The notes below the pieces were generated by a model. That model was not told where the DNA came from. It saw nothing but the letters and a program-made list of their open reading frames with translations, and did no database searches. Position numbers and translations under genes: made by a program. From Mustelus asterias (Eukaryota): a stretch of 64,000 nucleotides of DNA. This document shows, in pieces, positions 1 to 64,000 of this stretch. Positions within the stretch are counted from its first letter, which is position 1. Each line of letters begins with the position of its first letter. The stretch covers positions 31,062,001-31,126,000 of the forward strand of contig NC_135808.1 of assembly GCF_964213995.1 (NCBI RefSeq), read 5' to 3'.

Positions 1-189
1 TGCTTACCCCAGTCCAACGCCGGCATCTCCACATCATGACCACCTTTTCAATGACCAGAAACTGTACAGCAGAATTTGGCTTTTGCGAAAATTCACAGAT
101 ACAATTGGTCATTAACGCCATGTACCATAAAACGACAGGTCTCCAGCATAGTGTATCATGGAAGCATAAAAAATATATTTGAGAATTTA

Positions 190-2215
190 TAAAGAGGCCA
201 TTCAGCCCATCGTGTCTGCACCGGCCAGAAAAGAGGAAGGAAAAGAACTAGCCACTCATTTTAATCCTACTTTCCAACACCAAATCCATAACGTTGCAGT
301 TTACAACACTTCAGATACAGATCCAAGTGTATTTTAAATGAGTTGAGAGGGTTTCGGCCTCGACTGCAAACATAGGCACTGAATTTCAAATGTGCACCAC
401 TTTAGAATCATGGAATCACACAGTGTGTAAAAGGCCCTACTGTCCATTGAGTCTGCACTGACACATGTGAAACACCTTACCTCCGAAGCCCATTTACCAG
501 CACTTGGCCCATTGCCTTGAATGTTATGACATAGAATCATAGAATCATAGAAACCCTACAGTACAGAAAGAGGCCATTCAGCCCATTGAGTCTGCACCGA
601 CCACAATCCCACCCAGGCCCTACCCCCATATCCCTACATATTTTACCCACTAATCCCTCTGACCTACCCACATGTCAAGTGATCATCCAGGTACTTTTTA
701 AAGTACATGAGGCAACCCGCCTCTACCCACTCCCAGGCAGCACATCCCAGACTGTCACCACTCTCAGTGTAAAAATGTTTTTTCTCACATCCTTCCTAAA
801 GCTCCTGCCCCTCACCTTGAACTTGTGTCCCCTCATGACTGACCCTTCAACTAAGGGATACAGCTACTCCTTATCCATTCATTTTCTGCTTTTACTGCAA
901 TTATATAGGGCTTTGGTGAGGTGACACCTGGAGTTTTGTGTGCAGTTTTGGTGTCCTTATCTGAGGAAGGATGTCCTTACTGTAGAGGGAGTGCAGAGAA
1001 GGTTTACCAGGCTGTTACCAATGGTAGGGAGTCCAGAACTAGGTGTTGTAGTTTGAGAATGAGAAGTAAACATTTTAAAACTGAGGTGAGGAGAAGTTTC
1101 TTCATCCAGAGGGTGATGAATCTCTGGAAATCACTATCACAGAAAGTAGTTGAGGCCAAAACTTCACCTGACTTCAAGAAGAAATTAGATATAGTTCTAG
1201 AAGACAAAGGGATCAAGGGATATGGTGGGAAGGGAGGATCAGGATATTGAATTTGTTGATCAGGATGAATGGTGGAGCAGGCTCGAAGGGCTGAAAGCCC
1301 TTCTCCTCCTTCTAGTTTTTATGTTTCTGTATTTCTCCTCTGTCCATGCCGCTCATAATCTTGTACACTTCAATCAGGTCAGCCCTCAGTATTCTCTGTT
1401 CCAATGAAAACAATGCAATCCTATCTAACTTCTCTTCATAACTTAAATGTTTCATCCCAAGCAGCATCTCCTCTTCACACCCTCCAAATGCAATCACATC
1501 GTTCTGATAATGTGTCGACCAGAAATGCACACAGCACACTTGCTGTGGCCTCAGCAAAGTCCTATACAACTCCAGCATGACCTCCCTGCTTTTATAATCT
1601 GTGCCTTCTGGGTGAAAAAGTTGCTCCACATGGCGATTCTAATCCTTCTACCAATCACCTTAAATCTATGCCCCCAAGTGACCCCTAAACTAGGGGACTA
1701 GTTTTTCCTGCCTCCCCTATAAAAACCCTTCATAACCTCATCCACCTCAATTAGGTCACCCCTTAGCTCCTATGTTCCAATAAAAACTATGCTAGCCCAG
1801 CCAATCTCTCCTCATAGCTGCACTTGTTATGCCACGACAACATTCTTGTATATCTCCCCTGCACTCTCTCCAGAGCAATTACTACTTTGCTGTGTTCTGG
1901 TGACCAGAACTGTTCACAATACTTTAGCTGTGACCTAACAAGTTTTATAAAGTGCTATCATGGCATTCCTGCTTTTGTATTCAATACCTCGCTCCATGAA
2001 GTAAAACATTATGTTTTCTTGACCAACTTGTCCACCTGTCCTGTCACCTTCAGCAACCTGCAGACATGCAGTCCAAGGTCTCTCACTTCTTCTGCCCCAC
2101 CCCATCCTCAATATTCCTCCATTTATTGAGCATTCCCTTGCTCTGTTTGTCCTTGTTAGCTGCATAAGCTCACACTTTTCCAAATTGAATTCTATTTGCT
2201 ACTCCCCTGCCCATT
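190..2215. mobile_element. Cluster of CR1 3' fragments (both strands) and a SINE tail (535-670)
   Basis: ORFs 921+, 1312- and 1935- show CR1 RT C-terminal motifs. Confidence 0.8.
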
Positions 2216-2285
2216 CAATCAAACCACTGATTGATTTGATTTGATTTACTGTTGTCAAATGTACTTGAATACAGTGAAAAGTACC

Positions 2286-2623
2286 GGCGGCACGGTAGCA
2301 CAGTGGTTAGCACTGCTGCTTCACAGCTCCAGGGTCCCGGGTTCGATTCCTGGCTCGGGTCACTGTCTGTGTGGAGTTTGCACATTCTCCTCGTGTCTGC
2401 GTGGGTTTCCTCCGGGTGCTCCGGTTTCCTCCCACAGTCCAAAGATGTGCGGGTTAGGTTGATTGGCCAGGTTATAAATTGCCCCTTAGAGTCCTGGGAT
2501 GCGTAGGTTAGAGGGATTAGCGGGTAAAATATGTGGGGGTAGGGCCTAGGTGAGATTGTGGTCGGTGCAGACTCGATGGGCCGAACGGCCTCCTTCTGCA
2601 CTGTAGGGTTTCTATGATTCTAT
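2286..2623 (+). mobile_element. HE1-type (V-SINE) tRNA-derived SINE, full length
   Basis: A box cacagtggttagc, B box ggttcgattcc, V core, LINE-like tail tctatgattc; aagta repeat on both sides. Confidence 0.92.
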
Positions 2624-3889
2624 AAGTATTGTTTCGTGTGCGCTATTCAGTCAAAATATTCTGCTCATAAAGTACATGGGGGGAAAGGGAAAAGGATGGG
2701 GTACAGAATATAGTGTTGCAGTTACAGGTAGGGTGAAGAGAAAGATCAGCTCAAAAGTCTGATGATAGGAGGGAAAAAGCTGTTCGTTTATCTGTTTTCA
2801 AACTTTTGTATCTTGTTTTCCCGGCAGAAGAAGGTCGAAGAGAGTATTTCTGATTGATATCATTCTGGTGTCGACAGCTATCCTCAACACGGCCATTTTT
2901 TGTGTATTCTGCAAATTCCCCAGTCGAGGCTCCATGTAAACTTCATATTTAATCTGTGCCTCCGGCTTAGTGACCAACAGTCAGGGTGACACTCTGGTGA
3001 CAGTGAAAGTTAAGCGAACCTCAGACACTTCTGATTGAACTTTCTGTCAGTCGATCTGCTATATGTATGCTTGCTGTCAGCCACCCATGTGTTACCGGAA
3101 ATCCTTCTCTTTGTAAATTGCACTTCTCTCTCATTATGCTTGCTGGAAACCACCCAGATAATGCAAAAATCGCCCCTCTAGATAATGGGGTCTCACTGGG
3201 TGCATTCTGTTCACTGCCACGGATCCAGCGAAATTGCTGCAATTCAGTACAGCTTTCCCTCGAAGCTACTGTGTCACAGCTGCTGTTATTCAAGCCCATG
3301 CTGCTCGTCTCCTCTTATGCCTGGCTACTTATGTCTATGTGACCAATGAATGATTAGACGACAGCTTGTGGGATGAATGTGCATCTCTGCTAAAGATGAT
3401 TATTTTATCAGAATCACAGAACAATGGAAACTTGCATTTGAGGCTAGCCACGGATCACACCCACATTACATTTGGAGAAGATTGAGAAGTGTCTTAACAC
3501 TTAAAGGATGACCAAAACTGTGTTCAAAAAACATTGCACAGGCATTGAAAAGTTTCAGGTTCAATACTACCCTGGGGAAGTAATAATTCTTCAAGATGTG
3601 CTACATAGGTGGGAAGGTGGGAGTGGGTTTAGGGTCGATTCACCCTTTGAGAGAGAAATAAAATCATGCTAATTCTTAATCCCAGTCAATGAGACCACAG
3701 TCGACGAAAACATTTGGGTAGTTTCAAAGTTAGAATTATATGAAATGCAAACAGCCCCATGGAGATAACATTCCCTGCTTAAAATAATGCAGTGTCTTGA
3801 GTTGAACTGAAAATTATTACTGATTAATTTTAACTGGAATGCATGGGTTTTCCAAAGCCCCTAGTTTGTGAAGCTGTTGGAAATACCAA

Positions 3890-5350
3890 GAATATTGTGT
3901 GCAGTTTTGGTCTCCTTTTCTGAGGAAAGATGTTCTTGCTGTCAAGGAAGTGCAGCTTCGTTTTACCAGGCTGATTCTGGGATGGCAGGACTGATGTATG
4001 ATGAGAGATTGACTTGGTTAGGATTGTTTTCTTTGGAGTTCAGATGAATGAGGGGGGAATCTCATAGAGACTTATAAAATTCTAACAGGACTAGACATGG
4101 TAGATGCAGGGAGGATGTTTCCGATGGTGGTTCTGTCCAGATCCAGGGCTCACAGTCTGAAGATCCGGGATTGACCATTTAGGACGGAGATGAGGAGAAA
4201 TTTCCTCACCCAAAGAGTAGTGAGCCTGTGCAATTCATTACCACAGGAAGTAGTTGAATGTATTCAAGAGGCGGGCTAGATATAGCACTTGGGGCAAATG
4301 GAATCAAACGTTATGGGGAGAAAGCAAGATTAGGCTATTGAGTTGGACGATCATCCATGATCGTGATGAATGGCGCAGCAGGGCCAAATGGCCTCTTCCT
4401 TCTCCTATCTTCTATAGAATCCCTACAGGGCAGAAGGAGGCCATTCGGCCCATCGCGTCTGTACAGATCACAATCACACTCAAGTCCTATTCACGTCACC
4501 ATACATATTTACCCTGCTAATCCCCCTGACACTAGGGTCAATTTAGCATGGCCAATACACCTAACCCGCACATCTTTGGACTGTGGGAGGAAACCGGAGC
4601 ACCCGGAGGAAACCCACGCAGACACGAGGAGAATGTGCAAACTCTGCACAGTCAGTGATCCAAGGCTGGAATTGAACCCGGGACCCTGGTGCTATGAGGC
4701 AGCAATGCTAACCACTGTGCACTGTGCTGCCCTTATGTTTCTAGGAAATCGTGCATTTCAAAGTGGTTACCGTGTCTCTCCCACCCAGGTGTGAAGGAGA
4801 GGGAGCCCTTGTGCTGCGCGGGTCCTTTAATATCACCTTCACCACATGTAACCCCTCCTCCCTCACCCCAGTCACTGGAACTGGTGATACACTGGTATTT
4901 AATATGACACAGTTTACAAGAATGTTGCCAGGGCTAGCTATAAGGAGAGACTGGAGAGGTTGGAGTCGTTTCCCTTGGAACAAAGACTTGATAGAGGTGT
5001 ACAAAATTATGAGGGGAAGAAATAGAGTGGCTAGGATAAAATTGTTTGCCTTTGTCAAGAATTCTAGGACCAGGAACATAGATTCAAGATCTGTGGCAGT
5101 AGGTGTCGAGGGGACATGGGGAAGAACGTTTTTACACAGAGGGTGGTGAGTTCTGGAATTTGTTGCCCGAATTGGGAATGGAGGGAGAAACCTTAAGATC
5201 TTCAGGTGAGGATCCAACTAACTTTTTAAGTGCTATAAACTTTGGCCAGGTGCGGGAAGGTGGTGTTAGAAAGGGCACCTGGGTGTATTCGGGCTGGTAT
5301 GGACAAGATGGGACGAATGGCCTCTTCTGTGCTGTAACTTTTCTATGGTT
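3890..5350. mobile_element. Two plus-strand CR1 3' ends flanking a minus-strand HE1-like SINE (4412-4733)
   Basis: FWSP/FFTQRVV-type sequence and V-SINE core. Confidence 0.8.
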
Positions 5351-5397
5351 CTGGGCCATTCGCACCCCCAAATATAAAAACACACGAGCGTCAGCAA

Positions 5398-5482
5398 TAC
5401 ATTTGGAGAAGATTGAGAAGTGTCTTAACACTTCAAGGATGACCAAAACTGTTCAAAAAACTTTGCCCAGGCATTGAAAAGT
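5398..5482 (+). repeat. 85-bp direct copy of 3467-3553
   Basis: Near-identical by direct comparison (3 substitutions, one 2-bp indel). Confidence 0.9.
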
Positions 5483-6007
5483 ATATATATATAAACACAC
5501 GAGTGTCAGCCGGCGCCATTCAAATCTGGCTGTTGGTTAATTGTTAGTCATCGGTTCTGGTGAGCCAATTAGTTGCTGAGTTTTTATTCACATTACAACA
5601 ACGAGTGAGTTTTAATAACACGCTTTTGGCTGCAAAAAGCTTCGAAATGGATCCGCCCACCATCGCACAACAAGGAGGGAGAAAGCATTTAACCCCCTTC
5701 CAGCGCCATGCACCACAGAATGTCTGACACGAAATGTAAATATAGATTGTAAATATAGCATGAAATGGCAAGTGTGGTGCGGAAGCCAGTGTGCCAAAAG
5801 AACCCGAAGTTTAGAGCAAATCACTCAACAGAGGACCTGTACCGTCCTGTAAGGTACGTTTTCACATTTTCTGAAGAATGTTTATGGGATGGAGTTGTAA
5901 AATACTTTGGGACGTCGGCGAAAAGTAAATGCAAGTGTTACGCCTGGAGCAAGGATAAACACATACACACACTGACACAGGGACACACACAGGCACAGGT
6001 ACACACA

Positions 6008-6147
6008 TAATAAAAGCAAATTACTGCGGATGCTGGAATCTGAAACCAAGAGAGAAAATGCTGGAAAATCTCAGCAGGTCTGGCAGCATCTGTAAGGGGA
6101 GAAAAGAGCTGACGTTTCGAATCCAAATGATTCTTTCTCAAAGGCAG
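6008..6147 (-). mobile_element. Penelope-derived mini-element, family B
   Basis: Matches 34198-34330; TSD caggtacacaca (5996, 6148). Confidence 0.75.
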
Positions 6148-6371
6148 CAGGTACACACACACGGAATCTGGGATAAATAACAGAAAATGCTGCAAGTGTA
6201 CAACAGACCAGTCTGACAGAAATCGCTCAGTTACACAGCTCAGTTCAGCACAGACTATTCCGTCCCCCATCCTGAAAACATCAGATGTGATCCACAAGCC
6301 TCTTGCAGTCGATGATCCCGGTAAGCCAGCGGGGTCGACATTCAATGAAGCAGCCGGAACAGGGTACTTAC

Positions 6372-6438
6372 CAACTGTTTGTACCCGATAGAAACACAGC
6401 GCAAGCGACAGAAACACTCCTTGCACTCCGCCTGCCAT
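6372..6438 (-). CDS. First coding exon (signal peptide MAGGVQGVFLSLALCFYRVQTV) of a secreted or membrane protein; candidate MHC/antigen-presentation gene
   Basis: ggaATGG Kozak context, hydrophobic core, 67 nt ending in a phase-1 G|gtaagt donor, CpG-rich surroundings. No convincing exon 2 found in the window. Confidence 0.7.
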
Positions 6439-6530
6439 TCCTCTCAGCGACCGACTGGGTAAGATTGGGACTCCGTGAAAAAAGGCGAGCTGAGCTTCAC
6501 TCACAAGTGGTGAGTGAGAGTCCCTCCCGT

Positions 6531-6573
6531 CCAATCGCAGTCAGAAATTGCGGAGCCGTCACTGGTTAGCAAG
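6531..6573 (-). promoter_or_regulatory. MHC-type X1-X2-Y promoter module
   Basis: Minus strand reads CTTGCTAACCAG-TGACG-(21 nt)-ATTGG, about 95-135 nt upstream of the leader ATG. Order and spacing match HLA class I/II promoters. Confidence 0.6.
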
Positions 6574-6689
6574 TGGTTCTCTCGCTGACTGGCTCACAGT
6601 CCAAAGTCTGCTTGTCGGGCCGGCGATAGGTGTGTAAAATAGTTTTTTCAAGGATCATGAGTAATATTATGATCAACACAATACCTCAG

Positions 6690-7255
6690 GATTCTCCGGG
6701 TTCCTCCCACACTCCAAAGATGTGCATATTAGGTGGATTCGCCATGCTAAATTGTCCCTTAGTGTCCCAAGATGTGTAGGTTACGCGGGGGCTGGGGGGG
6801 GGGGGGGGGCAGGGGGTAGTCATGGCAAATGTGCGGGGATAAGGGGAAGGGAGAGGCCCTGGGAAAGATATTCTGTCAGAGAATCGGTGCAGACTAGATG
6901 GGTCTAATGGCCCCTTCTATACTGTCGGGATTCTATTAATACACAAGAGCAACTGGATTTCAAATCATGGCAATTCTCACCCGCATGGGGAAATTTTAAC
7001 CCAATCCAAAAAATTAACCCAACAATTTCAAAGTTAAACAGAAAAAAAATAAAACCCCAGATCCAGTCCAAAGTCACAGTCCAAAGATGTGTGGGTTAGG
7101 TTGATTGGCCATGCTAAAGTGACCTCAGTGTTCGGAGAATTAGCAGGGTAAATATGTGGCGTTCTGGGAATAGGATCTAGGTGGGACTGTGGTCAGTGCA
7201 GACTCAATGGGCCGAATGACCTCCTTCTGCACTGTAGGGATTATATGATTCTATG
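6690..7255 (+). mobile_element. Two 5'-truncated HE1-like SINEs
   Basis: V core and tail sequence at 6690-6935 and 7075-7255. Confidence 0.8.
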
Positions 7256-9321
7256 ACCACCATAGGCTGCTGTCCCCTTTAAGGGGGAGAGCTGACTGGT
7301 GGTGATTTAACCTGAGGATTAGCACACCCCAGGCGAGGGGCAAGGATGAGTAGGTGGGCCTTCATGAATACTTGCTGATTTAAAAAATAACAGTTCTAAA
7401 GAATACAGTTGTAAATAGTGCACAAGTACTGAATAACCTGGAAGTGCAGCTGCATCGATCATTGACATTTTGAAGAGTGTTTAGCAAAATATGTGGAATC
7501 TTGGGCTTCAACTACAGCAATTGAATGCAAAAGCCAGGAAGTTAGACTGAACCACAGAGAGGCAACAGCTTTCAAACCCACAACCATTGCCAGCAGGAGA
7601 TAGAGAAACAGATATTTAGGCAGATTTTGGCAAGGTGTAAAAGTAACAGGGTTGTAGTGGTGGGAGATTTTTACTTCCCCTTTATTGACTGGGACTCACT
7701 TAGTGCTAGGGACCTGAATGGGGCAGCGTTTATAAGGAGCATCCAGGAGGGCTTCTTGAAAGAGTATGTGGATAGTCCAACTAGGACTATCATACTGGAC
7801 CTGGTATTGGGGAATGAGCCCGGCCAGGTGGTCGATGTTTCAGTAGGGGAGCAGTTCAGGAACAGTGACCACAATTCAGTAAGCTTTAAGGTACTGATGG
7901 ATAAAGATAAGTGTAGTCCTCAAGTGAAGGTGCTAAATTGGGGGAAGGCTAATTGCAACAATATTAGGCAGGAACTGAAGAATGTTGATTGGGGGCAGAT
8001 GTTTGAGGGCAAATCAGCATCTGGCAGGTGGGAGGCTTTCAAGTGTAAGTTGATAGGTATTCAGGACCAGCACATTCCTGTCAGGATGAAGGATAAGTAT
8101 GGCAAGTTTGGGGAACCTTGGATAACGAGAGATATTGTGAGCCTAGTCAAAGAGAAAAAGGAAGCTTTGTCAAAACTAGGAAGCTGAGAACACACAAAGC
8201 ACGTGTGAAATACAAGGAAAGTAGAAAGAAACTTAAGCAAGGAGTAAGGAGGGCTAAAAGGGGTTATGAAAAAGCATTGACCAGCAGGATGAAGGAAAAT
8301 CCCAAGGCTTTTTATACATGTATAAAGAGCAAGAGGGTAGCCAGGGAGAGGGTTGGCCCACTCAAGGACAATGGAGGGAATCTATGCGTGGAGCCAGAGG
8401 AAATGGGAAAGGTATTAAATGAGTACTTTGCGTCAGTATTCACCAAATAGAATGACTTGGTAGATGATGAATCTGGGATAGGGTGTGTAGATAGTTTGAG
8501 TCATGTTGAGATCAAAAAGGAGGAGGTATTGGGGTTCTTGAGAAACATTAAGGTAGACAAGTCCCCAGGGCCTGATGGGATGTACCCCAGAATACTGAGA
8601 GGGGCAAGGGAGGAAATTGCTGGGGCCTTGAGATAAATCTTTGTATCCTCACTGGCTACAGGGGAGGTCCCAGAGGAGAATAGCTAATGTTGTTCCTTTG
8701 TTTAAGAAGGGTAGCAAGAATAATCCAGGTAATTACAGGCTGGTAAGCCTTGCATCAGTGGTAGGGAAATTATTGGAGAGGATTCCTTCAGACAGGATTC
8801 ATTCCCACTTGGAAATAAGTGGACGTATTAGTGAGAGGCAACATGGTTTTGTGAAGGGGAGGTCGTGACTCACTAACTTGATTGAGTTTTTCGAGGAAGT
8901 GATGAAGATGATTGATGAGGGTAGGGCAGTGGATGTTGGCTACATAGACTTCAGTAAGGCCTTTGACAAAGTCCCTCATGGCAGACTGGTGCAGAAGGTG
9001 AAGTTGCATTGGATCAGAGGTGAGCTGGCAAGGTGGATACAAAACTGGCTCAGTCAAAGAAAACAGAGGGTAGCAATAGAAGGGTGCATTTCGGAATGGA
9101 GGGCTGTGACAAGTGGCGTTCCTCAGGGATCAGTGCTGGGACCTTTGCTGTTTGTAATATATATAAATGATTTGGAGGAAAATGTAAGTGGTTTGATTAG
9201 TAAGTTTGCGGACGACACAAAGGTTGGTAGATTTGCAGATAGTGATGAGGACCATCAGAGGATACAGCAGGATATAGACCAGTTGGAGAATTGGGCGGAG
9301 AGGTGGCAGATGGAGTTTAAT

Positions 9322-9672
9322 CATAGAAAGAAATAATAGAAACCCCACAGTACAGAAAGAGGCCATTCGGCCCATCGAGTCTGCACCGACCACAATCCCA
9401 CCCAGACCCTACTCCCATATCCCTACATATTTTACCCACTAATCCCTCTAACCTACGCATCTCAGGACACTGAGGAGCAATTTTAGCACGGCCAATCAAC
9501 CTAACCCACACATCTTTGGACTGTGGGAGGAAACCGGAGCACCCGGAAGAAACCCATGCAGACACGAGGAGAATGTGCAAACTCCACACAGACAGTGACC
9601 CAAGCCGGGAACCGAAACCAGGTCCCTGGAGCTGTGAAGCAGCAGTGCTAACCACTGTGCTACCGTGCCGCC
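9322..9672 (-). mobile_element. HE1-type SINE
   Basis: Near-identical to the 2286 copy; splits the CR1 RT at EFN|PDKC. Confidence 0.92.
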
Positions 9673-10142
9673 CGGACAAATGTGAGCTAATGCATTTTGG
9701 AAGGTCTAATATAAACAGGAAATATACAGTCAATGGCAGAACCCTTAAGAGTATTGATAGGCAGAGGGATCTGGGTGTACAGATACATAGGTCACTGAAA
9801 GTGGCAACGCAGGTAGAGAAGGCAGTCAAGAAGACATATGGTATGCTTGCCTTCATCAGCTGGGGCATTGAGTTTAAAAATTGGCAAGTCATGTTGACGC
9901 TTTGTAGAACCTTAGTTAGGCCGTACTTGGAATATAGTGTTCAATTCTGGTCGCTGCACTACCAGAAGGATGTGGAGGCTTTGGAGAAGGTACAGAAAAG
10001 ATTTACCAGGATGTTGCCTGGTATGGAGGGCATTAGCTATGAGGAGAGGTTGGAGAAACTTGGTTTGTTCTCACTTGAATGACGGAGTTTGTGGGGTGTC
10101 CTGCTAGAAGTCTACAAGATTTCAAGGGCGGCAAGATTACAA

Positions 10143-10473
10143 GGGCAGCACGGTAGCACAATGGTTAGCACTGCTGCTTCACAGCTCCAGGGACCTGGGT
10201 TCGATTCCCAGCTTGGGTCACTGTCTGTGTGGAGTTTGCACATTCTCCTCGTGTCTGCGTGGGTTTCCTCCGGGTGCTCCGGTTTCCTCCCACAGTCCAA
10301 AGATGTGCGGGTTAGGTTGATTGGCCATGCTAAAATTGCCCCTTAGTGTCCTGAGATGCGTGGATTAGCGGGTAAATGTGTAGGGATATGGGGATAGGGC
10401 CTGGGTGGGATTGTGGTCGGTGCAGACTTGATGGGCCAAATGGCCTGTTTCTGCACTGTAGAGATTCTATGAT
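10143..10473 (+). mobile_element. HE1-type SINE
   Basis: A/B boxes, V core and tail. Confidence 0.92.
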
Positions 10474-11119
10474 TTATGAGAGGCATGGAGAGTGGCTAGT
10501 CGAAGCTTTTTCCCAGGGTGGAAGAGTCAATTACTAGGGGCCATAGTTTTAAGGTGTGAGGGGCAAGGTTTAAAGGAGATGTACGAGGCAGGTTTTTTAC
10601 AGAGCGTGGTGAGTGCCTGGAACTCGTTGCCGGGGGAGGTAGTGGAAGCGGATGCGATAGTGTGTATTAAGGGGCATCTGGACAAATATATGAATAGGAT
10701 GGGAATAAAGGGATATGGTCCCCGGAAGGGTAGAGGGTTTTAGTTAAGTCGGGTAGCATGGTCGGTGCAGGCTTGGAGGGCCGAAGGGCCTGTTCCTGTG
10801 CTGTAATTTTCTTTGTTCTTTGTTCACTACCATCTAGATTGGACAAGGGCAGCAGATACCTGGTAACACCACCGCCTGGAAATTTCACGACAAGTCACTC
10901 ACCACACTGACTTGGAAATATATCGGCCGTTCCATCACTTTCGCTGGGTCAGGATCCTAGAACTCCCTCTCGAACAGCACCATGGGCGTACCTATACCAC
11001 AGGGACTGCAGAAGTTCAAAGAAGACAGATCAACACCACCTTCTCAGGGGCAATTAAGAATGAACAATGAACACAGGTTTTGTCAATGATGCCCACATTT
11101 CATAAAATAATTTAAAATG

Positions 11120-12400
11120 ATTGGAGCATCCAGTTTTGGTCACCACACTGGGAAGGATGTGATGGTATTTTGAGAGGGTGAAAAGCAGATTTACTCAGTG
11201 TTCCAGGAATTAAGGACTTTGGCTAATATGTTAGAATGGAGAATATGTTGTTATTCTGCTTGGAGCGGCTTCTGAGGGAAGACTTAATAGAGGTGTACAA
11301 TATTATGACAGGTTTAGATAAGGTCGATAAAGAAAAATCATTCCCATTAACTGACACAGATAGAAAAAGTGTTAAATAATACACTCCAAGATTGGGAGTG
11401 TTCCTCGCTTTGTGGAGCATATTATGTGGTGCAATGCAATTGATGACACCACCACACCAATTTCCAAAAAATAGAATCACAGAATTGATGGCCATTTGGC
11501 CCATCGTGTCTGCACCAACTCTCCAGATAACCACCATGACTTAATGCCATTCTCCTGACTTTTCTCCATATCCCTGCACATTGTTTCTATTCAAATAATC
11601 ATCTAATGCGCTCTTCAATGCTTCGATTGAACCTGCCTCCATCACACTTCCAGACAGCGTATTCTAGACTCGAACCACTCCTGTGAAAATGTTTTTCCTC
11701 ACATCAAATTTGCTTCTTTTACAAATCACTTTCAATTTATGCCCTCTCATTCTTGATCCTTTTATGAGCGGGACAGCTTCTTCCTTTCTACTCTGTTCAG
11801 CCTCCTCATGATTTGGAACGTTTCTATTAAATCTCCTCTTGGCCTTCTTCTCTCCAAGGAGAAAAGTTCCAACCTCGCCAATCTATCATCATAATTGAAG
11901 TTTCTCATTCCTGGAACCATTATTGGGAAACTTCTTCTGCGCGTTCTCCAATGTGTTCACATCTTTCCTATAGTGAGGCACACAGAACTGTACACAATCT
12001 TATAGCTGGAGTCTAACTAATGTCTTGCATAAGTTTAGCTTAACCTTCTTGCTCTTGTAGTCTATGCCCCTGTTAACAAAGCCAAGAATAATACCTGCTT
12101 TATTAATTCCTCTCTCCACCTTCACCTTCAATGATCTATGTACATATACATGCAGGTCCCTTTGTTCCTGCACCCTTTTAAAAATTTCACCCCTTATTTT
12201 ATATTCTCTCTCTCTAAATTCTTGCGACCAAAATTCATTCTGTCAAAACTGTTATGTTCAAACCATTTTGAACTTCATCTGCCAGCCATCTGTCCATCAA
12301 CTTGGTACATCTTTTTGAATTTCAACGCTGTTGTCTTCACGGTTTACAATGCTTGTAACTTTGAAACCTTCTCTTACACACCAAAATCTAGTTAGATTAT
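11120..12400. mobile_element. CR1 fragments (+ 11120-11370; - 11470-12400)
   Basis: Degenerate CR1 3' regions. Confidence 0.75.
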
Positions 12401-12999
12401 TAATATATAGTTGGGGTACTCACCCTTGTCATGTAAATATCAATCTAAAAGGCTATTAAGTAACCATCACATTGCAACAATGCCATCAGAGGCAATAATA
12501 TACCTTCCGAGTGAAGCTTGGGAAGGTTGGGAATTCCGTTTTTAAGGATTTGAAAATGGTAGCTGAGAACAGAGTCTCAGCTTTGAAGTTAAAGCTCTAT
12601 TGAGTACAGGAACTGCTCACTTAAGTGGACAGAGGAAACTATTGGACATTTTCCATGAGGAGGACTCTGCTCTGTCTCAGAGGGATCTTTTCATCAAATA
12701 TATCCCAGTCCGTTCCACAGAGGTGAGCATGAAAATTGCCTGAGGCAGTTAAGGATTGCTGCCTCAGTTGGAGACACAACCTCCAGTGAGGAGGAAAGAA
12801 GAATTAGGTGGTGGTGGAGGAGGAGGGTGAGCAGAAGAAGGGGATGCAGAGAGGATCATGCTGCTGTGGTTCCACAGGAAGAAGACAGATCAGTGCCAGA
12901 CCTCGAGAGTCAGGGGAACCCAGACACCTTCAGTGAAGCACCGGATGAATTGATGCTGCCTCATGGGTAAAGAGGCAAAGATTCGGCTACCTGAAACTA

Positions 13000-13230
13000 A
13001 CCTTATGAGGCTACTAAACCTGTTGTGGCACTGGGACTAAATCCTCCTCACTGTGGTAACACCTGTTGACCTCAGCGACCCCCTCCTCCCACATCTGCCT
13101 GGGCTTCCTCCTCTTCCAAGCAATTGGCATGCGCTGGCCAGGTCTATCCTTTACTGCACACAGGAGGGAACCAATGGCAGCCTCATTGAATCTGGGGGAA
13201 GTTTTGTCCCTCCCATTGCAACGACAGCGC
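13000..13230 (-). mobile_element. PIF/Harbinger Myb/SANT-like protein remnant
   Basis: PRFNEAAIGSLLCAVKDR..MWEEGVAEVN, then after a frameshift RI*SQCHNRFSSL, resembles the Harbinger trihelix domain. Confidence 0.6.
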
Positions 13231-14294
13231 AGATATTTATGCATAGCAATATGTAATAAATGTACAATTCCACAATGTGGAAAGGTAAGAGAACTGCTGC
13301 ATTTCAGAACTTTTGCCAGCTATGAAGATTGATATGGTCGGCAGTGATAACCTTAAATTTAAATGAAAACAGAAAATACTGGAAAACCTCAGCAGGTCTG
13401 ACATTGTCTGTGGAGAGAGAAACAGAATTAATGTTTTGAATTTAATGAATCATCATCAGAGCTGGAGAGGTAGAAATATGATGGGTTTTCTATTGTTGAA
13501 GCGAGGGAGTGGAGCAAAATGGAAGGTCAGTGATAGGTGGGATCTCAGGAGAGACTGATAAAGGTCATAGAAACAAGACAAATGGAGTGAGATTCCTGTC
13601 CAACCCAATCCGGGGAGCACTTGCAATGCGTTTGTACATTGAGAATCAGAGCCATTCAATCCAAGGACTGGTCACCCTCCTGAAACCAGCTCCAATGAAG
13701 ACTTGAGGGAGGGGAATGGATAAGTATCTCGCACTGGAACCTGGAGATGGGATATCATCATAAAGGCAGGCAGCTCAATAGCTAAATATAACCAGAACAA
13801 CTTTCCTGTGAAAATATCCTAAGATCTAAGATCCTGGATGTGTGTTTCTGTGAGAAATGTGGAAATATGAACAAAGGATGGAAATTGGGATCAGACGAGA
13901 GGAAAGTTCCATGAATGAGTCAGGTTCCTTGATGAACCAGGTTTGTGAATAAACAAAGCAAGAAATAAATATGAAATGAGAAAGGAAAGGTTTGGTGACA
14001 TTGTAAACACTGCTTTCCTTTGCTACATCATAATCACAAATTTAACACTGTAACCCTGACACTTTCATAGAATCACAGAATCATAGTCATAGAGGTTTAC
14101 AGCATGGAAACAGGCCTTTCAGCCCAATTTGTCCGTGCTGCCCATTTTTATTTTTAACCACTAAGCTAGTCTCAATTGCACACATTTGGCCCATATCCCT
14201 CTATACCCAACTTACCCATAGAACTGTCGAAACGCTTTTTTAAAGACGCAATTGTACCCATCTCTACTACTACATCTGGCAGCTTGTTCCAGAC

Positions 14295-15640
14295 TGAAGA
14301 AGGGAAAGGGTTAATGTTTTTTGTACTCAATGTATTTTGTACCTAAAAGGTTGAACTTTGTACCTGGAATGTATCACAAACCTAACGTTTCCTTGTGGCG
14401 AGTCATCCCTTTTTTATATTGCTCCTGGTAGTAGCACAAGCCATTTGTTCATGTCTTTCATCTTTTGCTTTAGTAAAAGCCATTTGTTCATGGTTCCCTC
14501 GCTTGTTTATATCATTCTGATAAAACAGACAGTTGAATATAGATGTTAGTCTTTCTTTCCCGGAGGCTTGTCTGTGATTTAAGCAGAGGAAGCAGCGACC
14601 AAATGGTAGAGTGCGAGAATGGCCGTTTGAAGGAGGACTCCCACTGGGACAGTTGCACTCAGTCACTCAGTCACTTCAAAGGAAACGCTGCGGGAAGAGC
14701 AGGGGACCAGAGGTGACACCTTGACTGCAACGACCAGGAGAATTGTTCTTTATGACCCAAGGATACCAGATGGTCTCTAACCATGATCCAGAGACTATCA
14801 GAAGCTGTTAAAGGAACTATAATTTACGATCAAGGACTGTTAACTGGACTTTGCTTTATGGCTTGTATTGGGAACCCTGATGTATAAATATCCACGTTTC
14901 TTGTGTCCAGAGAGAACTTTGGCTTCCGCTTTCAAGGGGTCAAGTTCTCCCATAAGCTTATGAGAATAAAGCATGACTGTATTTTGACTCATACCAGCCT
15001 ATAGAGGTATATTTTCCGACTTCATTTTGGTGCCGAAACCCGGGAAAAACCCCGGATCTGTTTGTGGGACTCTGTTTGCTGGCCCAGGTTGAATGGCCAC
15101 AACCTGTGCACTGGAATAGAGTTCTGAACCTAGTAGGGTGAGTCAAACTACAGTGGGCTGAGCATATGTGGTGAGTGTGTGTGAGAGTGAAAGACATCTG
15201 AGCTGAACACATGCGGACAAGGAGGCATTAGTCTGTTATGGATTCTCAAGTGAGTGTAAAGACTGGAGAAAAGTTGCCTGATATGTGATGTTCAGACGTG
15301 AGTGAGAAAGAAACTGTTTGTGTGAGAGAGAAACTGTCTGAGTGATCACTGGAATAGTGTAAGCTTAATAGTGTAAGCGGTGGTACGGAGGGATTTGATC
15401 ACCCCTGACAGGTAACACCGGACTCTGATAAGAGCGACCTAGGAGTGGGAGAGCGAGAAGGGAGAATCGAAGGCTCCAAGTGGTGAGTATAAAACTGATC
15501 TGTATTATGGTGGGATCACAAGCACAAGGACAGTGGGGACTACCGGAATCCCTGATAAATGAGTGTATGACTGAGAGGAACAAATTCATTAAACAGATGA
15601 GAAAAGGGGGGTGGAACTTATCCTACCCTCTGGGCCAACA
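14295..15640 (+). mobile_element. Truncated LTR retroelement/ERV: 5' LTR (14295-15024), tRNA-Phe PBS, leader and start of a gag-like ORF
   Basis: TGAAG...CTTCA termini; TATA at 14883; AATAAA at 14965; PBS TGGTGCCGAAACCCGGGA at 15028-15045; ATG at 15507 opens 44 codons. CAGAC direct repeats at 14290 and 15641 within a CR1 host. Confidence 0.88.
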
Positions 15641-16049
15641 CAGACACCACACTGTGTGAAACAATTGCCCCTCTGGTCCCTTTTGTCTCTCTCCCCTCTC
15701 ACCTTAAAACTATACCCTCTGGTTTTAGACTCCCCTACCTTTGGGAAAATATATTGACTATTTAGCTGATCTATGCCCTCATAATTTTATAGACCTCTAT
15801 AAGATCACCCTCAGCCTCCAACGCTCCAGAAAAAAATGTCCCAGTCTATCCAGCTTCTCCTCATAACTCAAGTCTCAGTAGCATTCTAGTAAATCTTTTC
15901 TGCACTCTTTCGAGTTTAATAATATCCTTTCTTTAATAGGGTGACCAGAACTGTACACAGTATTCCAAGAGTGGCCTTATCAATGTCTTGTACAATTTCA
16001 ACAAGACGTCCCAACTCCTCTATTCAATGTTCTGACCAATGAAACCAAG

Positions 16050-16198
16050 ATGTGGAGTTGCCGGTGTTGGACTGGGATAGGCACAGTAAGTAGTCTCACA
16101 ACACCAGGTTAAAGTCCAACGGGTTTATTTGGTAGCACGAGCTTTCGGAGCGCTGCTCCGTCACCTGATGAAGGAGCAGCGCTCCGAAAGCTCATGCT
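16050..16198. mobile_element. Penelope-derived fold-back mini-element, family A, with hammerhead core
   Basis: 15-bp TSD accaatgaaaYcaag (16035, 16199); internal inverted repeat. Relatives at 1-38, 39644, 47673 and 56104. Confidence 0.8.
16161..16197 (+). ncRNA. Minimal type I hammerhead ribozyme motif
   Basis: TCAC-CTGATGA-AGGAGCAGCGCTCC-GAAAGCTC-ATG: intact core, stem II GGAGC/GCTCC, palindromic AGCT loop 3. Stem I has one mismatch. Confidence 0.7.
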
Positions 16199-16459
16199 AC
16201 CAATGAAATCAAGCATGCCGAATGCCTTCTTCACCACTCTGTCCACCTGTGACTCCACTTTCAAGGAGCTATGAACCTGTACCCCTCAATATCTTTGGTT
16301 CCATAACTCCCCCCAACACCCTGCCATTAACTGAGTAAGTCCTGCCCTGGTTCGATCTACCAAAATGCATTTATCTAAATTAAACTCCATCTGCCATTCG
16401 TCAGCCCACTGGCCAAATTGATCAAGATCCCACTGCAATCCTCAATCCCTGCAATACAG

Positions 16460-17065
16460 AATAGAGTCATAGAAACTCTATAGTGCAGAAGGAGGCCATT
16501 CGGCCCATCAAGTCCGCACCAACAACAATCCCACCTCGGCCTTATCCCCGTCATCCTATACATTTACCCCACTAATCCCTCTAGCCTATGCATCCCAGGT
16601 TAGTAAGGGGCAATTTAGCATGGCTAATCCACCAAACTTGCACATCCTTGGGCTGTGGGAGGAAACCAGAGCACCCGGTGAAAATCCAAGCAGACACGGG
16701 GAGAATGTGCAAACTCCACACAGACAGTGACCCAAGCCGGGAATCTAATCTATGTCCCTGGAGCTGTGAGGCAGCAGTGCTAACTACTGTGCCACTGAGC
16801 CTGCACCAGCGCTTCGACAGAGCACCATATGAAGGCCCTATCTCCGTAACCCCATATTTATACCCCTATCCTACACATCTTGGGACACACCGGGATAATT
16901 CAAGCCTGGCTAATCCACAACCTGCACATCTTTGGACCGTGGGAGGAAACCAGAGCATGCAGAGGAAAGCTGTGCAGACACAGGGAAAATGTGCAAACTC
17001 CGTAGTCAGCCAGGCTGGAATTGAACCCACACCTCTGGCACGGTGAGGCAGCGGTGCTAACCATC
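16460..17065 (-). mobile_element. Two adjacent HE1-like SINEs
   Basis: Reverse-complement copies at about 16460-16795 and 16800-17065. Confidence 0.85.
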
Positions 17066-17737
17066 CCCAACCAGTTTCCCAACCACAAACCCAATTCTAA
17101 CCATAACCCAAGTAAACAAACTGGCTTCAGCAGTGGGAATGAGATGTCTAGACCAGTTTAGACCAACGTTTAGACCAGCAAAGGCCGATGCGGCCCACAA
17201 ATAGTTTCTCTCTCACAGTTGCTGTTGATCAGCTCAAAAGCCTATCAGCAGCAAAAGAATATGCCTGTGATTGGGGAAGCAGCAGACACCAGTGCCAGTC
17301 AGTTCAGCACCTGAGAATTTGAGAGCCAGGGAACCAATAAACCTAGTCAGCAGCACGGATGGCTAATAAACCGAGGAATAAGGAGCCACGGATGGGGCTA
17401 GAGAGGCAGAGGGCTGGGAGCCAGGCCAAGGGAGTGGAGCTGCAAGGGCATTGGGGCCAAAGAGCAGTGGCTCGGGGATGTGCAAGTGCCAGGGCGTGGG
17501 TTCCTGGTATTCAGAGTGGAGCAATTAGGCAGTAGAGGCAGGGGCAGGGACCCCTGGCATCAAAGTGAGTTAGTTACTGCAGACTGTGAGAGGGACTGAG
17601 TGAGTTGCTGTCCAGAGTTTTGGTTAATTCATTTAAGGGATATGGACTTTGCTGGCTAGGCCAGCATTAATTGCCAATCATTAATTGCCCTCGAGTGGTG
17701 ATGAGCTGCCTTCTTGGACCAATGCAGTCTGTGTACT

Positions 17738-18085
17738 CATAGAATAGAAATCATAGAAACCCTACAGTGCAGAAAGAGGCCATTCGGCCCATCGAGTCTG
17801 CACCGACCACAATCCCACCCAGGCCCTACCCCCACATATCTTACCCACTAATCCCTCTAACCTACGCATCCCAGGACTCTAAGGGGCAATTTTTTAAACC
17901 TGGCCAATCAACCTAACCCGCACATCTTTGGAATGTGGGAGGAAACCGGAGCACCCGGAGGAAACCCACGCAGACACTAGGAGAATGTGCAAACTCCATA
18001 CAGACAGTGACCCAAGCCGGGAATCGAACCCAGGACCCTGGAACTGTGAAGCAGCAGTGCTAACCACTGTGCTACCGTGCCGCCC
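17738..18085 (-). mobile_element. HE1-type SINE nested in a LINE 3' fragment (17635-19455)
   Basis: Near-identical to the 2286 copy. Confidence 0.92.
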
Positions 18086-18194
18086 CTGTTGGGGATGAAG
18101 TTCTTGGACGTTGACCCAGCGACAGTGAAGGAACGGCGATATATTTCCAAAGCAGGAAGGTGATTGCATTGGAGGGGAACCTCCAGGTGATGGT

Positions 18195-18942
18195 TGTAAC
18201 CCCCTGCTGACCACTATATGAGGCTACTATTTAAATATTCAATCAACAGGATCCCGAATTCCTAGCGGTTGATGTTGATTTGGCGAATTCCCTGTTTACC
18301 CATAAATGTCAGTACTGTAAGTCGGAATATCAAAAATAAATTTAATGACACATATCATTAACAGACATAAAACAGTGAGCTCTGATCTATAACCGTTGGT
18401 GCACATATGGGGAAACTCATCCTCTGTAACACATTCGTAGATACTGATCCAGTTGGACTGTATAGTCCCCATCAGTTACTCACGACACCCACACACAGTC
18501 CAGGAGAGACACCCGTGTGGAAGATGATGCCGCAGGAGGCAGAGATGCCGCGAGCTATCCATGCAGCAACGTAGGTCGAGTGCGCTGAATGCTGTCCTCC
18601 TCGGCAGTAATGAAAAGAACAGGCAGGGGAACGCCTGGCTGCCTCTCACTCCAAACCGAATTCTGCCTGCCTGGAAAAAGCTCTCTCTCTTCAGCTCTGC
18701 ACCTTCAGCTCTGCACCTTCAGCTCTCTGCCTCTCCAGCTCTGCCTCTCTCTCTGCACTGCTTCACTTCCTGGCGCCTTTTTTTCCTCCTGCCCCCAGAG
18801 CAATCCCATTGGCCCAGCCCACATCACTCAACCAACAGCATCCTGTTCACAGCACCCACCCGGCAAACAGGACACTGAAGCCCACCAGGGACAAAGAACA
18901 CTGGTAACTGTCTTCCCCACAGATTTTCCTCAGTCCCTTACA
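18195..18942 (-). mobile_element. Solo LTR (Gypsy-like)
   Basis: TGTAA...TTACA termini with a perfect 4-bp TSD TGGT, interrupting a LINE 3' fragment. Internal ttcagctctgcacc tandem copies. Orientation inferred. Confidence 0.8.
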
Positions 18943-19455
18943 TGGTGTTCCCAGGTATCTGCTACCCTTGTCCTTCTAGGTGGTAGCAGTCGTGGGTTTG
19001 GAAGGTGCTGTCTGAGAAGCGTTGGTAAGTTCTTGCACTGCATCTTGTTGATAGTACACACTGCTACCATCGTGCATCGTGGTGGAGGGACTTAATGTTT
19101 GTGGAAGGGTAAAAATCCAGTAGGCTGCTTTGGCCAAGATGGCATTGAGCTTCTTCAGTGTTGTTTGGAGCTGCACTCATCCAGGGAATTGGAGAATTTT
19201 GCATCACACTCCTGAATTGTGCCTTGTTGATGGTGGACAGGATTTTGGGAGTCAAGAGGTGCTTTATTCACCACAGAATACCTGGCCTCTGACCTGCTCT
19301 TGTACCCATCACCATTGATTTGTCTAGTCTACTTCAGTTTCTGGTCAATGGTAATCCCCAGGATGTGGATAATGCGGAGTTCAGTGATGGTAATGTCATT
19401 GAATGTGAATGGGGCGATGGTTAGATTATCTCTTGTTAAAGATGGCCATTGCTTG

Positions 19456-19810
19456 TGTGATGATACTGTGCCTTTAACAAATGTATTTTATATCATGTTT
19501 CCGGTAAAGGTTGTGTTTACTCTTCAACTCTGATTACAGAGCCAACTGCTGAACACGCAGAAAGTTAATTGCTCCTAATTATTGGGATGTTTGCTTTAAT
19601 CAGGGCTGATGCGTTATTCTTATGAGAGTTGTTCCCTGGGTTTTCAGAGGAGGATTTGATTAGGTTGATTGACAAGAAAGTCATATGAGTGGGTGGAGCT
19701 AGTCTTACAGAGAGAGAGAGAGAGAGAACGCAGGCAGTTGCAGTTTGAATTTGAAAAACAAGCAGCAGCTCTTCTCTCTTTTTCAGGAAATTGAATTCTG
19801 GAACCTCTGA
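19456..19810 (+). mobile_element. LTR 5' fragment, same family as the copy at 31101
   Basis: Both copies begin tgtgatgatactgtgcctttaa. Contains a (GA)n tract near 19707. Confidence 0.5.
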
Positions 19811-20200
19811 GGAAGTTGGAGAAAATAGAAGAATGAGAGGCGACCTTTTTGAGACATATAGGATTCTTGGGGGGCCTTGAAAGGGTAGAAGTTGTTTCCC
19901 CTTGTGGGGTGTTTAAGCTCAGAATAAGGAGTCACCCAGTTAAGACAGAGATTACAAGGAATTTCTTTTCTCAGAGGGTAGTGAGTACATGGAACTCTTT
20001 ATCACAGAGAGCTGTGAGTTATTAAGTATGTTCAAGGCTGAGATAGATTTTAACCAATAAGAGAAAAAAGGGTTATGGGAATAAGGCAGGAAAGTGGAGT
20101 TGAGGATTGTCACATCAGATCAGTCATGATCTCTTTGAATGGGGTGCAGCAGACTCAATGAGCTGAATCGCCTACTTCTGCTCCGACGTCTTATGGTCTT
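19810..20200 (+). mobile_element. CR1 3' end
   Basis: FFSQRVV-type region and ttatggtc tail. Confidence 0.8.
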
Positions 20201-20570
20201 ATAATCTGTGAAAAGTATACAGTGATGAGAAGGGACAATCACTATGGTAGCTATTCTCTTTTTCTGATGTGAAATAAGTTTGTAATTAGGACTGCAGAAT
20301 TTTTATTCATACTGAGGTAAAATACTCATTTCAAAAGTCAATACTGGACAGGGGAGATGGGTGAGCACAAAGTTGAAGGCTCGGACTGGGAGCTTAGCAC
20401 TCATAGACTGGCCTTGCATGTGAATAGTGAAATCAGTCAGTTGCTGTGAACAACAACCCTTCAAAGTTGCTGATTATAAAATCTTGCTTTGCTGGCATTT
20501 TCCATTTCCAGCCAAGGTTAAATGTGCCCCTCTGATCCCCACTGAGGTGGCTTATTTAATCCAAGGATGT

Positions 20571-20935
20571 GGTGCAGCACGTGACACAATGATTAGCACT
20601 GCTGCCTTACAGTGCCAGGAGCCCTGCTTCAATTCCGGCCTGGGGTGACTGTGTGTGGAGTTTGCATGCTCTCTCCATGTTTGCATGGGTTTCCTCCAGG
20701 TGCTCAGGTTTCCTCCCAGACTCCAAAGATGTGCAGGTTAGATGGATTGGCCATGCTGAATTGTCCCTTAGTATCCCAGGATATGGAGGTTAGATGGATT
20801 AGCAATGGTAAATGTGTAGGGGTTACAGGGATAGGGCAGGAGAGAGAGCCTGGGTAAGATAATCTGCCAGAGAGTCAGTGTCGACTCAATGGGCCAAATG
20901 GCCCATTCTGCACTGTCGAGATTCTATGATTCTAT
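20571..20935 (+). mobile_element. Older HE1-like SINE
   Basis: Degenerate A/B boxes, V core and tail. Confidence 0.85.
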
Positions 20936-21456
20936 GTGCAATTTGAATTATTCCCTGTCCAACTGCCAGACCTGATCGAGTCGCCATTAGCCATAGAAGC
21001 TGCTTGACTGCTGATGTCAGATATTCCTGTGCTGCCTCTCACAGTTGAACTTCCCACTGATTATGACAACATGGGACCACACCTGGAAAAAGGCCCTAAT
21101 GACCAAATGGCAAAGATGATGGGTGGCTGCAGAATTCAAAATCTGCCTCACAAGCTACCTCCCCTAGAGAACGGTGATGTCAAACAAGAAGAAGTTCAGG
21201 AGAACTCCAGCGACTGCTCGGGTACACTGTAGAAGAATGTAGCATGGCCAATGTACCTAACCAGCACGTCTTTCGGACTGTGGGAGGAAACCAGAGCACC
21301 CAGAGGAAACCCATGCAGACACGGGGAGAATGTGCAGACTCCATGCAAACAGTGAACCAAGCTGGGAATCGATGCCACCTTGCCGTGTAATTGGTTGATT
21401 CTTTGCAAACAAGGATTGTCTAACTTCACTAAATATCCATATATGCGCCTGTGGGT

Positions 21457-21720
21457 GAAACTGAAATTTTCTCTATGTGTGGGGCCTGTGAGTTAAGGCA
21501 TCAACATTTTCTGACATTGTTATTCAAGTGCGAGACAAGGTTTGTGGTTCATCAGTGACTGCTGAGCCGAAAGTATGATATATAAGGGTTCCTTCCTCTT
21601 TGCAATCTCACTTCCTCTGAAACAATTCATAGTACAAATATAGGACCGTGAAAGATTTCACGCAACTTTCAAGTCCTGTGGGTGCACCACGATTGTTTCA
21701 CAACCATTTAAACTGTAAGT
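21457..21720 (+). promoter_or_regulatory. Orphan ISRE + TATA + Inr promoter with candidate non-coding first exon
   Basis: GAAACTGAAA at 21457; TATATAA at 21579; Inr TCACTTC with its A at 21610, 31 nt after TATA; overlapping PU.1 box CACTTCCTCT; donor GTAAGT at 21715. Confidence 0.45.
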
Positions 21721-22957
21721 TGTGCCTTTACTGTTCTGTGAATCTACACTCTTGAAGAACCAAATTAGCACCAAGTGAATAGAATTACTCATTACAGATA
21801 ATGTTCTGGCATGTCACCACCAAGGTTCTTCATCAGTTTTGTGTGAACCAATTGTAACACACAGCAGTCAACATATGAATGTACCACTTGGCTAACTGGC
21901 CTAGTTTCTGGCTTTTCTTCCACCGAGTTCCTATTCCAAATCCATTTATTCTTTCCACCCTGTCCCTTATCCCTCTGTCCCCTTATCCCTGATATGTGTT
22001 CAACTCATTCCTAAACACGGCAATGTTATCTGCTTCAAATATTCCGCATGGCAGAACTTCCACATTCCCCTTACTCCCCGCTTAGGGCAAATATTTAACA
22101 ATGCAGGTTTTCCCCCCAGCAATGTTTAAACTTCAGTTTGTACAGCCATTTGTACATGTTGTCCTCAAGCTGTTATTCACTTCTCGAGTTTAGACAGCAG
22201 ATTACAGCATGCAAGAAGCGTACTGCAGGGTTCGACAACAGAAGGTAAATGTGGTTTGAGAGGCAGTTCAGAGTGGCGTCACTGTGGACCGTGCTGCAGC
22301 AGTTCCCTTGTGTAGCAGATGCTGCATAGTCTGTGAAACTTCCAACCCACACGACTTCATGATGTGTCACCTTGATAATAGGCTGCTGTGACCTTTCCAT
22401 AGCACCGCACCTAGCAAATGTTTATGTGACATAATTTCTTTTAGATGGGACCTCTGCATCTTTTTTATTGTGATATGTCATTAGAGTAAAACTCTATTTT
22501 GACTGTGACTTCCATACGTTGACGGAAAGCTAGATTACTCACCACCCTCCCAAATTGTCACCAAACAGTAATTCTCTCTGCCAATGCCTAAACAGTTAGT
22601 GCAGACAGGCAATAGGTGATAAACCTGAAAATTAATAGCCCGGTTTTAGTATTTTTTATTCATTCATGAGGATGTAGGTGTCACTGTCTAGACAAGCATT
22701 TGTTGCCCATCCGTAATTGCCCTTGTACTGAGTGGCTTGCATGGCTGCTTCAGAGAGCAGATAAAGTCAACCACACGGCTGTGGATCTGGTGTTCTGTTT
22801 AAAGAATGGCAGATTTCCTTCCCCCAAAATTGGGTTTTTGCAACAAACAACTTTTAGTTCCAGATTTTTACTGGATTCAAATTTCACCAATTGCTTTGGT
22901 CCCCAGAACATTAGTCTTGGTCTCTGAATTGCTAGTGCAATGACAATACAATTGCAC

Positions 22958-23035
22958 ACCACCCCACCCCACCTCACACCACCCGCGCCCCCCCTCCCCC
23001 CCACCCCCCCCCCATCCACCCCCCACCCTCCCCAC
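22958..23035. repeat. Poly-C low-complexity tract (G-quadruplex potential on the minus strand)
   Basis: Multiple runs of 4-11 C. Confidence 0.8.
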
Positions 23036-23149
23036 TTCATTTATTGATACTAGAGTTTATAACAGAAGGTAAAATCAGGGTGAACCAGCTTGGCCTTTCA
23101 AATAGCTGGACTATATGGAACCAAACTCATTCTTTGTTTGTCTAGCGAT

Positions 23150-23520
23150 AACACTCGGCCATTGCCTAATAAGACTAATCCAGAAACTCAGCAAATGTTC
23201 TGGGGACCTGGGTTCGAATCCCACCATGACAGATGGTGTAATTTGAATTCAATTTTAAAAATCTGGAATTAAGAATCTACTGATGACCATAAAACCATTG
23301 CGGATTGTCAGAAAAACTCATCTGGTTCACTAATGTCCTTCGGGGAAAGAAATCTGCTATTCTTACCCGGTCTGGCCTACATGTGACTCCAGAAAAGAGA
23401 CAAGGTTTGTGGCTCATCAGTAATGTGGTTGACTCTCAACTGCCCTCTGAACAAGGGCAACTAGGGATGGGCAATAAATGCTGGCCAGCCAGCGATGTCC
23501 ATGTCCCATGAATGAATAAC
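23150..23520 (+). mobile_element. tRNA-derived SINE of a second family, sharing its tail with LINE fragments at 10830, 17635 and 51490
   Basis: B box gggttcgaatccc; tail gggcaactagggatgggcaataaatgctggcc...gaatgaat. Confidence 0.75.
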
Positions 23521-23559
23521 TGTTCTGCTTACTTGTCCAAAACACTTCACACACTCTAA

Positions 23560-23820
23560 TTGTCCTCTCTCTTGTCACTGTCTCTTTTGGTCTGTCTTTG
23601 TTTATCTCACTCTGTTTTGCTGTGTCTCTCTCTCTCCCTCTCTTTATCCTTTGTTTTTGTCCTTGTCTTTTCTGTTTCTTTGTGTCATAATACCTCTGCC
23701 TCTCACTTTGTCTATGCCTGTTCTGCTCTAACTAACTCTCTCTCTCTCTCTCCTTCTGTCTTTGACCCTTTCATTCTTTATCTCTCTCTGTCCCAGATTC
23801 TATTCTGTCTCTCTGTTTTT
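23560..23820. repeat. CT-rich low-complexity tract (counterpart at 30235-30385)
   Basis: Degenerate (CT)n/(TCTG)n. Confidence 0.8.
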
Positions 23821-24564
23821 CACTAGCACCCACTTTGACTGGCACTGTCTCCCTGACCCGCCACCCAGCATTCAAAAATACTGAATTCATGAGTTCTGTG
23901 CTTATGGCTAAAGGTGGGTACAGCCCTTTAAGTAATGCAGTTGTCCATGCTTGTGTGACTGTCCAATGCTCGGCCTGGTGTTTGCCTATGATTGATGTTA
24001 ATGCAAAGCCCAATGCTTCAAATTCAAATCTATTACAATTGTGATGCTGTTTCCACACACCAGAGTTTTGTACACTTTTCGGAATTTCATTTGAGCGGGA
24101 AACCACAAAGTATTCTTTAAACCATGCATGGTTTACCTGTGACGCATAGGCATTTGTGTGTCAGTGGGGGGCATTCAATACTGTGTGCTGTTTAAATGTT
24201 TTGGGCATTTCTCTGCAAAGGCTTTGTATGTGACCTGGGTTTATGTAGGCCTGCATGTGCCCAGGAGATTATTTGAAATATGTATGCTTCTTACTGAGAA
24301 TGTGGCTTTACTTTTTGGGAAGGATTTCACCACTTGCTTTGGAACCACAACATGAGGGTCAAATGAGGGACCCCTGAGACTGTTCTTGCCAACAGCAAGA
24401 TCAGAATAGCAATATTACTGGAGGCTTCCTCCTCATTGAACCACCCTGAACCTCGCCACCTAGGCCTCATGATGGAGGCCAGGCAACTCTACAACCTCAA
24501 ACAGCACCGCTGGGAGAGAGGAAATCCCCTTTCCTTGGTGTTTTAGTTATGTGGGTTAGCTCTC

Positions 24565-26079
24565 TAGCACTGCTACCTCACAGCACCAAGGACCCGGTTC
24601 GATTCCCAGCTTGGGTCGCTGACTGTGCAGAGTCTGCACGTTCTCCCCATGTCTGCATGGGTTTCCTCTGGGTGCTCAGGTTTCCTCCCACAGTCCAAAA
24701 GATGTGCTGGTTAGGTGCACTAGCTGACTTAGATGGATTCATGATTGACAAGGCACTCAAAGGGGAGATGGATTGTAGAGTTGAGTCGACAGTCAGTTCA
24801 GCCATGCTCTTGTCAAATGGCCAAACAAGTTCAAGGGACCGAATGGCCGACTCCTGCAGCCAATTCTTATGTGATGAGGGCAACCAATCCGTTTTCCTGC
24901 CTGTCCTGTTGTGCAGCCATTGCAACATGGCTCTCTTCAATTTTCCACTCTCTATCCCCAATCCCGGCCTCTCCAAGCACCTACCCCCAGATTATAGACA
25001 GTACTCAGGCCCTGCATCATGTTCACATGCTCATAGAATCATAGAATACTTACAGTGCTGAAGGAGGCCATTCAGCCCATCGAGTCTGCACTGACAACAA
25101 TCCCACCCAGGCCCCGTAACCCCATGTATTTAACCTGCTTGTCCCTCTGATACAAAGGGGCAATTTAGCTTGGCCAATCAATATAATCTCATGAATACCT
25201 CCACTTCCTAACCAGAGCTAGGAATATTCAGCACATTGAACCAAGGTGTTTTTGAGATTTTAAAGTACTTGGGGTGGAATTGTGTGAAAAGAAGGCAGAG
25301 AAGTTCAGCGAGCCGGCAAAACAACGGGTCCAAAGGTGGCTTTCCCTACCGCATTGTTTGGCACATACCCATACATAAAGGCCCGATAATTACATTTAAA
25401 TGAATTCAAATGGGAATCCAAACATTCAATGCTATTTCATTGGCTGGGTGGAGGGGGATTTTGGCGGGAGGGGGAAATTCGGAAGGGGAAATTCTGCCAA
25501 CGTAAACCATATTTTGGGACTACTGCTGGATTTCCCACTCCTGTCGTGGAAAATTACCATGTCATATATAGATCCTCTTAATAGCTTCTCTTCCCTTTTC
25601 ATAGTCAACTTCTGGCATTCAACACAAATTGGCAGATTTATTACATTCAATTGCCCTGATAGGATACAAGGCCACAAATTCTGGGCTGCAATGACAGTAT
25701 GTTAACCAGTAACCCTCTCACACTAATGTGCAGAGAACCCTCTCCTAACTGTTTTCCCTGTGCTCTGTTAGGATTTGAGACTTTTATTCTATTTATTTTG
25801 TTTACTAGTATCACACTTTATCAACATTAACACTGCATTCAAGTTATTGTGAAAATCCTCTCATCGCCACACTCCGGCGCCAGTTCGGGTACACTAAGTG
25901 AAAATTTAGCATGGCCAATACACCTAACCAGCATATCTTTTGGACAGAGCACCCGGAGGAAACCCATGTAGACACGGGAAGAACGTGCAGAATCCACACA
26001 GACAGTGACCCAAGCTGGGAATTGAACCTGGGTCCCTGGTGCTGTGAGGCAGCAGTGCTAACCACTGTGCCACCATGCC
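24565..26079. mobile_element. SINE/MITE cluster (V-SINE pieces at 24565+, 25030- and 25820-; MITE at about 25270-25560)
   Basis: Similarity to other copies in the window. Confidence 0.7.
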
Positions 26080-27061
26080 TCCTGTTCACCCTATTCACCC
26101 GCTTCACTTGCAAGTTCCAAAATGATTGCAAGTGATATTGCATTTGTGGCAATGGTTATATTTTATTTGGTATAAAAGGGGAGTGCACATGCTGATATCT
26201 CATCAGCGTAAGATGTTTGAACTGGGGAGTCTCACTACCCTGAAAGGGTCAGCGCCTGTAGCCTGTGTATCAACAACATGTAACCTGTTTTGGATGCACT
26301 CTCCACTTCAGCTGAAGAACCTTTATTTATTCACTAACAGTGACAGTGTGTACTGATGACACTGGGCGCTGGGAGCTGCTGCATGCACAAGTTTGCCCTT
26401 GAGGTGATGATGTCTCCCCATGTCTTCCAGTGACTGACCAGGCCACTACCCTCCAACTGCAGTACAGGTGGCTTCTTGGGCTCTGACTTTTAGACCTTTT
26501 TTTCTGATTCTGACGCCTTTGCTAAATAAGACAAAACCCCGAAGCAGGTCATCTGATTGGCCTTCGGTACCATGGCGATTTATCTCTGGCACCTAACAAC
26601 CCCATTTCATCACCGCCTAGCATGTGGCCGCCATTTTCTTTTTGCAATGGCAGTGGGGGAGGGGAGGGGGGAATGGGGGTGATTAACTCCACATAGTTAG
26701 AACTATAAAACACTAAATGAAGATACTAACACTGAACTAGTGGGACCGATCCATGAGGTACATCTATAGTCTGAAATACAAAACATCAGATCAATAAGAG
26801 GATGTGCAACAATCTATTCATGGGGTACATACATTTTAAAATGCAGGTGTACTACCTGACAGCAGTAGTATAAAATTGCAAGAGTTGCCTCACCATTATG
26901 TCCCGGTAGAAGCACAATCTCCACTTAGACACGAGCCAATGGAGATGGAGAGAGGAGGGTGAATTAATGCAATAAGCCAGGGACACCAACAGTTGGAAAA
27001 AGAGAGTGAGGTGACTGAGTGGTTTTCCATGTTGTTCTGGTAAACTATTTTAAATCTGTAC

Positions 27062-28596
27062 TGTTGTGAAAATCTATCTCGAGCTTTATGTGTTTTAGAC
27101 TGAGGCCGGAATCCTGCGATCTTGTTTGCGTCCACCACCACTGCCAGCGAGAACAGAGAATTTGATGCTCAGCCAAAACTCCATTCACTGCAGCGGGACA
27201 GGAGAATCCCAGCCTTGAGCGAAGTCAGAGAATTGCAGCCTATGACTTTTAGATTTACTAATTAGTTTTAACAGCATGGAATGGGGTCACCTGATTGTGA
27301 AATTGATAAGCAACCCTGAAGTAAATACAAGTCAAACAAGTTTGCAGTTTGTTACATTGTTTTACAAGGTCAGAGTTAATAATGAAATGGCGGCACGGTA
27401 GCACAGTGGTTAGCACTGCTGCTTCACAGCTCCAGGGTCCCGGGTTCGATTCCCAGCCCGGGTCACTATCTGTGTGGAGTTTGCACATTCTCCTCGTGTC
27501 TGCGTGGGTTTCCTCCGGGTGCTCCGGTTTCCTCCCACAGTCCAAAGATATGCAGGTTAGCTTGATTGGCCAGGTTAAAAATTGCCCCTTAGAATCCTAA
27601 GATGCGTAGGTTAAAGGGATTAGCGGGTAAATATGTGGGGGTAGAGCCTGGGTGGGATTGTGGTCAGTGCAGACTCGATGGGCCGAATGGCCTCCTTCTG
27701 CACTGTAGGGTTTCTATGATTTCTATGAAATAGGGTGGAGCCTTGGAAAGTACGTTCACCTAAATAATTTTTGCTGCCAGAAGCAGGCAGTTCAATTTGG
27801 AATCAGACTCGGGCAGTTGGTCTTATGTAGGCTTCAGCTGACTTAGTGGGGAGAGCCAGAGGAAATTAATGTTAATCAGGCCCACACTTAACTTTCACCA
27901 CAAAGACTGGGTGGGGTCTCAATCTCAGTCAGGATTTCATGACAGAAAAGCATTTGGAAGATATTCTTTAGCTTGCAGCTAGTGGGAGAAATCTACTGTG
28001 GTCCTCACTGAATCTTGTGGCAGAAAACAGGCTGCCGTCCATAGCTTAGAACAGGCAAGGAGAAAAAACCTGCCACAAGCTGGGAATCAGCTGTGCGATC
28101 AGCAGCTATACAGAATCTGCTGGAGCAGAGAGGGCCATGAAGAACCAGGAGATCTACCTGATTTCAAATCCATAAGCAGTAAAGCCATGGTTAAGCTGAA
28201 GAGTCCACAGTCATAAAATCACCATGAAAAAGCTGATGCAACGCATCTCCCTGAAATTTGTTACTCGAGGAATAACTATAAATCTAAGGAGAATGAACGT
28301 GAATTTTGGAGGACTGTGACATATCTTTTCTGTTGATCCAAGGAAAAGTGAAAGTGCCTTCAAGAATTCGTAAAATAAGGAACCTCTTTGGAGAAAGGGG
28401 AAGTAAAACGTTGAACTGATTTTATAGCTCAAATTTTTATAAACTGAGAAGGGGACATTTTTTGTTTAATTCTGAAATACAATAAAGTTTGTTTTTTGAT
28501 TGAAAACATGAAATCTTGTGGCATGCTTCTGTTGATTGATTGCTGGGTGTTTGGATTTCTTGTTACACGTTAACAGCCCTTTATAGGATTGTAACA
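27062..28596 (+). mobile_element. Probable solo LTR carrying a MITE (about 27103-27240) and an HE1 SINE
   Basis: TGTT...AACA ends and AATAAA near 28481. TSD not clean; 5' boundary uncertain. Confidence 0.5.
27388..27726 (+). mobile_element. HE1-type SINE
   Basis: Full length, with atgaaat TSD. Confidence 0.92.
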
Positions 28597-28619
28597 GGAT
28601 GCTCCCCTTGCGAACCATC

Positions 28620-29420
28620 TTCGGCCATAATAACACCATAAGATGTGGGAGAAAATGTCAGCCACTTGAGCCATTGAATCTGCTCCACCATTCAACGAGA
28701 TCATGACAGATCTGATATGATAATCTTCAATGCCACTTTCCTGCCTTATCCCCATCACCCTTAATTCCCTTACTAATTAAAAATCCATCTCAGCCTTGAA
28801 CATGCTTAACACAGTGGTTAGCACTGCTGCCACACAGCACCAGAGACTCGGGTTAGATTCCGGCCTTGAGTGACTGTCCATGTGGAGTTTTCATGTTTTC
28901 CCCATGTCAGCGTAGGTTTCCTCCGGGTGTTCTGATTTCATCCCACAGTCCAAAGTTATGTAGGTTAGGTGGATAGGCCATAGTCAATGTGCATGTTTAC
29001 GAGATGACCTGGGTAGAATACTCTTTTGGAGGGTTGGTGCAGACTCGATGGGCTGAATGGCCATCTTCTTAACTGTAGGGATTCCATGGATTAACAACCC
29101 TGTCTCTCTGGCCCCCTGCGGCAAAGAATTCCACAGATTCCCTGCCCTCTGAAAGAAGAAATTCCTCCTCCTCTTTGTCTTAAATGCGACTCTTTACGCT
29201 GAGATTATGCTCTCTGGTTCTAGACTCTCCCACAAAAGGAATCATCTTCTCAGTATCTACCTTGTCAAGCCCACCGTCACTCCCCCCTCCACCCTGAATC
29301 CTGTATGCCTCAATAAGATCGCCTTTCATTCTTCTGAACTCTAATGTGTACAGGCCCAGCCTACTCAACCTCTCCTCATAATGGAAACAGTTTCTCCTTA
29401 TTAACTCCATCAAACCCCTC
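28620..29420 (-). mobile_element. CR1 3' end interrupted by a plus-strand SINE (28810-29088)
   Basis: ORF 29180- contains YEERLSRLGLYTLEFRRMKGDLIE. Confidence 0.8.
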
Positions 29421-31100
29421 GTAACTCTCAACTATTCATCTCCCATTGGGCTTCACAGTTTTAATAATAACAAATCACCAAAGAGATGGAATGCTTCCTG
29501 AAGGAGAGTTGTTGGGGAGAAGATAATAAAAAGTATTGATGGCAAAATAGGATGGATCTCTGGACAGCCACACCTCAGGAAGGAGACATTGGTTTTGGAA
29601 GGAATGCAGTGCATATTCATCATGAGCAGAATTTTATATTCCTCATGGCGGCTTTGTAGGCATGGGTTGACCATGAGATTTCTCGGAAGGCTTTACCACC
29701 GGGCTCCTGGCCACCCCAGCCTCTCTGCAATTTTATGATTGGATTGGTGAGGCCTGGGCTGGCCTGCCCATCCTTACCTTAATTGGGGCCCATAACTGGC
29801 CAGTGAATGCCTGCTTAAATGCTACATCCCGTCCAACCTCAATTTTTAGGATGGTGAGAGGAGTTCATGGGTGGTTGTTAAATAAATGGTGTTCAGGCCA
29901 TGGCTCCATCATTAGCGAACCATTTTGAAGATTGGCAAACCCCCCATTTCCTGCCCCCTCTTGCACCTCCCCTTCCACAGTGCCCCAAAGGTCTGGCCCT
30001 TGCAAGTCTTCCCTTTCCTCCAACCTTTGTACCAACACCCCCTCCCACATTTTCGCACTCCACTGGGCCTCAACTCCCCTCCATGCCCTTGGGCCCCCAT
30101 ACTGGTCTAGCCCTGGATTCCCAGGACTTAGAATCTGGCAACCACTTGCAGTCCTTGTCCCATCCTCTGCAGCTTCTGGCCCTACTTGGACCAGAAGCCC
30201 AGTCAAAATGGCCGACAGCGCCCTGAGGAGAACCTCCTCTTTGTTCCTTTCTTTGTCGACCTATCTCTCTCCCCTGTCTCTAACTCTTGCTCTCCATTAC
30301 TATCTCTCTGTTCTTGTGTCTCTCATTCTCTATCTCTTTCTCCCTCATTCCATTCTCTCTCGCTTTGCCTGTCACTGCCTCTGCATCCACCTATGTGGCA
30401 GTTGAAGGAATTAGTTCTTATATGGCTGAAGCCAGGCAGTTGGGATGAGGCCTTTATGTAATACAGGTGGCCATGTTCTTTTGACCATGTGACTATGTGC
30501 CTGGTCTTTGTCTATATTTGATGCTGCCATGACAAAGCCCCAATTGCATTAAACAAGAGTCGACTACAATTTTTATCACGTGGTACATGCAGAGCAGATT
30601 TGTAACTTGCTGGAGTTTCAGCTGAGCGATGCACTTTACCTTGTCCATGGTTTAAAGGTGGTGCATAAGTATCTTTGTGTCAATACGGGTTTCAAATGTT
30701 CTGGGCATTTCTTTGTGTGCGGATCTGCATGTGTTTAGGAATGAGTGCATATGCAAGGTACAATAATCTGAGGCAAGTGAGAGCATGTATTGAGTCAAGG
30801 TCCTTGAAAATTTGAAAGTTTTTTTTTGTGAACATCTCCCAATTGTCCTTTGAACATAAAAAGAGTCAGCTATATGGTGCCCAGATTTCCCTATAGTTTA
30901 GAGTCTGGCAGAGATAGGTTCTCTTCCTTTAAGCAGTTGCATATTTACTTCTATCTTTATCATAGTGGGTTTCTGGCATTGGCCTCAAATTGGCAGATTT
31001 ATTAAATTACAGTACCCATACCATTACTGTAATTTAAAAACATTCATGCGATGCTGGCATTTAATGCCCATCCCTAATCGCCCTTGAACTGAGTGGCTTG

Positions 31101-31577
31101 TGTGATGATACTGTGCCTTTAAGAAATATATTTATAAAACAGAAGGACTAGGAGCAGGAGTAGGCCATCTGGCCCCTCGAGCCTGCTCCGCCATTCAATA
31201 AGATCATGGCTGATCTTTTTGTGGACTCAGCTCCACTTACCCGCCCACTCACCATAACCCATTATTCCTTTACGGTTCAAAAATGTATTTATCCTTGCCT
31301 TAAAAGCATTCAATGAGGGAGCCTCAGCTGCTTCACTGGGCAGGGAATTCCACAGATTCACAACCTTTTGTGTGAAGAAGTTCCTCCTCAACTCAGTCCT
31401 TATATCATGCTTCTTGTAAGAAACAGGGTATTTTACTGCAATGAGTTGATTTGTCTGAAAAATTATGCATCTCCCTGCTGAGACTGCAGAATAGTACTTC
31501 ATTTTGGCTAATGGTGTGTTTGTCTAACCAGATTTAATGCATTTGTGTTTATTCAGGTTTCCCTTGGGGTTTCAGAC
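31101..31577 (+). mobile_element. LTR fragment interrupted by a young minus-strand CR1 3' end (about 31137-31400)
   Basis: Same 5' end as the 19456 copy; ttata repeats flank the CR1 insert. Confidence 0.5.
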
Positions 31578-32014
31578 TTGTTAGGTCATTCCAGAGGGCA
31601 CTTAAGAATCATCCGCATTGCTGTGGACCTGGAGACCAGACAAATTTCACCATCAGTCAGGGTGGCATTTGAACTCTGGTCCCCAGAACATTACCCTACC
31701 TTGCTGGATTACAAGTCCAGTGACAATACCCGTACACCACTGCCTCTCCTACAACTGTAAATTGTGAGGTATGAATGGATCTGGAGGATTTAAACACCCT
31801 ATTTTTCCAGCCGCGTTTTCATGTATACTCCATGCATGATGGAAACTCCACCACCATCTCCCCCTTCCCCTCTCTCAGTTATGTCATACTATACCTGTAT
31901 CCATAGACAGGTTTAGTTTTTCACTCCACAACAGTATATTTTACTCATTGGTACCATATAACTGGACACAAAGGTTCAAGGAGGCAATATGGGCTGTGTC
32001 AGAAGGATGTAGTT

Positions 32015-32342
32015 ATAGAAACATAGAAAACTACAGCACAAAACAGGCCCTTCGGCCCCACAAGTTGTGCTGAACATATCCCTACCTTTTGGGCCTACCT
32101 ATAACCCTCCATCCTATTAAGTCCCATGTACTCATCCAGGAGTCTCTTAAAAGACCCTATTGAGTTTGCCTCCACCACCATTGACGGCAGCCGATTCCAC
32201 TCACCCACCACCCTCTGTGTGAAAACATCCCCCTAACATTTCCCCTGTACCTACCCCCCAGCACCTTAAGCCTGTGTCCCCTCGTAGCAGCCATTTCCAC
32301 CCTGGGAAAAAGCCTCCGAGAGTCCACCCAATCTATGCCTCA
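32015..32342 (-). mobile_element. CR1 3' end
   Basis: Reverse-complement CR1 3' UTR and tail. Confidence 0.8.
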
Positions 32343-33899
32343 ATTATGCTTAAGACATGCACATTCTTTGCATTGGATGGTAATGATGTTTCAAAATGGA
32401 GACCAACCACATCCGTGCTCGTGGTTCACACATACTCAGTGTGTTGATGCTGCATATGCCCTTTATCATTTACAAATCAACTGCCATCTTTGAAGGAATT
32501 GTTGCTTCCAAAGGTTAACTTACTTCCTGACACTTGCAGTCACCTCCTTCACCCATATGTCCAGGGGCTTCTGCCCTACTCATAAGCTCTGTTAGAACTT
32601 AGATATCTGAACCAATTAACCCTTTAAACCCTTCACTCTCAAGTTCCAAATCTATTCAAAGTGATATCTCCATTTGTGACAGCGGTTATATTTTATTCAA
32701 TATAAAACATGGCAGGACAGGTGCTAACATCTGAGTTACAGTATCAAAGCCCAACAGGTGCATCAGGATATCGTGCCCTGTGTGGAAGCATGTTTTCTAT
32801 GTGACTACCTCCAATGCCTGTGCCTCAGGCACCACCGTTCATTATTGAGGGGCGTGGCCCCTCTGCCAATTCATCCTTCCAGGAAGGTTCACCTTGATGG
32901 TCATAAGGCCCTGGACAAATTTATCTTCACCTCAAGAAAATTATGCAATTGGAGCAGGAGAAGGCTATTTGGACTCTTGAGCTGGAGCACCCATCCTCCC
33001 CTTCCCTATGTCCCCCCACTCCTCCCTATCCTCCCCTCACCACTGCACTGACCCCCAGCACACACCCCTTCCCCCACCACCACCAACATCCCAACTCACA
33101 TGCCTTTTAGATGGCAAAGTCAGTGGAGAGTGCTTTAACCCACTCATTGACTTGCGATAATTTGAGCTGTTCAGTTATAAAGACTGTCATTCATCCATCT
33201 GCCCATCCAGGACATTTTAGACTTGCATGGTCCCCGATGCCAACCATTTCTTCTATTCTTAAAGCTTTATGAGAACCTGGTCAAAGCAGGCAATGTATAC
33301 TTACCTTGGTACACAACCATAATATCTGTGATTCAATGCACCTCTGCTTTCTATGGCCCTTTATCTGGACTTCTTAATGTCTACCAAGGTCAACCATCTT
33401 CACGCACATGCATATACACAGGTATGCACGCATGCACACTCACAAACACACACAACAGGCACACGCACGAATGCATACACACACAGACACACACACGAAC
33501 ATATACTCTCACAAACAAACTCACAGACACATACATGACACATGCACATTTCCCACATGTCACCTGTCTCAGGGCACATCACATTAACAACACTGTCCCA
33601 TGTAAACATGATCATATCACAACTGATAAAATCTCACTCAGCCACTGTCCCTCAGCTGCTTCTCATCACTTAGGAAGCAAACTTGAAGTAGGAGTTTTCC
33701 AGGATTTTCACAGTTCTGGAGCTGTTTTTGGTGCAGCTTTTCCCACAAAGATTTCCCCGCTTCTGAGGACAGACAAAATGTATGATCCTGATGATTCCTC
33801 ACATTGTGATCAGGGTGGTCCACCTGTCAGAAAGACTGTCCGAAAATAAAAATTCCTATTCCTCCATGTATATGCTGCAAGCTTCACTCTCCATGTGAT

Positions 33900-34850
33900 T
33901 CGGGCATGCAGGTGTACAGTCCCCTAAAAGTGGCAACAAGGTGGCCAAGGTGATTGAGAAAGCAAATGGCATGCTTGCCTTCATCAGCCAGGACACTGGG
34001 TACAAGAGTTGGGAAATCATGTCGCAGCTGTATAAAACCTTGGTTCAGCTGCATTTGGAGTGTTGCGTGCAGTTCTGGTCACCACAGGACCAGAAGGACG
34101 TGGAAACTTTGGAGAGAATGCAAAGAAGGTTCACCAGGATGCTGCCTGGTCTCAAGCATGTTGACTATGAGGAGAGGTTGAATAAACGAGGTAAAAAATA
34201 AAAGCAAATTACTGCGGATGCTGGAATCTGAAACCAAAAGAGAAAATGCTGGAAAATCGCAGCAGGTCTGGCAGCATCTGTAAGGAGAGAAAAGAGCTGA
34301 CGTTTCGATTCCAGATGACCCTTTGTCAAAGCTTCAACAAGGGATCATCTGGACTCGAAATGTCAGCTCTTTTCTCTCCTTATAGATGCTGCCAGACCTG
34401 CTAAGATTTTCCAGCATTTTCTCTTTTGTTTTGAATAAACTAGAATAGGAGGCTGAGGGAGAACTGATGGAGGTCTACAAAATTATGAGAGGCATAGACA
34501 GGGCGGGTAGTCAGAGGCTTTTTCCTATTGTGGAAGTGTCAATTACAAGGGGGCACAGGTTCAAGGTGAGAGGGGGAAAGTTTAAGGGAGATGTGCAGGA
34601 AGTTTTTCACTAAGAGTGGTGGGTGCCTGGAATGCGCTACCAGAGGAGGTGGTGGGAGCAGGCACATTAACAACATTTAAGAGGTATCTGGACGGGTACA
34701 TATATAGGGAGGAAATAGAGGGATATGGGCTGAGTAAGGGCTGAAATGGTTTTTTTTAGTTTAGTAAGGACATCATAATTGGCACTGGCTTGAAGGGGCG
34801 AAGGGCCTGTTCCTGTGCTGTACTTTTCTTTGTTCTTTTGTTCTTTGTTC
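33900..34850 (+). mobile_element. CR1 LINE 3' portion
   Basis: HLECCVQFWSP and RRFTRMLPG motifs; interrupted by a fold-back element at about 34190. Confidence 0.9.
34190..34430. mobile_element. Penelope-derived fold-back mini-element, family B
   Basis: About 95-bp inverted arms; TSD ttgaataaac (34178, 34431); variant hammerhead TTGACAA...GAAACGTC. Confidence 0.78.
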
Positions 34851-35545
34851 TTAAAAACCCAAGCTGTGATCTTTAATTATGCCAGTGATAGAAGGCAGGT
34901 AATTGTGTGTGATCCAATTAGAGTTTGTCCTCTGTCAGTCAGGTTCCTATAATCTCTACTGTTACAAAATCATGCAGTATATGGAATTAAACACACACTT
35001 AACTGCAAATACTTACAGCAGAGCCTGACAAGTTTAGTCTGGATTGAAATATGATATAATTTCAGTATACAGACTGTACATGCTCCAAACCCAATAATTT
35101 CCTCTGACATTTTTCATTACTTACTCTACATACAGATTTGAATGATTTTGCATTAGTTAATACGCGCTGTATAAAACGATTATTAAAAGCCTCTTATAGT
35201 ATCCCTTATCAAATGCAGTTGTAATGAATGATTTTTCTTTAGTTCATTGAAAGTCCACTACTTCATGACCTTATTGATTGTTTCATGCCTATAGCTATAT
35301 TACCAAGTGAAAGCTCTAACTACAAATAGACCAATACATTCCAACCTCCCGATTCAATGAAGGATGATTCTTCCTTCTGCCATACTCACCTGTCAACAAA
35401 TGACAAATACATACACTAGTCTATTTTTCAACTTAATGTCTAAACTGATCATTGCTTTAAAAATAAGTCTTAATCTAATTCTACCATCATTGAAAAAAAG
35501 TTATTTATCAACCTCAAGTAATAGTCAAAAGCTGAAGTTTAATAT

Positions 35546-35850
35546 TATAGATTCACAGAATCCTGCAGTGCAGAGGGAGGCCATTCAGCCCATCGAGTCT
35601 GCACCAACCACAATCCTACCCAGGCCCTATCCCCGTAACCCCACATATTTACCCTGGCTAGACCCCTGACACTAAGGGGCAATTTAGCCTGGCCAATCCA
35701 CCTAACCCGCATGTCTTTGGACTGTGGGAGGAAACCCACACAGACATGGAGAGAATGTGCAAACTCCACACAGACAGTGACCCAAGCCAGGAATTGAACC
35801 CGGGTCCCTGGTGCTGTGAGGCAACAGTGCTAACTACTGTGCTACCATGC
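35546..35850 (-). mobile_element. HE1-type SINE
   Basis: Reverse-complement copy. Confidence 0.88.
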
Positions 35851-35921
35851 AAAGGGAATTGAGTAAAATGTTGGCAGCATTCACCAGTCTACACAGATAC
35901 AGTGCCATTGGTTAAAACACT

Positions 35922-36140
35922 ATCACTTCTCGACCTTTGGGCTAAGATCAAGAGTCAGATCAAGCCCAAGGTGGGATGCCTGATCTTGGCAGCTTATATA
36001 TTGTATGTCTCTCTTGTGGGGACCATGAATTGGAATCAATTGGAATTTAAATTTGTTTTTTGGAGCAAGCAAGGAGATGGATTCAGGCTTGCCCTATCCG
36101 CTCTGCACATTGGCTTTGTAACTTTAAGAATGCAGTCATT
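35922..36140 (+). pseudogene. U2 snRNA-derived sequence (divergent pseudogene or U2-headed retroposon)
   Basis: atcacttctcgacctttgggctaagatcaag matches the U2 5' end. Later segments align to stem II, the Sm-site region (tttttggagca) and 3' stems. GTAGTA is absent. Confidence 0.85.
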
Positions 36141-36209
36141 TTTTTTATTATTGGTTTAAACATGCTTTCAATCTGGGTCATTCTGGCTGAGTAGAATGCA
36201 GTAGCTATA

Positions 36210-36475
36210 TCAACAAAAAACGCTGGAAAATCTCAGCAGGTCTGACAGTGTCTGTGCAGAGAGAATAGCGCTAATGTTTCGAGTCTGGATGATCGTTCAT
36301 CAGATCGGAAGCATCTGTGGAGAGAGTATAGAGCTAATGTTACAAATCTGGATGATCCTTCATCAGACTTGAAACATTAGCTCTATTCTTTCTCCTCAGA
36401 TGCTGTCAGACCTGCTGAGATTTTCCAGCATTTTCTGTTATTGTTTCAGATTCCAGCCACACCACTTTGCTTTTT
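36210..36475. mobile_element. Penelope-derived mini-element, family B, with tandem and inverted units
   Basis: Two minus-strand CTGATGA cores in tandem; TSD atgcagtagcta (36196, 36476). Confidence 0.75.
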
Positions 36476-36559
36476 ATGCAGTAGCTACATGTTAGGAATT
36501 CTGTTTTTTTGTTGTATTTTGTAAGAATATAATGTACACAGCAGTGAGATCAAGGTTCA

Positions 36560-36852
36560 GGTGGCACAGTAGCACAGTGGTTAGCAAGGCTGCTTCACAG
36601 CGCCAGGGACCCGGGTTCGATTCCCGGCTTGGGTCACTGTCTGTGTGGAGTTTGCATGTTCTCCCCGTGTCTGCATGGGTTTCCTCCGGGTGCTCCGGTT
36701 TCCTCCCACATTCTGAAAGACGTGCTGGTTCGGTGCATTGACCCGAACAGGTGCCGGACTGTGGTGACTCGGGGAATTTCACAGTAATTTCATTGCAGAG
36801 TTAATGTAAGCCTTACTTGTGACTAACAAATAAACTTTACTTTTTAACTTTA
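36560..36852 (+). mobile_element. V-SINE with an alternative 3' tail (as at 25820 and 21200)
   Basis: Same head and core as HE1 but tail ...gtaagccttacttgtgactaacaaataaactttac. Confidence 0.85.
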
Positions 36853-36854
36853 CT

Positions 36855-36860
36855 TTTATT
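36855..36860 (-). promoter_or_regulatory. Candidate polyadenylation signal AATAAA of the TRIM gene
   Basis: tttatt on the plus strand about 37 nt past the stop, at the edge of a SINE tail. Usage unverified. Confidence 0.4.
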
Positions 36861-36896
36861 TCTATTCCTTGGCTGTCACCTCTGCAATACAATGCT

Positions 36897-37429
36897 TCAT
36901 ATTACTAAGTGGTGCAACTTAAGAGGCTCGGAATTTGTATCAGCATCACCCATATCAAGAGCAAAAAATGGAAAGAGCTTCTCGATGAATGTGTTAGTGT
37001 AAGTGGCAAGATGAGACATATCATCAGCATTGTAAAAAGACAATTGCCCTCGCTCATAGTCCAGGTAAACTCCGATAGTCGTGGGCTCCGCGATCAATTT
37101 GAGAATCTCATCAGTCGCATATTCATCTCCACCTGTCAACGACAGGGTCCAGTATCCATTTTCAGGGACAGGATCGATTTCACCCTTTCGATTGGCTGAC
37201 TCCGTTGCCACACCAACAACCCAGTCAGTGATGTCCCCCACCTCTACCTCCCAGTAATGTGTTCCCGTTGTGAACCCCTCTGATCCCAAGATGCAAGGGC
37301 ACTCATCGAAACTTTCCGGATTGCAATGAGTCGATACTTCCTCGTCAGTGGACTCCATGCTGGTCAGGTCATCAGATAGGAGAAGCTGAGGGTGTGCTGT
37401 GTCTGGGTCAAAGGTCAGTGGTGCTGGAA
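36897..37429 (-). CDS. TRIM exon 6: PRY-SPRY (B30.2) domain and stop
   Basis: Motifs LTFDPDTAHP, GTHYWEVEV, IGVYLDYERGQLSFYN, LFPFF. Phase-1 acceptor tttcctccaag, with an in-frame alternative AG 6 nt further on. TGA at 36897-36899. Confidence 0.95.
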
Positions 37430-37634
37430 CTTGGAGGAAATAAAAATACTGAAGTTAAGTACTACACACGAACAAATATAAACAATGGTTATTAATTTTT
37501 AGCAGGTCATTCTCATTTAATGGAAAAATGTGCCTTTCCAATTAAAAGCTAATACATGTTCCCTCAGGAAATTCAAGTTGGGTTTAAAATTAGCAGTATC
37601 CTCGCAGTTATAGGCCCCAACAAATTTCAATTGC

Positions 37635-38685
37635 TTAGTAGACAGGAAACAAAGAGTGGGAATAAATAAGTGGCAGGCAGTGACTAGTGGGATCCCACAA
37701 GAATCAGTGCTTGGTCCCTAGCTTTTCACAATATACATCAACGATTTGGATGCAGGAAGCAAAAATAATATTTCGAAGTTTGCTAATGACATGAAACTCG
37801 GTGGGAAGGTGAGTGGTGAGGATGATGTTAAGAGGTTTCAAAGTGATTTAGACAAGCTGAGTGAGTGGGCAAAAACTTGGCAGCTGCAGTGTGATGTAGA
37901 TAAATGTGAAGTTATCCACTTCGGACAGAGAAATAGAATGGAAGAGTATTATTTAAATGGTGATAAATTGGGAAATGTTAATATATAAAGGAACCTGGGT
38001 GTGCTAGTACACCAGTCACTGAAAACAAGCATGCAGGTACAGCAAGCAGTTAGGAAAGCAAATGGTATGTTGGCCTTCATTACAAGAGGACTTGCATGCG
38101 GGAAGCAACTGTACAGGGTCCAGGTGAGACCACACCTGGAGTATTGTGTGCAGTTTTGGTCTCCTTACCTAAGGAAGGATATACTTGCCATAGAGGGAGT
38201 GCAGCGAAGGCTCACCAGACTGATTCCAGGGAGAGCAGAATTGTCATTTGAAGGAAGATTGTGTCAACTGGGTCTGTATTCACAGGAGTTTAGAAGAATG
38301 AGAAGGGATCTAATTAAAACATATAAAATTCTGATAGGGCTGGACAGACTGGATGCTAGGATATTGTTTCCTCTGGCTGGGGTGGTCCAGAACAAGGGGT
38401 TACCGTTGCAGGATGCAAAGTAGATCATTTAGGTCATTGAGGCGAGGAGAAACATCTTCACTCAGGGAGTGGTGAGCCTGTGGAATTCTCTACCACAGAA
38501 GGCTGAGGAGGCCAAATCACTGAATATATTTAAGAAGAATATAGTTAGATTTCTGGAATCTAAGGGTGTCAAGGGATATGGGAGAGCAGGGGAATATAAT
38601 GTTGAAAAAGCAGATCAGCCATGATCATACTGAAAGGCGGAGCAGGCTCAAACGGCTGAGTTCTGCTCCAATCTTCTGTTTCTAA
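37635..38685 (+). mobile_element. CR1 LINE 3' portion in TRIM intron 5
   Basis: RT C-terminal motifs (KCEVIHFG, RPHLEYCVQFWSP). Confidence 0.9.
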
Positions 38686-39143
38686 AAGGACAGAATATTG
38701 AACTGTATTTATAGCAAGTTGCTGATGCCTTATATCCTGTTTCATGTCAGCCCCTCAGGCAGATTTCTTTTGAAATTAAGAGGACAAATTCTGATAGCTT
38801 CAATTTGAATGAAATTTACAGAAATGCGGAAAATCACTTTTCCACAGCTGACTGCAAGAGTTAGAGCCCCTAAAGATAAAGGGATATTGGGAATTGTGAA
38901 AATTAGAATTCTGAACACCCTGTCGTGCTGGTTTGTCCAGACTGCAGTACTAAGTGGGTGATACTCCACAAAACAACTGTGATAAACCCTCCCTAATATT
39001 ACATTCCATTCAAAATCAATGCAGTTGGTATGTATCCGAGCAACATAATCACAGACAGGGTAAGCAGGAAGTTCCTTCATCCTAACTCAAACACATCATA
39101 GCCATTTTACATCAGGTTAGGTAAATGGTAGGTAATGTCTCAC

Positions 39144-39370
39144 CAGGAGAAATGATCCCTTTCATTTCTTTCCATATTGCATACAGCAAAGGACCCCTGA
39201 ACATTCCCGGTATCAGGATGCTGAATCCCACCGTTTCGTCATCATGTTCTTCGGATCCACTCCCACTTTCTTCATCACTGCCCTCACTTTCGTCTTCATC
39301 ATCATCTTCATCATCATCTTCTTCACTTTCCTCATCTCCTTCGTTTCCATTTTCTTCATCCCCAAGACAT
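39144..39370 (-). CDS. TRIM exon 5 (linker with poly-Asp/Glu tract, ending GPLLYAIWKEMKGIISP)
   Basis: 227-nt phase 2-1 exon. Acceptor caattcag, donor G|gtgaga. Carries the conserved pre-PRY F.GP..Y..WKEM motif. Confidence 0.92.
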
Positions 39371-39459
39371 CTGAATTGGATTGGCAAAATTGGTTACATT
39401 TCTGAAAATAAGGCTACAGCTTAGTTGCGTGTAAAATTTTGTGTCTAAATCATACACAC

Positions 39460-39482
39460 CTTTCTGGCAATCGTTTCATTTC
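39460..39482 (-). CDS. TRIM exon 4 (23-nt micro-exon, EMKRLPE-R)
   Basis: Acceptor ctttctttttatatacag, donor AG|gtgtgt. A 23-nt phase 0-2 exon is characteristic of B30.2 TRIM genes and restores the frame. Confidence 0.88.
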
Positions 39483-39643
39483 CTGTATATAAAAAGAAAG
39501 ATCAAATGTGAATTGCATTGTTTTAGGATATGGCACAACTTCTACTTTATAATGTATTTCAATCACTGGGTAAGATGATAAGATCTACTGTGAAACTGGA
39601 TAAATAGTTCTGGCGATTTGAAATTAGACACCTTAGTCGCAAT

Positions 39644-39848
39644 AGATAAGAGGTCACATGACTCCAGGTTATAGTCCAAGATGTTTATTTGAAATCACAA
39701 GCTTTCAGGGTGTTGCTCCTTCGTTAGGTGAAGGACGAAACAGCAGCGCTCTGAAAGCTTGTGATTTCAAATAAACCTGTTGGACTATTAGCTGGTGTCT
39801 TGTGACATCTCATCTTACACACCCCAGTCCAACACCAGCATCTCCACA
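39644..39848. mobile_element. Penelope-derived fold-back mini-element, family A
   Basis: About 90-bp inverted arms, degenerate hammerhead cores, TSD ttagtMgcaat. Confidence 0.75.
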
Positions 39849-40139
39849 TTAGTAGCAATGGAACAAACTAGGCATTCATTCAGGCACTGGCTCCTTTGCC
39901 TATTAATAACTATCTGTAATAAATGTATGAACTGTTCAGGAGAGCCATCCCAAATTTGTCATGGTTGAATGATGTCTAGCTTACCTAAGAGAATTCGACT
40001 AGGAGGTTACCAACATGTTGGTTGATGAGTGACTATGGAATTTATTAACATGGACATCCAGAGGGCATTCAAACAGGTTCTGCACAAGAGACCATCAGAG
40101 AAACTTAAAGTGTATGAATTTGGAAGAATCAATTAACAT

Positions 40140-40495
40140 GGTGGCATGTTGGCATGGTGGCACAGTAGTTAACACTACTGCCTCACAGTGCCAGGGACCC
40201 GGGTTCAATTCCGGCCATGGGTGAAGATGTGGACTTTGCACATTCTCCCCGTCTCTATGTGGGATTCCTCCAGGTGCTCCAGTTTACTCCCACAGTCCAA
40301 AGATGTGCAGATTAGGGTGTATTGGTCATGCTAAATTGCCCCTTAGTGTCCAAAGATGTACAGGTTTAGATGGATTAGCCACGGTAAATGTATGGGGTTA
40401 CAGGGATAGGGCAGGAGTGGGCCTGGGTAAGATGCTTTTTCGGAGAGTTGGTGCAGACTTGATGAGCCAAATGGCCTCTTTCTGCACTGTAGGTA
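40140..40495 (+). mobile_element. Older HE1-like SINE
   Basis: A/B boxes, V core and tail. Confidence 0.85.
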
Positions 40496-40793
40496 ATGTA
40501 TGAAAAGGGGGTATTCTAAGACAGGAGATTTGATTAGATATGAGGATACAGAGAGTCGGGATATGCATCCATATTTAAATTGGCAGGGTATGACTATTGG
40601 TTTTCCCAACTGATCTGCCCTAGGACTTGAGGTTTTATCACATTGAGCACTGATATCAAGGAATAGAATGCCATATATTCAAATTTGCTGATGCCAATAG
40701 GTTACGTGGTACAGGAAGTAGTACAGATGGGAACAGGCATCATAGAATCCCTACAGTGCAGAAGGAGGCCATTCAACCCATCCAACCTGCACC

Positions 40794-43700
40794 AAAAAGG
40801 AGGAGGAGGCAGTAGTAATAGGGGACTCTATAGTGAGGGGGTCGGACAGGTGATTCTGTGGATGCAGACAAGAAACTCAGATGGTAGTTTGCCTCCCTGG
40901 TGCCAGGATCCGGGATGTTTCTGATCGCGTCCAAGATATCCTGAAGTGGCAGGGAGAAGAGCCAAAGGTCATGGTACATATTGGTACCAATGCCATAGGT
41001 AGGAAAAGGGAAGAGGTCCTGAAAGGAGAATATAGGGAGTTGGGAAGGGAGTTGAGAAGAAGGACCGCAAAAGTAGTAATCTCGGGATTGCTGCCTGTGC
41101 CACGCGACAGTGAGAGTAGGAATGGAATGAGGTGAAGGATAAATGCGTGGCTGAGGGATTGGAGCAGGGGGCAGGGGTTCAGGTTTTTGGATCATTGGGA
41201 CCTCTTTTGGGGCAGGTGTGACCTGTACAATAAGGACGGGTTGCACTTGAATCCCAGGGGAACAAATATCCTGGCGGGGAGGTTTGCTAAGGCTACTGGG
41301 GAGAGTTTAAACTAGTATGGTTGGGGGGTGGGAATCAAATTGAAGTGACTGGGAGAGAGGAGGTTAGCTCACAAATAGAGAAAGCTTGCCGACAGTGTGA
41401 GAGGGAGGATAGGCAGGTGATAGAGAAGGGGAGCATCAGACCGAAGTTTTGAAATGTGTCTATTTTAACATGAACAAAGTGGATGAGCTTAGAGCGTGGA
41501 TCACTACTTGGAAATATGATGTGGTGGCCATTACAGAGACTTGGATGACTCAGGGACAGGACTGGTTACTTCAAGTGCCGGGTTTCAGATGTTTCAGAAG
41601 GGACAGGGAAGGAGGCAAAAGAGGTGGGGGAGTGGCACTGTTGATCAGAGATAGTGTCACGGCTGCAGAAAAGATGGACACCATGGAGGGATTGTCTACG
41701 GAGTCTCTGTGGGTGGAGGTTAGGAACAGGAAGGGGTCAATAGCTTTACTGGGTGTTTTCTATAGGCCGCCCAATCGTAACAGGGATGTTGAGGAGCAGA
41801 TAGGGAAACAGATCCTGGAAAGGTGTAATAATAACAGAATTGTCGTGATGGGAGATTTTAATTTCCCAAATATTGATTGGAATCTCCCTAGAGTAAGGGG
41901 TGTAGATGGGGAGGAGTTTGTTAGGTGTGTTCAGGAGGGTTTCTTGACACAGTATGTAGATAAACCTACAAGAGGAGAGGGTGTACTTGATTTGGTATTG
42001 GGAAATGAACCTGGTCAGGTGTCAGATCTCTCAGTGGGAGAGCATTTTGGAGATAGTGATCATAATTCTATCTCCTTTACAATAGCATTGGAGAGAGATA
42101 GGATCAGACAAGTTAGAAAAGTGTTTAATTGGAGTAAGGGGAATTATGACGCTATCAGGCAGGAAATTGGAGGCTTAAATTGGAAAGAGGTTTTCTCAGG
42201 GAAATGTACGGAAGAAATGTGGCAAATTTTCAGGGAATATTTGTCTGGAGTTCTGCATAGCAACATTCCAATGAGACAGGGAAGTTATGGTAGGTTACAG
42301 GAACCGTGGTATACAAAAGCTGTAATGAATCTAGTCAAGAAGTAAAGAAAAGCTTACAAAAGGTTCAGGGAGCTAGGTAATGTTAGAGATCCAGAAGAGT
42401 ATACGGCTAATAGGAAGGATCTTAAGAAGGAAATTAGGAGAGCCAGAAGGGCTCATGAGAAGGCCTTGGCAGGCAGGATGAAGGAAAACCCCAAGGCATT
42501 CTACAAGTATGTGAAGAGCAAGAGGATAAGACGTGAAAGAATAGGACCTATCAAGTGTGACGGTGAGAAAGTTTGTATGGAACCGGAGGAAATGGCAGAG
42601 GTACTTAATGAATACTTTACTTCAGTATTCACTATGGAAAAGGATCTTGGTGGTTGTCGTGCAAACTTGCAGCGGACTGAAAAGCTTGAGCATGTAGATA
42701 TTAAGAAAGAGGATGTGTTGGAGCTTTTGAAAAGCATCAAGTTAGATAAGTCACCGGGACCGGATGAGATGTACCTCAGGCTACTGTGGGAGGCGAGGGA
42801 AGAGATTGCTGAGCCTCTGGCGATGATCTTTGCATCATCAATGGAGACGGGAGAGGTTCCGGAAGATTGGAGGATTGCGGGTGTTGTTCCTTTATTCAGG
42901 AAAGGAAGTAGAGATAGCCCTGGAAATTATAGACCAGTGAATCTAACCTCAGTGGTTGGTAAGTTGATGGAGAAGATCCTGAGAGGCAGGATTTATGAAC
43001 ATTTGGAGAGGTATAATATGATTAAGAATAGTCAGCATGGCTTTGTCAAAGGCAGATCGTGCCTTACGAGCCTGATTGAATTTTTTGAGGATGTGACTAA
43101 ACACATTGATGAAGGAAGAGCAGTAGATGTAGTATATATGGACTTCAGCAAGGCATTTGATAAGGTGCCCCATGCAAGGCTTATTGAGAAAGTGAGGGGG
43201 CATGGGATCCAAGGAGACATTGCTTTGTGGATCCAGAACTGGCTTGCCCACAGAAGGCAAAGAGTGGTTATAGATGGGTCATATTCTGCATGGAGGTCGG
43301 TCACCAGTGGAGTGCCCCAGGGATCTGTTCTGGGACCCTTACTCTTTGTGATTTTTATCAATGACCTGGATGAGGAAGTGGAGGGATGGGTTAGTAAGTT
43401 TGCTGATGACACAAAGGTTGGAGGTGTTGTGGGTAGTGTGGAGGGATGTCAGAAGTTGCAGCGAGACATTGATAGGATGCAAGACTGGGCGGAGAAATGG
43501 CAGATGGAATTCAACCCAGATAAGTGTGAGGTGGTTCATTTTGGCAGGTCAAATAGGATGGTGGAATATAATATTAATGGTAGGACTCTTGGCAGTGTGG
43601 AAGATCAGAAGGATCTTGGGGTCCGAGTTCATAGGACGCTCAAAGCAGCTGTGCAGGTTGAGGCTGTGGTTAAGAAGGCGTATGGTGTACTGGCCTTCAT

Positions 43701-44310
43701 CAATCGAGGAATTGAGTTTAGGAGTCGTGAGATAATGTTGCAGCTATATAGGACCCTGGTCAGACCCCACTTGGAGAACTGTGCTCAGTTCTGGTCGTCT
43801 CATTACAGGAATGATGTGGAAGCCATAGAAAGGGTGCAGAGGAGATGTACAAGGATGTTGCCTGGGTTGAGGAGCATGCCTTATGAGGATAGGTTGAGTG
43901 AGCTCGGCCTTTTCTCCTTGGAGAGACGAAGGATGAGGGGTGACCTGATAGAGGTGTATAAGATGTTGAGAGGTATTGATCGAGTGGACAGTCAAAGGCT
44001 TTTTCCTAGGGCTGAAATGGTTGCCACAAGAGGACACAGGTTTAAGTTGCTGGGGAGTAGGTACAGAGGAGATGTCAGGGGTAAGTTTTTCACTCAGAGG
44101 GTGGTGGGTGCGTGGAATGGGCTGCCAGCAACAGTGGTGGAGGCGGATTCGATAGGGTCTTTTAAGAGACTTTTAGATAAGTACATGGAACTTAGTAAGA
44201 TAGAGGGTTATAGGTAAGCCTAATAATCGCTAAGGTAGGACATGTTCGGCTCAACTTTGTGGGCTGAAAGGGCTTTATTGTGCTGTACTTTTTCTTTGTT
44301 CTATGTTTCT
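40794..44310 (+). mobile_element. Near full-length CR1/HER1-like LINE (ORF1 esterase fragment, ORF2 APE endonuclease + RT) in TRIM intron 3
   Basis: AVVIGDSIVRG esterase motif. APE ORF 41449-42345 and RT ORF 42466-44217 (QGSVLGP, FADD) are in the same frame, split by one TAA. Inserted within a minus-strand SINE fragment. Confidence 0.95.
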
Positions 44311-45422
44311 AACTCTCCAACAGAGCATCTTACCCAGGCCCTATCCCTGTAACCCCATGTATTTGTCCCGTTAATAAATAATGCAATCAGGAAATTGCAA
44401 TAGGGCATTGATAGATTAAATGAGTAAACTAAACTGTGATAAGTGGTGTCCAATGTGAGAAAATGGGAGACTATCCATTTTGGATGCAAGGAATATAAAT
44501 ACAAATATTTTTGAAATGTTAAGAAGCTATGAAGTGGATGACCAGAAAGATTCATGGATCTATGTCGGGAATTTACATAAAAGTTAGTAAAGAGTAAGGA
44601 AACAATTTAAAAACCCAATGAAATTTTGGGCTTTATCTCAAGGGGCATCAATACAGAAGATATTACGTTTATAAAGGCTTGGTTAGACTCCATGTGCAAT
44701 ATTAATGGACACAGTTATTAATGGACAGTTATGACACAGCATCTCAGCACAGGTATATTTGCCTTGAATCAGCTGTAGCACACATTCTCCATAATGATAC
44801 TCGAGCTGGTTAAATTATAAGGACGGTGACTTAGTTGTGGTGTTTAATATGATTAAATGATTTGACACGGTGCAGACTTCAGAACTAGAACGCCTAACCA
44901 TATAATTGAGACTGATAGTTTTACGTTTGGAAAGGATATCAAGAGATATGCAACCAAGGTGCAAAAATTGGTTTAAATTTCAGATCAGCCCTGATCTAAC
45001 TGAACAGGTTTGAAGGAATGAATGGTCCACTCAGGTTCACATGATCTGATCTGTAATCTCACACTGTGTTCACTTCCAAGTAACCACTTTCTACTTTCTA
45101 CTCTCATGTTTTGACACATTTCTATGTTGCTTGTGCATTAAAAATTCCTATGTGCACATCTCTGAGTCACACTGTAATTCCACCCTCCAGCCAGTGGGGG
45201 CAGTGCAGTGCCTCGGTTTTGTAGCAGGGCCTCTAAGAGGGGAATGGTGGAGCATGTTCTCTGCTCTAAAGACTCATTTCTTCCTAAATTGATCTAATTT
45301 GTGCTAATTAACCATAAATATTATTATTAATACATTACCTTAAAATAGTTTGAATTATATCTGTGCATACAGGCCATATTGTCCATTGCCCTGCTGCACC
45401 TGAAATCCACACTGCTGGCTTA

Positions 45423-47288
45423 AGGGGCTTCGGAGAGCTAGGAGGGGACATGAGAAGTCCTTGGCGGGTCGGATCAAGGAAAACCCCAAGGCTTTTTACT
45501 CTTATGTGAGGAATAAAAGAATGACCAGGGTGAGGTTAGGGCCGGTCAAGGACAGTAGTGGGAACTTGTGTATGGAGTCAGTAGAGATAGGCGAGGTGAT
45601 GAATGAATACTTTTCTTCAGTGTTCACCAAGGAGAGGGGCTATGTTTTTGAGGAAGAGAAGGTGTTACAGGCTAGTAGGCTGGAGGAAATAGATGTTCGG
45701 AGGGAGGATGTACTGGCAGTTTTGAATAAACTGAAGGTCGATAAGTCCCCTGGGCCTGATTAAATATATCCTAGGATTCTTTGGGAGGCAAGGGATGAGA
45801 TTGCAGAGCCTTTGGCTTTGATCTTTGGGTCTTCACTGTCCACGGGGATGGTGCCAGAGGACTGGAGAGTGGCGAATGTTGTTCCTCTGTTTAAGAAAGG
45901 GAATAGAAATGACCCTGGTAATTATAGACCGGTTAGTCTTACTTCGGTGGTTGGCAAATTGATGGAAAAAGTCCTTAGGGATGGGATTTACGACCATTTA
46001 GAAAGATGCGGATTAATCCGGGATAGTCAGCACGGATTCGTAAAGGGCAAGTCGTGCCTCACAAATTTGATTGAATTTTTTGAGGAGGTAACTAAGTGTG
46101 TTGATGAAGATAGGGCAGTTGATGTCATATACATGGATTTTAGTAAGGCGTTTGATAAGGTCCCCCATGGTCGGCTTATGATGAAAGTAAGGAGGTGTGG
46201 GATAGAGGGAAAGTTGGCCGATTGGATAGGTAACTGGCTATCTGATCGAAGACAGAGGGTGGTGGTGGATGGAAAATTTTCAGACTGGAGGCAGGTTGCT
46301 CGCAGAGTGCTACAGGGATCAGTGCTTGGTCCTCTGCTCTTTGTGATTTTTATTAATGACTTAGAGGAGGGGGCTGAAGGGTGGATCAGTAAATTTGCTG
46401 ATGACACCAAGATTGGTGAAGTAGTGGAAGAGGTGGAGGGCTGTTGTAGGCTGCAAAGAGACATAGATAAGATGCAAAGCTGGGCTGAAAAATGGCAAAT
46501 GGAGTTTAACCCTGATAAATGTGAGGTGATTCATTTTGGTAGGACTAATTTAAATGTGGATTACAGGGTCAAAGGTAGGGTTCTGAAGACTGTGGAGGAA
46601 CAGAGAGATCTTGGGGTCCATATCCACAGATCTCTAAAGGTTGCCACTCAAGTGGATAGAGCTGTGAAGAAGGCCTGTAGTGTGTTAGCTTTTATTAACA
46701 GGGGGTTGGAGTTTAAGAGCCATCGGGTTATGCTGCAACTCTACAGCACCTTGGTGAGATCACATTTGGAATATTGTGTGCAGTTCTGGTCACCTCACTA
46801 TAAGAAGGATGTGGAAGCGCTGGAAAGAGTGCAGAGGGATTTACCAGGATGCTGCCTGGTTTGGAGGGTAGGTCTTATGAGGAAGCTAGGGCTGTTCTCT
46901 CTGGAGTGGAGAAGGCTGAGGGGAGACTTAATAGAGGTTTATAAAATGATGAAGGGGATAGAAAGAGTGAACGTTCAAAGACTATTTCCTCGGGTGGATG
47001 GAGCTATTACAAGGGGGCATAACTATTGGGTTCATGGTGGGAGATATAGGAAGGATATTAGAGGTAGGTTCTTTACACAGAGAGTGGTTGGGGTGTGGAA
47101 TGGACTGCCTGCAGTGATAGTGGAGTCAGACACTTTAGGAACATTTAAGCAGTTATTGGATAGGCACATGGAGCACACCAGGATGATAGGGAGTGGGATA
47201 GCTTGATCTTGGTTTCAGATAAAGCTCGGCACAACATCGTGGGCCGAAGGGCCTGTTCTGTGCTGTACTGTTCTATGTTCTATGTTCT
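45423..47288 (+). mobile_element. 5'-truncated CR1 LINE (RT region and 3' end)
   Basis: ORFs 45461..45763 and 45812..47206 with RT motifs; (tgttcta)n tail. Confidence 0.95.
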
Positions 47289-47672
47289 TAATTTTAACAT
47301 CCTGTCCATTTTAAATGAAAGACTGAGTGTCTCTGTTAACCACTGTTGCAGCATGTTCATTGATTCTTCCAAATTCACACACTTTCAATCCATTTTGCAC
47401 TTGATGGCTGCAGTTCATGGCCATTGGAACTTTAACAGTTGGGCCTTGCTAAATTACTACTCTTTTGCCCATATGAAATCAACTGCGACCTTCTGGAAAA
47501 TTAGCTGAATTTGACCACACGTTCACATTTGAACAAGTGTCTAATTGGTACTTGAGGTGAGTTCTTACGATGGGAAAGGGGGGAACCTGGAGTGGTGGAG
47601 GCCTCGGTTACCCTCATGAAGCTAAAAAGAGCAGTTCAAACATTTACACATCTCTTCCCTTTTCTCCATCCT

Positions 47673-47763
47673 AGTACAAAGTCTCACAACACCAGGTTAA
47701 AGTCCAACAGGTTTATTTGGAATCACGAGCTTTTGGAGCGCTGCTCCTTCATCAGGTGAGTCA
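47673..47763 (-). mobile_element. Penelope-derived mini-element, family A (hammerhead with GAAA changed to AAAA)
   Basis: Minus strand tcac-ctgatga-aggagcagcgctcc-aaaagctc-gtga; TSD tttMtccatcct. Confidence 0.75.
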
Positions 47764-48638
47764 TTTATCCATCCTTTAATTCCTTCTCCTCGTGGAAATT
47801 CAATAATGTTGCTGCTCATGCTGTCATTTCTAATGGAGCTGTTTATATCACTAGATGCCTATTAAGAAGAAGGAATGAACGATTCCACTGGTGTTGGGCA
47901 AAGGGCATCTGTTAAAATGCCAGGCTCTGGGTGACATTTTAACTGCCCGCCAATTTCTGACAAACAAATATGGTTGAAATTTCTCCTCCCATGACTGAGT
48001 ATCTACATTATTAATCTATTGAATTCACACTTGCTCATTCCCTCCAATCAAGAAGCTCAGTTTCAGCTTTCAATCTCCAAATATTTACTTTCTCTTCAAT
48101 AAACTGTAATCTTTGTATGAATCTCAAGTGAATTTAAGATTTAGACCATGCCCAGATCGGGTCAGCCGCTTTATTAGTCTAGGGACAGTTTTTGGATGCA
48201 GGATTCCTTCAGCTTTCCTCATGTCGATGCTGGGAGACATTGGGTGGGATTTTACGGTCCGAAGGTGGGTCCCCCAGCAGTGGGAGGGGCAAGCCGTGCA
48301 AAATACTGTAGCCATCGGTGTGACCAGAAGATCCCACTGGCAGCCAATGGCAAGCCACCTCTGCTGCCAAGGGGTTGTATGGGTGGGGGAGGGGGGAATC
48401 CCACTGATCATTTCCTCACTTATTGACCAAAATCCTCCTCAAATAATATTCTGTTACCAATAGTCAAGATTGGTCAAGATTCTCTGCAAATTTCTGTTAT
48501 AATCATGTGAAAATATGGCACGTTTTTGAAAAAACAGAAGCACTTTCCCTTTAACATAATCACCTGATCTCACTGATCATTCAAGTTACCTGGAACAGTG
48601 AGTTTGCATAGTGTTACAATGAGTTTGCATAGTGTTAC

Positions 48639-48872
48639 CTTGAGAAAAATGATGCTGTCTTCCTGGTGAATGACAGCCTGAAGGTTCGATATATCCTCTT
48701 TGAGGGACTTTAATTCTTCATCAATTGCTGCTAAGTTATTCTCCATTAATTGAAAATCTTCCCCTCGTTGATCCTTGAGTTTTTCAATCAAGCTTGTTTC
48801 TTTGTCTTGAAGATATTGACGGATTTTGGCAAATTGTTCAGAGATGTGTTGCTCCAGGGATCCTGTGAGTTC
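48639..48872 (-). CDS. TRIM exon 3 (coiled coil, ELTGSLEQHISEQFAKIRQYL...QEDSIIFLK)
   Basis: 234-nt phase 0-0 exon. Acceptor caacttag, donor AAG|gtaaca. Overlaps ORF 48570..48791. Confidence 0.92.
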
Positions 48873-49066
48873 CTAAGTTGGTGAGAGACAACATGAGGAA
48901 TGGGGTGTATGAAATTCAGCCAGGCATTAGTGGTTGAGTTAAACTACTCATTGGCCATTTGTTAAAATGGATATAGAATTCAAAAGTCAACCAGTACGAT
49001 ACTCCACGACAGCGCAAGTTAGATTTCTACCCAGCATTGTTCAAATGTTAGTCTGATTGGACTTAC

Positions 49067-49162
49067 ATCCAGTTCTGCAATCTTCTCCTTCTGGCGATGT
49101 TTCTGCTCATTTTTATATTTCTCTTTGTCCTCCAAAGAATTCAAAGAGGATTTCAACTGGAT
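49067..49162 (-). CDS. TRIM exon 2 (coiled coil, IQLKSSLNSLEDKEKYKNEQKHRQKEKIAELD)
   Basis: 96-nt phase 0-0 exon, the typical size for this TRIM exon. Acceptor cctttgtcag, donor gtaagt, open frame. Confidence 0.92.
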
Positions 49163-49280
49163 CTGACAAAGGAAACAGATCTTGTCAAAAGTTATCGCTT
49201 TTTAAATAAATTTCTTTATTGTAATGAATAGTGAGTTTAGAATGAGGACAATAGATTCACTTTGCTTCCAACTCAAAGAC

Positions 49281-49912
49281 TGGTTTGGAGGGTAGGTCTT
49301 ATGAGAAAAGGTTGAGGGAGCTGGGGCTGTTCTCTCTGGAGCGGAGGAGGCTGAGGGGAGACTTGATAGAGGTTTATAAAATGATGAAGGGGATAGATAG
49401 AGTGAACGTTCAAAGACTATTTCCTCGGGTGGATGGAGCTATTACAAGGGGGCATAACTATAGGGTTCGTGGTGGGAGATACAGGAAGGATATCAGAGGT
49501 AGGTTCTTTACGCAGAGAGTGGTTGGGGTGTGGAATGGACTGCCTGCAGTGATAGTGGAGTCAGACACTTTGGGCGACACGGTAGCACAGTGGTTAGCAC
49601 TGCTGCTTCACAGCTCCAGGGATCTGGGTTCGATTCCCGGCTTGGGTCACTGTCTGTGTGGAGTTTGCACATTCTCCTCGTGTCTGCGTGGGTTTCCTCC
49701 GGGTGCTCCGGTTTCCTCCCACAGTCCAAAGATGTGTGGGTTAGGTTGATTGGCCGTGCTAAAATTGCCCCTTAGTGTCCTGAGATGTGTAGGTTAGAGG
49801 GATTAGCGGGTAAATATGTCGGGATATGGGCGTAGGGCCTGGGTGGGATTGTGGTCGGTGCAGACTCGATGGGCCGAATGGCCTCCTTCTGCACTGTAGG
49901 GTTTCTATGATT
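49281..49912 (+). mobile_element. CR1 fragment (49281-49571) fused to a full HE1 SINE (49572-49912)
   Basis: LINE part is highly similar to 46858-47140 and joins the SINE 5' end directly; flanked by gactgg/gaccgg. Confidence 0.85.
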
Positions 49913-50049
49913 GACCGGAATTTTTCTGCCCGCCCGCCAGAGGCATTGGGGTGGGCAAGGGGTGGGCAGTGGGAAGGTCCATTGTCCTTGGGCAGTATTT
50001 TACTGTTGTGGGAGGAGCAAGGCTGTTAAGTCCCACCCATTATGTCTAA

Positions 50050-51195
50050 GAAATTTGATTGAATTTTTTGAGGTGAATAGGTGAGTAGATGACGGCAGTG
50101 CAGTTGATTGGGTCTACATGGACTTCAGAGCAATTTGGCACATTGGATCCAAGATTGGCTTAGTGGCAGGTGGCAGAGGGTGATGGTCGAGGGTTATTTT
50201 TGTGACTGGAAGCCTGTGTCCAATGGTGTATCGCATGGATCTGTGCTGGGTCTCTGGTTTGTCGTGTACATTAATGATCAAAATGTGAATGTAGGAACAT
50301 AATTAGTAAGTTTGCAGATGAGGCAAAAATTGGTGGTGTGGTAAATAGCAAGGAGGAAAGCCTTCAAATACAGGATGATGTAGACGGGCTGATCAGATGG
50401 GCAGTACAATGACAAATTGAATCACTGAAAAGTGTGAGGTAATGCATTTTGGGAGAACTAACAAGGCAAGGGAATACACAATGAACAACAGGATGCTAGG
50501 AGGTACAGAGGACCAGACTGAGCTTGGGTGCATGTCCAGAAGGAAGCAGGGCAGGTCAATAAGGTAGTTAAGAAGGCATATGGGATATTTGCCTTTATTA
50601 GCCGAGGCATAGAATATAAGAACTGGGAGGTCATGACAATGCTGTATAAATACTCATTAGGCCATGGTTAGATAACCGTGCAGTTTTGATCACCACACTA
50701 TAGGAAGGATGTCATTAGAGAGGGTGCAGAAGAGATTCACCAGAACGTTGCCAGGGCTGGAGCATTTCAGCTCTGAGGAGAGGCAGGCTGGTTATGCTGA
50801 AGTTTTCCTTAGAGCAGAGAAGGCTGTGGGGGATCCTGATCAAGGTGTACAAAATTATGATGGGTGTTGCTCGGGTAGATAGGAAGAAACCTTTCCACTT
50901 TGTAGAGGAGTCAATAAACAGTGAGCATAGATTTAACATAAGGAACAGGGGATTTAAGGAAAAACTGTTTTACCCAATGGGGTGGTGGGAATCTGGAACT
51001 CCCTTTCTGAAAGGATGGTGGAAATGGGAACCCTCACCATATTTATCAAGCATTTAGATAAGCACTTGAAAAACCATAGCATACAAGGTAATGGACCAAG
51101 TGCTGGAAAATGATTAGAATAGTGCTTGGTGGCCAGTGCAGCCAGGATGGGTCGAAGGGCCTCTTCCTGTGCTGTAGCACTCCAATACTCTATGC
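50050..51195 (+). mobile_element. Old CR1 LINE 3' portion
   Basis: Degenerate RT motifs and a CR1-type 3' end. Confidence 0.85.
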
Positions 51196-51374
51196 CTACT
51201 GGTGGCAACCCACAGATCTTGGGAAATCACTGTAATTCAGTACTGCTTTCCCTTGAAGCTGGTGTGACGCATCTATGATTATTCATATCTACAATTATTC
51301 ATATCTATAACAAAGTGTGTCAAACAAATTGGTTCACATCAAGATTCCTTCCCAACTGGAATAGAGATAAATGA

Positions 51375-52720
51375 AAGGCTTGCTTTTAAACAGTGCTTTA
51401 CACGACCACAGAGTGTTTCAAAGCACTTTACAGCCAATGAAGTACGTGTGAGGTTAAGTCGCTGTTTTATCTGATATTGATTTTACAGGATGTGGGCATC
51501 ACTGGCCAGACCAGCATTTATTGCCAATCCCCAATTGTTTCTACGAATGTGATGGTGATCTGCCTTCTTGAACCATTGCCATCCATGAACCGTTAGGGAG
51601 GGCATTCCAAGATTTTGACCCAGCAACAGTGATGGAATGGCAATATATTTCCAAGTCAGGATGGTGAGTGGCTTGAAGGGGAACCTCTAGGTGGCGGTGT
51701 TCATAGATGTCTGCAGCCTTTGTCCTTCTACATGGTGGTGGTTGTAAGTTTGGAGGACACTGTGTAAGGAGACTTGGAGATTTACTACAGTGCATCTTGT
51801 AGATGGTACACATGGCTGTCACTGTGCGTCAGTGGCAAGGGAGTTAATGTTTGTGAAAGGGGTAGCAATCAAGCAGGCTGTTTTGTCCTGGATGGCATCA
51901 AGCTTCTTGAATGTTGTTGGAGCTGCACTCATCCAGGCAAGTGGAGATTATTCCTGACTTGTGTCTTGTGGATGGTGGACAGGCTTTGGAAAGTCAGGGA
52001 GGTAATCTATTGCTGGCTAACCTGGAAGAGCAGACCACAAATGCATGCTGTACATGCTCTAAAAACCAAACTCCAAAACTACAGGACACACTACATGCTT
52101 GCAGCAAGCCACTCGGGATATGGGACAAATGTCTCAAATTGAGGGTGATCCCATAAAATCCAGGACAGTTAGTCATCTTGCTTGCACACTGAAAAACATG
52201 CACAAGGAGCGATATAATAATGACTGAATAATCTGTCCTTGTGAAGCTGATTAAGGGATAAATTGTTAAGGTCTTGTCAATTCCATTGTTATGGTAAAGA
52301 GAAACAGGTGAAGGGTATTAGTTGTCTTTGATATAAATAGAGAATGGCTGGAACACTGGGTTGAGTAGGAGCAGAGCGATTGAACAACTCAATAGACTCT
52401 CCCAATAAAGAATACTCTGTATCTTGGTTTCAGCTTCAACAACCAGCATGGATCCTGTTAACATAAATATTGGTTGCAGTGCCAGGGATAACGCCTCAGA
52501 TTTTCATCATAATAGTGTTGTGAGTTCCTTCACATCCAGCTGAGAGAGCGGATGTGGCCTTGGTTTAATATTTTAACGAAAAGACAACACCTTCAACTGA
52601 GCAACAATCCTTCAGTCGTACAGTGGATGTCAGCCTTTATTTGCCTGCTTTTAAATCCAGGGGTGGGTATTGAACCCACAAAGTTCTAACACAGAAGCTA
52701 CAATACCAACCACAGATGAC
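51375..52720 (-). mobile_element. Ancient DeuSINE (SacSINE1-like), interrupted by a LINE fragment
   Basis: Recalled similarity to shark Deu-domain SINEs (caaagcactttacagccaatgaagt; ttgaacccac B box). Confidence 0.6.
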
Positions 52721-53199
52721 TGGGTCATTTTTGTGCCAATCGCAACTAGGCGGAAACCATGACTAGAGCCAAACTGTGAGTAACTAAGATTGATGCACAT
52801 ATAATATGCATCCATGTAACTATCTTCTTCTCACTGAATTTTGCTCCAGGATTCAGTGTGCTTTTATTAGATGTTGTTGCAGTTTCTGTTCTATTTATTT
52901 CAGAAGTATTGTAAGTGTTTGTTGTTATACACTATAAATAGATCTTGTTTACTTTGTGAATAAGCCTTGTTTCCTCAGTCTTACTTGTACGTCCCACTCA
53001 GCCTCCGACTCATTGATATGATAGTTTCAGTAAAACCCTTTGGAGATTTATTACAAATTCAATAATGATTTAAGGGGGGATTTGACCACCATAAATTAAA
53101 GAGCCGGTCGCAGGGCCCCTCAGACAAGGCAGAAGTACATCTTCTATAACTGTACACTGCCAGCATGTTGCTTAACTGGAAAGAAGTGGTGGGTGGGAT

Positions 53200-54800
53200 C
53201 AGGGATCAGTGCTGCGTCCACTGTTATTTGTCATTTATAATAATGATTTTGGATGAGAATATAGGAGGCATGGTTAGTAAGTTTGTAGATGACACCAGGA
53301 TTGGCGGCACAGTGGACAGTGAAGAAAGTTATCTCTGATTGCAACAGGATCTTGATCAATTGGGCCAGTGGGCTGATGAATGGCCGATGGAGTTTAATTT
53401 AGATAAATGCGAGGTGATGCATTTTGGTAGTTTGAACCAGGGCAGGACTTACTCAGTTAATGGTAGGGCATTGGGGAGATTTACAGAGTCACAGGTGGAC
53501 AGAGTGATGAAGAAGGCATTCAGCATGCTTGGTTTCATCGGTCAGAACACTGAATACAGGAGTTGGGACGTCTTGTTGAAGTTGTACAAGATATTGGTAA
53601 GGAATACTGTGTACAGTTCTGGTCACCCTATTATAGAAAGGATATTATTAAACTAGAAAGAGTGCAGAAAAGATTTACGACTGAAGACGGGAATGGGTTA
53701 ATGAACTTCAATACTCAAAAGTGTTAAAGTGACCTCTGTGACATTTAGGGATTTTGAGAAATACTGTAGAACTCATGTTTACATTAGGGTGTTTTCATGC
53801 TCATGTATCCAAGAACAGATAAGAGCACAGCTGTTGTATGTTTTTCTGTTCAAGAATGTGGCTAATCCGCCATTTTGTATTCTTTAATTATGTATTGCTA
53901 TGTAACATGTAGGTCTTCTGTGACGTATAATGATACCTTCATATATATTCATCATAACCTGTACCGAAATACATTATACAAGTACCTACGAAAATATATA
54001 AATTGTTGTATGCCAATTAACTTTGTGCAAAGACTGTAACCTTGTACGTTAGTAAGATACCCCACCTGTGTTCACAGAGAACAACAACACTCGCGGCCTT
54101 GGGATATCCGTGAAGAAAACGTCAAGGCAGCAAGTTTCATACAATGGAAGACAAGCAACAGCCTGGGAACCTGTGAGGCCTGGGAAACTGCGGACGTGCA
54201 AGGAGGGGTATAAATGTATGTTCTTAACCTGTATTTGTTGAGAAGTCTGAGGCCGTGTTAGGCATTGGATGGTCTCCCACAATTGCGAAAATAAACCAAT
54301 GTATTTTGACTTACAAATAGACTGAGAGGTATCTTTACCGACAACACTACGATGCTACCGGGACTTGATGGTTTGAGTTATAAGGAGAGGCTGGATAGAC
54401 TGGGACTTTTTCCTCTGGAGCGTACGAGGCTGAGGGGTGATCTTATAGAGGTCTATAAAATAATGAGGGGCACAGATCAGCTCGATAGTCAATATCTTTT
54501 CCCAAAGGTAGGGGAGTCTAAAACTAGAGGGCATAGGTTTAAGGTGAGAGGGGAGAGATACAAAAGTGTCCAGAGGAGCAATTTTTTCTCACACAGGGTG
54601 GTGAGTGTCTGGAACAAGCTGCCAGAGGTAGTAGTAGAGGCGGGTACAATTTTGTCTTTTAAAAAGCATTTAGACAGTTACATGGGTAAAATAGGTATAG
54701 AGGGATTGGGTCAAATGTGGACAATTGGGATTAGCAGAGGGGTTTAAAAAAAAAAGGACAGCATGGACAAATTGGGCTGAAGGGCCTGTTTCCATGCTAT
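53200..54800 (+). mobile_element. CR1 LINE 3' portion hosting a solo LTR
   Basis: ORFs 53339.. and 54352.. are contiguous RT C-terminal pieces once the LTR is removed. Confidence 0.88.
53682..54346 (+). mobile_element. Solo LTR related to the 14295 LTR, inserted in a CR1
   Basis: Starts TGAAGACGGGAATGGGTTAATG; U5 end similar to the 14295 LTR; TATA and AATAAA present; ends ACAACA. 4-bp TSD cgac/ctac; host CR1 resumes afterwards. Confidence 0.85.
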
Positions 54801-55499
54801 AAATCTTCTGGTGTTCCTAAGACTTTGGCATCGCTGGTGGTGCCAAATTATACAAGGATTCCCAAAGATAGTGACGAGGACATCATGAGTGGCAAAAGGT
54901 GCCAGATGCAATTAAAGGAACAAAATCCAAGATAGTCCATTCTTCAACTATTTATTGGAACTGGAACACACTCAGTCACATCTAAAATGGAGAGGAGCTG
55001 AATGATGTGTGCTTACAGAGGCTATTGAAGCAAAAGTGCTTTCAGATTCAAAGGTGAAACAACATCTTTGGTTTTGTATTGATAGATGTAGGGAACAAGA
55101 CAATTGGGCTACAATTTCTGTATTTTGTTTCAGATGAAGGACACGCATTCATTGGAGAAGTATGCAGCGTATGAGGAGGTTATCAGGGATGAAACATTAC
55201 ATTTCTGAACAGAAACTCAATAGTTTTGAGCAGCTTTCAATGCAGCTGAGGGGCTTCTGCAGCACTTGGACATCCAGCTTCACTATTCCAGTGGTGAACT
55301 AATACAATTGCCTCCATTGTGAGACCAGACAGTGAAGAGGGATCGAAATGGAAGATATTCAATAAGCTTTGCTCCCAGTGCGGTTTTGTACCAGGCAAGG
55401 TATAGCCCTGGGCTGGATGTGGCCTGCAAAGCTCCTCTACACTATACACTCCCTCTACACTATACACTCCCTCCACCCCCCACACTCCCCATGCAGTTT

Positions 55500-55720
55500 T
55501 CATGGAGTGGTGGGGGGTATGTCAGGAGGAGGAGTGTGGGGGTGCGGAGTGAGGGGGGGGTGGTGTTTGGGAGGGGTGAAATGGGGTTTTTGTGGGTGAG
55601 GTGTGGGAGGGAGTGTGTTGGGGGAGAGGGGGTGGGGGGAGTGTGTGCGGGGGGAGGGGAAAGTGAGGGAATTTGTATGTGGGAATGAGGGATTGAATGT
55701 AGGAGTGAGTGTGTGTGGGA
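55500..55720. repeat. G/T-rich low-complexity tract
   Basis: Repeated ggggtg/gggagtgtgt units. Confidence 0.8.
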
Positions 55721-56103
55721 TTCTATGCATTGTATAAACACTACCATGCAATCTTTCTGGGACATGGTTTAACTGTTGATAAGGAGTGAGTTTGGCTGGG
55801 GCACGGTCAGTGCAGACAGCAGTGAGTTCAGTGGAGGGCGTTCTGAGGGCAATGTATCGGAGAAAAGGATTCCAAAGTCCAAACTAGTCAAACAGCAGCT
55901 GAGCTTAGGTTTCTTGCACCATGTTCTATAATCGGATGAGGGTACTTGAAGGAATACATTACCCTGGACAAAGCCAAGTAAATCTCAACAGACTAAGCAC
56001 ATGCAGCGGGCTATGTAAACAAAGGCAATAAGGACAGATGTTCAGTGAAAATGTCTTCATAAACAAAGGGCTGTTTGACAGTGGGCTGATTTACATGGGG
56101 AGA

Positions 56104-56250
56104 ACACACCAAGAAGTCTCACAACACCAGGTTAAAGTCCAACAGGTTGAGTGGCTTGTGCTACCAAATAAACCTGTTGGACTTTAACCTGGTGTGGTGA
56201 GACTTCTTACTGTGCTTACCCCAGTCCATTGCCGGCATCTCCACATCATG
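56104..56250. mobile_element. Penelope-derived fold-back mini-element, family A
   Basis: About 36-bp near-perfect inverted arms; imperfect 11-bp TSD. Confidence 0.75.
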
Positions 56251-56697
56251 ACATAGAGAGAGGCAGGGAGTATATCGGCTTTAACCAAAGAAGGAAATGC
56301 ACTGTGCTGATAATGGAATAGGGTGAGGTTGTGGAGGTTGTTTTTAACACTCTGGGAAAGCAGCCAGCAATCTTGAGAAATGGGTTTCTTTCCTGCTGCA
56401 ATCTGTTTTGTTTAGCGTACAGGAACCATGCAAAGTTTTGACCACTGGCTTTAACCTGTGTGAAGCAACCAGTGCACTGATAAGAGATTATGGAGGCCCT
56501 AACATATATGCTCCAGTGAACAATTTATTTGAGTTAATAGTTTTCTTCTTCATCACAAAGATTTATAAACATATCCCTTCAAGAATTTCAAAGTTTCATT
56601 TTGCTTACTGAACAGTATTTATATCAATGCTGTAATTCTGTGTGTAGCACATTCCCACTTCTCTGCAAATATTTGGCATTATACTAACACCTTAAAG

Positions 56698-56894
56698 GGG
56701 CGGGATTTTCTGGCCATTCCTGCTGGCAGGACTTCTGGTCTCGCCAATGGCAACTGCCACCACCCCACCATGGGCTCTCTGGCGGCAGAGGGTATGAATA
56801 ACAGTAAACCCCATTGTCAGTCCTGTCACTGGCCAAAGATAAGTCATCTCTGCTGCCACAAAACATGTTGTGGAGGGGATGGAAAATGCCGCCC
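56698..56894. mobile_element. MITE with GGGCGGGATTTTC-type TIRs (relatives at about 27103, 48241, 49913 and 60020)
   Basis: 13-bp inverted termini with a 12/13 match. Confidence 0.7.
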
Positions 56895-57164
56895 TTCATC
56901 TGTAAGTTCACACACTGTGGTGATTGTCCCTTTAAGGGCAACTTAGCAGAAGAGGGTCATCAGGTTTGGAGGTCCAGTTGGGACTGAGTGGGTAATCACC
57001 CCAGGGAGTGGAGCTCTCTCTTAGTCAGAAGACAGCTGGAAGACATGTAAGCAACCAGGGCAGCTGGTGGGCTGCTGGCCTCTGCAAGCTTTGCTATTAA
57101 TAATTACCTTTAAGGAAGTCTGAATAAGAGGGCAATAATAGGAGACTTTAACTATCCCAACATG

Positions 57165-59225
57165 ACGAGGAGGATTGATGAGGGTAGTGCAGTGGATGTT
57201 GTCCACATGGATTTTAGTAAGGCATTTGACAAAGTCCCACAAAGGCTGCTCATAAAAGTAAAAGCCCATGGGATACAGGGTGATATGGTGAATTAGTTCC
57301 AAAGTTGGCTTAGTAACAGGAAACAAAGGGTAATGGTTGACGGCTGCCCTTGAGAATGGAAAGCTGTCTCAAGTGGTGTTCCGCAAGGCTCGGTGTCGGA
57401 ACACCTGCTGTTTGCTTTATATATTAATGGTTTAGACTTGAATGTGGGGGGCACAATTGAGAAATCTGCAGATGACACAAAAATTTCCTATGTAGTGGAT
57501 AGTGTAGAACAGTGGTTCCCAAACCTTAGGACATACTGGCACTGGAGCGGGTCCAGCGGAGATTCACACGGATGATCCCAGGAATGGTAGGCCTGACATA
57601 CGATGAACGTCTGAGGATCGTGGGATTATATTCGTTGGAGTTTGGGAGGTTGAGGGGAGATCTAATAGAAACTTACAAGATAATGAACGGCTTAGATAGG
57701 ATGGACGTAGGGAAGTTGTTTCCATTAGCAGGGGAGACTAGGACGCGGGGGCACAGCCTTAGAATAAAAGGGAGTCACTTTAGAACAGAGATGAGGAGAA
57801 ATTTCTTCAGCCAGAGAGTGGTAGGTCTGTGGAATTCATTGCCACAGAGGGCTGTGGAGGCCGAGACGTTGAGCGTCTTCAAGACAGAAATTGATAAATT
57901 CTTGATTTCTCGAGGAATTAAGGGCTATGGGGAGAGAGCGGGTAAATGGAGTTGAAATCAACCATGATTGAATGGTGGAGTGGACTCGATGGGCCGAATG
58001 GCCTTACTTCCGCTCCTATGTCTTATGGTCTTATGGTCTTATGGTCTTTTTCACTGGGCCGCACTTTCGGAATTAAAATTTGCTCGTGCCACACCAAATT
58101 TTTATTGATAAGAAATACATTCCAAAAAAAAACCAACTCCTAGCAGTGCTTGATTCATAACATAGAACACAACTACTTTATAATATGATCATGGGACATC
58201 CAGAAAGTGTAAAATAATGCATCACTTGATGCTCTTGCTCTCACTTTGGAAAAATATCTATCCATGTTTAAATGTTTCTTTGATTGTCCTTGAATCTTCC
58301 CGCCACACTTGCCATCCTCTCTCGCCACACCAGTGTGGTGCGCCGTACCCTAAGGGAACCACTGGTTTAGAAGATAGTTCTAAGCTCCAAAATAATATAG
58401 CTAGGTTGGTGGAGTGGCAGGAAAGTGGCAGATGCAATTCAACTCTAAGTGTGAGGTAATGCATTTAGTGAGGTCAAACAGTAAAAGGATATACACCATA
58501 AATGGGAATATACTGAGAGGTAGATGAAGTGAGACCATGGCGTGCGTGTGCACAGGTCCCTAAAGATAGATAATGTTATAAAGAAGGGATATGGAATGCT
58601 CTCCTTTATTAGCAGAGTGATAGAATACAAAAGTAGGAATGTAATGATGAAACTGTATAAGACATTGGTGAGGCCACAACTGGAGTATTGTATGCAGTTC
58701 TGGTCACCACATTACAGGAAGGATGTTATTGCTCTGCAGAGAAGATTTACAAGAATGTTGCCAGGGTTGGAGAATTGTTGTTACGAGGAGAGATCGAAGA
58801 GGTTGGGGTTGTTTTCCTTGGAACAGAGAAGGCTGAGGGGGTGTCATGATTGAGGCATGCAAAACTGTGAGGGGTGGAGATAGAGTAGACAGGAGGAACT
58901 GGTTTCCCTTGGCAGTGAATTCAAAAACCAGGGGTCATAGATCCAAGCTAAGTAACTGACGGATCACAGGGTTCATGAGGAAATATTTTTTTATGCTGAG
59001 GGTGATGGGTGTCTGGAATTCGCTGCCTGAGTTGGTCGTGGTAGTAGAGACCCTAACCTCGTTTAACAAGTTCCTGGGCCTGCACCTTAAGTGCTGTAAT
59101 TTGCAGGACGCAGGGCCGTGTGGAGGAAAATGGGATTAGAAAGGGCACCTGCGTGTGTTTGGGTTGACATGAACAAGATGGGCTGAATGGTCCATCTGTG
59201 TAATTTCTGTGATTCTATGGTTCTA
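57165..59225 (+). mobile_element. Old CR1 LINE hosting a hAT MITE
   Basis: RT motifs continue on both sides of 57510-58364. Confidence 0.85.
57510..58364. mobile_element. Non-autonomous hAT (Charlie-like) DNA transposon containing a young CR1 3' end (about 57532-58047)
   Basis: Perfect 11-bp TIR CAGTGGTTCCC/GGGAACCACTG; 8-bp TSD gtgtagaa/gtttagaa. Confidence 0.85.
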
Positions 59226-59229
59226 AATC

Positions 59230-60810
59230 TGCACTCGCCCTTCACATATCCAAGGGAAACAATCCCAACTTCTCCAATTTATCCATCTAACTGAAGCTCC
59301 TCATCCCTGGAACCATTCATGTAAATCTTTCCCGCACCGTCTGTGATGTCTTCATATGCTTCCTAAAGTGTGGTGCCCAAAAAGGGTATCAATAATATGG
59401 TTCAGGCTGAACAAGTGTTTTCTGAAGATCTTGTCCACTGTGTTTCCAGTTATAAAGCTTAGGATTCAGTGCGTCTTTTTAGTTACTTTCCTACTCTGCC
59501 CTGCCACTTTCAATGATTTGTGCAGCCGAGGTCCCTCTGAAGTCTGGATTTCATGTTGCCTCTCCTCAGCAAGTAGTTAGGAAAGCTAAAGAATGTTATA
59601 ATTTAGTGTAAGGGGAATTGAACACAAATGTAGGGATGTTATGCTTCAGTTACAGAGGACATTGGTGAGACCACATTCTGTGTGCAGCATTGGTCTCCTT
59701 ATTTAAGAAAGGATGTAAATGTGTTGGAAGCAGTTCAGAGAAGGTTTACTAAACTAATACCAGGATTGCATGGGTTGTCTTGCGAGGAAAGGTTGGACAA
59801 GCTAGACTTCTATCTGCTGGAGTTTAAAGGAGTAAGAGGTGACTTGTTTAAAATATATAAAGGCCTGAGGGGTATTGACAGGAGCCTGTGGAGAGGATAT
59901 TTCCTCTTGTGGGACAGTCTCGAACTTGGAGCCTCTGTTTAAAGTGAAAGGGTCACCCATTTAGAAACATGGAAATCAGGAGCAGGATTCGGCCCTTCGA
60001 GCCTGTTCCACCATTCAGTATGGCTGAAATTTTACTGCCCCACCCACCACGGAAATTGGACTGGGCAAGGGGCAGATAATGGAAAGGTCCGTTGACCTCG
60101 GGCAGGATTTTACGGTTTCATGACGGGCAAGGCCATAAAATCCCATCCTATATCGCATTGCCATACTCCCGCATTCTCCCAATACCCCTCGATGCCTTCA
60201 GAGTCTAGAAATCTATTTCCTTCTTGGGTATCTTCAGTGATTTAACCTGCACAGCCTTCTGTGGTAGAAAATTCCACAGGTTCACCAACTTCTAATTGAA
60301 AATATTACCACTCATCTCAGTCTTAAATGGTCTACCCCATATGCTGAGATTGTGATCCCTTATTCTAGACCCCCCAGCAAGAGGAAACCATATCCCCACA
60401 TCCAGTCTTCCCAGCCCTGTCAGACTTTTATACATCTCAATGGGATCCCTCTCATTCTTCTCAACTCCAGTGAATACAGGCCTAGTCAACCCATTCTCTC
60501 CTCATACAACAATCCTGCCATCCCACGAATCAGCCTGGTGAACCACCACTGCCTTCACTCAGTGGCAATACTCCAGGTGTGGTCTCCCCGAGGCCCTGTA
60601 CAGTTGCAGTAAGGCATCCTTGCATTGTAGGACAGAGATGAGGATACATTTTTCTCTTGGGATTGTAAGTCTTTAGAACCTTCTTCCTCAATAGACACTG
60701 GAAGCAGAGTCTGAATATTTTGAAGGTAGATAGATTCTTGATAGGAGAGGGTTGAAAGGTTACCAGGGATAGGTGGGAATGAGGAGCTGCGGTTAGTCAG
60801 ATCAGCCATA
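59230..60810. mobile_element. Cluster of CR1 fragments in both orientations
   Basis: RT C-terminal and 3' UTR fragments: minus about 59230-59530 and 59965-60620; plus about 59570-59960 and 60620-60810. Confidence 0.75.
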
Positions 60811-60989
60811 GAACCATAGAAACATGGAAAAGCTCCTGCACAGAAAGAGGCCATTCCTGCTTAAACTATATACATCGGTCATGTTGCACTCTGTGTTGCT
60901 TCAATACAGTTACATATAGTTAGAGTTAAGCACAAAATCTGAGAAGTTTTACCCAGTTACCAGCCCTTCAATGTACATTTGTTAAAGGG

Positions 60990-61805
60990 CCTTACATGAT
61001 TGGCTGGACAACTAGTTTATGATGCGGGCAACAACATGGGTTCAATTCCTGTACCAGCTGAGGTTATTCATAGAATCCCTATAGTGCAGAAAGAGGCTAT
61101 TTGGCCCATTGAGCCTGCACTGACCACAGTCCCACCAAGGTCCTATTCCCATAACCCCACATATTTACCCTGTTAATCCTCCGACACTACGGTCAATTTA
61201 GCATGGCCAATCGCCCTAACCCACATACACACGGGGAAAATGTGCAAACACACACAGACAGTGATCCGAGGCCAGATTTGAACCCAGGTCCCTGTCACTG
61301 AGAGGCAGCAGTGCTAACCACTGTGCCACCATGTCACTGTGATCACCACATCTTAGGCAAGTGGCAAGATTGAGAAGGCCCTACTTTTTCAATCTTTCCA
61401 CTTGTCTGAGGTGTGGTGATCCTCGGGTTCAATCACCACCAGTCAGCTCTCCCCAGCAAAGGGAAAAGCAGCCTGTGGTCACCTGGGACTGCAGCAACTT
61501 TACCTTCTACTCTGCACAGTGGATAGCACTGCTGTCTCACAGTGCCAGGGACCCGGGTTCAATTCCCGGCTTGGGTCACTGTCTGTGTGGAGTCTGCATG
61601 TTCTCCCCGTAACTGCGTGGGTTTCCTCCCACAGTCCAAAGATGTGCAGATGAGGTGGATTGGCCATGCTAAACTACCCCTTAGTGTACAAAGAAGTGTA
61701 GGTTAGGGGAATTAGATGACAAGTAAAATACTCAATCCAAGAGTCAGTGCAGACTGGATGGGCCGAATTGCCTCCTTCTGCATTTTAGAACTTCAATGAT
61801 TCTCT
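60990..61805. mobile_element. SINE cluster: a different tRNA-SINE (also at 7255-7370 minus) interrupted by HE1 (61069-61335 -) and followed by HE1 (61514-61805 +)
   Basis: B box gggttcaattcc; shared ...atcaccaccagtcagctctcccc segment. Confidence 0.75.
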
Positions 61806-62906
61806 GGAATGAAGGCATTGAAATGTTTGTAATATTCTCAGTACTGTGTTGAAGAACCTCAAAACGCATCTTAATCTCTGGAGAGAATGAGAATATCATT
61901 GCAATTTCCTGTTATAGCAACTTGAAATGTTTTTGTCATCTTTCAGAGAGTTTACGAATAAAGTATATATTTTCAAAAGTAGGTTTGTATTCTTTGTTCA
62001 TCTTTCTGTATTAAATTTGATCTGCCACACATCCGCCCATTCTGCCTGGTGTCTGTATCCTTGAAGTCTACTTCTCCTCACAGCTCACGAGGTGAGCAAG
62101 TTTCACGAGGTGCACAAATTGTGAAATTGCACCCTGCGCACACAATCTCAGAATTGCGCAGAAGGTGTGCGCACCAGCTCTACAAAGGGGCATGATGACT
62201 GAGTGCCATACTCCTGCCTTTTCCCCATAACTCTTACACTCAGGGCCTAGATCATTAACATGAGATCGAGAAATGGTCCAACCAGGGACCCTGCCGCCCA
62301 CCCAATTTTCCTGGGCCCTGCCTGAGGCACCCCACTACATACCCAACTCCACTCTAAAACTTCCTGTCAACGGACCAATTCCGTATGCAGGCTGCCATTG
62401 CCCCGTTTTATTCCATCCAATAAATACAAGCTGCTTTTTTTCCCTTTAATATAAGGTGCAAATGAAATAGACACGCACACAGTAAATGGAGATAACGACA
62501 GATGGGTGGGTACATAGAGGGCAAAGGAAAATACTTAGAGTTGTACATGCGGAAATAATGACAAAATAGCACGTTTTTAAAAGGCCCCAAAATATAGCGT
62601 CAGGTACGTCATTAAGCTGCAGATCAGCCCTGACAAAACTGACTTTAGCGTATTTGATGTGTTAACTGCATCTTGTACAATGTAATAATCCGCAATGATC
62701 TTGTACAATGTCAGTAATAATCCGCAATGATGCTTAAAGTTTAGTAATGGCAGCAAGTTTCTACACTATAAACCCACCCCATCTAAAATCTTATTGCGAC
62801 TGGATGGATAGTCTCCTGAGTAAATCCCATTAGTAATCACCTAATTTCTAAAGAGCCAGAACACCATATATCGTACCCGCGGTCGCCCCGGAACACTCCT
62901 TCTTAC

Positions 62907-63320
62907 CTTGTACTTTCTCACCGCGTCCGCCACGGGCAGGAAGCTGTGTCCTGAGTGTGAGGGTGAATCTCGACAAATGACACAGATCAGAGTCTGATCG
63001 TCCTCACAGAAGAGTTTCAGCTTCTCATCGTGTTCCTCGCAGTGAGAGCCCACCGCCTGTGGCGCCGGGTTCACTTCCAACTGTCTGGCTTTCTCACAGA
63101 GATTGGCCAACACCCTGGCATTTTTAAACGACCTCTGGGGGAAAACTGCCCGGCATTCCGGGCAGGAAAACTTCTTCCTCCGGCTTTCCCAACATTTCTC
63201 TATACAGGATTTACAGAAGTTGTGATCACAGTCCAGCCGCACCGGCTCCACAAACAGAGCCAGGCAGATGGAGCAGGTTAAATCCTCACTCAGAGTTAAG
63301 ACCTGCTTGTTAGCAGCCAT
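62907..63320 (-). CDS. TRIM family E3 ligase (RING-Bbox-CC-B30.2), coding exon 1: RING + B-box2
   Basis: ATG at 63320 in aacATGG context (the ORF-track start at 63341 is GTG). C3HC4 RING CSIC..CDHNFCKSC..CPEC and B-box CEEH..C..C..C..H..H. 414 nt, phase-0 donor AAG|gtaaga. Confidence 0.95.
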
Positions 63321-63343
63321 GTTCTCTGTACTGGAATCCACAT

Positions 63344-63358
63344 TTTCACTTTCATTTC
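63344..63358 (-). promoter_or_regulatory. ISRE/IRF element GAAA-T-GAAA-GT-GAAA upstream of the TRIM ATG
   Basis: Plus strand reads TTTCACTTTCATTTC, 24-38 nt upstream of the ATG. Matches the GAAAN(1-2)GAAA consensus twice. Confidence 0.7.
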
Positions 63359-63561
63359 TTCATTGATTGAAGGTCAAAGAGCAAATTAGCGAACATTTCT
63401 TCTTGCAATTAGGGGATGTGGGCTGGGCCAGGTTGTGGTGTTTCCAGGTATCTGTTGCTTTTGTCTTCGATGGTAGAGGTTGTGGATTTGGGGGGGTGAA
63501 AAACAGATGGGAATGTTGCTTCTGCAGAAAAATCACAAGACTGACCCACAGTGTGTGTGTA

Positions 63562-63969
63562 TGTAATAAGATCAAACAAACAAAAGATGTGGTTAACGGT
63601 TAACTGATGGAACTAGAAAAATCGCTGACAACTGCAGTTAGCACACACAAGAAGCTTGCACAAGAATAGATAATCAAATAAGGCGTAAAACAAACACGAG
63701 TAAGGGGTAAAGGGATTAGAGGAGTGGAATAAGTAAACAAGGGCAGAGAGAATAGACCTAGGATAGGCTTCCTCAAATGGCAATATAACCTAATCATGGA
63801 AGGGAAAGGCGTGGAGAGACTCAAAACTGCTGTATAAAAATGAGCTGAGTATGTTTGCTGGGTGTGCCTACTTATCGGACACCCGCTCTTGCAAGAACGT
63901 TTGAATAAAACCACTGCTTCAGAATTTGACTCGAGAAAAATTATTAAAGAGTGAGCTGCGTTTCTCACA
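63562..63969 (+). mobile_element. Probable solo LTR just upstream of and antisense to the TRIM gene
   Basis: TG...CA ends, TATAAAAA at 63833, AATAAA at 63904. No TSD seen. Confidence 0.55.
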
Positions 63970-64000
63970 GAGGGCGCTCCCTCAGGAATTCCTGCAGTGC

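What the first reader, a model, noticed from the sequence alone, without database searches (positions are those of the whole stretch)
6372..6573. Signal-peptide exon under an MHC-style X1-X2-Y module, 30 kb from a TRIM gene
Seen: on the minus strand, an X1-like CTTGCTAACCAG, then TGACG, then ATTGG 21 nt later, upstream of a 67-nt phase-1 leader exon. Known: RFX/CREB/NF-Y modules in this order and spacing mark CIITA/NLRC5 targets (MHC I, MHC II, B2M, CD74), and B30.2 TRIM genes cluster in MHC regions. Inference: the 5' end of a shark MHC-pathway gene whose leader I cannot assign, possibly a non-classical class I, class II or W-category lineage. No convincingly spaced S box.
Basis: partly seen in the sequence, partly recalled or inferred. 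Interest (0 to 1): 0.8.

Follow-up and report, generated by a model that had tools for sequence, protein, structure and literature searches.

The report
Promoter of shark UGA immune gene
This is the promoter and first exon of UGA, an already named shark immune gene that likely displays fats rather than protein pieces, and it carries a weakened copy of the control motif found at most of this shark's other MHC genes, so it is likely switched on by the same proteins as in mammals.

Summary
The 67-nt leader exon (6438-6372) joins an MHC class I alpha-1 exon 18.5 kb away, outside the window. A contig from a related organism shows the join, with 28 of 29 leader-side letters matching. The five exons give NCBI protein P0001, which is 67% identical to nurse shark UGA, PDB 9CH4. 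It is single-copy, MHC-linked and keeps 5 of 9 peptide anchors, so it is neither class II nor W.

The X1-X2-Y module is more than chance. A pattern fitted on 5 sites finds 33 in 3.68 Gb (control 3), 29 of them inside the MHC. A matrix built without UGA scores the site 18.3 bits, reached in 1 of 360 control windows. It is the weakest of the leader-linked modules. A degenerate class I-type S hexamer sits at the right distance, which favours NLRC5 slightly. Binding is untested.

The scan found UGA before on neighbouring DNA and such modules in other sharks. Verdict: a known gene with an expected promoter. The fresh point is a CD1-like gene likely still under MHC enhanceosome control.

The parts
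6589..6594 (-). Degenerate S-like hexamer AGCCAG, 15 nt upstream of X1 (shark class I/B2M consensus AACYTG)
   Evidence: 3.95 bits on a matrix from 9 class I/B2M modules without UGA; 1.5% of window hexamers score as high; 4 of 4 class II modules score negative; the position was chosen after seeing the alignment
6562..6573 (-). X1-like box CTTGCTAACCAG (predicted RFX site)
   Evidence: in register with class II beta, class II alpha, UBA-type and B2M promoters of the same genome
6557..6561 (-). X2 box TGACG (CRE half-site, predicted CREB/ATF)
6531..6535 (-). Y box ATTGG (inverted CCAAT, predicted NF-Y), 21 nt after X2
   Evidence: other shark modules have 19-21 nt
6439..6515 (-). 5' untranslated part of exon 1 (at least this far; the start site is not mapped)
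   Evidence: contig 15 of run X3 covers 6515-6372 and stops at the donor
6372..6438 (-). Leader (signal peptide) coding exon of UGA, 67 nt, phase 1, MAGGVQGVFLSLALCFYRVQTV
   Evidence: P0001 starts with it; similar leaders in 6 orthologs; joined to alpha1
1..6371 (-). Start of the 18,536-nt intron 1 (donor GTAAGT at 6371-6366). The other exons lie left of the window at G000:C8 31049835-31049575 (alpha1), 31047615-31047340 (alpha2), 31046542-31046276 (alpha3), 31043382-31043278 (TM) and from 31034250 (tail, stop)
36897..37454 (-). PRY-SPRY (B30.2) exon of the neighbouring TRIM gene (open frame limits)
48573..48872 (-). TRIM coiled-coil exon (open frame limits; below the Pfam cut-off)
62844..63359 (-). 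TRIM RING and B-box exon (open frame limits)

Best explanation
This is the promoter and signal-peptide exon of the single-copy shark nonclassical MHC class I gene UGA, and its X1-X2-Y block likely docks RFX, CREB/ATF and NF-Y, which would recruit a co-activator, more likely NLRC5 than CIITA. Shown: motif and spacing, exon structure, gene identity, single copy, MHC location, and the same block before the leader exons of class I, class II and B2M genes of this genome. Shown in a related organism, just under the tool's 31-letter bridging rule: the leader-to-alpha1 splice. Inferred: protein binding, the choice of co-activator, and co-expression with B2M. Inferred from the nurse shark ortholog as described in a review, and from lost anchors plus a YxxV/I tail: the product pairs with B2M, passes through endosomes and presents lipids.
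For: Gene: a 3450-nt contig of run X3 covers alpha1 exactly, with loose ends equal to the leader end (28 of 29 letters) and the alpha2 start; run X1 continues unbroken. Five exons translate to the first 325 of 330 residues of P0001. Best PDB match is 9CH4, E 7e-128 against 6e-55 for the next, titled 'shark nonclassical MHC class I, UGA', 67% identity. 9CH4 reads identical by eye to Gcirratum_UGA alpha1-3 in the supplement of PMC10751288. P0001 and 6 orthologs form one branch, 100/99. Single copy: next alpha1 match 41%. Module: a tight pattern gives 3 hits in 3.68 Gb, all at MHC leader exons (control 3). A wider pattern gives 33 hits (control 3), 30 on C8 and 29 within 21.6-42.3 Mb; 20 of the 30 loci examined have a leader-like exon downstream. 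The B2M promoter has the same layout and the same TGCGATTGG end. RFXAP, RFX5 and NLRC5-type CARD domains are encoded in the genome. In mice the S box sets NLRC5 specificity (PMC4374748, passages), and UGA's hexamer fits the class I set rather than class II.
Against: No binding, reporter or start-site data. UGA's module is the weakest of the leader-linked ones (18.3 bits against 19.2-41.0; training sites score high by construction). Its S hexamer matches only 4 of 6 letters, and one class I module (43.40 Mb) scores just 0.82 even in-sample. The patterns were fitted on this site and four others, and 15 of the 33 hits are near-copies in one cluster. 10 of 30 loci have no leader exon. No ISRE was found at 6372-7200, and the only kB-like site (6708) lies in high-copy repeat DNA. 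The sister gene keeps an X-like core but no Y box. Run X3 is not on record as RNA and is another organism, and the joint has 29 letters on the leader side. The RFX5_N match contains one stop, probably an exon edge, which I did not check. Lipid binding rests on a review citing a personal communication (PMC12562908).
Confidence: 0.65

Rival explanations
1. The block is a decaying relic of an ancestral MHC promoter. UGA is driven by ordinary CREB and NF-Y sites in a CpG-rich promoter, without RFX or an NLR co-activator.
For: Lowest score among leader-linked modules. X1 starts CTT where nearly all others start CC. The S hexamer is degenerate. The sister gene has lost Y, and the single leader candidate examined for the UFA-like gene shows no module (best 2.8 bits), though that leader is doubtful. 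A module also sits in a CpG-rich promoter at C8:9.98 Mb with no MHC gene found. Mouse Cd1d is not among the NLRC5 targets named in the passages read.
Against: X1, X2, Y and their spacing are all intact, 135 nt upstream of the ATG. B2M, which should be enhanceosome-driven, scores almost the same (19.2). AACCAGTGAC is shared with the sister gene's promoter, whose lineage includes a ray, suggesting long retention.
Confidence: 0.2
2. The block is functional but recruits CIITA, so that UGA is co-expressed with class II in antigen-presenting cells, fitting an endosomal lipid presenter.
For: The X2 TGACG and 20-21 nt spacing are shared with the class II beta promoter. The YxxV/I tail (4 of 7 orthologs) suggests endosomal traffic, as for CD1 (motif recalled; endosomal targeting).
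Against: The hexamer at -21 to -16 scores 3.95 on the class I matrix while all 4 class II modules score negative. In mice X boxes are interchangeable and S decides. I did not search for CIITA in this genome.
Confidence: 0.13
3. The exon is the 5' end of a class II, W-category or unrelated gene, or it does not belong to the class I exons 18.5 kb away.
For: The join is seen only in one contig of another organism, with 29 letters on the leader side.
Against: P0001 and 6 orthologs start with this leader type. Phases and frame fit. No other Ig-type exon was seen between leader and alpha1. Class II leaders of this genome are different. [quoted passage not shown]
Confidence: 0.02

Closest known systems
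Elasmobranch MHC class Ib UGA (nurse shark, PDB 9CH4; Gcirratum_UGA and Lerinacea_UGA in Supplemental File 10 of PMC10751288; PMC12562908)
   Same: 67% identity over 268 residues; single copy; MHC-linked; same groove signatures (AGFHG, YFKxLLExDC).
   Different: Only species-level divergence. I found no description of the UGA promoter in the papers searched.
Mammalian SXY module of class I and B2m promoters, bound by RFX/CREB/NF-Y and NLRC5 (PMC4374748, PMC7922096; passages)
   Same: X1-X2-Y order; 21-nt X2-Y gap (paper: 20-22 bp X to Y); a conserved hexamer 15 nt upstream (paper: S within 16 bp; its box edges are in figures I could not see); placed just upstream of exon 1.
   Different: S is degenerate here; no ISRE found; untested. 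The mouse targets named are classical and 'young/middle-aged' nonclassical genes, not CD1-like ones.
Mammalian class II SXY module (CIITA)
   Same: X1-X2-Y block nearly interchangeable with the shark class II beta one.
   Different: Shark class II modules lack the AACYTG-type hexamer that UGA partly keeps.
CD1 family
   Same: Nonclassical, single or low copy, several anchors lost, short basic tail ending YxxV/I; the review reports CD1d-like lipids for UFA and UGA.
   Different: UGA lies inside the MHC and has an X-Y promoter. By sequence it scores higher to MR1 and classical class I; no CD1 chain is among the top 60. Orthology was not tested.

Membership tests
Elasmobranch UGA | Sequence orthology to named UGA | tested here: met
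   9CH4, 67%; 9CH4 equals Gcirratum_UGA, read by eye; 7 of 7 orthologs on one branch, 100/99; 9CH4 itself not in the tree
Elasmobranch UGA | Single or low copy | tested here: met
   1 of 34 alpha1 matches is above 41% identity, the gene itself
Elasmobranch UGA | MHC-linked | tested here: met
   140 of 140 PF00129 matches lie on C8; B2M at 33.79 Mb; class II alpha at 34.27 and 34.54 Mb
Elasmobranch UGA | Binds lipids | not testable with these tools
   review statement only; my model had pLDDT under 50 over residues 1-90 and was not used for the groove
Classical class Ia (UAA) | Conserved peptide-terminus anchors (7, 59, 84, 143, 146, 147, 159, 167, 171; numbering recalled) | tested here: not met
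   5 of 9 kept (Y7, Y59, K146, W147, Y171); E84, L143, L159, L167. Read by eye via the HLA-A2/UGA rows,
MHC class II or W-category | Two-domain alpha or beta chain | tested here: not met
   one chain with alpha1, alpha2, alpha3, TM
SXY enhanceosome module | X1, X2, Y in order with constrained spacing, upstream of exon 1 | tested here: met
SXY enhanceosome module | S box about 16 bp upstream of X | tested here: inconclusive
   4 of 6 letters, top 1.5% of hexamers, position chosen after the fact, training modules partly paralogous
SXY enhanceosome module | Trans-acting factors encoded | tested here: met
   RFXAP domain, RFX5_N (one stop inside the match), NLRC5-type CARD; CIITA, RFXANK, CREB and NF-Y not searched
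SXY enhanceosome module | Bound by RFX/CREB/NF-Y and activated by NLRC5 or CIITA | not testable with these tools
   needs reporter or ChIP
SXY enhanceosome module | Conserved in orthologous promoters | not testable with these tools
   no other shark genome is held (no relatives); X3 contigs do not reach the block
CD1 | Tyrosine-based endosomal sorting tail (motif recalled) | tested here: inconclusive
   YNAV, YNVV, YNTV, YNVI in 4 of 7 orthologs; the other 3 records end differently; last exon located; function untested
CD1 | Orthology to tetrapod CD1 | not tested
   no CD1 sequences were available as stored proteins

The most novel reading that the evidence does not exclude
A CD1-like lipid presenter about as old as jawed vertebrates is still wired into the MHC enhanceosome with a class I-type S box, while shark class II promoters lack that S. 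The NLRC5/CIITA split by S box would then predate the shark-human divergence, and lipid presentation would have begun inside the class I regulon, leaving it only later (as the Y-less sister gene and mammalian CD1 suggest).
Probability: 0.3. Interest if true: 0.6.

Novelty: new member of a known kind. Interest (0 to 1): 0.3.

Why it matters
The gene is known and annotated, and an MHC-type promoter on an MHC gene is expected. Two things are still useful. First, UGA is described as CD1-like, and its promoter gives a 65-nt test of whether ancient lipid presenters were run by RFX and NLRC5. Second, the same search maps the module across this shark's MHC and shows an S-like hexamer in class I and B2M promoters but not class II, which makes the age of the NLRC5/CIITA division testable with simple reporters.

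Tried and rejected
the pattern was out of register and missed the site itself (2 hits, control 7); it was replaced. PF00969 found no class II beta exon, so beta genes were recognised by leader and beta-2 exon instead; no RNA holder listed, which is no evidence on expression. Pfam scans of 220 of 281 open frames near modules without a leader found B2M and retroelements but no gene for the modules at 9.98, 34.91, 41.48, 41.52, 42.33 Mb, C9 or C17; the AlphaFold model was poor (mean pLDDT 57, alpha1 under 50) and was used only to get PDB titles; the three-way promoter alignment was uninformative for the sister gene. '9CH4' gave only irrelevant papers. The UDA and UEA papers are not held, so anything they or their supplements say on promoters or UGA is unseen. 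bioRxiv supplements were closed, and the figures of PMC4374748 (motif logos) could not be seen. No primary UGA paper and no shark SXY paper appeared; that library lacks most subscription journals. UDA, UFA, UBA, UAA and W were considered and rejected by comparison with the labelled supplement rows.

Full report
Observation. All stated elements are present at the stated places on the minus strand: X1-like CTTGCTAACCAG 6573-6562, TGACG 6561-6557, ATTGG 6535-6531, ATG 6438, donor at 6371. The exon is 67 nt, phase 1, and encodes MAGGVQGVFLSLALCFYRVQTV. The promoter is unique in the genome at DNA level (1 match) and relatively CpG-rich (0.66-0.75 against 0.31). The TRIM gene is real and on the same strand; its PRY-SPRY exon is 30,324 nt from the module.

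The gene. The window is G000:C8:31062001-31126000. In 200 kb fetched to its left, a motif scan found one convincing C1 domain among 5 motif hits. Open-frame reading then gave alpha1, alpha2, alpha3 and TM exons with canonical splice sites. Intron 1 is 18,536 nt. The five exons translate to the first 325 residues of NCBI protein P0001 (330 aa, labelled Mustelus asterias by the tool), and a last exon at 31034250 adds the tail. In run X3 (another organism, kind not on record) one contig covers 6515-6372 and stops at the donor, while another runs into the intron. A 3450-nt contig covers alpha1 exactly; its loose ends are the leader end (28 of 29 letters match window 6373-6401) and the alpha2 start, whereas run X1 continues unbroken. 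This is a spliced transcript in a relative. The leader side is 29 letters, just under the tool's 31-letter rule for a bridge.

Which lineage. The alpha2 exon found 7 proteins among 60 candidates: P0001 and one ortholog in each of six other sharks, 64-76% identical. The best solved structure is 9CH4 (E 7e-128; next 6e-55), titled 'shark nonclassical MHC class I, UGA', 67% identical. Its sequence reads identical by eye to the Gcirratum_UGA rows in the supplement of PMC10751288 (supplement parts 97 and 98 read). The gene is single-copy (next alpha1 match 41%) and lies inside the MHC: all 140 class I domain matches are on C8, B2M is at 33.79 Mb and class II alpha at 34.27 and 34.54 Mb. Five of nine peptide anchors are kept (numbering recalled, read by eye). 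The tail ends YNAV, with YxxV/I in 4 of 7 orthologs, which resembles CD1 sorting signals (recalled). PMC12562908 (passages and section 2.1) calls UFA and UGA CD1-like, single or low copy and lipid-binding, citing a personal communication.

Is the module more than chance? A pattern built from this site and a recalled consensus gave 3 hits in 3.68 Gb (control 3): this site, a class II beta promoter and a class I-type leader at 39.69 Mb. A wider pattern fitted on 5 sites gave 33 hits against 3 for the control: 30 on C8 and 29 within 21.6-42.3 Mb. Of the 28 hits not used for fitting, 24 are in that interval, and 15 of those are near-copies in one UBA-type cluster. Of 30 loci examined, 20 have a leader-like exon within 700 nt and 10 do not. 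A matrix from 6 other promoters, scanned over 1.02 Mb, also recovered the B2M promoter and further class I promoters. It scores UGA at 18.3 bits, a level met 19 times in 10 Mb of simulated DNA and in 1 of 360 flanking 1-kb windows. UGA is the weakest leader-linked module; B2M is next at 19.2 and shares its TGCGATTGG end. The test is partly circular because the training sites came from patterns that had to match UGA.

The S box. Nine class I and B2M modules with a leader exon show a conserved hexamer, consensus AACYTG, at -21 to -16 from X1. The 4 class II modules do not, and all score negative. UGA has AGCCAG there, 3.95 bits, matched or exceeded by 1.5% of window hexamers. The window was chosen after looking, the nine are partly paralogous, and one scores only 0.82, so this is a hint. 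In mice S lies within 16 bp of X and Y 20-22 bp from X, and S decides NLRC5 specificity (PMC4374748, passages). No ISRE was found at 6372-7200; a kB-like site at 6708 lies in high-copy repeat DNA.

Mechanism. By PMC7922096 (passages), X1 binds RFX5/RFXAP/RFXANK, X2 binds CREB/ATF1, and the assembled complex with NF-Y recruits NLRC5 or CIITA. The genome encodes RFXAP, RFX5_N and NLRC5-type CARD domains; CIITA was not searched. I put a working enhanceosome at about 0.78, split 0.65 for an NLRC5-type reading and 0.13 for CIITA, with 0.2 for a relic driven by CREB and NF-Y alone. No step of binding or activation is shown here.

Context. 28 kb right of the window, beyond the TRIM, lies a second single-copy class I gene (P0008), 36% identical to UGA. 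It is sister to UGA (97/92) and more conserved across sharks and a ray. Its leader is at 31163742; 174 nt upstream it shares AACCAGTGAC with UGA's X1-X2 but has no Y box at the right distance (7.0 bits). This suggests the X box is old and that members of this clade can lose the module.

Known versus new. The gene is annotated, named and crystallised, so this is an ortholog of a known lineage. I found no paper on shark SXY modules or the UGA promoter (search listings only), and PMC10751288 has no occurrence of promoter, CIITA or NLRC5 in its main text. The UDA and UEA papers were not held and the library lacks most subscription journals, so absence from print is not shown. Earlier notes of this scan reached UGA on the neighbouring DNA, the sister gene, and X-Y modules in other sharks; these are unchecked AI notes and are not counted as support.

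Verdict. A real feature, correctly read as a nonclassical class I promoter, but of a known gene and with an expected motif. Interest 0.3; the most novel reading has probability 0.3 and interest 0.6 if true.

Noticed in passing
G000:C8:31163742-31149224, minus (L059, L060); protein P0008: A second single-copy class I gene, sister to UGA (97/92) and more conserved (alpha1+alpha2 87% against 73% for the same species pair), also in a ray. It matches no labelled row of the PMC10751288 supplement well; by eye its alpha3 resembles the row labelled Callorhinchus UGA. NCBI's model P0008 misses the leader exon at 31163742. X-like core present, Y box absent.
   Followed up: partly
G000:C8:21.6-43.4 Mb: Map of X1-X2-Y modules at UBA-type, UEA/UDA-region, class II alpha and beta, B2M and classical-type promoters; an S-like AACYTG hexamer in class I and B2M modules only.
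   Followed up: partly
G000:C8:33808606, 33908865, 34906699, 34916470, 41472036, 41479311, 41518342, 42325359, 42410637; C9:118900712: Strong modules with no leader exon found nearby; candidates for distal enhancers or promoters with non-coding first exons. The 33.81 Mb one lies 14 kb past B2M exon 2, facing it.
   Followed up: partly
L120 (G000:C8:34906657 region): Just downstream of the module are adjacent ISRE-like, GAS-like and kB-like sites (read by eye); no gene was identified.
   Followed up: no
L098 (G000:C8:9978274-9978316): A module in a CpG-rich promoter 11 Mb outside the MHC, with a likely non-coding first exon; gene not identified.
   Followed up: partly
L056, L081 (G000:C8:39686368-39687085): A class I promoter and leader exon followed directly by a partial alpha3 exon, with no alpha1 or alpha2 between them: a truncated UEA/UCA-like gene.
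   Followed up: partly
L154, L155 (G000:C8:41601637-41592946): A classical-type class I gene with two tandem modules 105 nt apart and alpha2 anchors intact, but its alpha1 appears frameshifted in this assembly.
   Followed up: no
L160, L161 (G000:C8:3661133-3663119): A UEA/UCA-like class I gene 18 Mb from the other class I genes on the same chromosome.
   Followed up: no
L093, L095 (G000:C8:32285859 minus, 32296134 plus): Two related promoters with near-identical leaders lie head to head, one 6 kb upstream of a UDA-like alpha1 and the other 11 kb upstream of a UEA-like alpha1; assignment is by position only.
   Followed up: no
L140 (G000:C8:41461800-41470000): An endogenous retrovirus-like element with long open pol, integrase and env-like frames inside the MHC (Pfam); observed only.
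   Followed up: no
window 41413-44217 and 45404-47206: Long LINE-type reverse transcriptase frames, the first nearly uninterrupted, in TRIM introns (read; family not scanned).
   Followed up: no

What the first reader, a model, noticed from the sequence alone, without database searches (positions are those of the whole stretch)
35907..36163. U2 snRNA-derived insertion with the branch-point recognition sequence replaced
Seen: U2 5' end, stem II region, Sm-site region and 3' stems are recognisable, but TGTAGTATC is replaced by about 28 unrelated nt (agtcagatcaagcccaaggtgggatgcc). There is a small internal duplication, a T8 run at the end, and a 12/14 direct repeat on both sides (attggttaaaacac at 35907, attggtttaaacat at 36150). 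Known: Keno (Tx1) and Utopia elements insert into U2 near this position, and snRNA-headed SINEs (SINEU) exist in crocodilians. Inference: a possible U2-derived retroposon or variant snRNA family in sharks.
Basis: partly seen in the sequence, partly recalled or inferred. Interest (0 to 1): 0.7.

Follow-up and report, generated by a model that had tools for sequence, protein, structure and literature searches.

The report
Jumping element built from whole U2
This is one decayed copy of an old jumping element, present in thousands of copies, made from almost the whole U2 splicing RNA with its intron-reading hairpin duplicated and predicted to be locked shut; it was likely transcribed from U2 gene promoters and likely copied by a U2-targeting retrotransposon, which would explain how such promoterless elements spread.

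Summary
The feature is real and is not a lone pseudogene. It belongs to a dispersed family ('A'): 406 and 1,019 exact hits for two family-specific patterns (controls 0), roughly 6,000 copies, unrelated flanks, A/T tails, target-site duplications above control. [quoted passage not shown] The Sm site is altered and the stem-loop IV loop is gone, so it is unlikely to splice. The genome's U2 array holds a Keno-type Tx1 LINE at U2 nt 38/39. A younger sister family (B) sits at that same site four times, twice behind U2 upstream DNA. Nine of 59 promoter-bearing U2 units carry head duplications at that site, resembling A's likely origin. No A copy was found behind a U2 promoter, and expression was not tested. 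Closest known: crocodilian SINEU-3; my paper searches found none outside crocodilians (Repbase/Dfam not checked).

The parts
35907..35919 (+). left target-site duplication (13 nt)
   Evidence: 12 of 13 to 36150-36162; family-wide TSD excess over swapped-flank control
35922..35955 (+). U2 head, U2 nt 1-34
   Evidence: 88% over 34 nt to the genome's U2; Rfam alignment
35956..35963 (+). partial second head (U2 nt 23-30); 5' arm of the conserved outer helix
   Evidence: 7 of 8 to U2 23-30 in the family majority line; pairing conserved in A and B
35964..35988 (+). re-copied U2 nt 19-48: BSL in register; this copy has lost 5 nt around the loop
   Evidence: majority line 11 of 11 pairs in the U2 22-48 register against 9 of 11 in U2; 5-nt gap in this copy
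35989..36026 (+). remodelled U2 stem IIa region (3' arm of outer helix) and stem IIb homolog
   Evidence: alignment to genomic U2
36027..36063 (+). 18-nt extra stretch and altered Sm site (G before the T run where U2 has A)
36064..36136 (+). U2 3' domain: stem-loop III homolog and stem-loop IV with its loop deleted; ends at about U2 nt 184
   Evidence: last 15 nt align to U2 170-184 with 8 matches, 6 transitions, 1 transversion; loop motif in 0 of 104 copies
36137..36149 (+). decayed A/T tail (T8)
   Evidence: family tails
36150..36162 (+). right target-site duplication

Best explanation
The element is a decayed copy of an old SINEU-like retroposon family made from a nearly full-length U2 snRNA whose 5' head was duplicated at the Keno insertion site; source copies likely sat inside U2 genes and were likely transcribed from the U2 promoter, and the RNA was likely reverse-transcribed and inserted genome-wide by the Keno-type Tx1 LINE. 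Shown: dispersed family, tails, TSDs, U2 ancestry of the insert, loss of splicing elements, Keno and sister family B at U2 nt 38/39, B behind U2 upstream DNA, present-day head duplications in promoter-bearing U2 units. Inferred: that A itself used the U2 promoter and Keno's enzymes; that its 3' end near U2's mature end reflects snRNA-type 3' processing; that the stabilised BSL helix was selected (to keep the RNA out of the U2 snRNP or to be bound by the LINE proteins). Dispersed copies such as this one lack a promoter and are likely dead on arrival.
For: Family: 3,349 and 4,624 first-look candidates, 40 scored each; 406 and 1,019 exact pattern hits, controls 0; overlap 5 of 31 in the listed range gives about 6,300 copies (by hand; range about 2,700-19,000). 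TSDs: 19 of 104 at score >=8 against 13 of 514 swapped; 5 of 104 against 0 of 514 at >=12. Two subfamilies, 93% and 91% to their own majority lines; the window copy is 91.5% to A2, whose 3' domain is closer to U2 (57 of 75 against 51 of 74). BSL: 11 of 11 pairs, P 0.0007 for 9 random stem changes; U27-A43 in 30 and G30-C40 in 29 of 41 copies that passed the module pattern, the same two changes as the stabilising mutants M2 and M1 in PMC13019295, where M2 and M1/M2 gave little or no reporter splicing (passages). The 17-pair module is kept with different stem sequences in A, B unit 1 and B unit 2. Keno: ORF1 ZCCHC3/zinc knuckle, APE, RT, zf-RVT, 3' end abutting U2 38-191. B at that site in L065 (twice), L220 and L274; young B has TSDs in 17 of 29 against 19 of 812; B lies directly behind a Keno tail in 4 of 30 dispersed Keno ends. 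Of 59 promoter-bearing U2-head units, 48 are intact U2, 9 have head duplications restarting at U2 18/19, 2 carry B. U1 pieces lie just upstream of 5 of 109 A copies and U2 pieces of 2, as described for SINEU (PMC4494074).
Against: 0 of 59 promoter-bearing units carry A, and none of 109 A copies is followed by U2 39+; only 1 of 109 lies behind a Keno-type tail (0 of 545 background windows). A shares no 3' tail with Keno. Most A copies (85 of 104) show no TSD at score >=8. The two promoter-backed B copies are decayed: one has a damaged proximal element (missed at 2 mismatches), the other is followed by broken U2 and a truncated Keno, so neither is a proven source. The array Keno copy examined is interrupted by a tRNA-type SINE. 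The window copy's own hairpin folds no better than shuffles (z -0.91), and two old B module copies gave z -0.16 and -1.71. About a third of A copies (35 of 104) have a second Sm-like motif slightly upstream. Dispersed Keno and B copies show little target preference, so another Tx1 or L1 family could have moved A.
Confidence: 0.65

Rival explanations
1. Processed pseudogenes of one or a few aberrant U2 genes, copied passively by L1 or another Tx1; no re-seeding cycle and no selection on the RNA.
For: Aberrant promoter-bearing U2 units exist now (9 of 59); A ends near U2's mature 3' end; no A at the Keno site.
Against: Thousands of copies, successive subfamilies, derived families B and C, and compensatory stem changes across them point to repeated source elements under selection.
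Confidence: 0.17
2. A non-autonomous Keno: the insert is the remnant of a Keno 5' end left in a U2 gene after nearly total internal deletion.
For: 12 of 15 between the insert start and the Keno 5' UTR start; same site.
Against: The insert continues in register into U2 39-48 as a BSL; no Keno 3' UTR or tail at the junction; Keno's own 5' end may itself be a decayed U2 head repeat.
Confidence: 0.08
3. A functional variant snRNA gene (altered branch specificity or regulatory RNA) with many retrocopies.
For: Conserved secondary structure; intact U2 1-30; DNA held by at least six coded organisms.
Against: No near-identical or promoter-backed A copy (best non-self match 95%); branch loop mutated, stem-loop IV loop absent in 104 of 104, Sm site altered; subfamily turnover.
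Confidence: 0.05
4. A Pol III SINE with an internal promoter acquired in the insert.
For: One B-box-like 9-mer at nt 37 of the majority line.
Against: No A-box match; T4 at nt 15 and T5 at nt 141 would end Pol III transcripts.
Confidence: 0.05

Closest known systems
SINEU-3 (and SINEU-1, -2) of crocodilians; Kojima 2015, PMC4494074 (parts 1-4 of 5 read: all main text; figures and supplements not seen)
   Same: Short U2-derived retroposon with poly(A) tail, no Pol III promoter, internal oligo-T, TSDs, tandem copies, U1/U2 pieces added at the 5' end, likely Tx1-mobilised.
   Different: SINEU-3 has U2 1-32, an internal deletion of about 50 bp and a non-U2 3' end, and targets a Mariner element. 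A keeps U2 to about nt 184 and gained a duplicated head with a closed BSL. Its sister family enters U2 genes at Keno's site, which offers a promoter; the paper leaves SINEU transcription open and found no SINEU outside crocodilians.
Keno (Tx1 clade, APE) and Utopia (RLE) U2-targeting LINEs; PMC4640811 (passages), PMC4494074
   Same: Same site in U2 (the paper says the two share 3' flanking U2 sequence); the Keno-type LINE here also starts with U2 head pieces.
   Different: A encodes nothing and lacks Keno's 3' UTR. The LINE here is mostly dispersed: 602 exact 3'-end hits; of 30 examined, 1 is followed by U2 38+.
U2 snRNA retropseudogenes (as summarised in PMC4494074)
   Same: U2-derived, tailed, TSD-flanked, promoterless.
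   Different: Those copy wild-type U2 and are often 3'-truncated; A copies share derived structural changes and form subfamilies.

Membership tests
SINEU | 5' head from U1 or U2 snRNA | tested here: met
   U2 1-34 head; 91 of 109 copies start within nt 1-15 (three of the four sets were picked in ways that favour full length, 13 of 28 in the 3'-picked set)
SINEU | short (<500 bp), multi-copy, shared derived structure | tested here: met
   about 220 nt
SINEU | 3' poly(A) tail and TSDs | tested here: met
   mixed A/T tails; TSD excess 19 of 104 against 13 of 514
SINEU | no Pol III promoter; internal oligo-T | tested here: met
SINEU | mobilised by Tx1, shown by shared target | tested here: inconclusive
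   met for sister family B; for A 1 of 109 behind a Keno-type tail, none at the U2 site
SINEU | common descent with crocodilian SINEU-1/2/3 | not testable with these tools
   no SINEU sequences on hand; the structure described in the paper differs, so independent origin is inferred
functional U2 snRNA | Rfam RF00004 gathering score | tested here: not met
   35 against 46 bits; true genes 178-190 bits
functional U2 snRNA | branch-recognition loop, Sm site, stem-loop IV loop | tested here: not met
   loop GCAAT for GTAGT; canonical Sm site altered; loop IV motif in 0 of 104
functional U2 snRNA | upstream snRNA promoter and 3' box | tested here: not met
   0 of 59 promoter-bearing units are A; no flank match to U2 upstream or downstream DNA in 109 copies
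non-autonomous Keno derivative | carries Keno 5' and 3' ends | tested here: not met
   only head plus 12 of 15 nt at the 5' side; no 3' match
Keno (for the LINE in the U2 array) | Tx1-type ORFs with APE, inserted at the conserved U2 site | tested here: met
   no RT tree was built

The most novel reading that the evidence does not exclude
U2 arrays in this lineage are a nursery for selfish snRNAs: Keno-site repair keeps producing promoter-bearing U2 genes with duplicated heads (9 of 59 units now), one such gene evolved a locked BSL that exits the splicing pathway and serves as a recognition helix for the LINE, and that module then founded several retroposon families (A, B, U1-headed C) that renew their promoter by re-entering U2 genes.
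Probability: 0.35. Interest if true: 0.8.

Novelty: new variant of a known kind. Interest (0 to 1): 0.6.

Why it matters
SINEU was described only from crocodilians, and how these promoterless elements are transcribed was left open (PMC4494074). Here the target-specific LINE, promoter-backed insertions and apparent starting material (head-duplicated U2 genes) lie in one array, so the promoter-borrowing model can be tested directly. The family also carries, naturally, the two BSL-stabilising changes that were engineered in human U2, which links spliceosome RNA dynamics to retroposon birth.

Tried and rejected
Rfam at gathering threshold: no hit in the window. Search for an A source gene: none among promoter-bearing units or in about 185 kb fetched around the array (20 stretches). 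Shared 5' or 3' flank among A copies (a target element such as Mariner-N4 for SINEU-3): flank-flank matches were mostly common tRNA-type SINEs at varying distances or tandem A; no specific target seen. Ribozyme: considered by eye only (HDV-like, hammerhead, twister motifs recalled); Rfam gave no such hit. Pol III promoter: rejected. U4 module reported in earlier notes for U1-headed relatives: Rfam on 2 of 20 family-C loci found U1 only at E<=0.1. Sequence look-up in earlier findings: nothing. Literature: eight searches listed no snRNA-headed SINE in cartilaginous fish; subscription journals, Repbase and Dfam are not covered, and the supplements of PMC4494074 were not opened.

Full report
Observation. 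The window shows a U2-like element at 35922-36136, a T-rich tail to 36149 and a 13-nt direct repeat (12 of 13) on both sides. Rfam U2 aligns over the full model at 35 bits (E 1.8e-5), below the 46-bit cut-off.

It is a family. A DNA search of the own genome (3.68 Gb) gave 3,349 first-look candidates; the 39 best non-self matches are 81-86% identical over nearly the whole length. All 30 loci fetched share the insert and have unrelated flanks. Exact patterns for the 5' junction and the 3' end hit 406 and 1,019 times, reversed controls 0. Comparing the listed places by hand (C1 and C2 to 125 Mb), 5 of 31 junction hits also carry the 3' pattern, which gives about 6,300 copies (rough; about 2,700-19,000). 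With a copy close to the majority line as query, the best other copy is 95% identical, so the family is no longer active. Of 120 loci from four searches, 109 unique copies remained after removing duplicates and one excluded locus; 104 reach the 3' end. TSD scores >=8 occur in 19 of 104 against 13 of 514 swapped pairs. Two subfamilies are seen; the window copy is nearer A2 (91.5%), whose 3' domain is closer to U2. Public DNA runs of at least six coded organisms hold 65-74% of the sampled words.

Anatomy. Against this genome's U2, A is U2 1-34, then U2 23-30 again, then U2 19 to about 184. The second copy of 19-38 has 12 matches, 6 transitions and 2 transversions. It pairs with the following sequence in exactly the register of U2's branchpoint-interacting stem-loop: 11 of 11 pairs against 9 of 11 in U2, with the loop changed from GTAGT to GCAAT; nine random changes would give this with P 0.0007. 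The two closed mismatches equal A30G and U43A, the stabilising mutants M1 and M2 of PMC13019295; there M2 and M1/M2 gave little or no reporter splicing and low U2 levels, while M1 alone did little (12 of 45 passages seen). Some copies, mostly lower-identity ones, keep U2's C28 and A29 (5 copies), as expected for an older state. The Sm site is altered in most copies, though 35 of 104 have an Sm-like motif a little upstream; the stem-loop IV loop motif is in 0 of 104; there is no A-box and there are T4 and T5 runs. The window copy itself has lost 5 nt at the hairpin loop and folds no better than shuffles.

The U2 array. True U2 genes form arrays on C24 with 1,833-bp and 8,035-bp units. The long unit holds a Tx1-type LINE (ZCCHC3 RNA-binding domains, zinc knuckle, APE; RT and zf-RVT from a neighbouring truncated copy) whose tail abuts U2 nt 38/39 and whose 5' end is made of U2 head pieces: a Keno by definition (PMC4494074, PMC4640811 passages). 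Its 3' end occurs 602 times genome-wide; all 30 examined match Keno and 1 is followed by U2 38+, so it is only loosely site-specific here.

Sister families. Family B (about 330 nt, U2 1-40 head) has young copies at 97-99% (1,735 candidates) and older ones (94% to own majority). Young B shows TSDs in 17 of 29 against 19 of 812. B sits at the Keno site of U2 four times, twice directly behind U2 upstream DNA, and directly behind a Keno tail in 4 of 30 cases. B carries A's hairpin module twice, with different inner-stem sequences that keep pairing (only copies that passed the anchoring pattern were counted: 41 A, 102 B modules, and that pattern favours an intact outer helix). Family C has a U1-like head followed by A's 5' domain and ends near the Sm site (189 candidates; 14 of 19 non-query loci directly, 3 after an interruption).

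Starting material. Combining, there are 59 units with U2 upstream DNA and a U2 start: 48 intact U2, 9 with the head repeated from nt 18/19 in place of nt 38-47 (intact upstream DNA and 3' flank), 2 with B, none with A. The repeats restart where A's second head restarts. This suggests, but does not show, how A arose.

Mechanism. Shown steps: U2 ancestry, duplication, loss of splicing elements, LINE-type insertion signature, Keno and B at one site, B behind U2 upstream DNA. Inferred steps: Pol II transcription from the U2 promoter starting at U2 +1, which would make the element's own head seamless; 3' end near U2's mature end; reverse transcription by Keno; rare return to a U2 gene to renew the source; purging of old A sources by array turnover. 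Weak points: no promoter-backed A, only 1 of 109 A copies beside a Keno-type tail, no shared tail, decayed state of the promoter-backed B copies, no expression data.

Known and new. The element works like SINEU-3 and meets the descriptive SINEU features tested; Tx1 mobilisation is inconclusive for A and descent from crocodilian SINEU could not be tested. Kojima 2015 found no SINEU outside crocodilians and left transcription open; later reviews repeat this (PMC5786205, PMC5381603; passages). Eight searches listed nothing on such elements in cartilaginous fish; Repbase and Dfam were not available. Earlier AI notes of this scan, looked up after my reading was formed, describe families A, B and C on other DNA with the same promoter-borrowing idea; they are not independent evidence. 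The excerpts shown did not mention the BSL register or the head-duplicated array genes. Verdict: new variant of a known kind, interest 0.6.

Noticed in passing
G000:C24:43.02-43.055 Mb (L177-L179, L184, L186, L217, L218): Nine U2 gene units with intact upstream DNA and 3' flank in which nt 38-47 are replaced by one or two repeats of the head from nt 18/19; they would give variant U2 RNAs without the BSL 3' arm.
   Followed up: partly
L061 1429-7122; G000:C24:44.81-44.94 Mb: Sixteen 8,035-bp-spaced units; the one read holds an intact U2 plus a Keno copy interrupted by a tRNA-type SINE, apparently amplified with the array.
   Followed up: partly
L127-L156, L226-L255: Family B: young, with TSDs, frequent tandem copies separated by a TSD-like spacer, and variable loops that suggest many source copies.
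   Followed up: yes
L324-L343: Family C: U1-like head, spacer, then A's 5' domain ending near the Sm site; some copies have the U1-like head repeated in tandem many times.
   Followed up: partly
L309 1531-1678: A dispersed Keno end followed by U2 38-185 at 86%: either a 3' transduction of the U2 flank or insertion into a U2 pseudogene.
   Followed up: no
L064 4530-4921: A B copy with a 12-nt TSD enclosing about 66 nt of extra 5' sequence of unknown origin.
   Followed up: no
window 36900-37454 (-) and 62844-63359 (-): PRY/SPRY exon and RING/B-box exon of TRIM-type gene(s); the element lies about 760 nt past the PRY/SPRY frame, on the opposite strand.
   Followed up: no
tails of families A, B and C: Tails are often A-run/T-run mixtures ending in TTTAAA rather than pure poly(A), even in 98%-identical copies; cause not examined.
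   Followed up: no

What the first reader, a model, noticed from the sequence alone, without database searches (positions are those of the whole stretch)
36897..39370. TRIM with a polyanionic C-terminal half: acidic linker plus acidic B30.2
Seen: exon 5 encodes a 42-aa tract with 28 D/E and no K/R. The last exon has about 34 D/E versus 6 K/R by hand count, and normally basic positions are lost (PESFD for PERFD). Known: B30.2 is the target-binding module of antiviral TRIMs. Inference: a nucleic-acid-mimic surface for binding basic targets such as viral nucleocapsids or histones, with serines in acidic CK2-type contexts adding charge.
Basis: partly seen in the sequence, partly recalled or inferred. 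Interest (0 to 1): 0.7.

Follow-up and report, generated by a model that had tools for sequence, protein, structure and literature searches.

The report
Polyanionic shark TRIM sharing its B-box
This intact, spliced shark ubiquitin-ligase (TRIM) gene between two MHC class I-like genes has a far more negatively charged target-binding half than its relatives and keeps one assembly domain nearly identical to a partner gene's, so it likely works with that partner as an interferon-induced trap for positively charged, probably viral, proteins, though no target has been tested.

Summary
Observation confirmed. The six-exon minus-strand gene equals RefSeq XP_078073756.1 (Mustelus asterias, A33/TRIM69-like). 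Exon 5 has 28 D/E and 0 K/R in 42 aa, and two contigs splice it to exon 6. The B30.2 has 34 D/E and 6 K/R (net -28), against -2.4 ± 4.0 (minimum -13) in 132 paralogous exons. The trait marks a single-copy orthogroup in eight galeomorph sharks. Every ortholog keeps the acidic linker, but B30.2 charge runs from -8 to -28, and the catshark V1 loop is basic. Acidic linkers also occur in some neighbouring paralogs.

New here: (1) MHC class I-like genes flank the gene; (2) an ISRE-like motif lies just before the ATG, as in 25 of 30 family loci; (3) the late RING and B-box were homogenised with a partner paralog in four shark lineages (AU p=0.001).

Best reading: a likely interferon-induced E3 that would capture a basic ligand electrostatically and co-assemble with its partner, like TRIM5/TRIM34. 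Target, binding and nucleic-acid mimicry are untested. It is a new variant of class IV TRIMs. The scan's earlier notes held nothing on it.

The parts
63344..63358 (-). ISRE/IRF-type triple GAAA element, 24-38 bp before the ATG
   Evidence: Only match in the window, 0.01 expected (pattern chosen after seeing the sequence). The looser GAAA-N1-2-GAAA is at the same place in 25 of 30 family loci, with 0 hits in the 1250 bp further upstream of each. Motif consensus recalled.
62907..63320 (-). Exon 1: RING (C3HC4, all ligands present, Arg57 at the linchpin position) and B-box2
   Evidence: Pfam zf-C3HC4_4 and zf-B_box; ligand list; linchpin concept from PMC13591260 passages
62907..63175 (-). Gene-conversion tract (late RING + B-box) shared with two partner paralogs about 1 Mb away
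   Evidence: 2 of 270 nt and 1 of 37 fourfold sites differ from L153/L154, against 176 of 525 nt and 22 of 47 fourfold sites in the B30.2 exon; flanks do not align
49067..49162 (-). Exon 2 (96 bp), coiled coil
   Evidence: helix 130-239 in the model
48639..48872 (-). Exon 3 (234 bp), coiled coil
39460..39482 (-). Exon 4 (23 bp), part of helix 243-257
   Evidence: covered in the exon-only depth pattern of X4 and X5
39144..39370 (-). Exon 5 (227 bp): acidic L2 linker followed by helix 317-325
   Evidence: Spliced to exon 6 in contigs X4#16 and X5#23; only hit in the genome for this exon
39235..39360 (-). 42-aa acidic tract, predicted disordered; 24 of 42 codons are GAA or GAT
   Evidence: low pLDDT over 261-320; short GAT/GAA repeat at 39289-39325
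36897..37429 (-). Exon 6: acidic PRY-SPRY (B30.2) domain, net -28
   Evidence: Pfam PRY and SPRY; fold match to TRIM21, BTN3A1 and TRIM72
36855..36860 (-). AATAAA, candidate polyadenylation signal
   Evidence: use not shown
38200..38309 (-). Possible cryptic exon in an intron-5 repeat that would end the protein before the B30.2
   Evidence: One contig of depth 2.9 in run X1 (organism A) joins the exon 5 donor to it; AG acceptor present; stop after 6 codons. Weak.

Best explanation
This is an intact, spliced class IV TRIM (RING-B-box-coiled coil-B30.2) of the shark A33/TRIM69-like expansion, with an acidic linker and an acidic B30.2 kept across galeomorph sharks; it is likely interferon-induced, would likely capture a positively charged cytosolic ligand, most plausibly a viral capsid or nucleoprotein, and would likely co-assemble through its shared B-box with a partner TRIM to ubiquitinate the complex. 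Shown: gene structure, splicing, charge, orthogroup, MHC-I neighbourhood, ISRE-like motif, intact RING ligands, and exon-1 homogenisation with a partner paralog. Inferred: (1) IRF binding induces it; (2) it forms the usual antiparallel dimer, about -118 net, with both tracts looping off the coiled coil near the two B30.2 domains; (3) the acidic loop rim plus the tracts give avid, low-specificity binding to a basic surface; (4) identical B-boxes let it enter one lattice with the partner, whose less acidic B30.2 could add specificity; (5) clustering activates the RINGs.
For: Charge outlier at about 6 sd among 132 paralogs. Whole-protein net charge is -48 to -70 in the 11 orthogroup records of 440-560 aa, against a median of -7 among all 156 such proteins. 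Orthogroup majority versus paralog majority: 18 columns shift toward acid and 4 toward basic (p=0.004). The shared shifts (E374, D400, D433, E434, D438, E439, D493, E499; loss of K398, R407, K449) lie mostly in loops. GC at fourfold sites is 0.34 against 0.60 ± 0.10 in paralogs, so GC-biased conversion does not explain the acid codons. ISRE-like motif. MHC-I-like genes lie about 51 kb beyond exon 6 and 27 kb before exon 1. B-box identity to a partner paralog is 96-100% in four lineages against 83-87% between orthologs of different lineages. The AU test rejects ortholog monophyly for aa 49-138 (p=0.00135), while coiled coil plus B30.2 give 100/99 support. Precedents, passages read: TRIM26 has an acidic PRYSPRY insertion (PMC12355088) and its PRYSPRY binds SOX2 (PMC8566473); TRIM34 needs TRIM5alpha and is proposed to hetero-multimerise (PMC10464172); a reptile TRIM targets flavivirus capsid (10.1101/2025.06.23.661133).
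Against: No ligand, binding, induction or ligase assay exists. B30.2 net charge is only -8 and -11 in two catsharks, whose V1 is basic (+5, +3). Terminal branches show no consistent drift to acid: Mustelus 6 vs 3, catshark 4 vs 12, Cetorhinus 0 vs 5. The 18-vs-4 test uses paralog majority as a stand-in for the ancestor, and the clade was chosen for being acidic. Linker and B30.2 charge are uncorrelated outside the orthogroup (rho 0.07, p=0.45, n=135). The linker is built of slippage-prone GAA/GAT codons. The ISRE is family-wide, and the 30 loci are not independent. Gene conversion needs no selection, and the partners do not form one clade by coiled coil plus B30.2. No partner was found for Heterodontus. 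No surface electrostatics could be computed; loop names are recalled.
Confidence: 0.4

Rival explanations
1. The charge is regulatory, not a ligand trap. It would repel RNA, membranes or microtubules, limit lattice growth when the protein joins its partner through the shared B-box, or act as a degron, making this a tuner or brake of the partner TRIM.
For: Total charge is better conserved than any single B30.2 loop. TRIM52's D/E loop is a destabilising region (PMC6536530 passages). Basic surfaces are how TRIM72 binds membranes and TRIM25 binds RNA (PMC12355088, PMC11445558 passages). Negative regulation among TRIM pairs is tabulated in PMC13591260.
Against: The shared acidic changes sit at fixed loop positions in all five lineages rather than at random. 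RING ligands and the linchpin Arg are intact.
Confidence: 0.25
2. The ligand is a basic host protein (a histone, an HMG-box or IRF-type factor, or a ribosomal protein), as with TRIM26.
For: A single-copy orthogroup with low GC4 suggests a stable job outside the fast-turnover array. TRIM26's PRYSPRY binds the N-terminal 123 aa of SOX2 (PMC8566473 passages).
Against: B30.2 identity between orders is only 60-75%, V1 flips sign, and bamboo sharks delete part of it; that is fast for a conserved host ligand such as a histone. The only basic run (RRKK, aa 48-51) is absent from the orthologs.
Confidence: 0.15
3. The acidity has no function of its own. GAA/GAT slippage lengthened a tolerant linker, the B30.2 drifted under relaxed constraint, and exon-1 conversion is a by-product of residual homology.
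For: Linker length is 66-93 aa in orthologs and up to 193 aa with other repeat units in paralogs. Tandem repeat at 39289-39325. Long B30.2 branches. Conversion is confined to the one exon that still aligns closely.
Against: Slippage cannot acidify the folded domain. Eight species keep shared acidic columns and an intact frame. The transcript is spliced. The same B-box pairing recurs in four lineages.
Confidence: 0.2

Closest known systems
Shark A33/NF7/TRIM69-like class IV TRIM expansion (PMC7677710, passage read)
   Same: RBCC-B30.2 architecture, about 150 B30.2 exons in this genome, on the MHC class I chromosome; RefSeq names it zinc-binding protein A33-like
   Different: Single-copy exon 5 and B30.2 type, exon 5 longer than in most paralogs, B30.2 net -28 against about -2
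Human TRIM26 (PMC12355088, PMC8566473, passages read)
   Same: MHC-region class IV TRIM (abstract of PMC8222901) with a strongly acidic C-terminal part; its PRYSPRY binds a DNA-binding protein
   Different: TRIM26's acid is an insertion inside the PRYSPRY. Here it is in the L2 linker plus point changes in a B30.2 of normal length. Orthology was not tested.
TRIM5alpha/TRIM34 pair (PMC10464172, PMC13591260, passages read)
   Same: Paralog pair proposed to co-assemble, with B-box2 driving higher-order assembly
   Different: No homogenised B-box or polyanionic partner appears in the passages read; co-assembly here is only inferred
Human TRIM52 (PMC6536530, passages read)
   Same: Long disordered D/E-rich insertion in a TRIM
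   Different: Its insertion is in RING loop 2 and acts as a destabilising region; different position and lineage
Reptile harbiTRIM cluster (bioRxiv 10.1101/2025.06.23.661133, parts 1-2 of 3 read)
   Same: Interferon-induced class IV TRIMs in a recombining tandem cluster of a non-mammalian vertebrate; one targets a viral capsid
   Different: Recombination there is widespread and includes the PRY-SPRY; no charge mechanism appears in the parts read

Membership tests
Class IV TRIM (RBCC + PRY-SPRY) | N-terminal C3HC4 RING with all zinc ligands | tested here: met
   (C16, C19, C31, H33, C36, C39, C53, C56)
Class IV TRIM (RBCC + PRY-SPRY) | B-box2 followed by a long coiled coil | tested here: met
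   Pfam zf-B_box; helix 130-239 in the model
Class IV TRIM (RBCC + PRY-SPRY) | C-terminal PRY-SPRY beta-sandwich | tested here: met
   (TM-score 0.91 to the TRIM21 PRYSPRY chain 2iwg_B, normalised by target)
Class IV TRIM (RBCC + PRY-SPRY) | E3 ligase activity | not testable with these tools
   Only the residues were checked
Shark A33/TRIM69-like expansion | Closest relatives are chondrichthyan A33-like TRIMs in arrays on the MHC chromosome | tested here: met
Shark A33/TRIM69-like expansion | Orthology to mammalian TRIM69 | not tested
   No mammalian TRIM69 in my trees; the label comes from database names and PMC7677710
Antiviral interferon-stimulated TRIM | ISRE/IRF element near the gene start | tested here: met
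   motif only
Antiviral interferon-stimulated TRIM | Induction by interferon and restriction of a virus | not testable with these tools
   no data
Antiviral interferon-stimulated TRIM | Positive selection in the B30.2 variable loops | tested here: inconclusive
   No ortholog DNA, so no dN/dS; protein-level V1 and V2 turnover only
Nucleic-acid-mimic proteins | Acidic surface with phosphate-like spacing that competes with DNA or RNA for a binding protein | not testable with these tools
TRIM26-like acidic PRYSPRY | Large acidic insertion between strands 4 and 5 | tested here: not met
   The B30.2 is 177 aa, slightly shorter than the usual 181, with no insertion

The most novel reading that the evidence does not exclude
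Galeomorph sharks keep a two-gene antiviral module in the MHC. A polyanionic TRIM acts as a broad electrostatic sensor of basic viral nucleocapsids, and a partner TRIM is held assembly-compatible with it by repeated, selected gene conversion of the RING-B-box exon, so that mixed lattices combine charge-based avidity with loop-based specificity.
Probability: 0.2. Interest if true: 0.75.

Novelty: new variant of a known kind. Interest (0 to 1): 0.45.

Why it matters
If true, it adds recognition by bulk charge to TRIM5-type restriction, which is usually explained by loop shape. It would also show that concerted evolution of one exon can reveal which TRIM paralogs work as pairs inside large unannotated arrays, a test that can be run on fish, reptile and shark clusters. 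Even if the mechanism fails, it singles out one stable orthogroup among about 150 shark B30.2 exons for study.

Tried and rejected
Structure of three copies of the B-box (aa 88-150): no answer, score 0.01, no verdict either way. Run search: no RNA holder listed on record; the spliced contigs are the evidence used. Orthologs in squalomorph sharks, rays, chimaera, white, whale or zebra shark: none among the hits of three word-indexed searches and one representative search; this is weak evidence of absence. GC-biased conversion as the cause of acid codons: rejected. Mustelus-specific acceleration toward acid: not supported, 6 vs 3. General coupling of linker and B30.2 charge: not supported. Assembly chimera as the cause of the shared exon 1: unlikely, since the flanks differ and the pattern recurs in four lineages. 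dN/dS was not done: no ortholog DNA, and the 20 differences of the X1 contig were not listed. The B30.2 tree is the quick search; the careful one did not finish. Literature: ten searches listed no paper on an acidic shark TRIM or on B-box homogenisation in shark TRIMs; most subscription papers are not covered. The 12 of 13 places shown for PMC8455134 were unrelated uses of 'trim'. Figure S12 of PMC7677710 was not seen and may bear on the family tree. Earlier scan notes held nothing on this gene.

Full report
1. Observation. The finding's coordinates span exons 5 and 6 of a six-exon minus-strand TRIM (E1 63320-62907, E2 49162-49067, E3 48872-48639, E4 39482-39460, E5 39370-39144, E6 37429-36897). 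The model translates exactly to P0002, RefSeq XP_078073756.1 of Mustelus asterias, 508 aa. Pfam finds RING, B-box, PRY and SPRY. The tract has 28 D/E and 0 K/R in 42 aa; the B30.2 has 34 D/E and 6 K/R. One contig each from runs X4 and X5 joins base 39144 to 37429, with depth on exons only outside the intronic repeat, while X2 covers the intron (two samples, one study, library type not on record). The AlphaFold2 model (mean pLDDT 80.8) has a well-formed B30.2 and a low-confidence stretch over about 261-320, between helices 243-257 and 317-325, which is the L2 linker position.

2. How unusual. Of 150 B30.2 loci fetched from this genome, 133 had an intact frame. The other 132 have net charge -2.4 ± 4.0 and a minimum of -13, against -28 here. 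Among 229 domains from 212 database proteins, nothing outside the orthogroup is below -14. Among 218 further domains from 178 proteins the minimum is -15. The linker is less singular: of 146 measurable linkers (of 229), 13 are at -20 or lower, 11 of them orthogroup records, and 12 of 135 outside it are at -8 or lower.

3. Evolution of the charge. Mustelus, two Scyliorhinus, Cetorhinus, Heterodontus, two Chiloscyllium and Hemiscyllium proteins form one B30.2 clade (SH-aLRT 100, quick tree of 76 selected rows). The seven full-length ones are 100/99 on coiled coil plus B30.2 (19 rows). Exon 5 has one hit in this genome. All carry an acidic linker of 66-93 aa. B30.2 net charge is -28, -8, -11, -15, -21, -26, -26 and -28. 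Whole-protein charge is -48 to -70 against a median of -7. Most acidification is shared: 18 columns toward acid against 4 toward basic, relative to paralog majority (p=0.004, with ascertainment bias), mainly in loops. V1 is labile: -6 in Mustelus, +5 and +3 in catsharks, partly deleted in bamboo sharks, which instead acidify V2 (loop names recalled). Low GC at fourfold sites (0.34 against 0.60) argues against GC-biased conversion.

4. Setting. All 140 MHC class I hits lie on the same contig, C8. The nearest are about 51 kb beyond exon 6 and 27 kb before exon 1, each with open alpha1-, alpha2- and alpha3-like frames. A passage of PMC7677710 reports a TRIM69-family expansion in cartilaginous fishes, with 13 copies on bamboo shark Chr37, in its section on MHC-related genes. 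GAAATGAAAGTGAAA lies at 63358-63344 (pattern chosen after seeing it). The looser GAAA-N1-2-GAAA recurs 33-52 bp before the ATG in 25 of 30 exon-1 loci, with none in the 1250 bp further upstream of each (many loci are recent duplicates). Zebrafish btr and ftr TRIMs include interferon-stimulated genes (bioRxiv 10.1101/693333 passages).

5. Exon 1 is 93% identical in protein to two paralogs about 1 Mb away; the next best is 64%. Over codons 49-138, 2 of 270 nt and 1 of 37 fourfold sites differ. In the B30.2 exon of the same genes, 176 of 525 nt and 22 of 47 fourfold sites differ, and the flanks do not align. The pattern recurs: B-box identity is 96% for S. torazame P0201 with S. canicula P0032, 100% for Cetorhinus P0203 with Carcharodon P0024, and 98% for C. 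punctatum P0205 with P0029, against 83-87% between orthologs of different lineages; Heterodontus has no partner in the set. Holding the seven acidic orthologs together over aa 49-138 is rejected (AU p=0.00135). The partners mostly have moderately acidic linkers and B30.2s but do not form one clade by coiled coil plus B30.2, so the direction of conversion is open.

6. Mechanism. I commit, at 0.4, to an interferon-induced E3 that captures a basic ligand, most plausibly viral, by charge, and co-assembles with the partner through identical B-boxes. Shown: sections 1-5. Inferred: induction, dimer geometry, ligand, co-assembly and ligase activity. Precedents come from passages of PMC12355088 (loop electrostatics vary; TRIM26 acidic insertion; basic TRIM72 surface), PMC8566473, PMC10464172, PMC13591260, PMC11445558 and PMC6536530, and from parts 1-2 of 3 of bioRxiv 10.1101/2025.06.23.661133. 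Rivals: regulatory charge (brake, repulsion or degron; 0.25), neutral slippage and drift (0.2), basic host ligand (0.15). The strongest points against the main reading are the basic catshark V1, the lack of any binding data, and that conversion needs no selection.

7. Verdict. The gene is an annotated member of a known class. The conserved polyanionic half and the recurrent B-box homogenisation were not found in ten literature searches. New variant of a known kind; interest 0.45.

Noticed in passing
window 37171-37172: One X4 contig (depth 12) reads two adjacent changes that turn Pro418 into Asp in the V2 loop, a possible allele adding another acidic residue; X1, X2 and X5 match the window.
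   Followed up: partly
window 38200-38309: Possible cryptic exon in an antisense LINE-like repeat of intron 5 (repeat type recalled), joined to exon 5 in one low-depth X1 contig; it would give a TRIM without a B30.2.
   Followed up: partly
window 41413-44217, 45764-47206, 7546-8187: LINE endonuclease and reverse-transcriptase frames on the plus strand; the first two lie inside intron 3.
   Followed up: no
L184 and L185 (G000:C8:31146000-31155999 and 31042000-31051999): Two divergent MHC class I-like genes flanking the TRIM; lineage not determined.
   Followed up: partly
P0032 (Scyliorhinus canicula), P0026 and P0038 (Heptranchias perlo): Paralogs whose L2 linkers expanded as tandem acidic repeats with other units, up to 193 aa and net -77.
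   Followed up: no
L152-L181, 33-52 bp before the ATG: The ISRE-like element is a family-wide feature; in some database models it is translated as a probably spurious N-terminal extension (P0024, P0033).
   Followed up: partly
P0011, P0013 (isoform X2) and P0200: Database isoforms of the orthologs skip exon 2 (part of the coiled coil) or end inside the B30.2; all aligned isoforms keep exon 5.
   Followed up: no
P0148 (Protopterus annectens): A lungfish A33-like TRIM also has a strongly acidic stretch before a near-neutral B30.2, possibly an independent case.
   Followed up: no
L186, plus strand: Long open frames (815 and 375 aa) upstream of the gene, probably mobile-element derived; not identified.
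   Followed up: no
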